Part shown: positions 1 through 56,974 of the stretch, piece after piece
How the letters are laid out: every line of letters starts with the position of its first letter
Position numbering within the stretch: the stretch's first letter is position 1
Assembly: GCA_031400935.1 (NCBI GenBank)
Contig: JANNQV010000023.1
Location: forward strand, 1-56,974
Source of the DNA: Armatimonadota bacterium
GTDB taxonomy: Bacteria; Armatimonadota; Fimbriimonadia; Fimbriimonadales; Fimbriimonadaceae
Length of the DNA stretch: 56,974 nucleotides
Reading direction: 5' to 3'
Notes under the pieces: model-generated
The model's database searches: none
Seen by the model: the letters and a program-made list of their open reading frames with translations, nothing else
Told to the model about the DNA's origin: nothing
Position numbers and translations under genes: made by a program

Positions 1-501
1 ATGAAATCGTCGCTCTTGGCGACTCTAGGAATGGTAATTCTGTGCTCAATGTCGCGAGCGCAAGTAGTTGACACTTCTGCAACTGCATCTATAACCGTTG
101 GCCCATCGTTGTCGTTGGCACTCGTAACGAGCCCTGACTGGGGAACTGTCACAAGGCCGCCTTCTGGTTCGGCGAACTATACGCTAAACTACTCAACTGG
201 CGCGACTTCCAATATCAGTGGCGACGGCTATGCACTTAGCAACGGTGCACGTGGAGAGTTCACACTTAGCGGCACTGCAAATGCAGCAGTTACATTTTCG
301 ATCTCGATCGGCGCATTTAGCGGAGCGACTCCTGTAACGGTAGTTGCCGCACATATTAACGCTGCATCTAATTCAGGCACTGGCACTCTCAGCGGTGGCG
401 GGACACTAGCGCTATTGCTCGGTGGCACTTTGGCAGTTTCTTCGACGGCTACATTGGGCGCGCAAACCGCTACGGTCACAATCACGGTTGACTACCAGTA
501 G
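1..501 (+). CDS. Secreted pilin-like subunit (DUF4402-like)
   Basis: Signal peptide; Ser/Thr/Gly-rich beta protein ending LLLGGTLAV...TVTITVDYQ, typical of DUF4402/Csu-type subunits; directly upstream of chaperone and usher-like genes. Confidence 0.7.
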   Translation: MKSSLLATLGMVILCSMSRAQVVDTSATASITVGPSLSLALVTSPDWGTVTRPPSGSANYTLNYSTGATSNISGDGYALSNGARGEFTLSGTANAAVTFSISIGAFSGATPVTVVAAHINAASNSGTGTLSGGGTLALLLGGTLAVSSTATLGAQTATVTITVDYQ

Positions 502-529
502 ATAGCAACCGCCTTGAAAAGGCAATGAA

Positions 530-1363
530 ATGATAGTAACCAAATTTGGATACAAGATTGGAGCAATTTCAACAATTGCTTTAGTGTTTGGGATAGCCAT
601 CGGCCAGGGTCCAGGCGACCTAATTATCACGCCAACACGGTTAACTCTTGATGGAAAGAATAAGACTGGCGACATAACGTTGCTCAACCGAGGAAGTCAG
701 CCCGTAAGATACCGCTTGCGCTTTGTGGACATGGAAATGTCGGAAGAAGGCGGTTTACAGAGATTACAGGAAAAGTCAAAGTCTTCAGGCATTGACTTTT
801 TCCGGCTCTCTCCGCGAGAGATTCTATTGCAGCCCGGGGAATATCAACGCATCAAAGTTCTTGCCGACTTTCCGGCCGGTACCAAGGACGGCGAATTTCG
901 CTCGCATCTCGCTTTTGAACCGATTATGATGCCACGTGAAGGTCAAACGAGTCCTTCAGCCGATCAGAGCATCAACATCAAACTGGAATTGAGATCGGTC
1001 GTCACGATTCCTGTTATCGCAAGGCATGGCCAAGTTTCGGCTGTCGCCGCACTTTCAAACGGCCAAATTGAAACTGATGAAAAAGGCTGGCTTGCAAAAT
1101 TCACGATTTCTCGATCAGGGAACAAGACCGTTCGCGGAGACGTTGTCGTTTCGTTCTTTCCGAACAACAAAGACAAGCCGATCACTTTAGGAGAGATATC
1201 TGGATTGCCCGTTTATTTTCCGAACGAGAGTCGCAAAGTCTCCGTTAGGTTAACACAGGACATTTCGAAGCTCGGCAAAGGAAAAATCGAAGTTGAGTTC
1301 ATTGACCCTGAAAGGACCAAGGGATCGCCTATTTTGAGGACAACCATTGCTATTGTCGAGTAG
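530..1363 (+). CDS. Fimbrial/pilus assembly chaperone (PapD-like)
   Basis: Signal peptide; LIITPTRLTL...ITLLNRG, LSPREILLQPGEYQRIKV, GEFRSHL and TIPVIAR motifs of PapD-like chaperones. Confidence 0.8.
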   Translation: MIVTKFGYKIGAISTIALVFGIAIGQGPGDLIITPTRLTLDGKNKTGDITLLNRGSQPVRYRLRFVDMEMSEEGGLQRLQEKSKSSGIDFFRLSPREILLQPGEYQRIKVLADFPAGTKDGEFRSHLAFEPIMMPREGQTSPSADQSINIKLELRSVVTIPVIARHGQVSAVAALSNGQIETDEKGWLAKFTISRSGNKTVRGDVVVSFFPNNKDKPITLGEISGLPVYFPNESRKVSVRLTQDISKLGKGKIEVEFIDPERTKGSPILRTTIAIVE

Positions 1364-1365
1364 CC

Positions 1366-3975
1366 ATGTCACTCCATGCACTCCTTTTGGGACACGCTGC
1401 CATTTGCTCATTAACCCAGCAAAATTTACAGGTGCCTGAAAATCGGCTGTCAGCTTCGACTCTTTCAAGATCGAGTGACCCAAACTACGAACTGCTTCTT
1501 GTAGATGTTCGATACGGCAATCTTCGCTTAACAAATTCGCTTGGCGTTCTACAGGGTGAGAATGGACTGCGATATGTTCCAATAAGGCAATTGGGGCAGC
1601 ACCTAAATTTCCACTTTTTTGTGGTACCGCTCACCGGCCTAGTGAACGGTTTTCTTTCTGTTCCTTCTGACAGGATTGAACTCAGAACAAAGTCTGGCAC
1701 CTGCAAACGCAAAGGCGAGACTATTGGATTCGATCCTTCACTCTGCTTTGAGAAAGATGGCGAATTATTTGCAGAATCGCAACTATTTGCAATGATCACC
1801 GGACTGCGGTTTTCGTGGCGGATCCAACGATTAGAACTCGAAGTTGGCTCCGAAATACCGCTAAACGTTCGCAATGAAAATCTTATTCGCCCCAAAAACC
1901 ATGAATTGATTTCAACCAAGGATATGGAAGTCATTCGTTCTCCATACAAGGCGTTTTCTTTTCCAGCGCTTGATCTTCAGTTTTCCTCTACAACGGATTC
2001 AACAACTGAGCAAACAACTAGAAGCTCAAACTTTGGACTGACTGGTATTGGCGATCTTGGCTACATGAACGCGAAATATAGGCTCGGCGCAGGAAGCGAC
2101 GGCAGATTGTTTGCCGGACTTTCATTAGGTCGCGAAGATTCTAGCGGGGGGCTGCTCGGCCCGTTGCAAGCTACTCGTTTCGAATTTGGTGACTTGAGTT
2201 TCTCACCAGTATCGCTGCTTACCCGAGCGCGCAGCGGGCTTGGATTCTCCATTTCAAATTCGCCTCTGAACGGCTCAGACGATTTGGCAAACGAAAATAT
2301 AGAGGGACACGCTAGGACTGGCTCGACCGTCGAGCTCTATCGCAACAACGTTCGCTTAAGTTCGCTACCAGTGGATTCGACAGGAAAGTTTGTCTTTACC
2401 GATGTACCACTTGAAAGCGGACCAAACGTATTTCAAATCGTTGAAGTCACAAACGAGGGCGAGGTCAGGGAAGAAGAGCGAACACTTTATGGGGACGCTT
2501 CAGGCCCAAGACCAGGCCAAAGGCGATATCAGATTTCTGCAAGCCAGGTTGGAGAGTCAATTTTCGGGACTAGTCAGACCAGCTTTGCGACGAGCCGAAA
2601 CGAGCTGATCGGGCAATATCAACTCGGACTGACATCTGGCTCATGGATGTCGGCAACCATTGCTCAGCTTGACGCAGACGATGAATCTACAAGGTACTTC
2701 GGAGCGGGATACCATTCATGGGGCGGAGCAGCGAAATGGCATCTAAACGCGATGGCTGACGACTCAGGCGGATCGGCAATCTCTGGCGGAATTTGGCAGA
2801 AGTTTGGAAGCAACACGATTTCTTTGGAACACACTCGACTTAACGACGAGTTTAGAGGAAGCATCCTGCCTGAAATTGATTCGAACGCAACTTCAGTTAC
2901 AAAACTCAGGTTTGATGGAATCGGAAAAGTCAATCAGAGCCACCTCTCTTACGGATTTAGCGCCGATCGCTACGATGGAACGAATCCGGCAACACTGATC
3001 CGGGCGAGGTTAAGCGGCGGATCGGGCGACACGTATTTTTCAAACACGATGACGGCACGAGTTTCAAGCGCTCCATTTAGCGGGTCTGGACTGATTCAGA
3101 TCCGAAAGAGGATGGAGCGATCTTCCCTTCGATTCGACATGGGCTATGGAATGGGAGAGAATACGGGAATTCATTCAGCTAGAATCGGAATTGACAAGTG
3201 GCTCTCACCTGACTATCGCTACCGGTACGGGCTCGAATACGATGATTCTCGAGCGAGTTCAATTGCCGGCGTCGGCACAATTTACCGAGCATTCGGACCG
3301 ATTTTCGTTGGGCTCAATTTTTCGGCAAATCTCCGCGGGGGAATTAGCACGAACCTGCTTTTGTCTGCTGGTGTTTATGGGCAGTCGTCCATAGATTCAA
3401 TGCAATTGGTTCAACCAGGAAGTGCGGAAATGGGAACCGTTTCGGTTCGAGTTTTCTTAGATCGAAACCTCTCGGGAACGTTTGATGAAGGGGACTTACT
3501 ATTGCCTGGGGTTGGCATAAAAGTTGGGAGAAACTCCTTTGCGGCTAAGACCAATGGCTCAGGAATCTGCAATTTAGAACGCCTGATGACTGGTCAAGAA
3601 ATTGTGATCGCACTCAATGAGATTTCGTTTGAAGACCCAAGTTGGATGGCAGACAAACCTGGAGTCGTGGCCATACTTCGACCTGGCTCTACGCTCAAAA
3701 CAGACCTTGCAGTAATCGAATCCGCTGAAATTGAGGGACGGATTTCTGGAGTTAAGCAAAATACTGGTTACGTGGTGTGGTTGGTCAATTCGAACGGAGA
3801 AATGAAGCAAATCAGCTATGTTGACGACGAATTTGGATATGTCTTCAGCCACGTTCGCCCTGGAGACTACACGTTAGTTTTGAGAAGCCCAGAAGGAAGC
3901 GTGATCGCAGAGAAATTTGTCGTAGCCCTCAAGGGAGGATTTCTCAAGGGCTACGACTTTACAATACAGCCTTAG
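1366..3975 (+). CDS. Usher-like outer-membrane protein with C-terminal carboxypeptidase-regulatory/SdrD-like domains
   Basis: 869 aa; VELYRNN...GKFVFTDVPLESGPN motif, amphipathic beta strands, VFLDRNLSGTFDEGD motif; operon context. Confidence 0.7.
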   Translation: MSLHALLLGHAAICSLTQQNLQVPENRLSASTLSRSSDPNYELLLVDVRYGNLRLTNSLGVLQGENGLRYVPIRQLGQHLNFHFFVVPLTGLVNGFLSVPSDRIELRTKSGTCKRKGETIGFDPSLCFEKDGELFAESQLFAMITGLRFSWRIQRLELEVGSEIPLNVRNENLIRPKNHELISTKDMEVIRSPYKAFSFPALDLQFSSTTDSTTEQTTRSSNFGLTGIGDLGYMNAKYRLGAGSDGRLFAGLSLGREDSSGGLLGPLQATRFEFGDLSFSPVSLLTRARSGLGFSISNSPLNGSDDLANENIEGHARTGSTVELYRNNVRLSSLPVDSTGKFVFTDVPLESGPNVFQIVEVTNEGEVREEERTLYGDASGPRPGQRRYQISASQVGESIFGTSQTSFATSRNELIGQYQLGLTSGSWMSATIAQLDADDESTRYFGAGYHSWGGAAKWHLNAMADDSGGSAISGGIWQKFGSNTISLEHTRLNDEFRGSILPEIDSNATSVTKLRFDGIGKVNQSHLSYGFSADRYDGTNPATLIRARLSGGSGDTYFSNTMTARVSSAPFSGSGLIQIRKRMERSSLRFDMGYGMGENTGIHSARIGIDKWLSPDYRYRYGLEYDDSRASSIAGVGTIYRAFGPIFVGLNFSANLRGGISTNLLLSAGVYGQSSIDSMQLVQPGSAEMGTVSVRVFLDRNLSGTFDEGDLLLPGVGIKVGRNSFAAKTNGSGICNLERLMTGQEIVIALNEISFEDPSWMADKPGVVAILRPGSTLKTDLAVIESAEIEGRISGVKQNTGYVVWLVNSNGEMKQISYVDDEFGYVFSHVRPGDYTLVLRSPEGSVIAEKFVVALKGGFLKGYDFTIQP

Positions 3976-3995
3976 TGTCTGAAGTTCTGCCATTG

Positions 3996-6701
3996 CTACG
4001 GATTCGCAACTTCGACAGCTATGTCAAACGTGAATCCTGACTCACGATAATCTACCGCGACCTTTGACCCATCGGCAACCTCCCCACTTAGAATCTTTTG
4101 AGCAAGCGGGTTCATGATGTGCGTTTGGATCGCCCTTTTGAGCGGTCGTGCGCCATAGATCGGGTCGAACCCTGCAACTGCGATTTGCGTTTGCGCCTCT
4201 TCGCTTAAGGAAAGCTGGATTCGGCGGGTTTCGAGCCGTTTCATCAGCTCGCTGAGCTGGAGGACCACGATGCTGCGAATTTCGGCAACGCCCAGCGAAC
4301 GAAACACGATCATGTCGTCGATTCGGTTCACGAATTCGGGGCGGAATGCCATGCGAACCTCTTCGAGAATCCGCTGCTTGGTCTCTTCAAACGAGCCCTT
4401 CTGTGTCTCGGGTGTCTCGCCCGAGGACTTACTGCTTTTCTCGAAGGATAGTCCGAGCCGAACTTCTGAATCCTCGGGCGAGACGCCCGAGCCACTTAAT
4501 CCAAATGGATCGGCATAATGCTGCGAACCGAGGTTGCTGGTCATGATGACCACCGTATTTCGAAAATCTACAGTCCTGCCATGTCCATCAGTCAGCCTGC
4601 CGTCGTCCAGGAGCTGTAACAGCACATTGAACACTTCGGGGTGCGCCTTTTCAATTTCATCTAGAAGCACAACACTATAGGGCCGGCGGCGCACGGCTTC
4701 AGTCAATTGCCCGCCTTCTTCGAACCCTACATAACCTGGAGGAGCACCTATTAACCTCGCAATCGAGTGCTTCTCGCCAAATTCGCTCATGTCGATTCGG
4801 ACGATGTTTTTGTCATCGTCAAAAAGGAATTCAGCGAGGGCCTTTGCGGTCTCGGTCTTCCCTACGCCAGTCGGACCCAGGAACAGGAACGAGCCAATCG
4901 GACGGTGCGGATCGCTGATTCCTGCTCGGGAACGACGAATTGCATCGCTCACTATGCGCAATGCTTCTTCTTGCCCCACTACTCTTGCCCGGAGCTTGTC
5001 TTCCATCGTCAGAAGCTTTTGCATTTCGCCCTGCATGAGCTTGCTAACGGGAATCCCAGTCCATTTTGCTACAACTTCTGCGATATCTTCGCTGTCTACC
5101 TCTTCTTTGAGCATTTTTCCGCTCTCTTGAATCCGTGCTAATTCAGCTGATTCTTTGTCTAACTGCCTCAAAATTTCAGGCATTTTGCCATGTTGAATCT
5201 CGGCTGCCCTGCCCCAATCCGCATCGCGTTGAGCCTGCTCAAACTGAAGCTTCTGTTCTTCATATTCCGTTTTGAATTTGCGAACGCTCTCGATTCGCTC
5301 CTTTTCCGCTTGCCATGTCGCTCGGAGTGCGCTTGACTTTTCTTGCAAGTCGGCAATCTTTTTCTCGGTCGCGGATAAACGTTCTTTGCTTGGTTTGTCG
5401 TCTTCCTTCTTCAGAGCTTCCACGTCAATGTGAAGCTGGTTCATTTGCCTTTCAACTTCGTCTATTTCGGCTGGAACGGAGTCAATTTCGATCTTGAGCT
5501 TGCTAGCCGCTTCATCCATCAAGTCAATTGCTTTGTCGGGCAGAAACCGGTCAGAAATGTAGCGCGAACTTAAGGTCGCGGCGGCTACCAAAGCAGAATC
5601 TGTTATTCGAACGCCGTGGTGAATCTCGTAACGGTTTTTGAGTCCTCGAAGTATTGAAATCGTGTCTTCGACGCTCGGCTCTGAAACAAAAACAGGTTGG
5701 AAGCGCCTTTCTAGCGCGGCATCTTTCTCCAAATGCTTGCGAAATTCGTCAAGGGTTGTTGCGCCGACGGTTCTCAATTCACCTCGAGCCAGCATCGGCT
5801 TAAGCATGTTGGCGGCGTCCATTGAGCCTTCCGCTTTACCTGCGCCGACCAAATTGTGAAGCTCGTCAATGAAGAGAATGATTCGCCCTTCCGAATTTTT
5901 GATTTCGTCGAGAACAGCTTTCAGGCGGTCTTCAAACTCGCCACGGTACTTTGCTCCCGCAATAAGGGCGCCTAAGTCCAGCGAAATTACAGACTTGTCC
6001 CGAAGGCTTTCAGGAACGTCGCCAGATGCAACCCGCTGGGCTAAACCTTCGACAACTGCCGTTTTTCCAACACCTGGCTCTCCGATCAAAACTGGGTTGT
6101 TCTTGGTTCTGCGACTGAGAACTTGTATGATACGGCGAATTTCTTCATCGCGACCGATTACAGGGTCTAGTTTGCCTTGCCTTGCCTTGGCCGTGAGGTC
6201 AATTCCGTATTTTTCGAGAGCTTGAAACTTGTCTTCAGGATTCTGATCAGTAATCCGCCTTCCCATTCGGAACGATTCGATGGCCTGTTCGATAGTCGCC
6301 TTATCTGCTCCATATGTAGATAGGAGCTTGCTTGAAAAGCCGCCTTCTTCGGCAATTCCAATAAGAAAGTGCTCGGCAGAGACGTACTCGTCCTTCATCG
6401 CTTCTGCGGCGTTAAAGGCAAAAATAAACGCTTTTTGAAGCCTTGGGCCGATCGTGGTTCCATAACCTTGGCTGGTAGTTACTCTCGGGTAAGTTCCAAG
6501 CTCTTCATCCAGTTTCTTTGCAATTAAACGGGGATCAACGCCAATTTTCTCCAATGCTGGAGCCGCAACACCGCCCTGTTGGCCTAGCATGGCGAGGAAA
6601 AGATGCTCGACTTCAATACTTGTATGTTGAAGTTTCGTCGCAACGTCTTGCCCCTCTTGAAAGAGTTCCTGTGCTTTGATCGTGAGTTTATCGAATCGCA
6701 T
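3996..6701 (-). CDS. clpB: ATP-dependent chaperone ClpB (with in-frame repeat insertion)
   Basis: Two AAA+ modules ([16 protein letters not shown]), coiled-coil M domain, YGARPLKR; start taken at MRFDKLT (6701). Confidence 0.97.
4403..4495. repeat. Inverted doublet of GTGN-N6-CGTCYCG-N6' hairpin units, in frame within clpB
   Basis: gtgt-ctcggg-tgtctcg-cccgag (4403-4425) and ctcggg-cgagacg-cccgag-ccac (4473-4495); span 93 bp = 31 codons. Confidence 0.9.
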
Positions 6702-6709
6702 AATCTTTA

Positions 6710-6730
6710 CTTGAGCCTCATACACTCAAA
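6710..6730. promoter_or_regulatory. HAIR-like (HspR) operator upstream of clpB
   Basis: CTTGAGC-N7-ACTCAAA versus HAIR consensus CTTGAGT-N7-ACTCAAG; lies between a TATACT -10 (6746-6751, minus strand) and the clpB ATG. Confidence 0.75.
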
Positions 6731-6851
6731 TAACTTGGTATACATAGTATAACGTAAGAAATCGAAGTTAGGTTCCAAAAAACTTGGAGCGTTGGCAGAT
6801 GGTTTCCAGGTAGTGGGCATATGGTCGTCAAATAGTATTCATGTCGCTCAA

Positions 6852-6943
6852 TAGTCGCTGTTGTAGCTTCGTTGTCGCTCGCCTGATTGCAGAAAAGGGG
6901 CGACGCCCAGCGTCCACGGCAACAAAAGCGACCGCAGCGACTA
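6852..6943. repeat. Imperfect ~27-bp inverted repeat (REP-doublet-like)
   Basis: tagtcgctgttgtagcttcgttgtcg pairs with cggcaacaaaagcgaccgcagcgacta. Confidence 0.6.
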
Positions 6944-6972
6944 CCCAATGACCCAATCACCCAATTACCTCC
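6941..6972. repeat. C-rich 8-mer tandem repeat
   Basis: ctacccaa tgacccaa tcacccaa ttacctcc immediately after the mnmE stop. Confidence 0.6.
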
Positions 6973-6973
6973 C

Positions 6974-8284
6974 CTATTTCCCAATACAAAACCTACTGAA
7001 AATCTCATCAAGCAAGTTTGCATCCGCTTCGACCCCTAAAATGAGTCCAAGCGCCTGGATTGCCTCTGTCAATTGAACCACGGCGAGATCTGAGGGCAAG
7101 TCGTGCCGTAGCGTTTCTTCAGCATTCCGACATGCTTCCAATGCAATTTGAAGGTTTGAAACTTGGCGATCATTGACAAACGGCTTGACTGAAGCCTCGC
7201 CAAACATCGCAAACTCGCTAACCCATTTTTGCAAATCATCAAGTCCTCGTCCTGTTTTTGCAGACACATGCATGCCTTTCTGACCGATTTCCGAACATAG
7301 GTCAATCTTGTTCGCGACCTTCAAGATTGGTCGAGATATCGCGTTGAACTCTACTTCGTTGGCCCCGCTCCACCCTTCATTCGCATCGTAAACGTACCAA
7401 ATAGCGTCAGCCAATTCAATAATCGAGCGAGTTCGACTGATTCCTTCTTTCTCGACAATGTCTTTCGTCTCTTGCAATCCAGCGGTGTCAATTAGAGTGC
7501 ATACCAAGCCGCCAATTTCCGCAGATTCTTCGATATAGTCTCTCGTCGTGCCAGGAATAGGTGTGACAATGGTCCGCTCTCGTCCCAAGATTGCGTTCAA
7601 CAGGGACGATTTTCCAGCATTTGGGAGGCCTACTATCGCAATTCGGATTCCATTTCGAATTAGTCTTCCAGCTTTTGCAGTGCTTTCTAAATCTCCAAGC
7701 TTTTGTGACGACTGGCAAAGAACTTGACATCCAAACTCTCGGTCGTATTCTCCAATCTCTTCGCTGAAATCTACCGAAGCCTCGATTCCCGCAAGTTCGC
7801 CAATCAGTTCGTTTCGAACTGCCTCAATGGTGCGCCGAAGCGAACCTTCCCGATGAAGCGCGGCTTGCCGAAGCTGAATTTCAGTTTGCGCCTCAATCGT
7901 GTCGCGTATTCCCTCGGCTTGCGTAATGTCTATTCGCCCGTTCAAAAATGCACGTTCGGTGAATTCGCCGGGATTTGCCATTCTCGCACCAATTTTCAGA
8001 CAAGAATCAATCAAAGTTTGAATCGCTGCTCGGGAGCCGTGAATGTTGCACTCGACGCATTGCTCGGCTGTATAACTAGAGCCTTCGGCAAACGGCAAAA
8101 CAAACCCGTCATCGCCGGTTTCAAACCAACCGTAAACCGCCTTCCTAGGCTCAACATCGTTAGGCCATGGATTGAAAATCTTGCTTGCGATTTCCCAACT
8201 GTCGGGGCCCGAAAGGCGTACAATTGCCACCGCCGCAGGCTGGTTTCCGGTTATGCAAGCAACTATCGTGTCGAAAATTAGCAC
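6974..8284 (-). CDS. mnmE: tRNA modification GTPase MnmE (TrmE)
   Basis: DTIVA..T, PGEFTERAFLNGRID, GLPNAGKSS, PGTTRD, DTAG, C-terminal FCIGK; start GTG 8284 or TTG 8290. Confidence 0.96.
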   Translation of the reverse strand: MLIFDTIVACITGNQPAAVAIVRLSGPDSWEIASKIFNPWPNDVEPRKAVYGWFETGDDGFVLPFAEGSSYTAEQCVECNIHGSRAAIQTLIDSCLKIGARMANPGEFTERAFLNGRIDITQAEGIRDTIEAQTEIQLRQAALHREGSLRRTIEAVRNELIGELAGIEASVDFSEEIGEYDREFGCQVLCQSSQKLGDLESTAKAGRLIRNGIRIAIVGLPNAGKSSLLNAILGRERTIVTPIPGTTRDYIEESAEIGGLVCTLIDTAGLQETKDIVEKEGISRTRSIIELADAIWYVYDANEGWSGANEVEFNAISRPILKVANKIDLCSEIGQKGMHVSAKTGRGLDDLQKWVSEFAMFGEASVKPFVNDRQVSNLQIALEACRNAEETLRHDLPSDLAVVQLTEAIQALGLILGVEADANLLDEIFSRFCIGK

Positions 8285-8317
8285 TAACAATTGTGGCTTT
8301 GTTGAGGTTCCATTCGT

Positions 8318-8791
8318 TTAGGGAACTCTTTGCTGACGAAGGTACTCCCTGAAATCTTTCAACCGACCAAGAGATTCAAGGTCCTTTGGCCGGTTCGCCG
8401 ATACTTTGCTCGCGATAATGTCATCAATACTGCAAACTTCGAATCCGTCTACCGACGATCTCCGAGACCACGCTTCCTCAAAGCTCTCGATGCCGTCAGG
8501 GGCAAAAACTAGGTCAATGTCAAACGGACCATCTTTGATTTCGACAAAATCTTTTCCACGGATGATCTCTTCTTCCCGCACGGGTGACAGTTTAAATCCA
8601 ATATCGGTAAGTGATGCGATTAACTTACGACCGTTATCTCGATCATTTTCAGGAAATACGTCAACATCTTGCGTGGTATCTGGAAAGCCAAGAATGATTG
8701 CGCCAGCTTTTCCGATAAAGAGATAGCGAACTCCATGCTTTACAAAAGAGGTCTTTAGCTCCTCTGCTTGGCGATATTCAAACGCGCCCAT
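8318..8791 (-). CDS. Nucleotidyltransferase-fold protein (DUF6036-like, putative toxin/partner)
   Basis: YLFIGKAGAIILG...TQDVDV and IIASKVSANRPKD motifs; start at MGAFEY overlapping the upstream small ORF. Confidence 0.7.
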   Translation of the reverse strand: MGAFEYRQAEELKTSFVKHGVRYLFIGKAGAIILGFPDTTQDVDVFPENDRDNGRKLIASLTDIGFKLSPVREEEIIRGKDFVEIKDGPFDIDLVFAPDGIESFEEAWSRRSSVDGFEVCSIDDIIASKVSANRPKDLESLGRLKDFREYLRQQRVP

Positions 8792-8978
8792 AACCCAACC
8801 AGCTAGGAAGATTTTGCTCGCACCAGGCACGATATTCGGCCATCGTTTCAAATGACCGATAAGGCTCATCGTCCAGAACAGGTTTGTATGTCTTGATGAA
8901 GCCATACTTAATGCGCTGACTCAGTGGTCGTTTCGCCATTGCCTCGAAGTCGCGCCAATTCTGTTCCCTTTCGTCCAT
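8778..8978 (-). CDS. Small 66-aa partner protein (putative antitoxin)
   Basis: MDEREQ...RSFETMAEYRAWCEQNLPSWLGY; overlaps the NTase gene; CATAAT 7 nt upstream of the ATG. Confidence 0.65.
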   Translation of the reverse strand: MDEREQNWRDFEAMAKRPLSQRIKYGFIKTYKPVLDDEPYRSFETMAEYRAWCEQNLPSWLGYGRV

Positions 8979-9072
8979 TGATACTATTATGAGGCAACTG
9001 ATACAATTTGAACAGCAATTTCGGTCATCTTTCCCACCGTTAAACACGAACTCCTCGTCCTAGAGACTAACT

Positions 9073-10320
9073 ATGGCTTCCAAAACCAACTCGTTTCGAT
9101 TCCTCGGCCTCAGTGCCTATTGGTTTGCAACCAGCCTAAAGTGGTTCATTCTCTTCTTTTTGACACCAGATTTGGTCAATGGCTTGGTTCCTGGCGGCGA
9201 AAAGAACAGCATGTGGGGGCTGATCGTGGCCATCGGAGCCGCAGAAGCCATGATCGGCCCAGCCCTTATGGGATGGCTCTCAGACCGAACAAAAACGAGG
9301 TTTGGCGCACGAAGGCCGTACCTTGCGCTAGGTGCTGCGATGACCGCAATCTCCCTTATTGCGATGGGACAAGCGCAGTCCTATATAGGCCTCATGATTT
9401 CGTATCTTCTCATACAGATATCTGACGATGTAGGAACAGGACCGTACAGTTCCGCGATTCCGGAACTGGTCAGCGAAGAGAATCGTGGTCAGGCGTCGGG
9501 TTACATGGGATTTTTGCAACTTGGCGGACAAGTAATCGCCGCCGTTATCGGGTTAGCGTTTGGCAGTTCGCCAACAACGATTTTCATGCTTCTGGCAATT
9601 GTAAATGTCCTTTGCGGTCTCGCTTCTATTGGATCAATCGCGAAATTCGAGCGGGAAACGACGCCTGATCGCGTTGTTGAAGATGTGCCGAAGGAAAAAT
9701 CAAGTCTGTGGGCATCTTTGCTCGATAATGACTTTCGATGGGTATGGCTAACCCGTTTCCTTAATGCAATAGGATTCTATGTAATTCTCAATTACCTATT
9801 GAATTACTTAACTGATGTAGTTAAGGTATTCGACCTTGGATTCGTTAAGTTTTCTAAACCGTTTGAAGCCGTAATCGCAATTGCAGTGGCACTTTCGCTA
9901 TCTGGGGCAGTTTCTGCACTTGTTTGCGGGAAGCGATGCGACAAAGTAGGAAGAAAGCGAGTTGTTCAAGAAGCTGGATGGATCATGTTCGTTCCGCTTG
10001 TGGCGTTTTGTTTCATCAGCAATTATTCGCTTCTTTTTCCGATAGCAATTGTATTTGGAATCGGGTACGGAGCCTACCTTTCTGCGGATTGGGCTATTGT
10101 TTCTGACGTTTTGCCCAATAAGGACAACCTAGCGAGAGACATGGGAGTGTGGCAAATGAGCATCGCCGCACCCCAACTCGTGAGCGGCGGAATAGGTTTC
10201 TTCATAGATAAAGGCAACCATTGGCAGCCGGGTCGAGGATATCAAATCGCCTTTCTGCTAGCTGGGTTTGTAATGCTACTAGGAAGCATCCTAATCACGA
10301 AGGTGAAGGGGTCTACTTAG
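9073..10320 (+). CDS. MFS transporter
   Basis: About 12 TM segments; GWLSDRTKTRFGARRPY and CDKVGRK motif-A repeats. Confidence 0.9.
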   Translation: MASKTNSFRFLGLSAYWFATSLKWFILFFLTPDLVNGLVPGGEKNSMWGLIVAIGAAEAMIGPALMGWLSDRTKTRFGARRPYLALGAAMTAISLIAMGQAQSYIGLMISYLLIQISDDVGTGPYSSAIPELVSEENRGQASGYMGFLQLGGQVIAAVIGLAFGSSPTTIFMLLAIVNVLCGLASIGSIAKFERETTPDRVVEDVPKEKSSLWASLLDNDFRWVWLTRFLNAIGFYVILNYLLNYLTDVVKVFDLGFVKFSKPFEAVIAIAVALSLSGAVSALVCGKRCDKVGRKRVVQEAGWIMFVPLVAFCFISNYSLLFPIAIVFGIGYGAYLSADWAIVSDVLPNKDNLARDMGVWQMSIAAPQLVSGGIGFFIDKGNHWQPGRGYQIAFLLAGFVMLLGSILITKVKGST

Positions 10321-10430
10321 GGTGTTGGGTTTAGGATATTGGGGATAGGGCATAGGGTTGCGTTCGATATTTCGCGAGCTGATTCGGTTATTGTCAGCCT
10401 CCCACCCTGCACCCTAAGCCCAATACCCTA
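10318..10430. repeat. Inverted blocks of heptamer tandem repeats (STRR-like) between convergent genes
   Basis: tagggtg ttgggtt taggata ttgggga tagggca tagggtt (10318-10359), then caccctg cacccta agcccaa tacccta (10403-10430). Confidence 0.75.
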
Positions 10431-11006
10431 CTTCCCCTTCAACCCAACATTCATCTCTAGCCCTAATCCCCGCATTTGGAGCCACGGAAAATTCTTGGGA
10501 TCGTTCTTGCGACCTTGAGGCTCCGCGATATATTCATGAGAAGTGATGAACTTAATGGTCGGGAATCGCTTTTTTAGATGAGCGCAAAGGAAGTAAACAA
10601 CATCTACTTGCTCTTGATTCCATTGGTCTTTGCCATCACCGACATTTACCATTTCGATGCCAATTGAAAAATTGTTCAAGTTCTCCTTCCCTCGAAAATC
10701 TTTACTGACACCGGCGTGCCATGCCCTAGAAAATGTGGAGACATGCTGGACAATAGAACCATCCTTTCCCACCGTAAAGTGAGCGCTCACTTGGCTCTCT
10801 TTGGTTCGAAACCACTTTACGCAGCCTTCTAAAGTCGGCCCAGCCGTGTGGTGAAGCACAATTGTGTCAATCACCGCATCGCCGGGCCTAGGTCCGAAGT
10901 TGGGCGATTGATCCCAGACAAGCTTCGCAAATCCTGGGTCTTTCACATACTCTTGTGGGCCAAGAAATAGCTGAGCCTGCTGAATAGCAAGTGGGAAGAA
11001 AATCAT
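10428..11006 (-). CDS. N-acetylmuramoyl-L-alanine amidase (Amidase_2/AmpD-like)
   Basis: IVLHHTAG, VSAHF, RAWHAG, NNFSIGIE, H...RKNDP zinc-amidase motifs. Confidence 0.92.
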   Translation of the reverse strand: MIFFPLAIQQAQLFLGPQEYVKDPGFAKLVWDQSPNFGPRPGDAVIDTIVLHHTAGPTLEGCVKWFRTKESQVSAHFTVGKDGSIVQHVSTFSRAWHAGVSKDFRGKENLNNFSIGIEMVNVGDGKDQWNQEQVDVVYFLCAHLKKRFPTIKFITSHEYIAEPQGRKNDPKNFPWLQMRGLGLEMNVGLKGK

Positions 11007-11039
11007 GGAAGGATGTTATCCGATTTCCCAGCAATTAGT

Positions 11040-12887
11040 TCAATTTCGTGACGCCAATCTCAATTTTCCCGCCAATTTGGTTTCAAATTTCAAACCAAAA
11101 TAATTCGTCTGCCGCAGGGTGGGCTTTAAGAGATCGTCGGCAAGTGCCTTAGCTTCAGATCGAATTGATTCGGGAAGCAACGGGTTGGGATTGAGCAGGT
11201 ACAAGATCGTGGCTTTCGACCGATAGACAGCCATTATCTCCAACGATTTCTTTGCCCTGGCTTCATCGGCGCCTAGAAGCCAATAGCCAATTCCTGATAA
11301 CCCCCCAAACGAAGCTACTTCTTCTCGACGAACGGCCGGAACAGTATTCATCAAAAAGTTTCGAGCAGCATCATGTAAAGCCAGATTCGACGAGGACGCC
11401 AGCGAGTTTGCCACCCATGCGGCATGTTCCGAGCCATACTTCTTCGCATCTTCAGACCATAATCCCTCAAACGTTTTGGCATCTGAAGCAGTTTTTGCAA
11501 GCCCACTTAGATTGGATTTTTCTATCACCTTGACAAAGTTGTTAACGGCTTCAAGGGTTGTTGGAGCACCACCGATCAATGTTGGATCAAGGCATTTTGC
11601 ATATTTCGCCTCAGTTAGGTCCACTTTGCCGACAGTCGTAACCGTTTCCAATGCCCTTAGGTACTGGCCAGCAGTTGGTTTTGGGAACATCAGGTGCTTT
11701 TGAATTTCGGGAAGTGTCGCCTGGTCGGTAACAATCCAAACTCGAATCTGCTCGACGACAGACTTAAATCGCTCCTTCTCGCTAAACCTCGCAAGCCTGC
11801 GAAGTGGATCAAACGATGAGCCGCCAATTTTGAATTTGCTGCTCTCGTCCGGCTCCTTCTTGTTCATGTTGAGACAGACTGCACGAACTTTCACGGAAAC
11901 CGTTGAAGGTAGAAACGGCCCAAATTTTCCAGCTGGAATGACCAAACGCGCCGTGCCACAAGTTCCAATGTTTTGCGTTTTATCGTCTGAGCAGATCAAT
12001 TCTGTCCCCGGATAAACGCAAATCTCGATTTCCTTGTCTGTAGGGTTCGTGGCGGTGAATGTGCAAGAAGTCATGCTTTCGGCAGTACAAGTAAGCCCGA
12101 CCGTCCCTTGAAGCTCGTTGTTGCAGAATTGCATTTCATTGTTGCTATCACTATTGTCGGGGTCAATGAAAACGCCTCCTACTTCCTCGTTCTCTTCTTC
12201 CAAGTGGCCTTCCGATACGATTACGCACTGGCAGCGGACATAATTATCGTACGTTATGTCGTCAGTTGGCACTTCCAAATGGCCAGCATCAACGTCTAAT
12301 TTGGGACCTTCTACTGTGGACTGTGTACCGTCCGGTCTAAGAGTCCTGCGAGACAATTGAATATGTGCTACAAGTCTGAAATTCAAAAACCATACTTGTC
12401 TCTCTGAAATTGAGCAATGGTTTCTAACCCAGTGGCCACGAGGAAGGTCCAAAGTTAGATGATCCAGGGAACTATGATTGCTATCCGCATGGGACCCAAT
12501 GCCACTTGACAAATTATTGGCAACGTTTGGAACTTGAGTTCCCGCGCCAAACTGGTTAAGAATAGCTTGAATAGAATTTCGATTAAGGCCACCTCCAACA
12601 GGGAACAAACCTGCTGCAGGGTCGCTGTGCCGGACTTGGCAACGTGTGTCGCACGATTCGTCGCAATTTTCATGTGCAAAATGCTTTTGGCCGTTACAAT
12701 AATTCGAGCAAGAATAATTCAAGCGAGCACTACTTCGAAAGACAAATTCATAGGTAACCCGGACATAAGCGTTTTCACCGAGGCTCCACTCAACCGGAGG
12801 AACGGTGGGTAACGGTTTGTTAAACGGCGGCTGCCTTGGCTCTTGAAAAGTAGCGGCCAACAAAAGGAGGGCAGGCAATAGGTTCAT
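11040..12887 (-). CDS. Secreted Cys-rich hypothetical protein, possible Cys-Gln thioester domain
   Basis: Signal peptide, Cys/His cluster, AVCLNMNKKEP...EQIRVWIVTD, helical C-terminus; TATCAT 5 nt before the ATG. Confidence 0.6.
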   Translation of the reverse strand: MNLLPALLLLAATFQEPRQPPFNKPLPTVPPVEWSLGENAYVRVTYEFVFRSSARLNYSCSNYCNGQKHFAHENCDESCDTRCQVRHSDPAAGLFPVGGGLNRNSIQAILNQFGAGTQVPNVANNLSSGIGSHADSNHSSLDHLTLDLPRGHWVRNHCSISERQVWFLNFRLVAHIQLSRRTLRPDGTQSTVEGPKLDVDAGHLEVPTDDITYDNYVRCQCVIVSEGHLEEENEEVGGVFIDPDNSDSNNEMQFCNNELQGTVGLTCTAESMTSCTFTATNPTDKEIEICVYPGTELICSDDKTQNIGTCGTARLVIPAGKFGPFLPSTVSVKVRAVCLNMNKKEPDESSKFKIGGSSFDPLRRLARFSEKERFKSVVEQIRVWIVTDQATLPEIQKHLMFPKPTAGQYLRALETVTTVGKVDLTEAKYAKCLDPTLIGGAPTTLEAVNNFVKVIEKSNLSGLAKTASDAKTFEGLWSEDAKKYGSEHAAWVANSLASSSNLALHDAARNFLMNTVPAVRREEVASFGGLSGIGYWLLGADEARAKKSLEIMAVYRSKATILYLLNPNPLLPESIRSEAKALADDLLKPTLRQTNYFGLKFETKLAGKLRLASRN

Positions 12888-12943
12888 GCCCTATGATAAC
12901 TGTTGGAAGCAATAAAATCAAGAATTCTACGACAAATAATTGT

Positions 12944-13978
12944 TTAGCGAAGCTTTTTTACGGCATCAACAACGTCATTCTCGTTTGGAATGCATTGAAG
13001 CTCAAGAACACGGGCATACGGCATAGGAACATTGAGCCCGCCAACCCTTCCAACCGGGGCATCAAGGTCGTCAAAGCAATCCTCGCCGATTCGAGCTGCA
13101 ATCTCGGCACCAAATCCGCCGCTTCGCCAATCTTCGTAAACCACTACTGCACGGTGAGTCTTGCGAACAGAATTGTAAATCGTTTCGGTATCTAAGGGAA
13201 GGAGCGAGCGAACATCCACAACTTCGGCATCAATGCCTTCCTGCGACAATAACTCGGCTGCTTTCAGGTTTACATGAGTCATTCGGCTATAGCCTATAAG
13301 AGAAAGGTCTTTACCTTCACGAACCACTTTAGCTTTGCCAAACGGAATCAGAAAATCGGGGTCTTCGGTGACTTCGCCTTTCATTGCATACAAGCCAGGA
13401 TTTTCTGTGAAGATGACCGGATTGTCGTCGCGGATCGCTTGCTTGAGCATTCCTTTCGCATCTTCTGGGAACGAGGGAGCTACAACTTTTAGCCCAGGAA
13501 CGTGGGCAAACCAGCCTTCCATCGAATGGCTGTGCTGAGCCGATAGCTGATTTGCCGCGCCGCCAGGACCTCGGATAACCAGTGGGCAAGTCGCTTGACC
13601 TCCAGTCATGTAGTGAATTTTTGCGGCGTGGTTAATGATTTGATCAAGCGCAAGAATCGAAAACGACATCGTCATCATTTCAACAATTGGCCGAAGGCCG
13701 GTCATCGCCATTCCAGTTGCAAAGCCGACCATAGCAGGCTCTGTGATCGGAGTATCAACTACCCTTCGAGCAACGCCGTCTCGAACATTCTCTTCTTCAC
13801 TAGGTGGAATGAGCCAGTCGCCAGGTTCCACGCCATATCGCTCGTATAAACCGTCTGTTACGCGAAAAGTGCCTTTGTATTTTCCGATATCTTCGCCAAG
13901 AATGAAAACATCTTTGTTCCGATCCATCTCTTCAGTGATTGCAAGGCGGACCGCATCACGGTAAGTCATTGTTGCCAT
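12944..13978 (-). CDS. pdhB: Pyruvate dehydrogenase E1 beta subunit
   Basis: LGEDIG, VDTPITE, AQHSHS, DAKGMLK, DLDAPV motifs. Confidence 0.92.
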   Translation of the reverse strand: MATMTYRDAVRLAITEEMDRNKDVFILGEDIGKYKGTFRVTDGLYERYGVEPGDWLIPPSEEENVRDGVARRVVDTPITEPAMVGFATGMAMTGLRPIVEMMTMSFSILALDQIINHAAKIHYMTGGQATCPLVIRGPGGAANQLSAQHSHSMEGWFAHVPGLKVVAPSFPEDAKGMLKQAIRDDNPVIFTENPGLYAMKGEVTEDPDFLIPFGKAKVVREGKDLSLIGYSRMTHVNLKAAELLSQEGIDAEVVDVRSLLPLDTETIYNSVRKTHRAVVVYEDWRSGGFGAEIAARIGEDCFDDLDAPVGRVGGLNVPMPYARVLELQCIPNENDVVDAVKKLR

Positions 13979-14994
13979 TAGTGCCCCATCTCCGGATTCA
14001 TGTCGGAATAAACGTCGTCGTAAACCTCTTGCGGATCAGGGAAAGGTTCTTTATCTACCGCCTCATATAGCTGCTCAACTTGGTTTTGAGCTTCTTCATC
14101 AATGGCTTCCATTTTTTCGCGGGTCATGATTTTGTTCTTGTCCAAATATTCTTCAAACAGCTTGATCGGATCGCGTTTTTCGTACTGCTCTTCTTCGCTT
14201 CTGTCTCGATAGAGGTGACGCTCGTGGTCGGCTGCACCATGTCCTGAGAACCTATAGGTCATGGCTTCGACCAAATAAGGGCCGCCGCCGCCTCGAACGT
14301 CGTCAATGATCCTCTGCGCGTCAGACATGGTTTGAAGCAAATCCATAGTGTCAACGCGCACGTGCTTCATATCGAACGGATAGCCGCGCTTGTAAAGTTC
14401 TGGGTCGGCGGCATGTCTTTCGAGAGCAGTACCCATCGCATAGCGGTTGTTTTCGATGATGAAAATGATCGGCAGTTTGTATAGCCCTGCCATGTTCAGA
14501 GTTTCGAAGAAAACGCCAGCGTTCGAGGCTCCATCGCCAAGATAGCAAAGGGTAACCCTGTCCTCGCCGCGATACTTTGCAGCCATCGCAAGACCGCCGC
14601 CAAGCGCAGTATGTCCGCCAACGATTCCCCATCCGCCGAAGAAATTTCGCTTGATGTCATACAAGTGCATTGAGCCGCCTTTGCCCTTCGATGTGCCTGT
14701 TTTGCGCCCCATAATTTCGGCTAAGATTTCGTGGACAGGAGTTCCCAAAACGTAAGCGTGACCATGATCTCTATAAGCTGTAATTACGTAGTCCCAATCT
14801 TTGCGAATGCAGTTAAGCCAGCCGATTGCCAGCGGTTCCATTCCAATGTAAACGTGCAAATATCCGCCAGCTTTTCCTTGACGAAAACAGAAATTGCACT
14901 TTTCTTCGAAGTGCCGCAGATATACCATTTGGCGGTAAAAGTGCTCCAATTCGGAAGGAGTATAGGTAGTTTTTGCAGGGGCAGATTTTGGCAC
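13978..14994 (-). CDS. pdhA: Pyruvate dehydrogenase E1 alpha subunit
   Basis: GYLHVYIG, YRDHGH, GKGGSMH, GDGA...ENNRYAMGT TPP motif, TYRFSGH. Confidence 0.92.
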   Translation of the reverse strand: MPKSAPAKTTYTPSELEHFYRQMVYLRHFEEKCNFCFRQGKAGGYLHVYIGMEPLAIGWLNCIRKDWDYVITAYRDHGHAYVLGTPVHEILAEIMGRKTGTSKGKGGSMHLYDIKRNFFGGWGIVGGHTALGGGLAMAAKYRGEDRVTLCYLGDGASNAGVFFETLNMAGLYKLPIIFIIENNRYAMGTALERHAADPELYKRGYPFDMKHVRVDTMDLLQTMSDAQRIIDDVRGGGGPYLVEAMTYRFSGHGAADHERHLYRDRSEEEQYEKRDPIKLFEEYLDKNKIMTREKMEAIDEEAQNQVEQLYEAVDKEPFPDPQEVYDDVYSDMNPEMGH

Positions 14995-15037
14995 GGGTTT
15001 TCCTTGGATAGGTTGTCGTTTATGCGATCAACTCTCA

Positions 15038-15092
15038 CGACTCAACGAGCGTCTCCTGGCAACCAGTGCTAGAGATGTTCAAATCGAGTCGT
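15038..15092 (-). promoter_or_regulatory. Long hairpin in the putative pdhA 5' leader
   Basis: acgactc...gagtcgt closing an inner gagcgtctc/gagatgttc and tggca/tgcta stem; minus-strand TATAAT at about 15139-15144 upstream. Confidence 0.4.
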
Positions 15093-15274
15093 TTGTTCTA
15101 TTTCACAAGCTACGCCATTGAAGCCGTGAAGCAGAGAAATTATACCTTGTCAGTTCGAATCGCCAACAATTGGCAGGACAAAAATCTTGAGTTGGGAAAT
15201 TGAAGAAAATGAGCCAGCCGTATTTGGTTTGGTAGCGATTGTTCTGGGAGTGCCAGCGCAACAGACGCCTATTC

Positions 15275-16501
15275 TCAAGCTGCCAATAACAAAGTTCGGT
15301 CCTCTGCCCATGCGAGAGACTCGCCGTACAGCTCACTCGGCATTTTAGGAGAAAGTTCGTATGCCGTTGCCCAATCGCCATTCTCGATCGCAGTTATGGT
15401 TTTTAGCGATCTGCTGCAATCGGAATCGGGTCCCGTACCTAGCAGGGCATCGCCAATATTCTTGCTTAATCCTAGTTCTTTCACAATCGCGTCCATCGGA
15501 GAATCCAAGAGAGCATCAATTGCTGAAAGAAGACCTACTGTAAAGTGGACTGCGGGACTCTCTAGACCTTCAATCTCAGCAACTCTTTGACAGAATCTAG
15601 CTCGTAGGATTGATAGTTCGTATAGTTCTGGCGGTCGTCCTGAAATGCTGCCGACAATCGCAAGCTCTGTGAGCGTGCGAATTTGCCTTAACCCTAAGAA
15701 CATGATCGCTTGTCTTACTGAATTGATTTCCCTGCCAACGCAGTTCGCTGCACAGTTCACCATTCGTAGGATCTTTTCACAAAGCAACACGTCGGCGCAC
15801 AATAGGCCTTCAATCTCCTGAGTAGTAACGTCAGGGTCTTGGAGCCTCTCAAGAATTGTTGCGAGAGCATGAAAGTTGCTTGGCCTAGAGCTTCCCTTTA
15901 GCGTAACTGGCTTGCTATAGAAATAGCCCTGGAACAAGTCAAAACCGAGCTTTATGCAGAACTGATGCATTTCCGGCGTTTCAACCTTTTCAGCTAAAAG
16001 CGTGCATCCTGTACTCTTCAGATTCGCCATATTTAGCACAAGTTCTTGGGGTGTAACTGCTAGAACATCTACTTTGACGATGTCAACAGAAGATATTAGC
16101 CCCGTACTTTTCTCTTCGAAGACGTAGTCATCAAGAGCTAACCTGTAGCCGCTAGTTTTGAGGGTTTGGATTTGAGCAATTGTTTGTTGATTGACCTCAA
16201 CGGTTTCAAGCACTTCTAGCACTACTCGTTCAGGTCGCAGTAGGCGAATCGCTTCCGAATATAGCAACGAAGTGGGAACGTTCACATAAGCGATGGAGTC
16301 TTTTGCGAGTTGGTCAAGACCAACATTTAGGAGAACATTCGCAAGTGCCATCTGCTCGTCAAGGGTCGTAAATGACGACGGAACCAAGCCTAAGTTGTTC
16401 CGAAACAAAAGCTCATACGCCACGATTGCGCCCTTCCTATCAAAGATAGGTTGTCGTGCCATATAAAACGATTGTTCTAGCTCGTGAGACATTGGTTTCA
16501 C
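15275..16501 (-). CDS. EAL and HDOD domain protein (c-di-GMP related)
   Basis: ARQPIFD...AYELLFR, LALDDY, LLAEKVET, LFQGYFYSKP followed by an HDOD helical domain; start uncertain. Confidence 0.9.
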   Translation of the reverse strand: MKPMSHELEQSFYMARQPIFDRKGAIVAYELLFRNNLGLVPSSFTTLDEQMALANVLLNVGLDQLAKDSIAYVNVPTSLLYSEAIRLLRPERVVLEVLETVEVNQQTIAQIQTLKTSGYRLALDDYVFEEKSTGLISSVDIVKVDVLAVTPQELVLNMANLKSTGCTLLAEKVETPEMHQFCIKLGFDLFQGYFYSKPVTLKGSSRPSNFHALATILERLQDPDVTTQEIEGLLCADVLLCEKILRMVNCAANCVGREINSVRQAIMFLGLRQIRTLTELAIVGSISGRPPELYELSILRARFCQRVAEIEGLESPAVHFTVGLLSAIDALLDSPMDAIVKELGLSKNIGDALLGTGPDSDCSRSLKTITAIENGDWATAYELSPKMPSELYGESLAWAEDRTLLLAA

Positions 16502-16668
16502 TATGCGGATTTTTCAGGCGTACGCTCTTTGATTGTCGGTACTTCGTGTTGAGAACTTCATACACGATTCATTTATGGAAGGTTGGTCTGTTTTTGGAAC
16601 AGTTTCAGATTCAACAACAAAAGTTGACAAGTATTTGAGAATAAATTTCTGATGACCTGGATAAAGGC

Positions 16669-16697
16669 TTGCAAATTTCTGAAAAACGTCCTATAAT
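16669..16697 (+). promoter_or_regulatory. Sigma70-type promoter of imuB-dnaE2
   Basis: TTGCAA-17 bp-TATAAT, ending 11 nt before the ATG at 16709. Confidence 0.75.
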
Positions 16698-16708
16698 AGT
16701 AGACATAT

Positions 16709-17920
16709 ATGCACTATATCGCTTCTCTATCCATTCCGCACTTCTATCTTCTGCCATTCGCCAATGACGAGGAGAGAAATGCTCAGCCGCTGCTCATTTC
16801 TCATGAGAAGATGATCATTGACGCAAACGAAGCCGCGTTGACTGCTGGGTTTCGAGTTGGAATGAGCCTTCAAGAGGCGAAGTGCTTGGCAGAAAGCTCT
16901 TCATGGATCGTGGCCTTTGAGGAAGAAAGCTACCGAGAGTTTCAAAAGCAGATGCTCGAACTCTGCGCCGAGTTCACAGACCGGATCGAGCCTGCTGAAA
17001 TGCACCGCGCATATTTGGATTTGAGAGGTCATTCCCAACCTGGCCTATTAGCGTGGGAAGCTGCCAAGAGGCTGAGCGAGAGGTTTCAAACGGATGTTCA
17101 TATCGGATTTGCTCAGGCGAAATGGGTTGCGAGATTGGGAGAAACGTCCTTCTGTGCCTCGTCCGAGTGTGACCTGTCCGGAAGTGGCTCGTCACATAAA
17201 CTTTCAGATTCCTTCGCTCAAGCAGCACGTTTTCTTGCCTCACAACGGGTCTCAAAACTCTCGCCAGTCACCGCAGAAACTCGCCAACGACTGCAATTTT
17301 TAGGGTATCCGCTGATAGGGGATGTGCAAAAAATCCCACTTCGGACCCTGAAATCGCAGTTTCGAGAAGAGGCAAATATCATCGCATCAGCCTCGCTGGG
17401 CACCTTCGACGACCCGGTCATTCCAACTTTTCGAATCACTCGAATCTCAGGCAAAATTGAACTGGGAGATGCATCAACATGGCTTGAAGTCGAGCCTGCT
17501 TTGCGAAAACTGGCAAAACGACTCAGCACAAGATTGAAGAATTTAGATTCCATAACTCGAACAGTTAGCCTATCTGTAGCCTTTTCTTCAGGACATTGCA
17601 AAGACCTCTCGAGAACATTTTCAAAGCCACTTCAATCCACTCTTGACCTTCTTCGCGCAATCGTTGTTCTCTTTCCAGAATGCAAAGAGCCTGTCGAGTC
17701 AGTATTTGTTGAGCTTCCCGAGCTAGAGAAAATGCGCCAAAAGCAAAGGCAGCTTGACGGCTCGCATGATCTTGGCGAGCGCAAAATCTCTGCTGAAGCT
17801 GCATTTCTTTCACTCAAAACCACATTTGGAGATTCAGCTATACAGGTCGCCGCTGACGTAGCACTTCCCCGCCGCAAGCTCGTTCTAAGGGCATGGCAAA
17901 ACGCAAATGGATGGCATTAA
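16709..17920 (+). CDS. imuB: ImuB-like catalytically inactive Y-family polymerase
   Basis: Y-family fold motifs (GFRVGMSLQEAK, HIGFAQAKWVARL); catalytic SIDE replaced by EMHR; overlaps dnaE2. Confidence 0.82.
   Translation: MHYIASLSIPHFYLLPFANDEERNAQPLLISHEKMIIDANEAALTAGFRVGMSLQEAKCLAESSSWIVAFEEESYREFQKQMLELCAEFTDRIEPAEMHRAYLDLRGHSQPGLLAWEAAKRLSERFQTDVHIGFAQAKWVARLGETSFCASSECDLSGSGSSHKLSDSFAQAARFLASQRVSKLSPVTAETRQRLQFLGYPLIGDVQKIPLRTLKSQFREEANIIASASLGTFDDPVIPTFRITRISGKIELGDASTWLEVEPALRKLAKRLSTRLKNLDSITRTVSLSVAFSSGHCKDLSRTFSKPLQSTLDLLRAIVVLFPECKEPVESVFVELPELEKMRQKQRQLDGSHDLGERKISAEAAFLSLKTTFGDSAIQVAADVALPRRKLVLRAWQNANGWH
17153..17197. repeat. Three 15-bp tandem half-units resembling the GTGN hairpin element, in frame in imuB
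   Basis: tgtgcctcgtccgag / tgtgacctgtccgga / agtggctcgtcacat; the second matches the dnaE2 unit start tgtgacatgtccg at 12 of 13 nt. Confidence 0.5.
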
Positions 17921-20900
17921 TTTACTCGCCAAATGGCGAGAAACGGGCGAGTGGTGGAGCGGTGAATCGCAAGCGGAGTTCACTCGATCCATAGCTTCAA
18001 ACGGCATTAGAAGGGAAACCAGCATCGAGTTGCCATCGCTGACTCATCGAAAACTGACACCCAAAGAGCAACAAGAGCTTCTTGCGCCTGAGACCAACAA
18101 CCGCGAAGAGTGGAACCTGCGAATTCACAAGCGGCGCGACGAAAAAGTGGCTCAGGCTTGCGGCTATCTTCCTCGAGAAGTCGAAGTTGTTTCCACAAAC
18201 TTATTGCCAAAAACTTATGCGGCGTTGCAGGTTCAAAGCGGATACAGCATCGGAAGAGGAACCATGCTCGCCGAAGAAATTCCTATTTTATGCGCTGGTG
18301 CTGGAATTTCTGCGGCTTGCCTAGCCGACCATTTTTCACTCATTGGTGCAGTCGAATTCGTGCGTCGTAGCAAGGCAGTCGGAATCAAGCCTCTTGTCGG
18401 TTGCACAGTTGAAATGGAAGACGGTTCCGAACTTGTTCTCATTGCGAAAAGCAAACATGGCTATCAATCGCTTTCGCACTTGCTGACAGGGTGCCATTTA
18501 GAAGAACCGCGCCAATTTCCGCTTTGCAATTGGCAACGACTCGAACAGTATTCACGAGATTTGATTTGCCTTTGCGGCGGGCATCGTTCGGCTGCGAATC
18601 GTCTATTGATTCAAGGGCGAACTCAAGAAGCAGCTTCACAAATTGAAAAACTGTGCTTAGTTTTTGGAAGAAGTAACATCGCAATTCAAGTAGATCGAAG
18701 CTATTTGCCGTGGGAAGTATCCGTGAATCGAAATCTGGAATCCATTGCCGATTCATTGGGAATTCTATTGGTTGCTGGTGGAAAAGTTACTCATGCTCGA
18801 CCCGAGCATTTCCCTGTTCAAGACGTGCTGGTTTGCACAGACACTCTTTGCCGAATCGAGGAAATCATTGGCCGAAAGCCTAGAAGAGACGAGTTTCAGC
18901 ATCAAATTTCGAACCATGAGCCCTTGCGAGAAATCAACGCTGAAAGATACTTACGAACACCGAGGGAATTTGGAGAATTGTTTTCTGATCGGCCAGAACT
19001 GATTGAAAACACGATCCGATTGGCAGATCGCTGCGATGACGACGTTCTTCCGCACAGAACCAGACTTCCACAAATGTATTCCGATCCTGGACATACATTA
19101 CACGAAATCGCATGGGTCGGAGCGCATGAACGGCATCCAAAGATCGCTCCTGGGTTGAAAAAACAGATTGATCATGAGCTAGAAAGAATCATTCGTCTCA
19201 ACTTTGCCGATCACTTTCTCACTGCTTGGGATATGTGCAATTGGGCGCGAGAAGAAGGCATTTTCTTTTCCGGAAGAGGTTCGGTTGTTGATGCCGCAGT
19301 TTCCTATTGCCTAGGTTTTTCAAGGATTGACGCCTACAAGCACAATCTGCATTTCGACCGATTTCTTCCTGACGATGGAAGCAAACGGCCAGACATTGAC
19401 ATTGACTTTGAATCTACGCGACGTGAAGACGTTCGCACATATGTGACACAAAAATATGGAGTCGAAAGAGTTGCCACAGTAGCTGCGATTGGAACCTACT
19501 GCACGAGAGGCATCGTTCGTGAAGTCGGCAAAGTGATGGGATTGCCGGACGCGCTGATCGGTTTCCTTGCCAAGAGAATGCATGGCGGAGTAACGCCTGA
19601 AAAATTGGAGTCTTCACTGCTACATCGCCCGGAACTTGCTGGAAGCGGAATCCCGAAGGAGCGATTCCGATGGGTTTTTGAACTCGCTGAGAGAATGCAA
19701 GACCTCCCTCGCAACATCCGTTCCCATTCTTCGGGAGTTGTGATTTCGAGTGAGCCGATTTCAAACACAGTGCCAGTTATGTGGTCAGCGACGGAATGTG
19801 ACATGTCCGTCTCGGACATGAGTGGCTTGACCGTCCCGGTCAAGAGTGGCTTGTGCTGCTCGCACGAGAGGGAGCATTTGCGAGACGCAAACGGAACGCA
19901 TATTCGGGACGAATATGCCACACATGTCCGGGACGGACATGGCACATCAACAAATCTCAGAATCATTCAATGGGACAAGCGAAGCGCAAAATACTACTTT
20001 GACAAATTTGACATTCTCTGTTTACGCGGGCAAAACGTTCTTCGAGGTACAGAGGAGAGAATTCGGGTTAGCCAAAGCGAATTCAGAATCGAGTCGTTTC
20101 CATTAGATGACGACGAGCCGTATCGAGCCATGCGAACTGGCGAACTCATCGGTATTCCTCAATCGGCTTCGCCAGCCATGAGGCAGGCGCATATTCGGGT
20201 TCGAACTTCCAATCTGCACGATGCAAGCTTGGTTCAAGCGGGAATTCGTCCAGGCGTTGGCGGCGCAGTAAAAATAAATGAATTGATTGCTCGAAGACGC
20301 GGAAAACCGTTCACTTTCGAGCATCGCGATCTTGAAGAGATTTTGGGATTGACCTACGGAATATTGGTCTTTCAAGAGCAAGTAGATCAACTTTTGCAAA
20401 AATTCGCGGGCTACTCTTCCGGAGAAGCAGAAGAGACCAGAGAGAACATTCATAAACATAGAAGAGAAGATTTTGGAGAGTCGGTGAAGGACGGAATCCT
20501 TGCTCGTATTCGAGCGAACGGATATGACGAAAATGTAGCTGAAGCGGTTTTTCGATACGTTTCCGAGTTCAAAGGATACGGTTTTGCGCAAGGTCATGCT
20601 TTGGCGTTTGCTGAAATTTCTATTCGATGCATCGCCTGTCAGCAAAATTATCCTGGGGCTTATTTTTCCTCACTCTTAGATGCTCAGCCAGCCGGATATT
20701 ACGGCCCATGCACTCTTGTAAACGAAGCTAGAGATCGAGGCATCGCAATTCTTCCTCCATCCGTGAACATGAGCACATTGCGATTTGAAGTTGAGGATGT
20801 TCTTTCGGCAATGGATCCAAAAATTCGATTGCCCGATGGCGGAATTCGGGTGTCGTTGAAGCAAATTTCAGCGATTTCTTCAGGAACAAGGGATCGAATC

Positions 20901-21629
20901 CTTCATGACAGAACTGATCATCTGTTTTCAAATTTCTTTGATTTCGTGCGTCGCGTTCAGCCAGATCGAGACGAGTTAGAAAGGCTGATTTTGTGCGGAT
21001 GCTTTGACGAACTTCATGGCAACAGGCGCGCGTTGCTCTGGGCGATTCCTTCGGCGATGACTTGGCTCGCAAGTATGTCGGGCAACTCGCTTGATCTAAC
21101 TTTTGACGAGCCTGTTCTCGACGAAATGATTGAAGATTTTTCAATTCAAGAAAAGGCGATGTACGAACGAGAAATCCTTGATTTAGACGTTCATCGCCAC
21201 CTTGTCGCATTCGAACGAGAAAGAATTCTTTCGAAAGGGGGACTCGACAGCAAATCCATTCGTTCGATGCCTGGCGGCGTGAAATGCATGGTTGTAGGCA
21301 ATCCGATTCGACTTCGATTTCCACCAACTCCAAGCGGAAAACGGGTCGTGTTTTTCGATCTTGAAGACGAGTTTGGGCTTCTGAATGTAACCTGTTTCGA
21401 TGCGGTTTACCGCAGAGATGGACATTCGATTGTATGTTCGCCTTATGTAACTCTACTTGGCGAGACTCAAGATCGAGACGGCCACACGGCATTTCTTGCG
21501 CGACGAGTTTTTCCATACCGTCCAACACTTTCGGGGCATGTTTCTGATCCAACTTCAATTCCTGTAGTTACTGGCGATTTTCTATTTGGAGGCGGAAAGC
21601 AAGGTGGTTTGCTAAAAAATGCGAAATGA
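17907..21629 (+). CDS. dnaE2: Error-prone DNA polymerase III alpha (DnaE2/ImuC) with N-terminal DUF6504-like segment
   Basis: GRGS, LHFDRFL, PDIDIDFE, IQWDK, KFDIL, YGFAQGHA, QPAGYY, LEDEFG; degenerate PHP domain; follows imuB. Confidence 0.92.
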   Translation: MDGINLLAKWRETGEWWSGESQAEFTRSIASNGIRRETSIELPSLTHRKLTPKEQQELLAPETNNREEWNLRIHKRRDEKVAQACGYLPREVEVVSTNLLPKTYAALQVQSGYSIGRGTMLAEEIPILCAGAGISAACLADHFSLIGAVEFVRRSKAVGIKPLVGCTVEMEDGSELVLIAKSKHGYQSLSHLLTGCHLEEPRQFPLCNWQRLEQYSRDLICLCGGHRSAANRLLIQGRTQEAASQIEKLCLVFGRSNIAIQVDRSYLPWEVSVNRNLESIADSLGILLVAGGKVTHARPEHFPVQDVLVCTDTLCRIEEIIGRKPRRDEFQHQISNHEPLREINAERYLRTPREFGELFSDRPELIENTIRLADRCDDDVLPHRTRLPQMYSDPGHTLHEIAWVGAHERHPKIAPGLKKQIDHELERIIRLNFADHFLTAWDMCNWAREEGIFFSGRGSVVDAAVSYCLGFSRIDAYKHNLHFDRFLPDDGSKRPDIDIDFESTRREDVRTYVTQKYGVERVATVAAIGTYCTRGIVREVGKVMGLPDALIGFLAKRMHGGVTPEKLESSLLHRPELAGSGIPKERFRWVFELAERMQDLPRNIRSHSSGVVISSEPISNTVPVMWSATECDMSVSDMSGLTVPVKSGLCCSHEREHLRDANGTHIRDEYATHVRDGHGTSTNLRIIQWDKRSAKYYFDKFDILCLRGQNVLRGTEERIRVSQSEFRIESFPLDDDEPYRAMRTGELIGIPQSASPAMRQAHIRVRTSNLHDASLVQAGIRPGVGGAVKINELIARRRGKPFTFEHRDLEEILGLTYGILVFQEQVDQLLQKFAGYSSGEAEETRENIHKHRREDFGESVKDGILARIRANGYDENVAEAVFRYVSEFKGYGFAQGHALAFAEISIRCIACQQNYPGAYFSSLLDAQPAGYYGPCTLVNEARDRGIAILPPSVNMSTLRFEVEDVLSAMDPKIRLPDGGIRVSLKQISAISSGTRDRILHDRTDHLFSNFFDFVRRVQPDRDELERLILCGCFDELHGNRRALLWAIPSAMTWLASMSGNSLDLTFDEPVLDEMIEDFSIQEKAMYEREILDLDVHRHLVAFERERILSKGGLDSKSIRSMPGGVKCMVVGNPIRLRFPPTPSGKRVVFFDLEDEFGLLNVTCFDAVYRRDGHSIVCSPYVTLLGETQDRDGHTAFLARRVFPYRPTLSGHVSDPTSIPVVTGDFLFGGGKQGGLLKNAK
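19797..19946. repeat. Six-unit (3 forward + 3 reverse) 24-bp hairpin array inserted in frame in dnaE2
   Basis: gtga-catgtc-cgtctcg-gacatg; gtgg-cttgac-cgtcccg-gtcaag; gtgg-cttgtg-ctgctcg-cacgag; then catttg-cgagacg-caaacg-gaac; catatt-cgggacg-aatatg-ccac; catgtc-cgggacg-gacatg-gcac; 150 bp. Confidence 0.92.
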
Positions 21630-21635
21630 ATCAAT

Positions 21636-21671
21636 GGAGCGCGGACACTCAGTCCGCACAAGGTCCGCTCC
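21636..21671. repeat. GGAG-type REP-like hairpin between convergent genes
   Basis: ggagc-gcggac-actca-gtccgc followed by ggtccgctcc. Confidence 0.6.
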
Positions 21672-21708
21672 TCTAAAGGCATCAAATCCAATTCCAACTT
21701 TTCACAAA

Positions 21709-22758
21709 TCAGTACTTCGCAACAGCCAGAAGTTTTGAATCTTTCGATGGATACCGCGAAGAAATCTGCTTGCACAATTTCACAAATCTTGAAGTCTCCG
21801 CAATCAACTGGCCAGACTTCAAAACCCGACACTTCCCTCCCGAAATCCGAAATGGAATCATCTTGAAACGAGTTGCAACCGACCGATTGAAATCAATATG
21901 AAACAAAGCCGAATTCGAAGGCAACGGCGAAATCAGATTCCCTAACGAATAGAAAATCGGCTTTCCCTTGTACAGTTCAGCACCCTGCAAAACATGAGGA
22001 TGATGCCCAATTATCATGTCCACTCCAGCATCCACAAACGCGCGAGCCAAAGAAACTTGATATGGCGTTGGAACTGTTTGCCGTTCGATTCCCCAATGAA
22101 TTGCAACCGCAGAAAAAGCACCACCCTTCTCCAATTTCAAAACGATTTCAGCGATTCGTTTTCGTGCATTCGGCCCAACCGACCCTTGAAATTTCAATGC
22201 CGCAACCCCAGCGGTTTCTTTAGTAGCTGGAGTGCAAATTTCGTTCGCCGAATCTGCCATAAAGCTCAAATACGAAGCCAATCTGAAAAGCGCACCATTT
22301 GGTAGGCGCATCTCAGCTGGTTTCTCTGCTTCCAGATTGTTCATTCCAGCGCCGGTAAATCGTATTCCTATTGAGGTCAACAATTTCTGTTCTTCCTGCA
22401 ATCCTTGAATACCAAAATCCAGCGCGTGATTGTTTCCCAGACTAACTAAGTCAATTCCTGCTGAAACGAACTTAGAAATGTGATCTGGGTTAGCTTTGAG
22501 AACGAACTGCCGTCTCGCCCTTCGATCTTCGAGCGTTTTTCGAGGGGTAACTGATGTTGCATTTGTAAAAGGTATCTCGAGATTTACTATAGAAATTGTC
22601 GCGCTCTTTAGCGTCGGCTCAAGTTCTGAAAGCGACTTAGTTCCAGCTGAAATCTGGTTAAACATCACGTCGCCTCCAATGGCTAAAGACCACCGATCAT
22701 ATCCACCCAAATCAACAGGCGAAAGTGAAATCAGCGATAAGGCAATAAAAGAATTCAT
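21709..22758 (-). CDS. CapA family (PGA_cap) metallophosphoesterase
   Basis: GGDVMF, VNLEIP, LGNNHALDFG, HWGIE, GHHPHVLQ, FYSLGN motifs. Confidence 0.92.
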   Translation of the reverse strand: MNSFIALSLISLSPVDLGGYDRWSLAIGGDVMFNQISAGTKSLSELEPTLKSATISIVNLEIPFTNATSVTPRKTLEDRRARRQFVLKANPDHISKFVSAGIDLVSLGNNHALDFGIQGLQEEQKLLTSIGIRFTGAGMNNLEAEKPAEMRLPNGALFRLASYLSFMADSANEICTPATKETAGVAALKFQGSVGPNARKRIAEIVLKLEKGGAFSAVAIHWGIERQTVPTPYQVSLARAFVDAGVDMIIGHHPHVLQGAELYKGKPIFYSLGNLISPLPSNSALFHIDFNRSVATRFKMIPFRISGGKCRVLKSGQLIAETSRFVKLCKQISSRYPSKDSKLLAVAKY

Positions 22759-22868
22759 TTTTTTAAAGTATTTAGACTCAATTCACGAATAAGTGAACTC
22801 ATTCGCACCTAGAATCGTAGTACATTAGTAGTTAAGTCCGAATTTTGAATGGGCAATCAGGAAACATT

Positions 22869-23732
22869 ATGCGCAAAACTCTCGCAATCTCGGCTCTAGC
22901 CGCTTTAACCATCGTCGTTTATGCTGCGGGCCAAGATCCCGTACTTTTACGCAAATCCCTTAAGGTTGATTCTACTGAATCCTACAAAGTAACCCTTTCA
23001 GGAACTCAGTCTGTAGATGTTCCTTCGATGGGTCCAATGGACATGGGATTCAATGGCTCGTACAATTGGATTTTCAAAACAACTGCCGTTGATGCTGCAA
23101 AAAATGAAGCAGACGTTGACGTAACAATCAAAGACATGAAGTTTGAAATGACCGGTCCTATGCAAATGCCAGATGCGCCTATGCCAAAGGACGTCATTTC
23201 AAAAATGAAAATTGATTCTCGCTATAAGTTGACTCAAAGCAAATTGACTGGACAAAACATGCAAATGATGTTGGCCATGGGAGCAGCCTCTGCGGTTTCA
23301 CCTTTTATCGAATTGCCAGAATCGAACGTAAAAATTGGCGACTCTTGGACCGTAACGATTCCAAAATCTATGATGATCGGCGATCTTGATGTCAAGCTCA
23401 AAGCATCTTTTTCCGGCGAAGGCTCAATTGAAGATAAAAGGGGTTACAAGCTTGAAATGACCGGCCAACTTCCTGTAAACATGGATTTGAGCAAGATTAT
23501 GGAAGAAATGGCAAAGAGCGGCACCGATCCCAGCGGCGGAATGATGGGAGACATGAAAATGACTATGACCGGAACGATGGACGTAAAGGTTGTTTCTATC
23601 GTGGATAAAGCAACAGGGACGGTACTTGCCACCACGATGACGATTGGTTCCAATATGAACGTGAACCTTGTGGATATGGGAATGTCTATGCCGGCAAAGG
23701 GTTCGACAACAATTAAATTAATTTCGAATTAA
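22869..23732 (+). CDS. Secreted Met-rich beta-strand protein (DUF6263-like)
   Basis: Signal peptide from MRKTLA; LPESNVKIGDSWT motif; very Met-rich. Confidence 0.6.
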   Translation: MRKTLAISALAALTIVVYAAGQDPVLLRKSLKVDSTESYKVTLSGTQSVDVPSMGPMDMGFNGSYNWIFKTTAVDAAKNEADVDVTIKDMKFEMTGPMQMPDAPMPKDVISKMKIDSRYKLTQSKLTGQNMQMMLAMGAASAVSPFIELPESNVKIGDSWTVTIPKSMMIGDLDVKLKASFSGEGSIEDKRGYKLEMTGQLPVNMDLSKIMEEMAKSGTDPSGGMMGDMKMTMTGTMDVKVVSIVDKATGTVLATTMTIGSNMNVNLVDMGMSMPAKGSTTIKLISN

Positions 23733-23748
23733 CAATATCTGGAGCGAG

Positions 23749-23785
23749 AAACGTCTAGCGAATACTCGTTAGGCGTTTTTTGTTT
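23749..23785 (+). terminator. Rho-independent terminator
   Basis: aaacgtctagcga-atac-tcgttaggcgttt stem followed by a T-run. Confidence 0.7.
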
Positions 23786-24738
23786 TAAGGAACCAGCTTG
23801 TACGCCCTAAACTCGGCGTATTTTTCAAATCCAAATCGCTGGTTCAACTCATACATCGGGTTGGTTTCGTCGTTGTCGGTGCAAATCCATTCATAGCCTC
23901 GTGCCTGAAGGCTCGCAAAACCTCGCACTTTGAGTGCAGTTACGATCCCTTTTCGACGATATGGCCGAAGAACTCCACTCATCCCTGTTTGGACCGTTTT
24001 TGAGCCCTTTTCTAGCGGTGAAACACGGGAGTAACCGATCATCTCTTCTTGATCAAAAGCGATAAACATTAGCTCCAAGTCATAGAGCGCCTTGTTGTCC
24101 AACATTCGTTCATATTGGTCAAAAGGCAAGCGCGTGGGCTCGTCGGGATTAGGGATGTCTTGGGCGATTTGCCACGTTAGATCGTATAGGCCGCGCTTCC
24201 AATCAATTCCCCGCTTCGCTAGGTCTCCAATTGACTTGATCTCGATTCCTTGTTGCGAGATTAGATCCGCCTTAGCCCTCAATTCGTCTGGAACTGAATC
24301 TTCAAGACGCTTTCGTGAAAACGGAACCGTTTGGATATGCCGCCAGCCGGAGTTCACATAGTAGTCAACCATCAGTACTGAACGTGTGCACGTCCAGCTT
24401 GTGATCTCTTTTGCATGGACTGAATTTGCTTTCGCTACCACGAGTGCGAGAAGCTCTGAAACGGTTTCGATTCCAACAAGTGGCGCAAAGAGCGCTTCTG
24501 TAAAAAGCAACCCGATTTCATCTTCGTTCTTCTCATCCCATAGGCTTGCAAGACCAACAACAGCGTCATTTTCCACAACTAGCCAATTCGCATCAAACGC
24601 ACCATCTGGAGAATGCGAAAATTCCGAACGGACTATATCAGGAGACTTCGGAAGTTCAGGCAGCATCTCGCCCCATAGCACTGAATATGGTTCGTGCATT
24701 TGGGCGCGTTTAACTGGAAGAATAGGCACGAGTGCCAT
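23785..24738 (-). CDS. Tandem GNAT acetyltransferase
   Basis: TGMSGVLRPYRRKGIVTALK acetyl-CoA motif; TDNDETNPMYELNQRFGF. Confidence 0.88.
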   Translation of the reverse strand: MALVPILPVKRAQMHEPYSVLWGEMLPELPKSPDIVRSEFSHSPDGAFDANWLVVENDAVVGLASLWDEKNEDEIGLLFTEALFAPLVGIETVSELLALVVAKANSVHAKEITSWTCTRSVLMVDYYVNSGWRHIQTVPFSRKRLEDSVPDELRAKADLISQQGIEIKSIGDLAKRGIDWKRGLYDLTWQIAQDIPNPDEPTRLPFDQYERMLDNKALYDLELMFIAFDQEEMIGYSRVSPLEKGSKTVQTGMSGVLRPYRRKGIVTALKVRGFASLQARGYEWICTDNDETNPMYELNQRFGFEKYAEFRAYKLVP

Positions 24739-24776
24739 TATGGCAATTCATGCCATAAGCAAACGCGATATCGGGA

Positions 24777-25388
24777 CTATTTGCTCTTCTTTTCCGTCAC
24801 TGCTAGACTGATTTTGGTCTTTGGATCATCCTTCGACTTGGCTGCTGTTATGTTTACGTCCTTTGTTCCGAGCTTCCCCATAACCGTTGCCATTTGCTCA
24901 TCACCGGAACCGTAAGTCATATCCTGAGCATCCTTGATTTTGCCTTTGTAGAATTCAATTACCTTTTTGGGATCGTCAGAAGTTGTCCGAACCGACATTA
25001 CAATCTTCGTATCACCTGCTTCAGAATTCATGCTTCCCTCGGCTTCAACAGAACCTGGATAAAACTCGATGCCAATATCCGCTTCAGTAACTGAGTTTGT
25101 AGATACGTTTACGGATTCGCCCTTCTCGTTTGTCATGCTGTACGACTTGCCGTCCTTTCCAACATTCGCGGTGGTAGTCTTGCCGTCTTTGTCAGTTGCC
25201 TTCATTGAACCGTCGGCATTGACTTCCAATTTTTCACCGTTTGGTCCGGTCATGATCGCATTTCCTGCACGATCAGTTTCAATTTTCGAGCCGTCGGTAC
25301 CCAAGATGACCGTGTCCTTGCTCCCGCAACCAATGACAGTCACACTTGCCAAAATCAATGCTGAACTAAGGATCAATTGTTGTTTCAT
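24777..25388 (-). CDS. Lipoprotein, hypothetical
   Basis: Lipobox VIGC; YPGS motif; T/D/G/K-rich repeats. Confidence 0.75.
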   Translation of the reverse strand: MKQQLILSSALILASVTVIGCGSKDTVILGTDGSKIETDRAGNAIMTGPNGEKLEVNADGSMKATDKDGKTTTANVGKDGKSYSMTNEKGESVNVSTNSVTEADIGIEFYPGSVEAEGSMNSEAGDTKIVMSVRTTSDDPKKVIEFYKGKIKDAQDMTYGSGDEQMATVMGKLGTKDVNITAAKSKDDPKTKISLAVTEKKSK

Positions 25389-25546
25389 GGGAGTAAGTAC
25401 GATCTAAATTGGTACTTCGTAGCTTGAAATCAGAATGCTAATCTAATTTGTGCTCGAATTACCAGTTACACGCAGGTTCAAGCGAAAGCTACCTTGGTTC
25501 AAGCGGTTCTGTGAACGATGCACCGTGCTAATAACGTACTTCTATC

Positions 25547-26221
25547 ATGGTTTTTTCATTATTGGCGATTAGCACTCTTTTGTTCGGCGTTTCAAATACG
25601 CGAATACTTTTCCTTGGAAACAGTCATACGGGCAACTATGATGTCCCATTGATGGTTAAAAACCTTTTGCTGTCACACTCAATTCCTGGCACCGTTGAGA
25701 CCAGATTCATTGGCGGTGGTTTCCTAGAAGACATTTACCGAAACCCTCAAACTTTGCAAACGATTCGCAACGATAACTGGTCACATGTCGTTTTGCAGGC
25801 TCAAAAGCTCAGTTCAAGTCACCAGTACACTTATTCAACTGAAGAGGCAATCACCCTAGCACGAGAGGCCAAAAAGGCAGGAAGTCAAGCACTTTTCTTT
25901 GCAGAGTGGCCTCGAAAAGGCATGGATGAATCGAACTACATTTTTCGCATATACGCGGGGATTGCTAGGGCTTCCGGCGCAACCGTAATGCCAATTTGTT
26001 ACGTTTGGGACGCCGCACGAAATGCCGACCCAAAAACAATGCTTTGGGCTGCAGACGGAAACCATAGCTCTCAAGAGGGAGCTTTTTTGGCTGCAACCGT
26101 AATTTATTCTCAAATCGCAGGACAAACTGGACAACCTTCGTGGCTTCCTTCAGGTGTGAATCGAACGCAGGCCAATCTATATCTGAGGTTAGCGAGAACT
26201 AGAGGACGCCCGCAAACATAA
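25547..26221 (+). CDS. SGNH/GDSL-like hydrolase, secreted
   Basis: RILFLGNSHT, WSHVVLQ, DGNHSS motifs. Confidence 0.78.
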   Translation: MVFSLLAISTLLFGVSNTRILFLGNSHTGNYDVPLMVKNLLLSHSIPGTVETRFIGGGFLEDIYRNPQTLQTIRNDNWSHVVLQAQKLSSSHQYTYSTEEAITLAREAKKAGSQALFFAEWPRKGMDESNYIFRIYAGIARASGATVMPICYVWDAARNADPKTMLWAADGNHSSQEGAFLAATVIYSQIAGQTGQPSWLPSGVNRTQANLYLRLARTRGRPQT

Positions 26222-26254
26222 AGGAAACTGCGACCTGGCGTAGAATCTTCAATA

Positions 26255-27532
26255 ATGAAGCTCACTCGTCGCACATTCATCACTTCGGCTGCATCCTCAC
26301 TTGCCTTTCATGATCGTTCGCTAGATCTAGCTGAAAAGGCCGTCGCTTGGGTGGCAGGAGGAGCGGAATCCGCAGCGCAAGACGAGGCGTTTTGGGCGCA
26401 AATCCAGCAGGCATTTACCCTTGATCGAAACATCGTGAACTTCAACAATGGCGGAGTTTGCCCTTCGCCAAGAGTTGTTCAAGACGCTCTTCGCCGCTAC
26501 TTGGAATACCAAAATCAAGCACCTAGTTACTATATGTGGCGCCATTTAGAACCTGAAATCGAGTCCGTTAGGAGGCGGCTTGCAAAGACTTTCGGATGCG
26601 ATCCGGAAGAAGTTGCGATCACCAGAAACGCCAGCGAAGCACTTGAAAACATCCTCTTTGGACTGCCGATGCAACCGGGCGATGAGGCATTGACAACAGA
26701 ACTCGACTATCCACGAATGCTAACCACTTTGGACCAAAGAGTTAGAAGAGATGGAATCAAGCTCGTTAAAGTTTCGGTTCCAAACAAGCCGAAAACATCG
26801 GATGATCTTCTCAAGCCTGTCCGAGATGCAATTACGCCCCGGACAAAGATGATCTTAGTCAGCCACGTCACATTCTTAAATGGCCAAATTTTCCCAATTT
26901 CTGACTTTGTAGAACTTGGCAATCGCCACGGAATTCCAGTCGTTGTAGATGGCGCTCATGCTTTCGCCCAATTTCCATTCAGTCGGGATGAACTGAAATG
27001 CGACTACTACGGAACTTCCCTGCACAAGTGGCTTATGGCTCCAATCGGAACAGGAATGCTCGTGGTTCGCAAATCAAAAATCGAAGCGCTATGGCCCTTA
27101 ATGGCAGCGAATCCAGAGCAGTCAAAGGATATACGCAAATTCGAGGAAATCGGCACTCACCCAGCTGCAAATCACAACGCGATTGGCGAAGCATTGACAT
27201 TCCATGAGCTTCTTCAGCCCGACCGAAAAGCCGCGAGGCTTCGATATTTGCGATCTCGATGGGCAGAGCCACTTCTAAATGAGCCGAACGTGGAATTCCA
27301 TACCAACCTCGGCAAAGAGCATCCATGCGGACTTACAACGGTTGGCATCAAGGGCATAAACAATGATGAATTGGCAACTTGGCTTTTTGACAAGAAGGGC
27401 ATATTCGTTGTTGGAATTACGACGCCGACATTTAGCGGAATTCGTGTTACGCCAAACGTTTACACGACGATGGACGAAATTGATCGTTTCAAGGACGCCA
27501 TGCTCGACGCAGCGACGAAGGGAATCAAATAG
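26255..27532 (+). CDS. Aminotransferase class V PLP enzyme with Tat signal (isopenicillin-N epimerase/PvdN-like)
   Basis: TRRTF twin-arginine motif; NFNNGGVCPSP, VDGAH, SLHKWL (PLP lysine). Confidence 0.88.
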   Translation: MKLTRRTFITSAASSLAFHDRSLDLAEKAVAWVAGGAESAAQDEAFWAQIQQAFTLDRNIVNFNNGGVCPSPRVVQDALRRYLEYQNQAPSYYMWRHLEPEIESVRRRLAKTFGCDPEEVAITRNASEALENILFGLPMQPGDEALTTELDYPRMLTTLDQRVRRDGIKLVKVSVPNKPKTSDDLLKPVRDAITPRTKMILVSHVTFLNGQIFPISDFVELGNRHGIPVVVDGAHAFAQFPFSRDELKCDYYGTSLHKWLMAPIGTGMLVVRKSKIEALWPLMAANPEQSKDIRKFEEIGTHPAANHNAIGEALTFHELLQPDRKAARLRYLRSRWAEPLLNEPNVEFHTNLGKEHPCGLTTVGIKGINNDELATWLFDKKGIFVVGITTPTFSGIRVTPNVYTTMDEIDRFKDAMLDAATKGIK

Positions 27533-27551
27533 CAAAGCGTATACTATTCGT

Positions 27552-27722
27552 ATGAAACGCACCGATTTGTTGGACACGTCGGAATGGGCGCATCGAGAGA
27601 TAATCAGGCGACTTCGGGCAATGACGCCCGAAGAGCGGCTTCAACTCACTTTTCGATCCATTGAAATGGGGCGACATATTCATTTTCAGGCTATAAAGCG
27701 ATTAGCTGACACAAAGAAATGA
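27552..27722 (+). CDS. Small 56-aa protein (putative antitoxin-like partner)
   Basis: MKRTDLLDTS...RLRAMTPEERL; overlaps the next gene by ATGA; TATACT 6 nt upstream. Confidence 0.65.
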   Translation: MKRTDLLDTSEWAHREIIRRLRAMTPEERLQLTFRSIEMGRHIHFQAIKRLADTKK

Positions 27723-28303
27723 TAGAGTTTGAAAAACTCCTCACGAAAGTGTTTGATAGGCTCGAAGGGCTACAGATTTCTTATTTAGTTGGGGGATCAT
27801 TCGCTACAGGAGTTCATGGCAATGTCCGGCAAACGAACGATTTGGACATATTGATCGATTTGAAACCCGATCAAGTTTCAGAATTTGTTGCAGAATTCTC
27901 AAAAGATTCGATGGTTTCAGAAGAAGAGATTCTCGATGCAATTGAATCTCGAAGGCCTTATGCTTGCTTTCAAGTCTTGCTCATTGACGAATTTTTCAAA
28001 TTGGATTGTTTTGTACTTCAAACCGATTCATTTTCGCAATCCGAAATGTCCAGGCGAGTTACTATTGCAATTTCAGAAGGCGTAGTGGGTTGGTGTGCAA
28101 CTCCCGAAGACATCATTCTCCGAAAACTCCAGTGGTTCGTCCTCGGAAACAAGGTCAGCGACCGACAGTGGAACGACATCGTCGGCGTGCTTGAAGTTCA
28201 GCACGGACGGCTCGATGAAACCTACCTCGACGATTGGGCGACCAAGCTTGAAGTGAAAGATTTGCTTGACGAAGCGAGAACTCAGGTCATTGTTGTTGAT
28301 TGA
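27719..28303 (+). CDS. Nucleotidyltransferase-fold protein
   Basis: YLVGGSFATGVHG.VRQTNDLDI, TPEDIILRKLQW, SDRQWNDIVGVL motifs. Confidence 0.75.
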   Translation: MIEFEKLLTKVFDRLEGLQISYLVGGSFATGVHGNVRQTNDLDILIDLKPDQVSEFVAEFSKDSMVSEEEILDAIESRRPYACFQVLLIDEFFKLDCFVLQTDSFSQSEMSRRVTIAISEGVVGWCATPEDIILRKLQWFVLGNKVSDRQWNDIVGVLEVQHGRLDETYLDDWATKLEVKDLLDEARTQVIVVD

Positions 28304-28330
28304 CAAAGTTTTTCCGCTACAATCAGGCTT

Positions 28331-29494
28331 ATGACAACGCTCGCAGCAATGGGAATGTTTGCTGCCGTAATGATTGTTGCTTGGTGGACTGCTTGGCTCC
28401 TCCTAAAATTTCGAACGTTTTCTAAACTCTTGGATGAAGACACTCAAGACAGAACTATCACGCTTGATGGCATTCGCGGTTTTCTGGCTCTGAGCGTTTT
28501 CTTCCACCACTGTTTTGTGCATCAGTATTTCTTGGAATTTGGTGCCTGGATCCAGCCGCGCAACCAATTTATCACTTCTTGTGGCTCTGTTCCGGTGCTA
28601 ATATTCTTCGCAATTACAGGCTTTTTGTTTTGGTCGCGAGCGATTCGCGGCGGTGCCAAAATCAACGTCAGGTCGTTCGCGGTTTCGCGTTTCTTCCGAA
28701 TTGCGCCTCTCTTCTTGGTTGCGACCCTGGTCGCCTTTTTTCTGGCGTGGCAAAGTACTAGCTTTCAGTGGCAAGGTGATTCAGGTGAGACTTACGTAGC
28801 AGTAACAAGATTGCTAATGTTTGGAGCATTTCGAATAGATTTCTTCAACGGAGTTGACCTAGTGCCAATTACCGCCGGGGTCACTTGGACATTGGTATAC
28901 GAGTGGGTGTTTTATGCCTTTCTTCCAATTTTGGCATGGTTCGCAAAGCTCTCGAGGTTCGTGATTCTTGGTAGTCTAATCTTGCTACTCTTGGCTATCT
29001 CCCCAATTGGGGAACTCAATTATGCATCCGTCTTTCTTGTTGGCATGATCGCAGCGCATCTGATCCATGAATTCCCTAACGCCAAGCTGCCAAAGGAGAA
29101 TTGGCCGAGCGTTGCGGTCACATTGGTCCTGCTTGGTGCCATGTTTTCTTCTCAACAACGCCCCTCCCTTGTCGCATTTGTCTATCTCCTACCAGCGTTT
29201 ATAGCAATCGCATTTGGCGTTGATCTCTTCGGAGTCCTCCGGACTCGTCCGGCTCGACTGTTGGGTGCGTCGAGCTACTCAATTTATTTGCTTCACGGCA
29301 TAATTCTTTACATTTTTTTACAATTCGGCCTGGGAAAGGCCAGAGTTGCAGGTCTTGAAACACCCGCAATGTTTGGGCTAATGTTGCTTTTGACTGTCGT
29401 AGTTTGCGTTGCTTCTTGCATTGCATACGCCGTTATTGAGAGGCCGATGATTGCGATTGGACGACGAGTGGCGCAGGGGACAAAAACTAGATAA
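28331..29494 (+). CDS. Acyltransferase family 3 (OafA-like O-acyltransferase)
   Basis: LDGIRG, RFFRIAP, WTLVYEWVFY, SYSIYLLH, IERP; multi-TM. Confidence 0.92.
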   Translation: MTTLAAMGMFAAVMIVAWWTAWLLLKFRTFSKLLDEDTQDRTITLDGIRGFLALSVFFHHCFVHQYFLEFGAWIQPRNQFITSCGSVPVLIFFAITGFLFWSRAIRGGAKINVRSFAVSRFFRIAPLFLVATLVAFFLAWQSTSFQWQGDSGETYVAVTRLLMFGAFRIDFFNGVDLVPITAGVTWTLVYEWVFYAFLPILAWFAKLSRFVILGSLILLLLAISPIGELNYASVFLVGMIAAHLIHEFPNAKLPKENWPSVAVTLVLLGAMFSSQQRPSLVAFVYLLPAFIAIAFGVDLFGVLRTRPARLLGASSYSIYLLHGIILYIFLQFGLGKARVAGLETPAMFGLMLLLTVVVCVASCIAYAVIERPMIAIGRRVAQGTKTR

Positions 29495-29521
29495 GTCAAT
29501 TCGGCAAAGGCGGTTCCTGGT

Positions 29522-30523
29522 TTAAGCTGGACCAACGCTAGTTCTGAGATCGACAAATGCGGCATCTTTCGCATTAGCTTGAAGCTCTTCAATATCTTCC
29601 ATTTCCCATCCAAAAACTTCCGAACACCGAATCATCTCGTCTGTCAATGTAGTCCCGAACATGGGTGGGTCGTCTGAGTTTATGGTTACTCGAACCCCAT
29701 CATCGCGCAACTTTTGAATAGGATGCTCTGATAGCGTTGGGAACCCGCCAAGACAAACGTTGCTTGATGGACAAACTTCCAAAACAATCCCTTCTTTGAC
29801 TAAATGTTCAATGAGTAAAGGGTCTGAAAGTGCAGTCACGCCATGCCCGATTCTGCTTGCCCCAGTCACTTCAAGTGTCTCCCAAATAGACCACGGGCCC
29901 TCCGTTTCGCCGGCATGTGCCGTAACTGGCAGCGAACGCCGTATGGCTTCAGCAAATACTTCGGCGTACTGTTTTGTGCCTGATTTCTCAAATCCGGCAA
30001 TGCCGAGCGCACAGACTCCATTTCCAAGATATCGGGTTACCCATTCAACCGTCTCAAGAGCTTCTTCAGGGGAATTGCCACGCACGACATCTAGAACGAA
30101 TTCACATAAAATGCCAAGCTCCTTCGTTCCCCAATCAAGTGCGCGTTTCAAGGCATCCATTTGTTCGTCAATCGGAATCCCACAATATTTTGCGACAGTT
30201 GAAGCGGTATAGGTCGCCTCAGTTCGAACAATGTTTTGATCAGCTTGGCCCTGCAGGAACTCGCGACCAATAAACTCAAGGTCCGCGGGGTCTTTGATGC
30301 ATTTGGTGACGCCAACATAGACTTCCACAAAGTGAGGGAAATCCCGAAACTTGTACCAATGCCGTAGGCCCTCAACCGAATCGGCGGGCAAATCAATTCC
30401 GTTTTTCTTTGCCAATTTGAGGACTGTTTCCGGACGAATTGAACCTTCCAAATGAACGTGAAGCTCGGTTTTCGGCATCAATCTGATTTGATCGGCTTGT
30501 GCAAGATTGGAGATCGAGGACAT
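29522..30523 (-). CDS. add: Adenosine deaminase family protein (probable aminodeoxyfutalosine deaminase)
   Basis: PKTELHVHLEGS, HAGE, RIGHG, CPSSN, NSDDP; immediately downstream of mqnC; alternative start at 30544. Confidence 0.85.
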   Translation of the reverse strand: MSSISNLAQADQIRLMPKTELHVHLEGSIRPETVLKLAKKNGIDLPADSVEGLRHWYKFRDFPHFVEVYVGVTKCIKDPADLEFIGREFLQGQADQNIVRTEATYTASTVAKYCGIPIDEQMDALKRALDWGTKELGILCEFVLDVVRGNSPEEALETVEWVTRYLGNGVCALGIAGFEKSGTKQYAEVFAEAIRRSLPVTAHAGETEGPWSIWETLEVTGASRIGHGVTALSDPLLIEHLVKEGIVLEVCPSSNVCLGGFPTLSEHPIQKLRDDGVRVTINSDDPPMFGTTLTDEMIRCSEVFGWEMEDIEELQANAKDAAFVDLRTSVGPA

Positions 30524-30561
30524 TGTTTTGTTTAGGTACACCACGAACCTTCCGTTGCCGG

Positions 30562-31647
30562 CTAAATAACCTCGTAGCGAGTGTTTCTTCGTTTAGGCAC
30601 GAATCCAGCATCTACGATTAATCTTTCGAATTCTTCCGCGTTCAAAATAAATTTGTTCCCTGCCGCTGAAACTACGTTTTCTTCGATCATTACCGAGCCA
30701 AAATCGTTTGCGCCATATTTCAATCCCATCTGAGCGATCTTGGGACCTTGGGTAAGAATAGAAAGTTGGAAATTCTCAAAGTTATCCAAAAAGATTCTGG
30801 ATACTGCCAAGGTCTTCAAATAGTCCAGTCCTGAAGCTTTCTTAGGAATGACCAGATTCGTATCTTCCGGCTGAAAATTCCAGGTAACAAAAGCTCGAAA
30901 CGGCTGGCATTCGTCTTGCAAATCCCGAATCCGTTGCAAGTGCTCGATACGGTCTTCGAGCGTTTCCACATGCCCGAACATCATGCTAGCTGTGCTTCGA
31001 ATTCCTAGCGAAGAAGCTGTCCTCATGCATTCGAGCCACTCGTCGGTTGTGTCCTTATAGGGCGCAATGATTTTTCGAACTCGATCAACTAGAATTTCTC
31101 CGCCCGCTCCAGGAATCGAGTGAAGCCCAGCTTCCTTCAGTCGGATTAGGCAATCTCTTAAGGTGAGCTTTGAAATATGGGCGATGTAAATGATCTCTGC
31201 TGGGCTCAGCGCGTGGAGAATTACAGTCGGAAATTTATCTTTGATCTTTCGAAAAATCCCTTCGTAATAATCAATCTTGAGTTGAGGGTTTAGACCGCCC
31301 TGAAAGAGAATCTCAACCCCGCCCTTATCAACTGTATCTTGAACCTTGTCCAAAATCTCTTCATCGGTAAGCGTATATCCCTCGGCATGGTTGGGCACTC
31401 GGTAAAACGCGCAAAACTTGCACCTGACCCAACAGACGTTAGTGTAATTGAGAATTCTGCCTACGATGTAGGTCACGGCGTTTCCAGGAGACTTTTGCTG
31501 ACGCCGAGTTTCCGCTAATGCTGCCAGATCAAGCGGGTTGTCGTGGTGGAAAAGGGTTAGGGCTTCTTCGGCGGAAATTCGTTCGCCCTTTTGCACTTTG
31601 GAAGCAATTGAATGGAAAGTCGGAGCTTCGACAGCAGTCGCAGACAT
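30562..31647 (-). CDS. mqnC: Cyclic dehypoxanthinyl futalosine synthase (radical SAM)
   Basis: NYTNVCWVRCKFCAF, QGGLNP, SIPGAGGEIL, MMFGHVE, GANDFGSVMIEENVVSAAG. Confidence 0.9.
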   Translation of the reverse strand: MSATAVEAPTFHSIASKVQKGERISAEEALTLFHHDNPLDLAALAETRRQQKSPGNAVTYIVGRILNYTNVCWVRCKFCAFYRVPNHAEGYTLTDEEILDKVQDTVDKGGVEILFQGGLNPQLKIDYYEGIFRKIKDKFPTVILHALSPAEIIYIAHISKLTLRDCLIRLKEAGLHSIPGAGGEILVDRVRKIIAPYKDTTDEWLECMRTASSLGIRSTASMMFGHVETLEDRIEHLQRIRDLQDECQPFRAFVTWNFQPEDTNLVIPKKASGLDYLKTLAVSRIFLDNFENFQLSILTQGPKIAQMGLKYGANDFGSVMIEENVVSAAGNKFILNAEEFERLIVDAGFVPKRRNTRYEVI

Positions 31648-31705
31648 GTTTCAAGTTTACTTGAAGATTGAAAATACTCGGAGATTGGAATTGCGCATCT
31701 CTGCT

Positions 31706-31750
31706 TACCAGCATCCCTGCATTCCGCACCCCAGAATCCCAATATATCCG
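31706..31750. repeat. Degenerate C-rich ~8-mer tandem repeat
   Basis: accagcatccctgcattccgcaccccagaatcccaata between the HAD and mqnC genes. Confidence 0.4.
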
Positions 31751-31752
31751 AT

Positions 31753-32535
31753 TCAAATTGGCAGCCACGCAACAATTTCGTCCAGCGATGAGATAATTGC
31801 GCTTGGCAATTCGCCACTTTCCGGAATTTGTTCTGGCTTTGGACTCTCATCTTTTGCGCTTGGAGCAACGTCGCTTGGTCGTCGGACCCATGCCGTTTTC
31901 CATCCTGCAGCCATTGCCGGGCGCATATCATGGTTGAAACTATTGCCAACGAACAAAATCTGGTCTGGTAAAACTCCGACCAGTGATTCAGCCCTTTGAA
32001 ACACTGCATGAAGGGGCTTACCTTCCTTCATTTCTCCTTCGATAAGAATGTGATCAAAAAAGTGCCGAATTCCCAAAGTGTCAATTTCTTGATTTTGAAT
32101 ATCTGCTGGGCCATTTGTAATCAACCCAAGAGGAAACCTGCCATGCAGATTATGCAAAACAGGAAGAGCTTCTGGAAAAAGTTTCAATGCCTTGTCTCTT
32201 TCTTCAAAATAGCTTTGAGACAGCACCTTCGCCAATTCGATATTCGGGTTGCCAGCTTCTTCAAGCGTGAGGCGCATCTGCTCGATTCGAGTCGGTTCTC
32301 CAGATTCGAGATAACCTTGGTACCAATGGCTGGCCTTGATTGTCTTGCTGAATTTGCGGAAAGCACTTGCCCAATGGCCGATCATTTCGTCTGTCGAGAT
32401 TCCTGGCAATGGGTGCTTGTCGAATGTCGTTCGGAGGCCAATTGAAGCTGCCTCCCAATAAGCGCAGAGAGTATCGTCAAGGTCAAAAAAAATAGCTTTG
32501 ACCTTTGAGAAATCTGGGTCTTTCGCTTCGCTCAA
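31753..32535 (-). CDS. HAD family hydrolase
   Basis: FDLDDTL, LITNG, GKP, VGNSFNHD motifs. Confidence 0.9.
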   Translation of the reverse strand: MSEAKDPDFSKVKAIFFDLDDTLCAYWEAASIGLRTTFDKHPLPGISTDEMIGHWASAFRKFSKTIKASHWYQGYLESGEPTRIEQMRLTLEEAGNPNIELAKVLSQSYFEERDKALKLFPEALPVLHNLHGRFPLGLITNGPADIQNQEIDTLGIRHFFDHILIEGEMKEGKPLHAVFQRAESLVGVLPDQILFVGNSFNHDMRPAMAAGWKTAWVRRPSDVAPSAKDESPKPEQIPESGELPSAIISSLDEIVAWLPI

Positions 32536-33527
32536 AAGACCCCCATTGCATCTTTGACTTCTTGCAATGTCAATGAAGCCCGTTTCCTAGCCCGCTTTGC
32601 TCCGTCATTCAAAATCTCCTCGATTGAGCCATCGTCAAGTGCTCTTCTTCGCTCTCGCATGGGTCGAAGATACTCGTTGACTGCTTCTGTGAGCTCCTTC
32701 TTATTCTGAGAACATCCGCGAGTGCCGGCAACATCCTCCGCCCATTGCTGCTGCCAATTTGGAGAGTAAATTTTGAGCAACTGGCAAACAGCGCATCCTT
32801 CTGGAATGCCTGGGTCGGTCATCGCAATCTTCGATGGGGTTGTAAAGGCGCTCTTGATCTTCTTTGCAGTTTCATCTTCTGAATCCGAAAGGTAGATGCA
32901 ATTGTCATACGATTTACTCATCTTTCGCATGTCGAGCCCTGGCACCTTTGCACGATTTTCGTCCTCAGGAATCAAATACTTGTACGGCTCGAAGACATCT
33001 TTACCATAGAGGCGGTTGAAGCGAATCGCGATGTCGTTTCCGATTTCTAAATGTGGAGCCTGATCTCTGCCAACCGGAACTCCATATGGTTTGTAAAGCA
33101 GGATGTCAACAGTTTGCAACACGGGATAGCCCAAAAGTCCGTAAGGCTCCCTTTCCGCCTGCCCCATCTCATCCTTCTTTTCTTTGTAGGTTGGAACCCT
33201 TTCGAGCCAGCCAATCGGCGTGATCATGCTGAAGAGAACAAAAAGCTCGGCGTGCTCCGGAACGTGACTCTGAATGAAGATCGCAGAATTTTCTGGGTCA
33301 ATTCCTGCAGCAATATAGTCCTTCGCAACCTCGCGCGAGTTCCTGCTGATCTCTTGGGCGATGTCGTAATGCGTTGTCATCGCATGCCAGTCGGCGACCA
33401 TGCAATACATTTCGTAGCCTTCGTTTTGAAGGTTGACCCAATTTCGTAAGGCACCTTCATAGTTTCCGATATGGAGCTTTGGAACGTTAGAGCGCATTCC
33501 GCTCAAAATTCGACGGTTTTCGCCCAT
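32532..33527 (-). CDS. trpS: Tryptophan--tRNA ligase
   Basis: HIGN, YPVLQTVDIL, VPVGRDQ, KMSKS motifs. Confidence 0.96.
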   Translation of the reverse strand: MGENRRILSGMRSNVPKLHIGNYEGALRNWVNLQNEGYEMYCMVADWHAMTTHYDIAQEISRNSREVAKDYIAAGIDPENSAIFIQSHVPEHAELFVLFSMITPIGWLERVPTYKEKKDEMGQAEREPYGLLGYPVLQTVDILLYKPYGVPVGRDQAPHLEIGNDIAIRFNRLYGKDVFEPYKYLIPEDENRAKVPGLDMRKMSKSYDNCIYLSDSEDETAKKIKSAFTTPSKIAMTDPGIPEGCAVCQLLKIYSPNWQQQWAEDVAGTRGCSQNKKELTEAVNEYLRPMRERRRALDDGSIEEILNDGAKRARKRASLTLQEVKDAMGVF

Positions 33528-34205
33528 TTAGTACGGTACTCCCGTCAAAAACTCAAATAGAAATTGTGTTGGAGGCCTAACCCACATTCCGATCGGACTA
33601 ATGCCTCCACTTCTTTGCATGTATTGACCAATAAAGATGATTCCAAGAAGTATGTACAGCCCATATTGCCTATTAAATTGGAACCAATAGTATCTAGGTT
33701 TTTCCGGCATTAACAAGCCGAGTAGCCAATGTCCGTCGAGCAACCCTAACGGAAACAGGTTGAAAAAACAGAGGGATAGGTTTAGAGAAACACCTAGCGT
33801 CAACAAGTTATATAAGAACTCACTATTCACAAGTGCTGATGGCTGATAGGCAATAAACAGACGGAACAAGATCGCCCAAATAAATGCTTGTAAAATATTT
33901 GAAATTGGACCAGCGGCTATTGCCAGGAAGAAATCCCATCGAGGATTCTTCATTTTCCGAGGATCCATCGGGGCAGGTTTGCCCCACCCAATTCCGAATC
34001 CAGACGCCATTGTGAACAGGATCATGAGCGAACCCATCAGCTCAAAATGCTTAAAAAGGTTTAATGTGACTCGTCCATAAGAGCCAGGTGTCGGATCACC
34101 CGCGGCGTCGGCAACTTTGCAATGCGCGTATTCATGAAGTCCTATTCCGAAGAAAATCACAATCAGAATTGGGAATAGAAATTCTGGTGGAGGCAATTCA
34201 AACAA
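33528..34205 (-). CDS. Site-2 protease (M50 family)
   Basis: HEYAH, GDPT, AGPISN, FNLFPLGLLDG. Confidence 0.92.
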   Translation of the reverse strand: MFELPPPEFLFPILIVIFFGIGLHEYAHCKVADAAGDPTPGSYGRVTLNLFKHFELMGSLMILFTMASGFGIGWGKPAPMDPRKMKNPRWDFFLAIAAGPISNILQAFIWAILFRLFIAYQPSALVNSEFLYNLLTLGVSLNLSLCFFNLFPLGLLDGHWLLGLLMPEKPRYYWFQFNRQYGLYILLGIIFIGQYMQRSGGISPIGMWVRPPTQFLFEFLTGVPY

Positions 34206-35519
34206 CTAGAGCCCCTCCGGAATTGATTCTCGCTCGAACATTTCATCCCAAGTCTCTTCGCGCTGAATCAGTTGCACTTCCCCGCTTTCTCGAATCAAAA
34301 CCATCTTCGGACGAGGATACCGGTTATAGTTGCTTGCCATAGAGTTGTTATACGCTCCCGTTGCCAAAACTTGCAGATAATCTCCCGGTTGAGTGCTTGA
34401 AGGAATCATTACGCCCTCAAACAAATTGTCCGTTTCGCAATGACGTCCGCAAATCGTTACAGGCACCATCTTGTCGCAATCTAGCACGCGAGTTGGATCA
34501 GTTGAGGTTGCCTGAACCTCATAAACCGCATCGTAAAGCGCGGGGCGAGGGTTGTCAGCCAATCCGCCGTCCACAGAAACATATACTTTGGTACTTCCAT
34601 CGAGCATATGTACGGGCTTCGCCGAACCAATTTCATAAACAGTCACGCCAGCTGGGCCGATAAGTGCTCGACCTGGTTCGTGAGTAATTTGGGGGTTCAA
34701 TCCCGCTTCCTTGAGAATCGAATTTGCCGATGAATTGACTTTTTGAACGTAATCGCCGATTTCAGAAGGATGCTGTTCGGGACTGTGTGATACTCCAAGT
34801 CCGCCACCCAAATTCAGCTCCTTGCATTCAAGACCAAAACGCTTGTTCATGTCTACCGCGAATTGAGCGACTCGTTCTGCGGCCACTATTTGAGCTTCAG
34901 GATCAAGCAACTGCGAACCGACATGCGCATGAAAGCCGACCAATGGGAGCCCAGCTTCGACACAAAGACCAACTGCTTCTTCCGCCGATCCATCGGCGAT
35001 ATTGAATCCAAACTTAGTGTCGTCTTGTCCAGTCGCAATGCGCTTGTGTGTCTTTGGATCAACTCCCGGCGCAAGTCGAAGCATTAATTTTGTGTCAACT
35101 TTGCGCAACGAATCAAGGCGATTTGCAAGAGCATTTATTTCGGCGAAATTGTCAACGATAATCTCGCGAATTCCTAATTCAATCGCACGGTCAAGTTCTG
35201 TGGCTGACTTGTTATTGCCATGCAGATTTACTGAATTTGGAGGAACCCCAGCTCGAAGCGCTGCCTCAATTTCTCCTTCGCTGGCGGCATCAATCAGGCA
35301 AACTTCCTGAAATGCAATTTTGAGGATTGCAATATGGCTGTTCGCTTTGCTTGCATAAGCAAGTCGCGAGTTCGACCAAGTTGATTCGAGGGCTTTTCGA
35401 TAGCTTTGAATCCGATTCCGAAATGTTGCCTCATCAATCACGTAGAGCGGCGTTCCAAATTGACTGGCAAGTTCCCGTACTCGGTCACTTGAGAGTTTCA
35501 ATGTTGGATCGGAGGGCAT
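34206..35519 (-). CDS. lysA: Diaminopimelate decarboxylase
   Basis: FGTPLYV, YASKA, HVGSQ, LGGG, EPGR, CETD, GAY...MASNYN. Confidence 0.95.
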   Translation of the reverse strand: MPSDPTLKLSSDRVRELASQFGTPLYVIDEATFRNRIQSYRKALESTWSNSRLAYASKANSHIAILKIAFQEVCLIDAASEGEIEAALRAGVPPNSVNLHGNNKSATELDRAIELGIREIIVDNFAEINALANRLDSLRKVDTKLMLRLAPGVDPKTHKRIATGQDDTKFGFNIADGSAEEAVGLCVEAGLPLVGFHAHVGSQLLDPEAQIVAAERVAQFAVDMNKRFGLECKELNLGGGLGVSHSPEQHPSEIGDYVQKVNSSANSILKEAGLNPQITHEPGRALIGPAGVTVYEIGSAKPVHMLDGSTKVYVSVDGGLADNPRPALYDAVYEVQATSTDPTRVLDCDKMVPVTICGRHCETDNLFEGVMIPSSTQPGDYLQVLATGAYNNSMASNYNRYPRPKMVLIRESGEVQLIQREETWDEMFERESIPEGL

Positions 35520-35576
35520 GAATTAGATGAGTATGGCTGATGCCGGGATAGAGGGATTGAGGGGACGGCAGCCGAT

Positions 35577-35748
35577 TTCCCCTTCCTCCCTTTTCACCAG
35601 CCAGGAAATTCTTCGAAAAGGGAGGAAGGGGATTAAGGGGATGGAGGGTTTTCTGGAGAGACAAGAGCAATCTTGAATTTGCTTCCAAGTCCTGTTACTC
35701 CCTCCCCAACCCCTCCCTCATCCTCGCTCCTCAGATAAGGGAGTGGCT
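35577..35748. repeat. CCCCTCCC/GGGAGGGG-type composite palindromic element, copy A
   Basis: ccccttcctccc...gggaggaagggg hairpin plus ttactcccctccccaacccctccctcat...ataagggagtggct; both arms match the reverse complement of 47881-48035. Confidence 0.8.
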
Positions 35749-35758
35749 AAGTTTCTCA

Positions 35759-36841
35759 CTACTTCTTCAACCCCGCAATGAACGCTTCAAGAGTCTCTTT
35801 TGTCGTCGGAACCTTGAGTTCTCCGCTCACGATTTTCGCCTTAACTTCATCAACTTTTGCCAGATTAGCATCGCCAATTAGCGTTTTCGTATGATTCATC
35901 GGACTCAGCCCAACGCCGTCCACTTTCAAATCATAAACCACGGTTCCTGAAGCAAATTTGCCATCGCTCAATTCCTTGATGGTGTTGAAAATAGCAACGT
36001 CAACCCGTTTCATCATCGAAGTCAGAACGAATCCCGGTGCCTCGCCGTCTTGGTCGCTGTCTACACCAATCGCGTACTTTTTAGCTTCCTCTGCGGCCTT
36101 AATTACGCCTAGTCCGGCCTTTCCAGCAGCATGATAAACGATATCTGCACCACTCGCAAAAAGGGATTGTGCCATGGCTTTGCCAACGTCAACATTGTTC
36201 CAATCGCCCGTGTACTTTTCCGGCAATAACTGTACATTCGAATTCGCCATTTTGGCTCCGGCTGCATAGCCAGAATAGAATTTTACGATCAAAGGAATCT
36301 GCATTCCACCTACAAAACCAATTTTATTGGTTTTTGTCATCATGCCGGCGACATAACCAGCGAGAAAACTTCCCTCCTCTTCGTTAAAGACCAAACTTCT
36401 AACATTTGGAGAATCAACGGGAGCATCAACGATCGCAAATTTTGATTCGGGATGAGCTTTAGACGCCTTTTCAATGGCTTTTTGCATACTGATTCCAACT
36501 CCAATAATCAAATCGCAATTCTCTTCAACCATGTTGTCTAAGTTGCTTTCATAGTCTTTTTCTTCGCGGCTCTCAAGCTCTAACACCTTGACGCCAAGTT
36601 CGGATTTAGCCTTTTCGATACCTGCGGCAGCACTATCGTTAAAGGACTTATCGCCCCTGCCGCCCTTGTCATAGACCATTCCAATGACTAACAGGTTGCC
36701 ATCATGGACAGTCGGAGCGGGTGCTGAACTGGCACCACCAGATGAAGAACTACTGCCATTTGGCTCTGAACTACCACATCCACATCCTACTGCTACGAGA
36801 GCAGCCATTGACAAAAACAGGGAAATTGTGATTCGCTTCAA
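35759..36841 (-). CDS. BMP family ABC transporter substrate-binding lipoprotein (PnrA/TmpC-like)
   Basis: GDKSFND, EGSFLAG, IGFVGG, IGVDSDQ, TSMMKRVD; TTG start at 36841 with a GGAGG SD. Confidence 0.9.
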   Translation of the reverse strand: MKRITISLFLSMAALVAVGCGCGSSEPNGSSSSSGGASSAPAPTVHDGNLLVIGMVYDKGGRGDKSFNDSAAAGIEKAKSELGVKVLELESREEKDYESNLDNMVEENCDLIIGVGISMQKAIEKASKAHPESKFAIVDAPVDSPNVRSLVFNEEEGSFLAGYVAGMMTKTNKIGFVGGMQIPLIVKFYSGYAAGAKMANSNVQLLPEKYTGDWNNVDVGKAMAQSLFASGADIVYHAAGKAGLGVIKAAEEAKKYAIGVDSDQDGEAPGFVLTSMMKRVDVAIFNTIKELSDGKFASGTVVYDLKVDGVGLSPMNHTKTLIGDANLAKVDEVKAKIVSGELKVPTTKETLEAFIAGLKK

Positions 36842-36930
36842 TTCAAAAAACCTCCAATTCGGGTAAACTATCTGATTATGGCGCATGGCCGTCTCGGTCA
36901 TTTTTATGTGCGCCACAGGAGTGTTTTTCC

Positions 36931-37548
36931 TTGACGACGTGCCACCTTACGAAACTTGAATCTGCAGTCGAAACCATCAAAAAATCGCATCCAAAGCTGA
37001 AAGCAACCGATTCAGCATTGGTTGCTTCCGCGCTCGTTCTTACAGGTCGCCATGCTTTGGCAATTTACCGCGAAGAACAATTCCGTTGGCCGGAGGATTA
37101 TAACCGTTTGACCAAGATGATGCTTGGCGAAATTGAAATCATCAACGATAGCGTTGAACCTGTTAAGAGGACAAAGTCGAGCCCTGAAGAAGAGCCTGTT
37201 CTGATCAATGTCGGTTTGACACCGAATTTTTCAGCTGGAGAAAGAATTCTTGAAGGTCGAAATGATCTCAAAACCAAGCTGAGCGACATCCTTCAAGGCG
37301 GCGTTGAATTCGTCTATAGTCCAGCCGATCTAGGATGGCAATGGGCACTAGACAGAGCCAATTGGTCCACGATCAGCGGCGGCGAAGTCCACCGGAAAGT
37401 CAAGGTCAAAGCGGGTTTCACTGAAGGTGCTGTCGGGATTGAAATGGGCAACATTCCAAAAAAGCGAAGCTCAAGAAAGGCTGCAGAGCCAGTAAAGGAA
37501 GCGGAACCTGAAGTTGAAGCAGAAATCGCCGTTGAACCCGAAGTCTAA
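36931..37548 (+). CDS. Hypothetical protein
   Basis: 205-aa ORF with AGGAG SD, WQWALDRANW motif, acidic C-terminal tail. Confidence 0.7.
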   Translation: MTTCHLTKLESAVETIKKSHPKLKATDSALVASALVLTGRHALAIYREEQFRWPEDYNRLTKMMLGEIEIINDSVEPVKRTKSSPEEEPVLINVGLTPNFSAGERILEGRNDLKTKLSDILQGGVEFVYSPADLGWQWALDRANWSTISGGEVHRKVKVKAGFTEGAVGIEMGNIPKKRSSRKAAEPVKEAEPEVEAEIAVEPEV

Positions 37549-37588
37549 GAGAGCGCTTGCGTCTCAATTGGATTTATCTCTAGCTTTA

Positions 37589-37637
37589 ATAGCGCGGGCG
37601 TCTCGCCCGCTTCTGTGTTCCGGACGTCCCGTCCGGG
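37589..37637. repeat. Two tandem intergenic units of the CGTCYCG hairpin element
   Basis: atag-cgcggg-cgtctcg-cccgct and gtgt-tccgga-cgtcccg-tccggg. Confidence 0.8.
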
Positions 37638-37670
37638 CTCGAAGCTTAGGAAGGTTTACTCGACATGATT

Positions 37671-38063
37671 TCAGGCTGGCTGAGGCACTTGCATCGCAAC
37701 AAATGGATACGTATACGATGGCATTCCGTCAATTCGAACCGTGAACTGATAGGTTCCTTCTTTCGGGATGTTCAAATCGTGAATGATGTGGCGATGATTG
37801 ATTAGCCGTTGATTTTCTGGAATCAAAATGGGAGCTTCGATCTTTACCAATCCCTTTCCATCCGCATCAATGAGTTCGGTGACAACAGTTCTGGTGACCC
37901 CAAAGTCATCAGGATCAACTTCAAAAGAAACGACAACGTGGCAAACTTTATGAACACAGGGAAACGAAAATGCGTAGATTGAGTCCGTTGTTCCAAACAG
38001 GTTCAGCTTCCCATCTGTGGTGTCGTTTGAGTAGTCGCAAAGGATTGCGTAGCGTACGTGCAT
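37671..38063 (-). CDS. Hypothetical protein (DUF6941-like)
   Basis: AILCDY...GKLNLFG...FP...EGTYQFTVRIDG pattern; start at MHVRY. Confidence 0.7.
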   Translation of the reverse strand: MHVRYAILCDYSNDTTDGKLNLFGTTDSIYAFSFPCVHKVCHVVVSFEVDPDDFGVTRTVVTELIDADGKGLVKIEAPILIPENQRLINHRHIIHDLNIPKEGTYQFTVRIDGMPSYTYPFVAMQVPQPA

Positions 38064-38088
38064 ACTTAAACGAGGATACCGGTTTCCA

Positions 38089-38119
38089 TTTTGGAGTGCG
38101 CGGACTCGACTGCGGTTTT
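38089..38119 (+). repeat. Solo TTTGGAGTGCG-type REP
   Basis: ttttggagtgcgcggactcgactgcggtttt, similar to the arms at 44287, 49451 and 50996. Confidence 0.65.
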
Positions 38120-38144
38120 GTTTGGAACTTGAATCTAATCCATC

Positions 38145-38188
38145 ATCCCATACCCTAAACCCCATTACCCTGCAACCCAGCTACCCAA
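38145..38188. repeat. C-rich 7-8-mer tandem repeat
   Basis: atcccataccctaaaccccattaccctgcaacccagctacccaa running up to the GNAT ATG. Confidence 0.55.
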
Positions 38189-38649
38189 TGACCTCCACCC
38201 ACAACGAATACGAGATTGACGACAACTTCGCGCGAATTGACTTTGAGGCTGTTCACTCGATGCTAACTGAATCGTATTGGACGCCAGGAATTTCCAAGGA
38301 CCAGATTCTCAAGGGTGCGTCAAATAGCGCCCTTTGCATCGGGGCATATTCAAATGGTCTGCTCATTGGATTCGCTCGAGTTGTTTCTGACCGATTGCGT
38401 TTTGCTTATCTTTGCGATGTGATCGTTCATCCAGATCACCAAAAACGCGGCATTGGGCGGGCAATGGTGAAACATGCCATGCTGGAACCAGACCTTGCGC
38501 CTTGCCGTTGGATGCTGGCTACGAAAGATGCTCACGGGGTCTATGCTAATTTAGGATTTACTCCATTGAAAGAGCCGGAAAGGTGGATGACTTATAAACC
38601 GACCGAATTCATTGACCCGTTGACAAATTCTGATGAAACTTGTTGTTGA
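38188..38649 (+). CDS. GNAT acetyltransferase
   Basis: ESYW, IGFARVVSD, LCDVIVHPDHQKRGIG, LATKDAHGVY. Confidence 0.9.
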   Translation: MTSTHNEYEIDDNFARIDFEAVHSMLTESYWTPGISKDQILKGASNSALCIGAYSNGLLIGFARVVSDRLRFAYLCDVIVHPDHQKRGIGRAMVKHAMLEPDLAPCRWMLATKDAHGVYANLGFTPLKEPERWMTYKPTEFIDPLTNSDETCC

Positions 38650-39535
38650 AAAAAGTTCGCGCCTTGATCACTTTTTGGATGAAGCCATAAATGGAATTTC
38701 CAGAACAAAGATCTCTGCCTGGATTGATGCCGGCCATGTAAGGGTAGATGAAGTTGCGCAAACCAAACATGGACTAAAGCTCAAGCCAGGACAGCAGGTT
38801 GATTGGGACGAATTTGAAACAACTATTCCACAAATTTTGAATCCTGAAGAGCTCAAACTAGAAATTCCCTATGAAGACGAACACCTGCTGATCGTCAACA
38901 AACCTCGCGGCCTAGTAACTCATCCCGCGCCAAGTTATGAAGGAATCACGCTCGTCCATGCGCTGCTTTATCATTCAAAGCACCTTAGCGGCATTGGGGG
39001 AGATTTTCGTCCGGGAATTGTTCATCGGCTCGACAAAGAGACGACTGGGCTGATCGCTATTGCGAAATCCGATGCAGTTCATGTTGCATTGGCTCGCCAA
39101 TTTGAACACAAGACGGCCGAGCGTCGCTATTTTGCAGTTGTCGCTGGGGAATTTGAAAACTCTCAATTCAATATCGAAGCCCCAATTGGCAGAAATCCAA
39201 GGAATCGCCAGCAAATGGCGGTAGTTCCGGGAGGCAAGAGTGCCTTGACTCACTGCAAAGTTATCGGTAGATTTGGAGACGATTCGATCTTGGCAGTCAA
39301 ACTTTCAACGGGAAGAACGCACCAGATTAGAGTCCATCTTCGGTCAATTGGGCACCCGGTTTTCGGTGACATTGTCTATTCGCCGAAGCCTTTACATGTA
39401 TATCCATTGCAACTTCATGCCGCATGGCTTTCGCTGGCTCATCCGGTTTCAGGCGAACAGGTGAGCGTCTATTGCCCGCCGCCAGAAGATTTTTTGGGGC
39501 ATGATCGGGTGAGGCAGGAAGATATTCTCTTTTGA
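38633..39535 (+). CDS. rluD: RluA/RluD family pseudouridine synthase
   Basis: S4 domain, NKPRGL, RPGIVHRLDKETTG, TGRTHQIRVH. Confidence 0.9.
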   Translation: MKLVVEKSSRLDHFLDEAINGISRTKISAWIDAGHVRVDEVAQTKHGLKLKPGQQVDWDEFETTIPQILNPEELKLEIPYEDEHLLIVNKPRGLVTHPAPSYEGITLVHALLYHSKHLSGIGGDFRPGIVHRLDKETTGLIAIAKSDAVHVALARQFEHKTAERRYFAVVAGEFENSQFNIEAPIGRNPRNRQQMAVVPGGKSALTHCKVIGRFGDDSILAVKLSTGRTHQIRVHLRSIGHPVFGDIVYSPKPLHVYPLQLHAAWLSLAHPVSGEQVSVYCPPPEDFLGHDRVRQEDILF

Positions 39536-39574
39536 ATTGGCAGGCTGTTTGAACTAGATGAATTGGAGGCTGGT

Positions 39575-39637
39575 GACACCCAATTCACCCTGTTCACCCA
39601 TTTCACCCAAGTCATCCACTTCACCCAAATCAACCAC
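39575..39637. repeat. 9-mer tandem repeat (7 units) upstream of tRNA-Leu
   Basis: gacacccaa ttcaccctg ttcacccat ttcacccaa gtcatccac ttcacccaa atcaaccac. Confidence 0.8.
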
Positions 39638-39667
39638 TTCAGGACTTCTGCCATAATTCCTAAGCCC

Positions 39668-39754
<87 letters not shown>

Positions 39755-39802
39755 TCTCTCAGCGGGTAGCTCACGACCCGCTCTTTGGTACACAATCAAT
39801 TC

Positions 39803-40507
39803 ATGATTACTGCAATCGCCGCCGCCGTCCTTTTTCAAAGCGCAAACACGCTGACTCCCGATGAAATTCGTGACGGATGGAAGCTTCTGTTCGACGGAAA
39901 GTCGACCAAGGGTTGGCACAGCTATAAGGGCAAAGGGGTGAAGGCAGGCTGGGTTGTAGAGGATGGTATTTTGATGCCAAAAGACATTCACAATGCTGGC
40001 GACATCGTGACCGACGAGACATTTGACTGGTTTGAGCTTCAGCTCGATGTGAACATCGGCAAAGGGCAAAACAGCGGCATCATGTTTCGGGTGATCGAGC
40101 AAGGGGAAGCACCGTGGCATTCCGGGCCCGAGATTCAGATTTACGATCACGTTTTTGAACCTGGCGTTCAAATCACCGGCCATTTGTACGAACTGTACGC
40201 ACCAACAGTTGATTCCAGCAAGCCATCAGGCGAATGGAACCATATACGAATCGTAGTTAGCCCAAAAAAGTGCTTCACAGAACTGAACGGAGTGAAATAC
40301 TACGAGTATGATTTGGAAAGCACCGAATTCTGGGAGCGAGTCAAAAAGAGCAAATTTTCCAAATATCCTGAATTTGCGAAAGCAAAAAAGGGCTCCATCG
40401 GAATTCAAGGCGATCACGGGGTCGTGTCGTTTCGCAACATCAAAATCAAAACTATCAAGCCACAAAGGTCAACAACCGACAAATTTGAAGTATTCGTGCC
40501 GTTCTAA
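39803..40507 (+). CDS. DUF1080 (3-keto-disaccharide hydrolase/lyase family) protein
   Basis: GWKLLFDGKS, NSGIMF, EIQIYD, GEWN, GIQGDHG.VSFRNIKI. Confidence 0.9.
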   Translation: MITAIAAAVLFQSANTLTPDEIRDGWKLLFDGKSTKGWHSYKGKGVKAGWVVEDGILMPKDIHNAGDIVTDETFDWFELQLDVNIGKGQNSGIMFRVIEQGEAPWHSGPEIQIYDHVFEPGVQITGHLYELYAPTVDSSKPSGEWNHIRIVVSPKKCFTELNGVKYYEYDLESTEFWERVKKSKFSKYPEFAKAKKGSIGIQGDHGVVSFRNIKIKTIKPQRSTTDKFEVFVPF

Positions 40508-40521
40508 TTTGAGCCACGCCT

Positions 40522-40608
40522 TTAGAACCTCGACCCTTTGCTAGTCAAAATAGCTGGATGAACTTTCTAAAAATGGCTCGACAGCGCTGAGGGTCGAGGG
40601 ATCAAACT
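40522..40608 (+). repeat. 87-bp CCTCGACCCT...AGGGTCGAGG hairpin element, copy 1
   Basis: Direct repeat of 41482-41568 (77/87 identical by manual alignment); terminal inverted arms. Confidence 0.85.
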
Positions 40609-40690
40609 GGGACTCTTCCCGAAGATGACTTTGGCACTAGCACATGCTCACAAGAGATGCTGGTCGAACCTCTCGTTGGCACAAATGAAT

Positions 40691-41314
40691 TCACCAGTTC
40701 GAAGGAAACTGTACGTCTGGGAAACGAGCTTTATACAGGTCCCAACCTACAGGTGTCAACTCAAATTGCTCAACAATTCGGTATCGCGGTTCTTCATTGA
40801 GGCGACTTTCAACAAGCCCCAAATGAGTTGCATTCCATTCGCCAACATCTCTACGCGCATCAAGTGGTCCAAATGGTTCAAATGGTTCCCATCTAGCGTT
40901 TGCTTTCCCTCTGGCCAGAGTTATGTGGCTATTATAACCTTCGGGCATGTGAATATCATTAGACTGCTTGAACTCCAGCCCAGCCTCCTGTTTGATGGCG
41001 TATTGGAGAGTCGTAATTTGGTTAACATTGCAATACAGAACCCCCAATTTGGAGCCTCGATCAGGAAAACCGTCTATTCCCCTACAAGAGATTTTCATTT
41101 TGGGATGATATGAGGCAACTTTCTTGCCTACTTCGATGAATAGAGAAATCTCACTTTCATCGATTTCACCCAAAAATTTGACGGTGATGTGAAAAAGGTC
41201 TGGATTTACAAAGCGGAGCATTCCCTCCGAATCGAGTTCCTTCAGTTCCCTTTGAACCACCTCGAGCCCGGCTCGAATTTCGGGAGGAACAGGCAAGCTG
41301 AAGAAAAGGCGCAT
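40691..41314 (-). CDS. thpR: RNA 2',3'-cyclic phosphodiesterase (2H family)
   Basis: MRLFFSL, two HxT motifs (HITVKFLG, HITLAR); TACGAT 7 nt before the ATG. Confidence 0.9.
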   Translation of the reverse strand: MRLFFSLPVPPEIRAGLEVVQRELKELDSEGMLRFVNPDLFHITVKFLGEIDESEISLFIEVGKKVASYHPKMKISCRGIDGFPDRGSKLGVLYCNVNQITTLQYAIKQEAGLEFKQSNDIHMPEGYNSHITLARGKANARWEPFEPFGPLDARRDVGEWNATHLGLVESRLNEEPRYRIVEQFELTPVGWDLYKARFPDVQFPSNW

Positions 41315-41330
41315 AACCCAAATCGTACCT

Positions 41331-41376
41331 ATTTGATACCTCAACCCTCACAGCGAAGCGAAGGGTCGAGGGTCTC
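41331..41376 (-). repeat. Short, inverted copy of the CCTCGACCCT element
   Basis: Reverse complement agaccctcgacccttcgcttcgctgtgagggttgaggtatcaaat matches both ends of the 87-bp copies. Confidence 0.75.
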
Positions 41377-41481
41377 GCTAGTACTGCTGTCGATAGTTGT
41401 CAAATGAACTCCTTGCAGACTAAGACCCGGATACTCGTGCTTCCAATTCTGATTGTACGCTCGAATCGAAAATGGAATTCG

Positions 41482-41568
41482 TTAGACCCTCGACCCTTTG
41501 TTAGTCAAAAGAGCTTGAAGTACTTCCAAAAAGTGGCTCGACATCGCTGAGGGTCGAGGGATCAAACT
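41482..41568 (+). repeat. 87-bp CCTCGACCCT...AGGGTCGAGG hairpin element, copy 2
   Basis: Direct repeat of 40522-40608. Confidence 0.85.
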
Positions 41569-41615
41569 TCTCGCTGGGTTCGAATAATCAAGACTATCAA
41601 ATTACGAGACTGCCG

Positions 41616-42938
41616 CTAAATCTTCCAACCCTCATTGAACTTCGGCTTGATTAGCTCATCAAACTCGTGAGTTCCCTTCACTTGCATCCGTCTGGCATCC
41701 CATTCGAGCTTTGGCCCATTTGCCCAAATCGCAAGGTTTCCAAGTAAAACTGTTTCTGTCAGTGGGCCGGAATAATCTGGGAAGTTGGAACGAGCAGGTT
41801 GGCCGCCAAGTGCTGCCCTAGCGAACTCTGCCATGTGCCCTGGCGATTCGTCCACCTGGATATCTGGCATCGGTGCGCCGCCAACCAATTTGAACTGAGT
41901 ATTTGACTCGTCTGGACTGTAGATCGTTGCGTTTTCACATACAACAATTGACCCATTTCCACCATAAGCAAACCCCGGTGCGATTTTTGGATCAGGCCGC
42001 TTACCGCCGTCGTACCAATGAAGCTTTACTGGCGGCCGGCCCTTGCGCTCACCAAATTCATAATGGACAATCGCCCATTCCGGAAAGCTGTCGCGGTTAT
42101 GGCCGCTGGTTTCGGCTTGAACCGAAATCGGATCGCGAAGATCAAGCGCCATGAACGCCATATTGAAAATGTGACAGCCCATATCGCCGAGAGCGCCAGT
42201 GCCAAAGTCCCACCAGCCGCGCCAAGCAAACGGATGGTAGCCATCCGAATATGGGCGTTCCGGACGAGGCCCAAGCCACAAGTCGAAATCTACGGTCTTT
42301 GGAACTTTGCCAGTTGCCGGCCGCTCGACGCCCTGAGGCCACATACCCTTTGCACGATCTGTCCACACATGAACTTCCTGCGGAGCGCCGAATGCTCCCG
42401 CTTTTATTAGGGCAGCCGCTTTTCGCATCGGAGTGCTTGCAGTGCTTTGATTGCCCATTTGGGTGGCAACCTTCTTTTCTCGCGCCAATTTTGCAAGTTG
42501 TCGGCATTCCCAAATCGTACGGCATAGCGGTTTTTCGGTGTAGCAGTGGAGACCTTGGCGCATGGCAAGGACTGAAGCAATTGCATGGTGATGATCGGGG
42601 GTGCTGATGACAACGGCATCAAGGTTGCCTTTCATGGCTTCTAACATGATTCGGTAGTCGTCAAAGGAACTCGCTTTTGGATGTTCTAGCATCGCCTTCG
42701 AGCGATTCTGGGCATCCGTGTCGCATAGGGCGACGATGTCGCCAAACTCGGCTGCTTGCTCCATTCCGCTCCAGCCCTTGCCGCCGCACGCAATGATTCC
42801 AAAACGCAGGCGTCCGTCCTTACGGGGAACCTTTTGCGGCTCAGGTGCCTCAACCGCTCCAACTTTTGCAACCGCAAGCCCAACAACTGCCGCCGCTGAA
42901 CCCCTAAGCACGTCACGTCTTGTCAATTTGTTTTCCAT
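41616..42938 (-). CDS. Gfo/Idh/MocA family oxidoreductase, Tat-exported
   Basis: LTRRDVL Tat motif; STPDHHH, YTEKP, TQMGNQ, WRGWWDFGTGALGDMGCH. Confidence 0.92.
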   Translation of the reverse strand: MENKLTRRDVLRGSAAAVVGLAVAKVGAVEAPEPQKVPRKDGRLRFGIIACGGKGWSGMEQAAEFGDIVALCDTDAQNRSKAMLEHPKASSFDDYRIMLEAMKGNLDAVVISTPDHHHAIASVLAMRQGLHCYTEKPLCRTIWECRQLAKLAREKKVATQMGNQSTASTPMRKAAALIKAGAFGAPQEVHVWTDRAKGMWPQGVERPATGKVPKTVDFDLWLGPRPERPYSDGYHPFAWRGWWDFGTGALGDMGCHIFNMAFMALDLRDPISVQAETSGHNRDSFPEWAIVHYEFGERKGRPPVKLHWYDGGKRPDPKIAPGFAYGGNGSIVVCENATIYSPDESNTQFKLVGGAPMPDIQVDESPGHMAEFARAALGGQPARSNFPDYSGPLTETVLLGNLAIWANGPKLEWDARRMQVKGTHEFDELIKPKFNEGWKI

Positions 42939-42961
42939 GTCAGTTTCTCCGAATTTACAGT

Positions 42962-44266
42962 TTAGCGCGATTTTGCCCGCGAAACCCACACATTTCGAAA
43001 TTCCACTGGCCCATGATCCGCTTGAAGCACGATCGGCCCCTTTTCCATTTCATCGTCAAAGAAGGCTGCACGGGTTGGGCCCGTAACTTGCACGTCCTTT
43101 TGCACAACAATTCCGTTAAGTTTCACCTCAACAAAGCGCGCGTTTGATTTCTTTCCGCTTGGCAGAATTCGTGGGGCTTCAAACTTAATGTCAAAGCTAT
43201 TCCATTCGCCTGGTGCTCGAACTGCATTAACTAACGGAGCCTTACCTTCGAAACCAGCTTCGTCTTTCCATCGTTGATAAACCCCTCCACAATCGGCAAA
43301 TGTTAGCTCTGGAAGACTCTTGCCATATGAATCAAATATCTGAATCTCGTATCGGCCCATCAAATAAATGCCTGAATTGGATCCCTTTGGAATTCGAAAC
43401 TCTAGGTGAACTGTAACATCGCCAAACATCTCATTTGTGGTCAGTGGCTCCGGGCTTGGACCGGAATTCACAAGTGAACCAGGCTGATAAACCCATCCCC
43501 TCGTTCCCTTCCATGTCACTTGCTCTGCTCCAGACGGGATGGCTCTTTTGCTCTTTGCACAAGCCCATTCAACGCCTTCGGCAAGCATTTTGAGGTAAAT
43601 CGGGTCTTGGAAAGACTCCTTGACATGTCCCATAGCCGTGTACCAACTTCTGCCACCTTCGAATTCTTGGCACCACATGATCGGGTGGTCTCCGGGCATT
43701 TTTGAATCCTTGTAACTCGAAGGTTCAAGGGAAGCGAGGACTTGTACTTTCCCTCGCGGATTAACTTTGAAGTCGTACCACTCATCCCAACGCTTCCATG
43801 GGTTTGGCAAATGTTGACAGCTTGGATGATTAGAGTCCTCGATCTTTACAACCGCGTCCTGCTGTGCCGGATGAGATAGGAACCAGGCTCCCACTAATTG
43901 TCCGTACCATGGCCAATCGTATTCTGTATCGGAGGCGGCGTGCACGCCGGCATATCCACCGCCATCTCGGATGAAACTGGTCATTGCCTTCTCCTGTTCT
44001 GGATTCAGAACATCCCCAGTAGTTGATAAAAACACCACAGCGTCGAATGATTTCAGGCGGTTCTTCTCAAATGTGCTTGCATCTTCAGTAAAAGTAACCG
44101 ACCAACCACGCTCTGCGCCAATATCGAGAAGCGCTTTTCTCCCATTTGGGATTGAATCATGTCGAAAGCCCATCGTTTTGGAGAAAACCAGAATCGAGCG
44201 GTTTGTGTATGAAGTTTCAATATTCGCTGGAGCAGCAAAGAGTATGGTGATAGCGGTCAGCAGCAT
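42962..44266 (-). CDS. ThuA-like + DUF1080 fusion protein
   Basis: VFSKTMGFRHDSI, GVHAASDTE, DEWY, YTAMGH (ThuA); NSGIYL..RYEIQIFDS, LQADH..VEFRNVW (DUF1080). Confidence 0.9.
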   Translation of the reverse strand: MLLTAITILFAAPANIETSYTNRSILVFSKTMGFRHDSIPNGRKALLDIGAERGWSVTFTEDASTFEKNRLKSFDAVVFLSTTGDVLNPEQEKAMTSFIRDGGGYAGVHAASDTEYDWPWYGQLVGAWFLSHPAQQDAVVKIEDSNHPSCQHLPNPWKRWDEWYDFKVNPRGKVQVLASLEPSSYKDSKMPGDHPIMWCQEFEGGRSWYTAMGHVKESFQDPIYLKMLAEGVEWACAKSKRAIPSGAEQVTWKGTRGWVYQPGSLVNSGPSPEPLTTNEMFGDVTVHLEFRIPKGSNSGIYLMGRYEIQIFDSYGKSLPELTFADCGGVYQRWKDEAGFEGKAPLVNAVRAPGEWNSFDIKFEAPRILPSGKKSNARFVEVKLNGIVVQKDVQVTGPTRAAFFDDEMEKGPIVLQADHGPVEFRNVWVSRAKSR

Positions 44267-44286
44267 TTGCGAAGATTACCGTAGCC

Positions 44287-44397
44287 TTTTGGGAGTGCGC
44301 GGGCTTGACAGCGCTTTTGCCACCTTTATCACTGTTTTGAACCTGATTCTAATGATGATAAATGAAAAAGCGCTGTCAAGCCCGCGCACTCCCAAAA
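44287..44397. repeat. REP doublet (REPIN-like), perfect 32-bp inverted arms
   Basis: ttttgggagtgcgcgggcttgacagcgctttt / aaaagcgctgtcaagcccgcgcactcccaaaa with a 47-bp AT-rich spacer, between divergent genes. Confidence 0.9.
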
Positions 44398-44418
44398 TCG
44401 TAGGATAGAATACGCCTT

Positions 44419-45888
44419 GTGCCAAAGCTCGAAGTCGAGAACATCGTAATGCAGTTTCCTGCTGTCCGAGCGCTTGACTCAGTATCAATGACATTTGAGC
44501 CGGGCGAAATTCACGGAATCGTTGGCGAAAACGGTGCTGGCAAGAGCACCCTCATGAAGATATTGAGCGGCGTGCTCCATGCCACTTCCGGAACGACTCT
44601 TCTTGATGGAAATCCGGTCCTGCTTTCTGGAGTTCGAGACGCACTCCGGCGAGGCATCGCCATGATCCATCAGGAATTGAACCTGGTTGACGAGCTCACT
44701 GTTGCTGAAAACGTCTTTCTAGGGCGGGAAATCACAAAAGGAGGAATGCTCGATGGCTCCGAAATGGTCAGGCAAACGAACGGCTTTCTGGCTGAAATTC
44801 ATGCATCTTTTTCCGCAACGGAGAAAGTTGGAAATCTCTCCATCGCAGGCAAACAGCTTGTCGAAATTGCTAAGGCGGTCTCCGTTGACGCTTCGATCCT
44901 AATCATGGACGAGCCGACCGCCGTGCTCAGCGATCCCGAAGCCGATTCACTTTTTGAACTGATAGCGAGACTCAAAGAACGACGCACGACCGTGCTCTAC
45001 ATTTCTCACCGACTAACGGAAGTTTGCACAATTTGTGACCGAATCACGGTGCTTCGGGACGGCGCATGGATCACAACTGTCCAGGCGAAAGATACCAATC
45101 CTTCTGAAATCGCTGACCTGATGGTTGGAAGGTCGCTCAAGGACTTCTTTCCTTCGAAAGCAATATCTCCTGAAGCACCACCGACTTTGGAAGTTGAGAC
45201 TGACAGAGGAACTGGCTTTTCGGTTCGGCCTGGCGAGATTTTGGGGCTTGCAGGACTAGTAGGTGCCGGAAGAACCGAATTGGCAGAAACCATCGTGGGA
45301 GCGCGAAAATCTAGCTCAGTCAGGCTCAAGATGGCGGGTAGAAGCCACCAACTTCATAGCACGAAAGATGCGATGAAGCTCGGAATTGCTTATGTGAGCG
45401 AAGATCGGAAGAGGCTCGGTCTGCATTTATCTTTGAATATGGTTGAAAATGTCACTCTTGCCAACCTGCGCTCCTATGGCAATTTCAAATTGAATGCGAG
45501 AAAGGAACTGGATTCATCAACAAATTGGAAGAAGCGCTTGGACGTCCGCGTCGGCGACATGAACGACCCTGTTTTGAATATAAGCGGGGGAAACCAGCAG
45601 AAGATTGCGATCGCGAAATGGCTCGAAACCAAACCGAAAGTGCTCATCCTCGATGAGCCAACGAGAGGTGTTGACGTCGGCGCGAAACGGGAGATTTACA
45701 ACTTGATTCGTGAACTTGCTATTGAGGGAATGGCATGTGTTGTCATTTCGTCAGAGCTTCCTGAAATAATCGGGCTGTGCCACCGAGCAATCGTGATGCG
45801 TGAAGGCAGGATCGTTGGAGAATTGCAGGAAAATGAATTGAGCGAAGAAGCTGTCATGCGTCTCGCCGCGGGAGTAGCAGCAGCTTGA
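44419..45888 (+). CDS. Sugar ABC transporter ATP-binding protein (RbsA/MglA type)
   Basis: GENGAGKST, MDEPT, GLVGAGRTE, SGGNQQK, DEPTRGVDVGAK. Confidence 0.95.
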   Translation: MPKLEVENIVMQFPAVRALDSVSMTFEPGEIHGIVGENGAGKSTLMKILSGVLHATSGTTLLDGNPVLLSGVRDALRRGIAMIHQELNLVDELTVAENVFLGREITKGGMLDGSEMVRQTNGFLAEIHASFSATEKVGNLSIAGKQLVEIAKAVSVDASILIMDEPTAVLSDPEADSLFELIARLKERRTTVLYISHRLTEVCTICDRITVLRDGAWITTVQAKDTNPSEIADLMVGRSLKDFFPSKAISPEAPPTLEVETDRGTGFSVRPGEILGLAGLVGAGRTELAETIVGARKSSSVRLKMAGRSHQLHSTKDAMKLGIAYVSEDRKRLGLHLSLNMVENVTLANLRSYGNFKLNARKELDSSTNWKKRLDVRVGDMNDPVLNISGGNQQKIAIAKWLETKPKVLILDEPTRGVDVGAKREIYNLIRELAIEGMACVVISSELPEIIGLCHRAIVMREGRIVGELQENELSEEAVMRLAAGVAAA

Positions 45889-46883
45889 AACGGAACTCTT
45901 TTGTTAGCGAATACGGGGCGCTCATCGCACTTCTGCTCCTTTTCGTCATCAATGTGGCAACACGTGGCGGAAGCTTTCTCCAAGTCGAAAACCTCCGAAA
46001 CCTTGTTAGCCAAAATGCCGCCGTTGGTGTGATCGCGATTGGAATGACGCTTGTGATTATTGCTGGCGGAATTGACCTTTCAGTCGGCAGTTTGACGGCG
46101 ATGTGTGGTGCGGCAGTCATCCTTCTCGTAAACAGCTTCGCGCATTCTGGAATGTCCCCCAACATGGCGATTCTGGTGGCTGGGTTAGGCGCGATTCTGA
46201 TTGGAGCCTTCGCCGGGCTAATCAATGGGCTCGTAATTGCCTATGGAAGGGTGGCAGCGTTTATTGTCACCCTTGCCGGACTAGCAGGCTTTCGCTCCAT
46301 TGCATTGGTCTTGGGAAATGGCGGCGAAATTCGTTCAGAGGTCTCCGCCTTGCAAGACTTCGGATTTGGAGGAGTTCCAATCCCATTTGCTAAAGATGCT
46401 GCTGGAAACCCGGTCCTTTTCTATTGGAGCGCAATTGTATTTATTGCGATTGCAGTTCTCGCTGGTTTCGTTTTGAACAAGACGCGGTTTGGCAGATACA
46501 TCATCGCCGTTGGGGCTAATGAGCGGGCTGCTGATTACTCAGGAATCAACACGCAGACCGTTCGGCTAACTGTATACGCGATTTTAGGCAGCCTTGTGGG
46601 ATCGGCTTCGATGCTCGTAGGAGCGAGGATGAACTCGATAGGCACGGGTTCGGCAGGACTTTACTACGAACTCGACGCCATCGCCGCAGTTGTAATCGGT
46701 GGAACCAGCTTACGGGGCGGAAAAGGCAGAATTTGGGGCACGGTTGTCGGCATATTACTTTTGACGCTCATATCGAATATGATAACGGCATACCGAATTG
46801 ATACGAACTGGCAAGGCTTGGTGAGGGGTATCGTCATCCTTGTAGCCGTGTTAATGCAACGGGGCAGGAAAGAAAATGAATAA
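45885..46883 (+). CDS. Sugar ABC transporter permease (RbsC type)
   Basis: GGIDLSVG, AVGANERAA..SG, ELDAIAAVVIGGTSL.GG.G. Confidence 0.95.
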   Translation: MKRNSFVSEYGALIALLLLFVINVATRGGSFLQVENLRNLVSQNAAVGVIAIGMTLVIIAGGIDLSVGSLTAMCGAAVILLVNSFAHSGMSPNMAILVAGLGAILIGAFAGLINGLVIAYGRVAAFIVTLAGLAGFRSIALVLGNGGEIRSEVSALQDFGFGGVPIPFAKDAAGNPVLFYWSAIVFIAIAVLAGFVLNKTRFGRYIIAVGANERAADYSGINTQTVRLTVYAILGSLVGSASMLVGARMNSIGTGSAGLYYELDAIAAVVIGGTSLRGGKGRIWGTVVGILLLTLISNMITAYRIDTNWQGLVRGIVILVAVLMQRGRKENE

Positions 46884-47871
46884 ATTCAAGAGACATATTT
46901 TCGTTACAGCCGGCATAGCCGCAATCGTTTTGGCAGGATGCCAGCCAGGCACCGATTCAGGCGGAGCAGCTGCCGCTACAGCCAAGAACGGCAAGAAGTT
47001 CAAGGTCGGAATCTCAATTCCCGCCGCAGACCACGGCTGGACAGCCGGAGTCAAATATTGGGCGGATCAGGCCGCTAAGCAGAATCCCGATATCGAGTGG
47101 ATTATCGAAGACGCCAAAGAGCCCGGCGAGCAGATCAGCGACCTCGAAAACTTGCAGACTCAGGGAGTAGACGCTTTGGTCATTCTTGCAACGGAGAGCG
47201 CGCCATTAACGCCAATAGCTAAGAAGCTTCATGAAGCGGGAATCCTCATCATCAACGTAGATCGTGGATTTACCGAGCCGGTGGCTGATGTTTTCATCGA
47301 AGGCGACAACAAGGCGTTTGGCCGTAAGTCGGCTGAATTTATGGTTCAGAAACTAGGTGGAAAGGGCAAGATTGCCATCCTTGAAGGCATTCCATGCACC
47401 GTTAATACCGACCGAGTCGCCGCTGCGATGGAAGTCTTCAGGGCGAATCCTGGAATCCAAATCGTCGCGCAGGACAGCGGAATGTGGAACCGAGAGAAGT
47501 CGGAAAAAGTCGCGCAGAACATGCTTGTCGCCAACCCGCAGATTGACGCGTTTTGGGCAAGCGACGACGACATGGCGCTCGGCGTCGAAGCCGCACTCAA
47601 AGCGGCAGGGCGAGAGAAGACTACTTGGATTCTCGGCGGCGCAGGAATGAAGGACATCATTAAGAGAGTGATGGACAAAGACCCGCTCTTTCCCGCCGAT
47701 ATCACCTATCCGCCAAGCATGATCGCGTTCGGCGTTCAAACTGCCGCGAGTATGCTCCGCGCTGGCAAAGACAACGCAAAGCAATACACGCCTAGGCACG
47801 TTATGATTGATATCGAACTCGTTACTCCAGAGAATGCGAAGGATTACTACTTCCCTGGGTCGGTTTACTAG
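46876..47871 (+). CDS. Sugar ABC transporter substrate-binding lipoprotein (RbsB type)
   Basis: Lipobox LAGC; PAADHGW, NVDR, GDN, DDDMALG. Confidence 0.92.
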   Translation: MNKFKRHIFVTAGIAAIVLAGCQPGTDSGGAAAATAKNGKKFKVGISIPAADHGWTAGVKYWADQAAKQNPDIEWIIEDAKEPGEQISDLENLQTQGVDALVILATESAPLTPIAKKLHEAGILIINVDRGFTEPVADVFIEGDNKAFGRKSAEFMVQKLGGKGKIAILEGIPCTVNTDRVAAAMEVFRANPGIQIVAQDSGMWNREKSEKVAQNMLVANPQIDAFWASDDDMALGVEAALKAAGREKTTWILGGAGMKDIIKRVMDKDPLFPADITYPPSMIAFGVQTAASMLRAGKDNAKQYTPRHVMIDIELVTPENAKDYYFPGSVY

Positions 47872-47880
47872 GAGTTTCTG

Positions 47881-48035
47881 AGCCCCTCCCTTATTTCGAC
47901 GAAGGAGAAATGAGGGAGGGGTTGGGGAGGGAGTAAAGGGAGTTGAAGTTTTCTCGTGAATTTGTAGAATTACTACCTGCGAATCTGCTCTCCATCCCCT
48001 TGCCCCTTCCTCTCACTTCGTGAAAGGAAGGGGAA
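47881..48035. repeat. CCCCTCCC-type composite palindromic element, copy B (inverted relative to A)
   Basis: agcccctcccttat...atgagggaggggttggggagggagtaa and ccatccccttgccccttcct...aggaagggg; between convergent genes. Confidence 0.8.
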
Positions 48036-48044
48036 TCGAAAGCC

Positions 48045-49385
48045 CTACACCAACTTGTACATCGGCAACTTGTATCCCTTACGATATGCACGCTTGTACG
48101 ATTGCGTGTTCTTCCCGGCGCTTCCAACGAGGTCGTGCTTCTTCTCGTCCCACTTGACCATCTCGCCTGAATACAGCGCAACGTTGGACAGGTGGCAAAC
48201 AACTGTCGTTTGCGCGACCGAAATGAGGTCGGCTCTTGGCTTCGTTCGCGTCTTCACGCAGTCCACAAAATCTCGCCAGTGATCAGGTGGTGAAGCTGAT
48301 TCTTCTTTCGGAAGTTCCTTGCCGCCTGGATCGAGGATCTTCCATCCGCCACGCCACACCCGTAACGTTCGGCCGTCGGCGCTGACGAACTCAGTTCCGT
48401 GTCCATCTTTGCCAGGGTGATCGCGATTGATGGACCAATGCAGCGTGAAATCCGGGTCCTTGAAGTTGTAGATGGCTTCCATGGTATCGGGCGCGGTTCG
48501 GTCGTCATTCGGAAAAGCCAACTGTCCTCCAAACGCGCTGCAAGAAACGGGCATTACAAGGTTTTGGTCTTTGCTCATGCCAAGCATGGCAATATCCATC
48601 ATATGTACACCCCAGTCGGTGCTGAGTCCGCCACCGTAGTTCATGTACCATCGCCAATTGTAGTGGCACCGATTGTCTTGGTATGGAATGAAATTTGCCG
48701 GCCCAACCCACATGTCGTAATCCAATCCCTTGGGTGGATCCTTCGGTTGTTGCCGCCCGGCTTGAAATCCGTCTGAAATCCAAGCGCGACAGAGAACGAT
48801 TTTTCCAAGTTTTCCCGATCGAATATATTCAATAGCATCTGTGAATTCTTTTGTGCTTCGTTGCCAGGTGCCACATTGGACAGCTCTTTTGAAATGCTGG
48901 ACAGCACCAGCCATGGAAACTGATTCAACGATGTCGTGGGAAAGCGGCTTCTCACAATAGGAGTCCTTCCCCGCTTCACATGCATGGATCAGGTTCAATG
49001 CATGCCAATGGTCAGGAGTGCCAACGATAACCGCGTCAATATCCTTTCGGTCGAGAATGCTTCGATAATCTTTGTAAAACGCTGGCTTTCGACCGTATTT
49101 TTTCTCGACTGCAGCCATATCGCCTGGTGCGCGATTTTCATCAACATCGCATAGCGCGGCAACTTCCACATCAGCGAAATTCATGAAACTGCGCATATTA
49201 GCAGCTCCCATTCCACCGCAACCGATGAGCCCAAGCACCAGTTTGTCATTGGGCGACTGAGGTTTGATGCGAGTCGAAGCCGCATTGGCGACGGAGAGCA
49301 AAGGTGCTCCGGCAGCGGCGGCGGCTACTATTCCGGTTCGAGCCAAAAACTGCCTTCTAGATGAGTTCTTTTCAAATTCAGACAA
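48045..49385 (-). CDS. Gfo/Idh/MocA family oxidoreductase, Tat-exported
   Basis: SRRQFL; IGCGGMG, GTPDHWH, YCEKP, DWGVHMMD; TTG start after a GAGGAGG SD. Confidence 0.92.
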   Translation of the reverse strand: MSEFEKNSSRRQFLARTGIVAAAAAGAPLLSVANAASTRIKPQSPNDKLVLGLIGCGGMGAANMRSFMNFADVEVAALCDVDENRAPGDMAAVEKKYGRKPAFYKDYRSILDRKDIDAVIVGTPDHWHALNLIHACEAGKDSYCEKPLSHDIVESVSMAGAVQHFKRAVQCGTWQRSTKEFTDAIEYIRSGKLGKIVLCRAWISDGFQAGRQQPKDPPKGLDYDMWVGPANFIPYQDNRCHYNWRWYMNYGGGLSTDWGVHMMDIAMLGMSKDQNLVMPVSCSAFGGQLAFPNDDRTAPDTMEAIYNFKDPDFTLHWSINRDHPGKDGHGTEFVSADGRTLRVWRGGWKILDPGGKELPKEESASPPDHWRDFVDCVKTRTKPRADLISVAQTTVVCHLSNVALYSGEMVKWDEKKHDLVGSAGKNTQSYKRAYRKGYKLPMYKLV

Positions 49386-49450
49386 AATATCCTCCTCTAA
49401 AATGAAATGGGATTTCATTTCATTTTCTGCTTGCGATGTTACACCAACAG

Positions 49451-49577
49451 TTTGGGAGCGCGCGGGCTTGATCGCGCTTTTTGAAGGGCATTGAATTTTG
49501 GGCTGAATCTTGTGGTCCAGTAAAGTTCTAGGGAAAAAACGCGGTCAAGCCCCCGCACTCCCAAAAAACTCCCAAAA
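49451..49577. repeat. REP doublet (TTTGGGAG family)
   Basis: tttgggagcgcgcgggcttgatcgcgcttttt / aaaaaacgcggtcaagcccccgcactcccaaa, plus a duplicated ctcccaaaaaa. Confidence 0.85.
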
Positions 49578-49601
49578 AAGACTGGCATAATAGAACCGAT
49601 C

Positions 49602-50984
49602 ATGAGCAATGACAAAAGTTCTTCCACTTCACGACGACAATTTCTGCAAGCCACGGGCGGTTTGGCAGCAGTAACTGCACTATCCGGATTCAAATTCCCT
49701 ACTGTTCACCCCGAAGGCAACGATCTAATTCAAGTTGCCCTTGTCGGTTGCGGCGGACGAGGAAGCGGCGCTGCCGTGAACGCTATGAAGACGACTAGCG
49801 GACCGATCAAATTAGTTGCCATGGCTGATGCTTTTCGCGACCGGCTCACTAGCAGTCACGCCAATTTGAGTGAAGATTTTTCAAAACAGATGGACGTGCC
49901 AATCGAGCGGCAATACCTCGGGTTCGATGCTTATAAAAACGCCATGGATTGCCTGAATCCTGGCGACATCGTGATCTTGACAACTCCTCCTGCTTTTCGT
50001 TGGGTTCATTTCAAATACGCAATTTCGAAAAAGCTCCATGTCTTTATGGAAAAGCCGGTCACTGTTGACGGCCCAACTAGCAGGCGAATGCTACAACTTG
50101 CTCAAGAATCGGTTGATTCAAATCTAAAGGTCGGCGTTGGCCTCATGTCGCGCCACGCAAGACCGATGCAGGAATTGCATGAGCGAATCCAGCAGGGCGA
50201 GCTCGGTGAGATCTTGCTAATGCGTGGGTACCGAATGCACGGCCCTGCGGGAACTATGCAATCGCCGCCAAAACCTGGGCACATCAGCGACCTGGAATAC
50301 CAGATTCGACGGTTCCACAGCTTCCTTTGGGCTAGCGGCGGATGCTACAGCGACTTTTACATCCACCATGTAGATCACCTTTGCTGGATGAAGAACGCTT
50401 GGCCGATCAGCTGTCAAGCCCTCGGAGGTCGCCACTATCGTCAGGGTGATAACGGAATCACATTCGTTGATCAAAATCTGGACACCTATTCTGCTGAATA
50501 CACGTTCGATGACGGTACAAAATTCATTTTTGACGGCCGTTGCGTAGAAGGCGCCGAAGGAATTTATTCGAGCTATGTTCATGGCACAAAAGGAATGGCA
50601 ATCGTCGCCAGCAACGCCGATTGCGGAGAGCCTTCAGCGATCTACAAGGGCCAAAACGCCGTTGAGACGGACCTCGTTTGGCGTTCAACAGACAAGAGCA
50701 ATCCGTACCAAAACGAATGGGACACATTGGTAAGCGCGATCCGAACCAACACTCCGCACAATGAAGCCAAACGCGGAATTGAAGCAAGCGTTGTGACCAG
50801 CTTGGGACGCATGGCGGCTCATACGGGTCAACTGACAACCTATGAGGACATGCTCAATTGCGATCACGAATTTGCGCCTGGGCTCGAATCTTTGGCGAGA
50901 GGTTCGGAAGCTCCGCTTGTTGCAGGTCAAAATGGCAGGTATCCAGTTCCGATGCCAGGTATGAACCCGAAGCGGGAATATTGA
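49602..50984 (+). CDS. Gfo/Idh/MocA family oxidoreductase, Tat-exported
   Basis: SRRQFL; VGCGGRGSGA, TTPPAFR, FMEKP, IHHVD. Confidence 0.92.
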   Translation: MSNDKSSSTSRRQFLQATGGLAAVTALSGFKFPTVHPEGNDLIQVALVGCGGRGSGAAVNAMKTTSGPIKLVAMADAFRDRLTSSHANLSEDFSKQMDVPIERQYLGFDAYKNAMDCLNPGDIVILTTPPAFRWVHFKYAISKKLHVFMEKPVTVDGPTSRRMLQLAQESVDSNLKVGVGLMSRHARPMQELHERIQQGELGEILLMRGYRMHGPAGTMQSPPKPGHISDLEYQIRRFHSFLWASGGCYSDFYIHHVDHLCWMKNAWPISCQALGGRHYRQGDNGITFVDQNLDTYSAEYTFDDGTKFIFDGRCVEGAEGIYSSYVHGTKGMAIVASNADCGEPSAIYKGQNAVETDLVWRSTDKSNPYQNEWDTLVSAIRTNTPHNEAKRGIEASVVTSLGRMAAHTGQLTTYEDMLNCDHEFAPGLESLARGSEAPLVAGQNGRYPVPMPGMNPKREY

Positions 50985-50995
50985 TTGGGAGAGGG

Positions 50996-51133
50996 ATTTT
51001 GGGAGTGCGTCCAACCATGGCGGCGCTTTTTTAGAAGTAGGATAAGGGATAAAAACGACTCCGACTTTGTCCTTTTTCCATTATCCGAGACCGAAAATCA
51101 AAGCGCCGACATGGTTGGACGCACTCCCAAAAT
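50996..51133. repeat. REP doublet whose right arm forms the apbE 3' end
   Basis: attttgggagtgcgtccaaccatggcggcgcttt / aaagcgccgacatggttggacgcactcccaaaat (33 of 34 complementary). Confidence 0.88.
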
Positions 51134-52174
51134 GATCCGCACAAACGACTTCGTCTTCGGATACGACTTGAGGACCTTCTCGCCTGCCTCTGGGCCGAGA
51201 AGTGCAAGAAGTTTGGATAGCGGATCGGAAGTCAAGCCGTCTTTGGCAACAACTGTAGCTTGAATTCGATTCGTGAGTGCTTGCCCAGTTCGAGGGTCAA
51301 CAACGTGCGAATATTGCACGCCACAGATTACAGTGAATTGTTCCGTGTCCCCCGAGGTCGAGATCGCACAATTTGCGAATTCCAAGTCGGCAGGTGCTTG
51401 ATCAGAACTAGCATTGGGAACTCGAATGGTCCATCCCTTCTTGCCTGGAGGCGGGTTCGTGACAACAATGTCGCCACCCATCTCAACAAGAGCATTTCTG
51501 ATCCCATGCTTTTTGAAGACTTTCTGGACTTCATCGCAAGCATATCCCTTGGCGATTCCTCCAAGGTCAAGCAACATTCCAGGCGTCGCTAAATCTACCG
51601 TTCTGTTACGTTCACACAGCTTCATTTTCTCCCATCCAACCAGTTTTCTTGCAGATTCGATTGAAGTTGGATCGGGCAGAACACCCGACTTTCGAGCTTG
51701 CCGCCAAAGCCTAACTAGAGGTGAGACGGTTACGTCAAATGCACCTGCGGAGCGTTGTGAAATCTCCTGAGCCCGTTTCAATACAACAAATAGGTCTTTT
51801 GAAACCTTGACTGGCCCATTACCAGCATTGGCACATAGAACCATGAGTTCGCTGTCATGACGGTAGTCGCTCATGATGTCTTCCAATTCGGCAATCCTTT
51901 GAAAGGCACTCGTGCAAGCATCTTCAGCAATTTTTGTATTTTGAGCGTAGACGACTAGACGAGCATCAATCCCCATGTGATATTGGGTGTATGAAAACCG
52001 AGTCAAGGAATCGGTACTCTGTGCGGCGACAGACGTTGAATAGAATAGAAACATGAAACCAACATTGAAGAGAGCTAAGCGAATTATTTTCGGGCGAGTG
52101 CGTTCCGGTACAAGTTCGGTAGGGCTCTTGCTGCTCTCAAGTGGATTTTTCGCTATTCCAATACTAACAGCCAT
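51098..52174 (-). CDS. apbE: FAD:protein FMN transferase ApbE
   Basis: MG.D, GAFDVTV, LDLGGIAKGY, MGGD, ISTSGD, YSHVVDPRTG; start at 52174 or 52054. Confidence 0.93.
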   Translation of the reverse strand: MAVSIGIAKNPLESSKSPTELVPERTRPKIIRLALFNVGFMFLFYSTSVAAQSTDSLTRFSYTQYHMGIDARLVVYAQNTKIAEDACTSAFQRIAELEDIMSDYRHDSELMVLCANAGNGPVKVSKDLFVVLKRAQEISQRSAGAFDVTVSPLVRLWRQARKSGVLPDPTSIESARKLVGWEKMKLCERNRTVDLATPGMLLDLGGIAKGYACDEVQKVFKKHGIRNALVEMGGDIVVTNPPPGKKGWTIRVPNASSDQAPADLEFANCAISTSGDTEQFTVICGVQYSHVVDPRTGQALTNRIQATVVAKDGLTSDPLSKLLALLGPEAGEKVLKSYPKTKSFVRIILGVRPTMSAL

Positions 52175-52934
52175 GCCTCACGACTCCTTTGAACACAACC
52201 AAAAACTCGAACCATATGTGGAAACCCTACCAGAATCTTTGGTCAAGATTCAGATGATGCCCATACAAGGTGGAACGCTTCAAGTCGGCACTAAGACCGT
52301 AACAGTAAAGCCGTTCTGGATCGCCGCAACAGAAACGCCATGGGAACTTTTCGACGTTTTCACAAAAAGTGGACCGCCTTCCCCGCCATACGATCAAACC
52401 GATTTTGCTCCAGATGCCGTGGCACGGCCAAGTAGGAGCTATATTCTCCCTGACCTCGGTTGGGGGCATCGGGGATTCCCGGCGATCAATTTAAGCTTTA
52501 CTTCGGTAGAAATGTTCTGCCGGTGGCTGTCCTCAGTAACAAAGAAGAAATACCGTGTGCCTACCGATGCAGAATGGGAATTGGCATGCCGTGCAGGAAT
52601 GGCGGGCGACTGGAAAATTGACGCAGCAACGCTTGAAACGACCGCGTGGTATTCCGCCAATTCCAATCGGCGAACAAAAGCTGTCAGTACAAAATCGCCG
52701 AATAGCTTTGGACTCTTTGATATGTTGGGAAATGTTGGCGAATGGGCAACAGATGAAGAAGGAAAGCCCGTGCTTTGCGGAGGAACATTCAAAGATGACG
52801 CTACCGCAATGTCTCCAACCTCTCGCCAGCGATGGTCACCAAAATGGCAAGAGACCGATCCGCAGATTCCAAAGAGCCGTTGGTGGCTTTCAGATGGTTC
52901 GTTTGTGGGATTTCGGTTGGTTTGCGAGCCGTAA
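52053..52934 (+). CDS. FGE-sulfatase (SUMF1/EgtB/PvdO-like) domain protein lacking the FGE catalytic cysteine pair
   Basis: YRVPTDAEWELACRAG, PNSFGLFDMLGNVGEW, GFRLV; start at 52053 or 52173. Confidence 0.88.
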   Translation: MKPTLKRAKRIIFGRVRSGTSSVGLLLLSSGFFAIPILTAMPHDSFEHNQKLEPYVETLPESLVKIQMMPIQGGTLQVGTKTVTVKPFWIAATETPWELFDVFTKSGPPSPPYDQTDFAPDAVARPSRSYILPDLGWGHRGFPAINLSFTSVEMFCRWLSSVTKKKYRVPTDAEWELACRAGMAGDWKIDAATLETTAWYSANSNRRTKAVSTKSPNSFGLFDMLGNVGEWATDEEGKPVLCGGTFKDDATAMSPTSRQRWSPKWQETDPQIPKSRWWLSDGSFVGFRLVCEP

Positions 52935-52936
52935 TC

Positions 52937-53953
52937 GTGTTGTGCCTCGTTGCTTGTGTTGCATTGCAAGTCGCACAGGATTCGCTCACCTATATTGGCA
53001 ATAGAGGGCCGGGCAAGGGCAAGCACATCGTTTTTCTGGCTGGCGATGAAGAATATCGTTCGGAAGAGGGGCTTCCACAACTCGCGCGAATCCTCGCTTT
53101 TCGCCATGGGTTCAAATGCACGGTTCTGTTTTCCATTAACAAGCAAGGCGAGATTGATCCGAACACGACAAACAATCAGCCCGGAATGAAGGCACTAGAA
53201 TCTGCTGATCTTTGCATCATGCTCCTGCGATTTCGCCAATGGCCGGCCTCTCAAATGAGTCATTTCGTGAACTATTTTTTTGAAGGTAATCCGATTATCG
53301 CCCTTCGAACAAGCACACACGCTTTCAACTATCCGCCAGATTCCTCCAGTCCATTTGCCAAATATTCGTGGGACAACAAGGACTTTCAAGGCGGATTTGG
53401 CAAGCAAATGCTTGGTGAAACTTGGGTCAGCCATTGGGGCATTCATGGCGAGCAAGCGACGCGAGGAGTCATCGAAGCGACCGCAATAAATCATCCAATT
53501 CTGAAAGGAGTTTCAAACATTTTCGGCACAACGGATGTTTACGAGGCCACCCCGCCAGTTGATGCCGAAATTCTAGTTAATGGTGCTGTGGTTGCGGGAA
53601 TGAAAATTAGCGACCCTCGTGCGACTAACTCAAAGAAGACGGCTCAAGGCGTGCTCCAGCCAGTGAACGATCCCATGATGCCGATTGTCTGGCTTTGCAA
53701 TCAAGATGTCGGACCGGGCAAGGTGAGCAAGATATTAACTTGCACTATGGGAGCGGCCACTGATTTGCTAAACGAAGGGCTTCGGCGGCTTCTCGTCAAT
53801 GGGGCCTATTGGGCAGTTGGAATGGAAAAGAAGATTCCGAATCGAGCAAATGTGGACTTTGTTGGCAAGTATGAGCCAAGCCCGTTTGGTTTTGAAGGTT
53901 TTCGCAAGGGAGTAAAGCCAAAAGATTTGATATGGCCACAAATCAGACGATGA
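52937..53953 (+). CDS. ThuA-like domain protein
   Basis: KHIVFLAGDEEYRSEE, LRTSTHAF, LGETWVSHWG, RRLLVNGAYWA; GTG start just after the upstream stop. Confidence 0.8.
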   Translation: MLCLVACVALQVAQDSLTYIGNRGPGKGKHIVFLAGDEEYRSEEGLPQLARILAFRHGFKCTVLFSINKQGEIDPNTTNNQPGMKALESADLCIMLLRFRQWPASQMSHFVNYFFEGNPIIALRTSTHAFNYPPDSSSPFAKYSWDNKDFQGGFGKQMLGETWVSHWGIHGEQATRGVIEATAINHPILKGVSNIFGTTDVYEATPPVDAEILVNGAVVAGMKISDPRATNSKKTAQGVLQPVNDPMMPIVWLCNQDVGPGKVSKILTCTMGAATDLLNEGLRRLLVNGAYWAVGMEKKIPNRANVDFVGKYEPSPFGFEGFRKGVKPKDLIWPQIRR

Positions 53954-53978
53954 TTGTCAGGTTGGGTAGCATTGATGC

Positions 53979-54812
53979 ATGAGAACTCGCCTCAAGAGTC
54001 TGATCGTAGTGCTTTCCGTTGGAATTGTTGCCTGTGGAATCGTCATTGCCCAAGTTCAGCGGCCAGGTTACACAAACACACCCGTGCTCCCAGACCAAAA
54101 ATGGATGGTTCACGACGCTAACCGACCGTATCCACATGCGGTCGAACCAGGCTCAGTTGTTGGAGCACCGCCTTCAGATGCCATCGTCCTTTTTGATGGC
54201 AAAGACCTCAGCCATTGGATGCAAACCGACAACAAGAGGCTCACGGGCAACCCGGTTGATCCTAAGTGGACGGTTAAGGATGGGTATTTCGAAGTGGCAG
54301 GCGGAACCGGAAACCTGTATTCGCGCGACAAATTTGGCGACTGCCAGCTTCATATCGAATGGCAGCAAGATTCAAGGAACGATGGCGCAGGGCAAGATCG
54401 GGGCAACAGCGGAATCTATTTGATGGGGCTTTATGAGGTGCAGATTCTGGATTCATACAAGTCAGCAACCTACGCCGATGGGCAAGCCGGAGCGCTCTAC
54501 GGCCAATGGCCGCCGCTAGTGAACCCGATTCGAAAACCAGGGGAATGGCAGGCGTACGACATCGTTTTCGAGGCGCCAAAGTGGGACCGAGACAAGCTGA
54601 TTTCGCCGGCCTACATGACCGTTCTTTTCAATGGGATTGTGGTTCACAATCGGCAAAAGCTCAACGGCCCTTCGGCTCACGCCAACATCTTGCCATACAA
54701 AAGCACAGCCACCGAGGAGCGCTTGATCATTCAAGACCACAATCCCAAGTTCCCTATTCGGTTTAGGAACATCTGGATTCGGAAGCTGATGGGTTACGAT
54801 CAGCCTGAATAG
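53979..54812 (+). CDS. DUF1080 protein, secreted
   Basis: PPSDAIVLFDGKDL, FGDCQLHIEW, GNSGIYL, YEVQILDS, QDH...RFRNIW. Confidence 0.92.
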   Translation: MRTRLKSLIVVLSVGIVACGIVIAQVQRPGYTNTPVLPDQKWMVHDANRPYPHAVEPGSVVGAPPSDAIVLFDGKDLSHWMQTDNKRLTGNPVDPKWTVKDGYFEVAGGTGNLYSRDKFGDCQLHIEWQQDSRNDGAGQDRGNSGIYLMGLYEVQILDSYKSATYADGQAGALYGQWPPLVNPIRKPGEWQAYDIVFEAPKWDRDKLISPAYMTVLFNGIVVHNRQKLNGPSAHANILPYKSTATEERLIIQDHNPKFPIRFRNIWIRKLMGYDQPE

Positions 54813-55667
54813 CTACTTCCAACCCATCATCTTCTCAAAATTGCGAAGGCACTTTTCAGCGCATTCCATCGGCGGGATTGGATAGTTTTCGTGCTCGATA
54901 ATAAACCACTTTGGCCGATTCTTGCTCTTAAAGAACTTAACTACATCCTTCCAATTCACATCGCCCTCGCCGAGCATTGCGTTTGGGTTGGTGGCTGAAA
55001 ACTCCTTGACATGGGTCGAAAGAACCCGCTTCGGATACTTTTCCATAAACGGAGTGGCTTGATAGCCCGCTGACATGGCGTTGCCGGTATCGAATTGGAT
55101 TGCAACGCGTTTGTCAGTGTTCGAAAAGAAAGTGTCAAAAACGAGCTCCCCTTCAACCTGCCGAAATTCGGCAGCATGGTTGTGGAATCCAAGCAGCATC
55201 TTGTGCTTGAGGAGCTTTTGAGAGATTTCATTGAAGGCTTTCGCCGTTTCTAAGATCGTCGCGCGTGTGTTCATTCTTTCCCCAGGCAGCGAAGCGACGA
55301 TGAGAAACTGGTTGCCGATGATCTTATTGAACTCTACAGTTTTCTCAAAGTTCTCACCCAATAGGGCATCCAGACCGATGTGGGCGCCATAGCATTTCAG
55401 TTTGTTTTCATCCAGCATCTGGCGCACTTCTTGCGCAGTTCTGCCGTAATATCCAGCGAATTCGACGCCCGTAAATCCAAGTTGTGCAACCTTCTTAATC
55501 GTGCCTGGAAAATCCTTGGCGCAGTCATCTCGGACGGTGTAAAGCTGCAAGCCTACTAAGTATTTGGGCTTGCCGTATTGAGTTGAGGAGGAATCTGAAT
55601 GAGCAAATGGCAAGCTCAAAAGAAAAAGAAATACGAGAAATAGTGAAGTTCGGATGATGTTTGCCAT
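54813..55667 (-). CDS. Sugar phosphate isomerase/epimerase (xylose-isomerase-like TIM barrel), secreted
   Basis: GLQLYTVR, GVEFAG, FHNH..EF, QFDTG, HVKE, IEHE metal-binding motifs. Confidence 0.9.
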   Translation of the reverse strand: MANIIRTSLFLVFLFLLSLPFAHSDSSSTQYGKPKYLVGLQLYTVRDDCAKDFPGTIKKVAQLGFTGVEFAGYYGRTAQEVRQMLDENKLKCYGAHIGLDALLGENFEKTVEFNKIIGNQFLIVASLPGERMNTRATILETAKAFNEISQKLLKHKMLLGFHNHAAEFRQVEGELVFDTFFSNTDKRVAIQFDTGNAMSAGYQATPFMEKYPKRVLSTHVKEFSATNPNAMLGEGDVNWKDVVKFFKSKNRPKWFIIEHENYPIPPMECAEKCLRNFEKMMGWK

Positions 55668-55739
55668 AGCTGGTGCTCCTTCGGTTCGTTAGCGTTTTTC
55701 GCTACTGGATAAAAGATACCTTTCCGGTGCGGAACTTTT

Positions 55740-55786
55740 GCGGAATAAATTCCGCGGACCAAGTAGCGGAATGAATTCCGCGCTCC
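55740..55786 (-). repeat. Two tandem GG(A/T)-type REP hairpins
   Basis: Minus strand: ggagc-gcggaattcattccgc and ggtcc-gcggaatttattccgc. Confidence 0.75.
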
Positions 55787-55790
55787 GTTG

Positions 55791-55830
55791 TCGAGCTAAG
55801 CCGAGCCAACCCGAACAAACCCGAACCTAC
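55791..55830. repeat. 10-mer tandem repeat upstream of tRNA-Gly
   Basis: tcgagctaag ccgagccaac ccgaacaaac ccgaacctac. Confidence 0.65.
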
Positions 55831-55854
55831 TTAGGGTATAAAATTGACTCGCGA

Positions 55855-55929
55855 GCGGGAATAGCTCAGTGGTAGAGCATCTCGTTGCCAACGAGAGGGT
55901 CGCGAGTTCGAATCTCGTTTCCCGCTCCA
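55855..55929 (+). tRNA. tRNA-Gly (anticodon GCC)
   Basis: GCGGGAA/TTCCCGC acceptor stem, AGCTCAGTGGTAGAGC D arm, tctcg-ttgccaa-cgaga anticodon arm, GTTCGAATC, CCA. Confidence 0.97.
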
Positions 55930-56974
55930 ACTGTTTGCTTCATTTGAACCTGCAAAATACATAGGATTTCAGCCTCAAAATCTTACTAAAGAGGGCTGAA
56001 TAATGAAGCTAGACATTCTTTCTATCGGTGTTCCACCAACTTTTGACATTGCATATTTGCGACAGGCTTATCTCATCTCCCAGGAGGCTGCTGGGTGTAC
56101 ACCTAAGACCATTGGAAATATTGGATGCGCTTTCAATAGCTTTGAGCGTTTCTTACAAACGGTTGGAGTTTCCACGCTTGATTGCATTGATGCCAACTCT
56201 ATGCGCTCATACATTCTTCATGAAAGGAATAGGGGGCAATCTGACAGGTCTGTGCAAACCTATCTCATTTCATTAAAGGGGTTCTTCCGCTGGTGCGTTG
56301 ATGAGAACTATTCGGAAACATCGCCAATGGTGAGAGTCAAAATGCCCCGCATTGAAAAGAAGGTGATTGAAGCCTTTACTGATGATGAGATTAGGCGCCT
56401 ATTGAGTGCCACGAGTGGTCCAGACAGCATTTCAGTCCGCAACCGCGCACTGGTAACTGGATTGCTTGATTCAGGACTGAGGGCAGCAGAGTTTGTAGGC
56501 ATGAAGGTTGGTGATATCGATCTTGCTAACGGCCTTTTTATGGTTTCTGGAAAGGGTAGAAAACAGCGCCATGTGAGAATGGGAGCAAATGCAAGAAAGT
56601 GTGTGATCCGATACTTGCAGCTTCGCAAAGGCAAAGTTGGAGAGCCACTTTGGCTAGGGGTGCGTGGTCCAATCACCACAAGCGGACTCTTTCAAATCCT
56701 CAATGATCTTGGAACTAGGTGCAATGTCCAAAAATGCAATCCACATAAGTTCCGGAGAACCTTTGCTTTGAACTGCCTAAGGAACGGCATGGATCCCTTT
56801 AGCTTGCAAATACTGATGGGACACTCAGACCTGCAAATCCTAAGGCAATATTTGGCTCAGACTCGCGCAGACGTTCATTCAGCTCATGAAGCATGCTCGC
56901 CAATAGATCGGCTATTAGAACGCCGAAGAAACCTGTATAGATTTTTGTATGCACCATATTGACGGCAATGTGCG
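55930..56974 (+). mobile_element. Left edge of a probable tRNA-Gly-integrated element
   Basis: Integrase begins 73 bp after the tRNA 3' end; the second att copy is not in the window. Confidence 0.6.
56003..56962 (+). CDS. Tyrosine recombinase/integrase
   Basis: SGLRAAE, GKGRKQR, HKFRRTFA, LMGHSD, RQYL catalytic R-K-H-R-H-Y set. Confidence 0.93.
   Translation: MKLDILSIGVPPTFDIAYLRQAYLISQEAAGCTPKTIGNIGCAFNSFERFLQTVGVSTLDCIDANSMRSYILHERNRGQSDRSVQTYLISLKGFFRWCVDENYSETSPMVRVKMPRIEKKVIEAFTDDEIRRLLSATSGPDSISVRNRALVTGLLDSGLRAAEFVGMKVGDIDLANGLFMVSGKGRKQRHVRMGANARKCVIRYLQLRKGKVGEPLWLGVRGPITTSGLFQILNDLGTRCNVQKCNPHKFRRTFALNCLRNGMDPFSLQILMGHSDLQILRQYLAQTRADVHSAHEACSPIDRLLERRRNLYRFLYAPY

Follow-up and report, generated by a model that had tools for sequence, protein, structure and literature searches.

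The question raised by this locus is how an inverted pair of repeat hairpins came to lie in frame inside the clpB gene of an Armatimonadota bacterium, and why the gene tolerates it. The window, which is the whole stretch of 56,974 nucleotides analysed, holds the gene near its start. According to the preferred reading, to which we give a probability of roughly three in four, the pair is a REP-type doublet in a variable loop of the second ATPase domain of ClpB, likely placed there by a REP-associated tyrosine transposase (RAYT) acting in trans, and it has likely persisted there because ClpB can do without this loop as a ClpP-docking site. The features concerned are the following (window positions).

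3996 to 6725, minus strand: clpB, an open frame of 909 codons; the probable start at 6701 gives 901 aa; TIGR03346 profile
4347 to 4526, minus strand: host loop between TSNLG and FRPEF, aa 734-793, 60 residues, where ClpA/ClpC have their ClpP-docking loop
4473 to 4495, minus strand: first hairpin unit on the coding strand, with a GTGG tag, a perfect 8-bp stem and a TCT loop; peptide SGSGVSPE
4426 to 4472, minus strand: spacer between the hairpins, 47 nt, unique
4449 to 4457, minus strand: LGL tripeptide in the spacer, resembling a ClpP-docking motif, at loop position 24, not 10
4403 to 4425, plus strand: second, inverted hairpin unit, with a GTGT tag and one T-G wobble in the stem; peptide SGETPETQ

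The original prediction had inverted hairpin units bounding 93 bp at 4403-4495, between TSNLG and FRPEF, and this is what the sequence holds: two inverted 23-nt REP-type hairpins, with the clpB frame open throughout. The 93 bp stand, but the 31 codons given for them do not, since the onset falls on the second base of codon 744 and 32 codons are touched (aa 744-775). For the hairpin, an 8-bp stem and a 3-nt loop are a better description than the original division into 6+7+6. The arms of the element are 25 nt long and 92% complementary, it folds with a z of −6.0 (DNA) or −6.6 (RNA), and none of 200 shuffles was equally stable. The element is identical in contigs from two runs of one study, both of which may be the window's source; because of this identity across the element an assembly error is unlikely. 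The hairpin pair is thus real and not a product of chance. As for sequencing runs with small shares, including one RNA run, none spans the whole element or contains an empty-site joint.

Regarding the state of the gene, the TIGR03346 profile scores 1319 bits against a cut-off of 1232, both ATPase domains are intact, and the Walker, pore, sensor and arginine-finger motifs are present in full. A search of the source genome with ClpB gave two matches, ClpB and ClpC, so this clpB is the sole ClpB match in the assembly. In comparison with the congener G001, dS is 1.5, dN 0.025 and dN/dS 0.017. The AlphaFold model of aa 571-841 resembles ClpB/ClpC structures in a structure comparison, with pLDDT of 48-55 for the insert blocks and above 90 for most of the rest. 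These values bear on the idea that clpB is on its way to becoming a pseudogene, with the insert as a sign of this, which we regard as negligible: the branch of the source genome does carry slightly more amino-acid changes (10-13 vs 6-8), but the difference is not significant (p 0.26-0.81), and frame and motifs are intact in the only clpB found. The original prediction named an unexpressed pseudogene as a reason to abandon its claim; the sequence of the gene shows no decay. Three further genes, at window 1-3975, converge on clpB; presumably they encode a pilin, a periplasmic chaperone and the usher of a chaperone-usher pilus.

The clpB hairpins belong to a dispersed family. A tag-stem-loop scan, whose pattern demanded a G-[TG]-[GA]-N tag, found 82 units in the 2.97-Mb genome and none in 1.5 Mb of Markov-simulated DNA. 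The tag is GTGN in 72 of these units, the loop is TCC or TCT in all 82, and the 8-bp stem is perfect in 58. The units form 45 clusters, 21 of which have outward tags at both ends, and the multi-unit clusters measure 60-152 bp. Two other occurrences lie in the window.

19798 to 19945, plus strand: cluster of the same family in dnaE2, in frame; the orthologous loop is short in 6 relatives
37589 to 37637, plus strand: two related intergenic units from the tag-stem-loop scan

The scan bears out the family link between the clpB element and the dnaE2 units, whose stems differ from those in clpB. Both clpB arms share a stem variant present in only 4 of the 82 units, and the symmetry extends a few bases into the spacer. 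The spacer itself has no significant match in the genome or in the fetched loci of relatives. As a decayed hairpin unit it showed no significant likeness to the family, and as a retained host loop none to the congener's loop (p 0.26-0.39). In a strict REPIN the doublet is copied whole and the spacer is conserved among copies; here the spacer is unique and cluster lengths vary over 60-152 bp, so the term does not apply in that sense.

Only 6 of the 45 clusters lie in recognisable genes (clpB, dnaE2, uvrA, dtd, ubiD, and a DUF4349 gene), all with the family in frame, which is a strong deficit because about 89% of the genome is coding. This tally leaves aside two cases: one unit within an ABC permease, where coding sequence probably matches the pattern by chance, and one doublet that lies upstream of a chorismate synthase domain and is probably intergenic. 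Stop-free passage in all six frames is a property of 57 of the 82 units. The orthologous loops are shorter in every case compared: dtd and uvrA (4 genomes each), ubiD and dnaE2 (6 each), although one ubiD loop is shorter by a single residue only. The prediction that the element repeatedly creates new peptide loops therefore holds as far as in-frame insertion into six genes and shorter orthologous loops go; in ClpB, however, no new loop arose, and an existing one was lengthened.

The closest published counterpart is GTAG-19 of Opitutus terrae, listed with 35 intragenic rows that include uvrA and dnaE2 (PMC3733652). As in the GTAG-19 dimers described there, the clpB element has a tag followed by a short perfect hairpin, tags facing outward, and a spacer within 20-100 bp (47 nt here). 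The shared traits of GTAG-tagged REPs also appear: a GTAG-like tetranucleotide directly 5' of the stem-loop (GTGG and GTGT here), a stem of 8 bp within the range of 6-13 bp and a short loop, and a family that is dispersed, mostly intergenic, and often arranged as inverted dimers. The match to GTAG-19 rests on encoded peptides (supplementary file 3 of PMC3733652) and not on a DNA consensus; peptides of the GxGVSP, GGTP/GETP, and GRDA types are common to both, and in-frame copies in uvrA and dnaE2 are found in O. terrae and in the source genome alike. Unlike GTAG-19, the family here has other stem variants and resides in another host lineage. A term search of four of the supplementary files of that paper returned no clp genes. 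The paper suggests that such intragenic inserts are neutral in loops, and the clpB insertion is a fresh instance of the in-frame insertion that it describes. Palindromic elements of Rickettsia, according to the same paper, likewise occur in frame in working genes, but they are CGTC-tagged or longer and have no dedicated transposase.

As for the host site, the loop between TSNLG and FRPEF has 60 residues in the source genome, compared with 28 in 29 and 26 in 18 of the 68 parsed relatives, and 40 in two congeneric ClpBs (G001 and P0002), with no hairpin in the G001 DNA. The insertion is thus lineage-specific, as had been proposed, and no relative has an equally long loop free of repeat DNA. A homologue search with the loop returned the source-genome ClpB alone among 7147 candidates. 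Since the 93-bp element brings a net gain of only 20 residues, about 11 host codons were lost, and the event was a replacement rather than a clean insertion; orthologous loops point to a similar loss of host codons at dnaE2 and dtd. As far as sequence comparison goes, the element lengthens and partly replaces an existing variable loop. Among 68 aligned C-terminal parts of ClpB, indels fall within aa 739-778 only, apart from one column near the end, and a full-length alignment of 7 ClpBs shows only small indels elsewhere.

Alignment with related ClpBs, from which an empty site and a target sequence had been expected, gave neither a clean empty site nor a target duplication, and no empty-site allele was seen in the relatives' loci or sequencing runs examined. 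Duplication of the target at family insertions was rejected in general, with 0-3 bases across 21 clusters and 1 base for clpB. In 49 of the family's 66 outer flanks the base before the tag is T; this T is absent at the GTGG end in clpB. Because the arms are near-perfect despite the synonymous divergence from the congener, the clpB insert appears to be young or refreshed. The idea that the congener's 40-residue loop is a degraded remnant of this insert found no support (matrix p 0.26, protein p 0.79-0.96), and the same is true for the congener's dtd loop (p 0.16-0.48).

A candidate for the mover emerges from the relatives. When 151 genomes were searched by pattern, 35 proved to carry the repeat, and inverted pairs 650-730 bp apart came to light. 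In 6 of 8 fetched loci a Y1 transposase lies between outward-tagged units (the Pfam cut-off is reached in 6, the NCBIfam RAYT cut-off in 3), so the same hairpins face outward around the RAYTs of relatives. A carB or GH38-like gene hosts these cassettes in frame, and one of them (L369) carries the commonest unit of the source genome. The RAYT clade has units on both sides at 15 of 30 loci and sits within long open frames at 22 of 30. It occurs in 32 of the 151 genomes, and the repeat is present in 22 of these 32 vs 13 of the 119 without the clade, by a hand tally in which kin are not independent. The arrangement resembles REPtrons (PMC8266576, PMC6006769), in which an HUH-Y1 transposase stands between inverted tagged hairpins; unlike REPtrons, the clpB element has no transposase, and the relatives' cassettes are mostly in frame inside host genes. 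Long proteins were discarded as fusions or errors in PMC6006769. No description of in-frame RAYT cassettes, of a palindromic element in clpB, or of repeated entry of repeats into one loop was found in the literature searched, outside which most subscription papers lie.

Within the source genome the cognate RAYT clade was not found (best E 0.059; the assembly is 96% complete in 67 contigs), and the congener gave no member of it either. The two genomes richest in the repeat, the source genome G000 with 52 and G149 with 47 pattern matches, are both without the clade at E 1e-25. Of the three RAYT-like genes present in the source genome, two have other repeats on their flanks and none has the clpB family there. 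The source-genome carB (contig C25, near 40777) is contiguous at the cassette site and represents the empty state. A scan for a RAYT beside 121 loci of the collection gave 0, with a profile built from 20 RAYTs of other clades that may miss this one.

Several further observations concern the relatives and other repeats. Cassettes at loci L364-L369 and L409-L434 lie in frame in carB, GH38-like, and other host genes, and those at the same host site bear different stem variants. The genome G016 has near-identical 130-bp doublets (L123:976-1106 and 1696-1825) with clpB's rare stem and a spacer conserved between the copies; taken as possible RAYT flanks, they enclose a small membrane-protein gene and not a RAYT. 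In the source genome, a REP family with a GGAG-type tag forms intergenic doublets at window 38089-38119, 44287-44397, 49451-49566, and 50996-51133 and flanks the RAYT-like gene C15:229259-229948, while a stand-alone RAYT in C50 is flanked by a third, longer palindrome family (L001:1355-1395 and 2020-2060). The window also holds an 87-nt direct repeat, whose two copies (40522-40608 and 41482-41568) share 89% identity and have internal inverted ends, another arm near 41361-41394, and copies of a purine/pyrimidine-tract repeat at 35686-35721 and 47910-47945, 92% complementary.

How the doublet reached clpB can be read in three ways. Mobilisation by a RAYT is inferred because of the RAYT loci in relatives and of work on other REP/RAYT pairs, for which single-strand cleavage and transfer are established (PMC8266576). 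A RAYT acting in trans would cut and transfer the single-stranded hairpin DNA into clpB, the 11 or so host codons would be lost during or after insertion, the insert would be translated as part of ClpB, and the event would be recent and near neutral. The doublet may, however, be the scar of a whole in-frame RAYT cassette from which the transposase gene was deleted internally. Family cassettes in frame in carB and the GH38-like gene, whose tags point outward and whose 5' unit shares its phase with that in clpB, are what such an origin would start from, and so are the long open frames on both sides of 22 of 30 clade loci. We nevertheless consider it unlikely: the clpB spacer matches no cassette, the 3' unit differs from the cassettes in phase, the second inner hairpin found at each cassette end is not recognisable in clpB, and 0 of 138 ClpBs contain a RAYT-sized insert.

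A still less probable origin of the arms requires no transposase: recombination or template switching would have duplicated one unit in inverted orientation about a stretch of local DNA. It would fit the stem variant confined to 4 of 82 units yet present in both arms, the symmetry running into the spacer, the loss of host bases at the site, and the failure to find a cognate RAYT in the assembly; it would still require the arrival of a first copy, the family is linked to one RAYT clade across genomes, and any likeness between the spacer and the congener's loop falls short of significance (p 0.26-0.39). The best reading of the clpB doublet remains a non-autonomous element, likely spread by a RAYT, in a tolerant loop.

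A likely reason for the tolerance of the loop is its position. It aligns with E. coli ClpB 722-748 and with ClpA from N606 onward; the IGL-loop region of ClpA, which maps to this host segment, is the ClpP-docking region (10.1101/820209), and the docking motif is absent from ClpB (PMC5540906). Grafting the docking segment onto ClpB, as in the engineered BAP, suffices for ClpP binding (PMC5540906, PMC4023160). The clpB insert thus occupies the same segment of the second ATPase domain as the IGL/IGF loop of ClpA/ClpC and the BAP graft; unlike these, it consists of repeat-coded residues of low confidence, with the look-alike LGL displaced by 14 positions. ClpC loops have 39-40 residues and carry the docking motif at position 10 in 39 of 39 cases, whereas in the source-genome ClpB [LIVM]-G-[FLI] stands at position 24. 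A docking-type tripeptide occurs somewhere in the loop in 4 of 68 ClpBs, and the congeners lack LGL. The ClpP of the source genome is encoded at C18:128850-129458.

These data make it very unlikely that the insert is kept for a function, either because LGL lets ClpB dock ClpP or because the mRNA hairpin tunes clpB expression. The site is the docking position at which a graft suffices, the RNA fold is strong (z −6.6), and the congeneric loop appears constrained; set against this are the displaced LGL, the rarity of the tripeptide, its lack in congeners, and the modelled disorder of the region. More doubtful still is the farther-reaching proposal that a selfish repeat gave this vestigial ClpP-docking loop its LGL motif, making a natural BAP-like ClpB that passes disaggregated proteins to ClpP, in a loop that has repeatedly offered repeat-made peptides to selection; the displacement of the LGL, and the occurrence of a similar tripeptide in 4 of 68 ClpB loops, make a repeat-made docking motif improbable. 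As for the constraint, 16 of 17 variable residues of the 40-residue loop are identical in P0002 and P0005, while about 50 of 840 sites differ elsewhere. Because these residues are kept in otherwise diverged ClpBs, the loop seems not wholly free to vary in this genus, which hints at constraint on an earlier expansion. A tree built with the loop removed (8 rows) left the three congeneric ClpBs as a polytomy, and only parsimony makes the 40-residue state the ancestral one.

Among 146 genomes of the host's taxonomic family the ClpB loop was measurable in 138, with 6 yielding no ClpB and 2 broken at contig ends. The 138 loops comprise 136 listed and two split ones, with lengths read by hand from match spans. 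Long loops, exceeding the 28 residues of the query by at least 8, occur in 7 of the 138 ClpBs, and 4 of these 7 contain a repeat dispersed in their own genome (the source genome, G027, G101, and G067). The G027 repeat occurs at 33 places in its genome, and that of G101, a 9-nt tandem unit, at 9. The G067 loop has a single unit related to the source-genome family, with 5 matches in its genome, although it is marginal on the source-genome matrix (p 0.05-0.10). The patterns for these three genomes were drawn after the loops had been seen; reversed controls gave 0. The other three long loops (G001, G068, and G149) show no recognisable repeat. A loop hairpin in G044, from another family, proved single-copy with two patterns and was rejected as a dispersed repeat. 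The contrast in long loops between ClpB (7/138) and ClpC (0/39) is not significant (p 0.35). Among the metagenome matches listed, all distant ClpB/ClpC, 73 of 80 loops were parsed, and the long ones have no inverted repeat above 8 bp.

The UbiD loop behaves similarly: the source genome has a doublet of the clpB family there, G149 has related units, G001 has short tandem repeats, and G027 has a palindrome of purine/pyrimidine tracts. The best explanation for finding repeats again and again in the ClpB loop is that they survive at one tolerant site, not that they are targeted to it. Most genes shared in PMC3733652 have their inserts at different sites, unlike the repeated entry into one loop seen here.

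As a single event the clpB insertion is ordinary, but it helps to explain in structural terms why the loop is tolerant, and it points to a candidate clade of transposases. GTAG-19-like intragenic repeats are now tied to a RAYT clade with in-frame cassettes in host genes, a candidate enzyme-substrate pair. Different repeat families have independently invaded one ClpB loop, and one UbiD loop, in genomes related to each other, and together the two loops provide a clear comparative case in which tolerant loops collect whatever repeat is active.

Follow-up and report, generated by a model that had tools for sequence, protein, structure and literature searches.

REP, BIME and REPIN elements, and their association with RAYT, are said to have been described by Nunvar in 2010, Bertels and Rainey in 2011, Ton-Hoang in 2012 and Messing in 2012. 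In Escherichia coli (TnpA-REP) and Pseudomonas fluorescens (REPINs) the unit is a hairpin with a tetranucleotide tag at its side, two inverted units fold into a long hairpin, a single RAYT gene is flanked by the repeats and copy numbers are patchy; these REP families are almost wholly extragenic. The Rickettsia palindromic elements (RPE), reportedly described by Ogata et al. in 2000, are palindromic selfish DNA lying in frame in conserved genes, where they provide extra surface peptides; they are not known to have a transposase. Intragenic REP insertion, dnaE2 included, is not new: Di Nocera, De Gregorio and Rocco (2013; BMC Genomics 14:522, PMC3733652) report intragenic GTAG-tagged REPs, and the genes affected include dnaE2 and uvrA. 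The GTAG-19 family of Opitutus terrae is a short tagged palindrome, associated with RAYT and present as singles, dimers and groups; the paper records a GTAG tag changed to GTGG in O. terrae, and it equates RPE-4 and RPE-6 with CGTC-tagged REPs. The family described below resembles all of these systems, its RAYT genes being found in related genomes.

The window analyzed is a stretch of 56,974 nucleotides from an Armatimonadota bacterium of the Fimbriimonadaceae (assembly GCA_031400935.1, contig JANNQV010000023.1). Between positions 19797 and 19946, three forward and three reverse 24-nt units form a composite, REPIN-like palindrome (FFF-AGGGAG-RRR, with no strand assigned) around a 6-nt centre, AGGGAG, at 19869–19874. 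Each unit is built of a GTGN tag, an 8-bp stem made up of CG and six variable pairs, and a TCY loop. A previous sequence-only reading had correctly noted the array and its differing arms, nearly all of which pair; the stem is actually 8 bp long and the loop 3 nt. Unit 1 (19797–19820, plus strand; TGTGA + CATGTC CG TCT CG GACATG) and unit 2 (19821–19844, plus; AGTGG + CTTGAC CG TCC CG GTCAAG) have perfect stems, that of unit 2 being found at other loci as well. In unit 3 (19845–19868, plus; AGTGG + CTTGTG CTGCTCG CACGAG) the core, CTGCTCG, is degenerate and one of the pairs is T.G; two pair changes, both fully compensated, separate this unit from unit 2. The single mismatch of unit 4 (19875–19898, minus; CATTTG CGAGACG CAAACG + GAACG) is a G.T on its own tag strand. 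Unit 5 (19899–19922, minus; CATATT CGGGACG AATATG + CCACA) has a perfect stem that is unique in the genome, and unit 6 (19923–19946, minus; CATGTC CGGGACG GACATG + GCACA) is also perfect and shares the CATGTC/GACATG arm pair with unit 1, so that four units pair perfectly, units 3 and 4 being the exceptions. Hairpin starts are 24, 24, 25, 24 and 24 nt apart; hence the 24-bp period, previously claimed to be exact, is so within each arm of the array. The inverted arms 19796–19864 and 19879–19947 are 74% complementary, and the minimum-energy fold joins unit 1 to unit 6, the outermost ones, by pairing. The z-score of the array fold was −9.5 for DNA and −8.6 for RNA, none of 200 shuffles folding as well.

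The array lies within an intact gene (17907–21629, plus strand) encoding a DnaE2-type polymerase III alpha subunit of 1240 aa, with the Pfam domains PHP, DNA_pol3_alpha, finger and HHH_6. Upstream lies an ImuB-like Y-family gene (16709–17920, plus; Pfam IMS and IMS_C), whose product is the usual partner of dnaE2. As anticipated, the 150 nt of the array are read as 50 stop-free codons, from VPVMWSATE to STNLRIIQWDK, corresponding to DnaE2 residues ~631–680. Alignment to Taq Pol III alpha, in which query residues 631–699 lie opposite chain residues 599–615, places the insertion site in the palm-to-fingers linker. An indel of about 50 aa relative to orthologues had been set beforehand as a test, and the insert is indeed missing in 21 of the 21 DnaE2 orthologues found, the same-genus one included. 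In these 21 genomes with a DnaE2-type match, residues 1 to ~632 and ~680 to 1240 align as pieces that are adjacent in the target. Orthologue linkers at this point measure about 5 to 30 residues; judging from the alignments, the site is a short, naturally variable linker, as had been proposed. The same-genus genome G001 carries a 27-nt linker in place of the array. There is no clean empty site in dnaE2: where G001 has its 27 different bases, G000, the genome under study, has the element plus TCAACA, so either something other than a simple addition took place or the linker diverged afterwards. No target duplication was seen at the array in the comparison with G001.

The assembly is a draft in 67 contigs, and repeats easily assemble wrongly; the palindromic block might thus have been misjoined into dnaE2. 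We consider such an artefact extremely improbable. Logan contigs of runs X1 and X2 cross the array with no differences, at depths of 25 and 33, these runs being possibly the source of the assembly and Logan a second assembler rather than independent data. A contig of X3, from a different study, crosses both junctions, left and right, without a single other letter; moreover, the frame is intact and both dnaE2 flanks match the orthologues. In a 151-nt contig of another study (depth 2) the array is exactly 48 nt, i.e., two units, shorter; gain or loss of units keeps the frame because each unit equals eight codons. Another contig of the X1/X2 runs, 7,973 nt long and of equal depth, bears a sister copy in which the block of units 1 and 2 (46 of 48 nt alike) is followed, with a different spacer, by a homologue of unit 3, which reads CTCGTG..CACGAG in the loose-end consensus. 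The arrangement of the array was therefore inherited and not rewritten in place.

The units belong to a dispersed family. Genome-wide, 77 units with an exact GTGN tag and an exact core were found, versus none in a backwards-genome control; 56 of the 77 are perfect, with 18 different stems. As for hairpins irrespective of the tag, 69 perfect N6-CG-(TCY/RGA)-CG-N6' structures occur in the genome and none in three Markov-3 shuffles, which bears out the expectation that the motif is commoner than chance; when the core is exact and up to one arm mismatch is allowed, the number rises to 100. As in REPs, whose palindromes are 20–40 bp long, we are dealing with a 24-nt palindrome with an unpaired tag, dispersed copies and alternative complementary stems (the 18 perfect ones). 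The family occupies about 42 loci, most commonly laid out as F..R, FRR or FFRR with TGTG..CACA ends, and includes 26 F..R composites whose inverted pairing across a short spacer is of the REPIN/BIME type. A sister subfamily is represented in the window by a pair of forward units (CGCGGG.. / TCCGGA..) that lie between convergent ORFs at 37588–37642 on the plus strand.

Covariation was analyzed over 72 units, with at most one arm mismatch required, so the 96.6% pairing obtained is partly by construction. All six variable pairs change on both sides, in 127 such cells versus 39 in shuffles, and none of 500 shuffles reached 127. The GT of the tag is fixed, as are both of the inner C-G pairs and the loop (TCY); the six outer pairs vary and still pair. 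The tags are GTGG, GTAG, GTGT, GTAA, GTAT and others, with G and T invariant in rows that were chosen for G and T. These results sustain the claim that the array belongs to a mobile family set by tag, structure and fixed loop rather than by stem sequence. Of the 201 genomes of the order, 23 contain the family pattern; it occurs 49 times in the present genome, 80 times in G093 and five times in G001, which is of the same genus. The exact 23-nt unit is also found in named MAG records whose labels point to several phyla. Such patchy spread over genomes is typical of mobile DNA. Regarding MITE features, the TGTG..CACA ends are seen; neither the DnaE2 nor the ClpB site shows an evident duplication, and their counterparts in the same genus are not clean empty sites.

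Most copies of the family are intergenic, and about one locus in eight lies inside a gene. An in-frame F..R element at 4402–4496 (no strand assigned) within clpB, an ORF on the minus strand (3999–6725), is translated into 31 residues; four other genera do not have this insert, and the same-genus ClpB has a 13-aa linker at the site. Besides ClpB, in-frame copies are found in UvrA, a UbiD-like gene and Dtd, each of them absent from other genera. Thus, five conserved proteins of one genome have each been lengthened by one family, by 27 to 50 residues. In the REP-rich genomes of family f4, UvrA has no insert at the G000 site. A single unit in an ABC permease gene (C18:79509) appears to lie in ordinary permease sequence and is taken as a probable chance match, not an insertion. 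The units at C45:110556, C45:97329, C17:28145 and C61:83725, initially candidates for intragenic copies, are upstream of likely start codons and were counted as intergenic. The suggestion that a period of 3n allows expansion inside proteins holds in part: the 48-nt variant keeps the frame, but the family as a whole shows no sign of adaptation to coding. A length of 3n was found in only 7 of the 26 composites, and their open frames are distributed over all six frames.

A link to a transposase is provided by related genomes. In G093, family units flank a RAYT-like gene whose product contains HUH (HVHVV) and YYDH motifs. When this protein was used as a query, 65 of the 201 genomes of the order (a tally that takes in G053, flagged as unpublished) gave matches at E ≤ 1e-10. 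Among the best 30 RAYT loci, exact-core units were found on both sides (F..RAYT..R) in 10, on one side in 4 and on neither in 16, some of the latter having variant loops or other hairpin repeats. In related genomes two inverted units lie on each side of the gene (FF-RAYT-RR), the outer and inner stems being different; three further RAYT loci, picked for nearby pattern matches, show the same arrangement. The best NCBIfam match of the RAYT proteins of relatives is REP_Tyr_transpos, scoring 76 and 74 bits where the cut-off is 80. The assignment of the array to the REP/RAYT kind is supported by these data. The sequence-only reading also advised looking for a RAYT gene flanked by units in the genome under study; none was found in its assembly (95.6% complete) with PF01797 or by tblastn with the G093 RAYT. 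The only Y1_Tnp gene detected with PF01797, on contig C50, is flanked by a different repeat, and tblastn returned just this gene and a degenerate relative on C63, which has lost the HUH and tyrosine motifs and has no family units nearby. The scattered F..R and FFRR elements look like the RAYT-flanking layout minus the gene.

Comparison with the closest systems shows both common and distinct traits. The peptides GTGVPPV, GTGVSPV and HGRDARAT listed for O. terrae in PMC3733652 are encoded by GTGG-CACGGG-CGTCYCG-CCCGTG, and the units flanking the G093 RAYT encode the same three peptides; the identity of our family with GTAG-19 is to be read as one of peptides and tag. The host lineage differs, the stems are here CTYGNN and CATNNN, and six units (50 aa) are found in one block; the DnaE2 site is also different, residues 631–680 of 1240 here versus 934–971 of 1116 in Oter_4053. 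Compared to the REPs of E. coli and P. fluorescens, about one in eight loci is intragenic, the tag reads GTGN or GTRN, and it is the loop that is conserved instead of the stem. The likeness to RPEs is one of behavior only: no sequence relation is apparent, and the present family, unlike RPEs, has RAYT-flanked copies in relatives.

Taking into account the observed family, its covariation, the RAYT link in relatives, the fact that orthologues do not have the insert and the repeated in-frame copies, we conclude that the array is in all probability a copy, itself non-autonomous, of a selfish element of the REP/REPIN type that belongs to the GTAG-tagged superfamily and bears a GTGN tag here. RAYT, an HUH/Y1 transposase, would bind tag and hairpin on single-stranded DNA, cut and join the bound DNA, and inverted sets of units would thereby be copied to new sites. 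A six-unit copy would have landed in the variable palm-to-fingers linker of DnaE2, where its survival may be due to a length divisible by three, the lack of a stop codon, the hydrophilic loop that it encodes and the tolerance of the site. Units could later be gained or lost by in-register slippage or recombination, with the frame being kept. In this scheme, catalysis by RAYT, the date of the insertion and its neutrality for the function of DnaE2 are inferred.

The stems of the array have also been read in another way. Non-identical, self-complementary neighbors had been taken to imply templated rewriting in place, one hairpin arm being copied from the other inside DnaE2, e.g., by quasi-palindrome template switching. 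Template-switch correction of quasi-palindromes is an established mutational route; the perfect stem of unit 5 (CATATT/AATATG), seen nowhere else in the genome, the two fully compensated changes between units 2 and 3 and the strong stem covariation across the family would all fit it. However, unlike adjacent stems are the standard layout at RAYT genes (FF-RAYT-RR), most array stems (CATGTC, CTTGAC) also occur at other loci, the block of units 1 and 2 followed by the unit-3 homologue on another contig indicates that the order was inherited, and selection for transposase recognition alone can explain the covariation. Templated rewriting is not needed for the array, and we regard it as unlikely. 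Slightly less credible still is a role at the RNA level, whereby the hairpins would act in the dnaE2 messenger, slowing ribosomes or affecting mRNA stability, for example. The RNA folds far better than shuffles (z −8.6), both mismatches in the array are G.T on the tag strand, and PMC3733652, on the grounds that G.T pairs are frequent, makes the case for many REPs acting as RNA. Genome-wide, though, arm mismatches on the tag strand are 10 G.T versus 7 A.C, with no strand bias; half of the array lies in the opposite orientation, the orthologues do not have it, and the Rfam search of the whole window, at gathering thresholds, gave two tRNAs only and no family match at the array.

A further explanation is that REPs land or persist in damage-response genes for a reason, either because single-stranded DNA is exposed there while the transposase is active or because the extra loop alters polymerase or repair activity. 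Of the five intragenic copies verified in this genome, one lies in DnaE2 and one in UvrA, and dnaE2 and uvrA head the list of intragenic copies in PMC3733652, whose authors doubt that this is chance. Yet the remaining three lie in ClpB, a UbiD-like gene and Dtd, the DnaE2 linker is variable, so that tolerance alone may explain survival, and the insert is not conserved even inside the genus. The DnaE2 insertions of G014 and G017, at another site (query residues about 1004), contain no hairpin units, and the REP-rich genomes of family f4 gave weak DnaE1-like matches only (30–33% identity) and no DnaE2-type match. We hold such targeting to be doubtful, if conceivable. With the same reserve, recurrent dnaE2 and uvrA hits across unrelated phyla might reflect non-random REP/REPIN insertion, with transposition coupled to the DNA-damage response; if true, this would point to exposed single-stranded DNA at induced repair genes, or to selection for changed polymerase or repair activity. 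With respect to the 2013 survey, this genome is an independent case, one family being present in both dnaE2 and uvrA in a lineage far from those surveyed; a published oddity is thus repeated in another lineage, and an enrichment test is now worthwhile.

The dnaE2 array is a clean, well-controlled case of selfish hairpin DNA becoming protein sequence. The same units bracket a RAYT gene in relatives, which ties family and transposase by comparison, and the constrained parts (tag, inner C-G pairs and loop), as opposed to the free stem, are a direct prediction of what RAYT reads. For annotation, such inserts should not be taken for domains or frameshift errors.

Reading of window positions 19650-20100, together with a repeat finder, confirmed the array at 19797-19946 as the sequence-only reading had described it, stop-free within dnaE2. 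Three forward 24-nt units (19797-19868, plus strand) are followed by a 6-nt centre, AGGGAG, and by three reverse units (19875-19946, minus strand). On the tag strand, a unit opens with a 5-nt lead (N plus the tag GTGN) and continues with six variable bases, CG, a loop of three nucleotides (TCT or TCC in the array), a second CG and the bases complementary to the first six, which makes a stem of 8 bp. Pairing is perfect in four of the six units; in unit 3 the core is degenerate and one pair is T.G, and unit 4 has a single mismatch. The 150-nt array corresponds to residues ~631-680 of a 1240-residue ORF (17907-21629) with PHP, Pol III alpha, fingers and HHH domains. An ImuB-like Y-family gene (16709-17920) precedes it, which is the usual dnaE2 arrangement. 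The array folds much more stably than its shuffles, with z values of -9.5 as DNA and -8.6 as RNA; in the best fold unit 1 pairs with unit 6, and local hairpins are formed by the units in between.

When the protein was used as query, a DnaE2-type match was found in 21 of the 30 relatives searched. All 21 align in two pieces, residues 1 to ~632 and ~680 to the end, adjacent or nearly adjacent in the target, and all lack the segment of about 50 residues, as predicted from the sequence. The linker from VPVMW to RIIQWDK ranges from ~5 to ~30 residues across twelve orthologues, and an alignment to Taq Pol III alpha places query residues 631-699 at chain residues 599-615, in the region between palm and fingers. 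Since the block is lacking in the orthologues and the linker varies in length, the array is lineage-specific and located in a naturally variable linker. In the same-genus genome G001 the gene is 90-93% identical on both sides of the site, and its linker has 27 nt opposite the element plus TCAACA. Relative to G001 the array is not a clean addition, and no target duplication was seen at the DnaE2 site. Elsewhere in the protein, at query residue ~1004, the orthologues of genomes G014 and G017 carry insertions of 213 nt (L016, G014:C29:47201-47415) and 108 nt (L012, G017:C23:36051-36160), the former terminating in a palindrome, CCCCTCCCC..GGGGAGGGG, that resembles a motif at ~97-145 of L001, a locus on contig C50 of the genome under study (G000).

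Logan contigs from sequencing runs X1 and X2 cover the entire array stretch without any difference, at depths of 25 and 33. Both are possible source runs of this DNA, so this support comes from a second assembler rather than from independent data. A 151-nt contig of depth 2 from run X3, of a different study, crosses both array ends with no other letters and omits 19891-19938, exactly two units; at the join, CATTTG..CAAATG pair as a perfect hairpin with GCACA after it. This variant fits, as weak evidence, unit loss or gain in register, and the 24-nt unit length does preserve the frame, as had been pointed out. In X1 and X2, a 7,973-nt contig with a depth equal to that of the main contig contains units 1-2 (46 of 48 bases alike) and, behind them, a unit-3 homologue with a different spacer. 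This sister copy is absent from the G000 assembly, and the contig could represent unbinned DNA from this organism. The unit order is thus inherited, because of which rewriting of one arm from the other in place, invoked earlier for the neighbouring units, is not needed.

Units of this type are dispersed through G000. A scan of both strands for N6-CGTCYCG-N6', allowing up to one mismatch between the arms, found 100 matches. The genome has 80 perfect CG-NNN-CG hairpins with a stem of 8 bp, and in 69 of them the loop is TCY or RGA; such loops were absent from the hairpins of three Markov-3 shuffles, which totalled 2, 5 and 6. Exact GTGN tag and exact core are combined in 77 units (56 perfect, 18 with one and 3 with two arm mismatches), versus none in the genome read backwards, which bears out the motif proposed by the sequence-only reading. 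The perfect units comprise 18 different stems, and arm mismatches (10 G.T versus 7 A.C) lack strand bias. Tagged units occupy ~42 loci, chiefly as F..R, FRR or FFRR composites of forward (F) and reverse (R) units with TGTG..CACA ends. Just 7 of the 26 composites are a multiple of three nucleotides long, and the reading frames are used without preference. The family is not built for coding.

Two further repeats were observed in the window. At 37588-37642, between convergent ORFs, lie two forward units of a sister subfamily (GAG-CGCGGG-CGTCYCG-CCCGCT-TCYGTGY-N6-CGTCYCG-N6'), with look-alikes at G000 C35:17318, C28:16584, C27:101684 and C15:213694. A tandem 9/18-bp repeat (CACCCAATT-like, 3.6-5.7 copies) at 39577-39641 is directly upstream of a tRNA (39668-39751).

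Long open frames cross several elements, four of which were checked against five relatives; Pfam confirms the identities of the four genes. In ClpB (ORF 3999-6725 of this window, minus strand), an F..R element at 4402-4496 lies in frame in the AAA_2 domain region; residues ~743-774 are lacking in four other genera, and the linker has 13 residues in G001 versus 33 in G000. UvrA (C20) residues 247-278 are lacking in three genera (G016, G007, G018), UbiD-like (C35) residues 122-151 in relatives, and ~35 residues of Dtd (C25) in four genera, G001 having 19 other residues there. With DnaE2, five of the ~42 loci are verified as intragenic, and a DUF4349 protein (C15) is a probable sixth. Forward units are read in an identical frame in all five verified copies (x-G-x-x-V-S/P-x-x), and reverse units in two different frames. 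Several other apparent intragenic cases were upstream of a likely start codon or were chance matches. UvrA of G000 (L017) also has a second lineage-specific insert, Pro/Gly-rich and without hairpin units, at residues ~464-505, which is common to G000 and G001 and lacking in three other genera.

Covariation was analyzed in an alignment of 72 units from the window, other G000 gene inserts and RAYT (REP-associated tyrosine transposase) flanks, restricted to rows with GT in the tag and no more than one mismatch between the arms. No variation is seen in the tag GT, in the inner two C-G pairs or in most of the loop, and changes on both sides occur at all six outer stem pairs. Such cells number 127, versus 39 in shuffles (none of 500 as high) and 7 to 23 in slid controls. 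Across the order, the degenerate unit pattern is present in 23 of 201 genomes, with counts of 1 to 80, and a reversed-pattern control gave 0 in all 201. Among named MAG records, at least 123 stretches contain the exact 23-nt unit GTGGCTTGGGCGTCYCGCCCAAG; labels among the matches listed are Fimbriimonadales/Armatimonadota, Sumerlaeota, Opitutaceae/Verrucomicrobia, Pirellulales, Tepidisphaeraceae, Phycisphaerae and Kiritimatiellia, and bin contamination may affect the label of single records.

A RAYT gene flanked by the units, as the sequence-only reading had anticipated, was found in relatives and not in G000. The genome G093, from the same order, has 80 pattern matches and a RAYT-like gene (HVHVV and YYDH motifs) with family units on both sides. 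Used as query, the protein of this gene matches 65 of the 201 genomes at E<=1e-10, G000 and G001 not being among them; the tally takes in G053, flagged unpublished, on which no other claim depends. Exact-core units lie on both sides (F..gene..R) of 10 of the best 30 RAYT loci and on one side of 4; 16 have none, some of them with variant loops or other hairpin repeats. The commonest flank layout is two contiguous 24-nt units per side with differing outer and inner stems, a layout shared by the FFRR elements of G000. RAYT homologues of relatives sit in open frames of 800-1400 codons (L043 538-1977; RAYT match table), and in G093 a single frame extends from a TetR-like gene through REP units and RAYT, since the units are stop-free in that frame.

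The one Y1_Tnp gene of G000 (C50; NCBIfam REP_Tyr_transpos, 101 bits, cut-off 80) has no family units on its flanks. A different tagged hairpin repeat of ~15 copies, GGGTGGCA plus an 8-10 bp variable stem and the loop CGAGGAACGAG, is found there, with inverted copies at L001 1330-1400 and 2017-2066; its stems likewise covary. The sole G000 relative of the G093-type RAYT is a short ORF (C63:16770-17156, minus strand) without family units nearby. It keeps LPHWR and TYYVTFR and has lost both catalytic motifs (HUH to ETTELIF, YYD to SFD); it is a decayed or domesticated RAYT.

In full-text literature on intragenic RAYT-associated REPs or REPINs, the only relevant paper found was that of Di Nocera, De Gregorio and Rocco (2013; PMC3733652). 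It divides REPs into GTAG- and CGTC-tagged superfamilies, with sub-families carrying alternative complementary stems, and places GTAG REPs on the flanks of RAYT genes. It describes intragenic REPs in several species, many in replication/repair genes, dnaE2 and uvrA being named, and a GTAG to GTGG tag change in one O. terrae family. The O. terrae GTAG-19 peptides that it gives (GTGVPPV, GTGVSPV, HGRDARAT), in a list where all reading frames are used, are those read from the units at the G093 RAYT. Judged by these peptides and the tag, the family described here would correspond to the O. terrae GTAG-19 family.

The structure-defined mobile element of REP/RAYT kind put forward initially is borne out by the covarying stems, the fixed tag GT and the units flanking RAYTs in relatives. 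The comparison with Rickettsia palindromic elements, like which the array behaves, also holds. The array in DnaE2 is one REPIN-like member of a REP family associated with RAYTs, sitting in a variable linker where its in-frame presence is tolerated.
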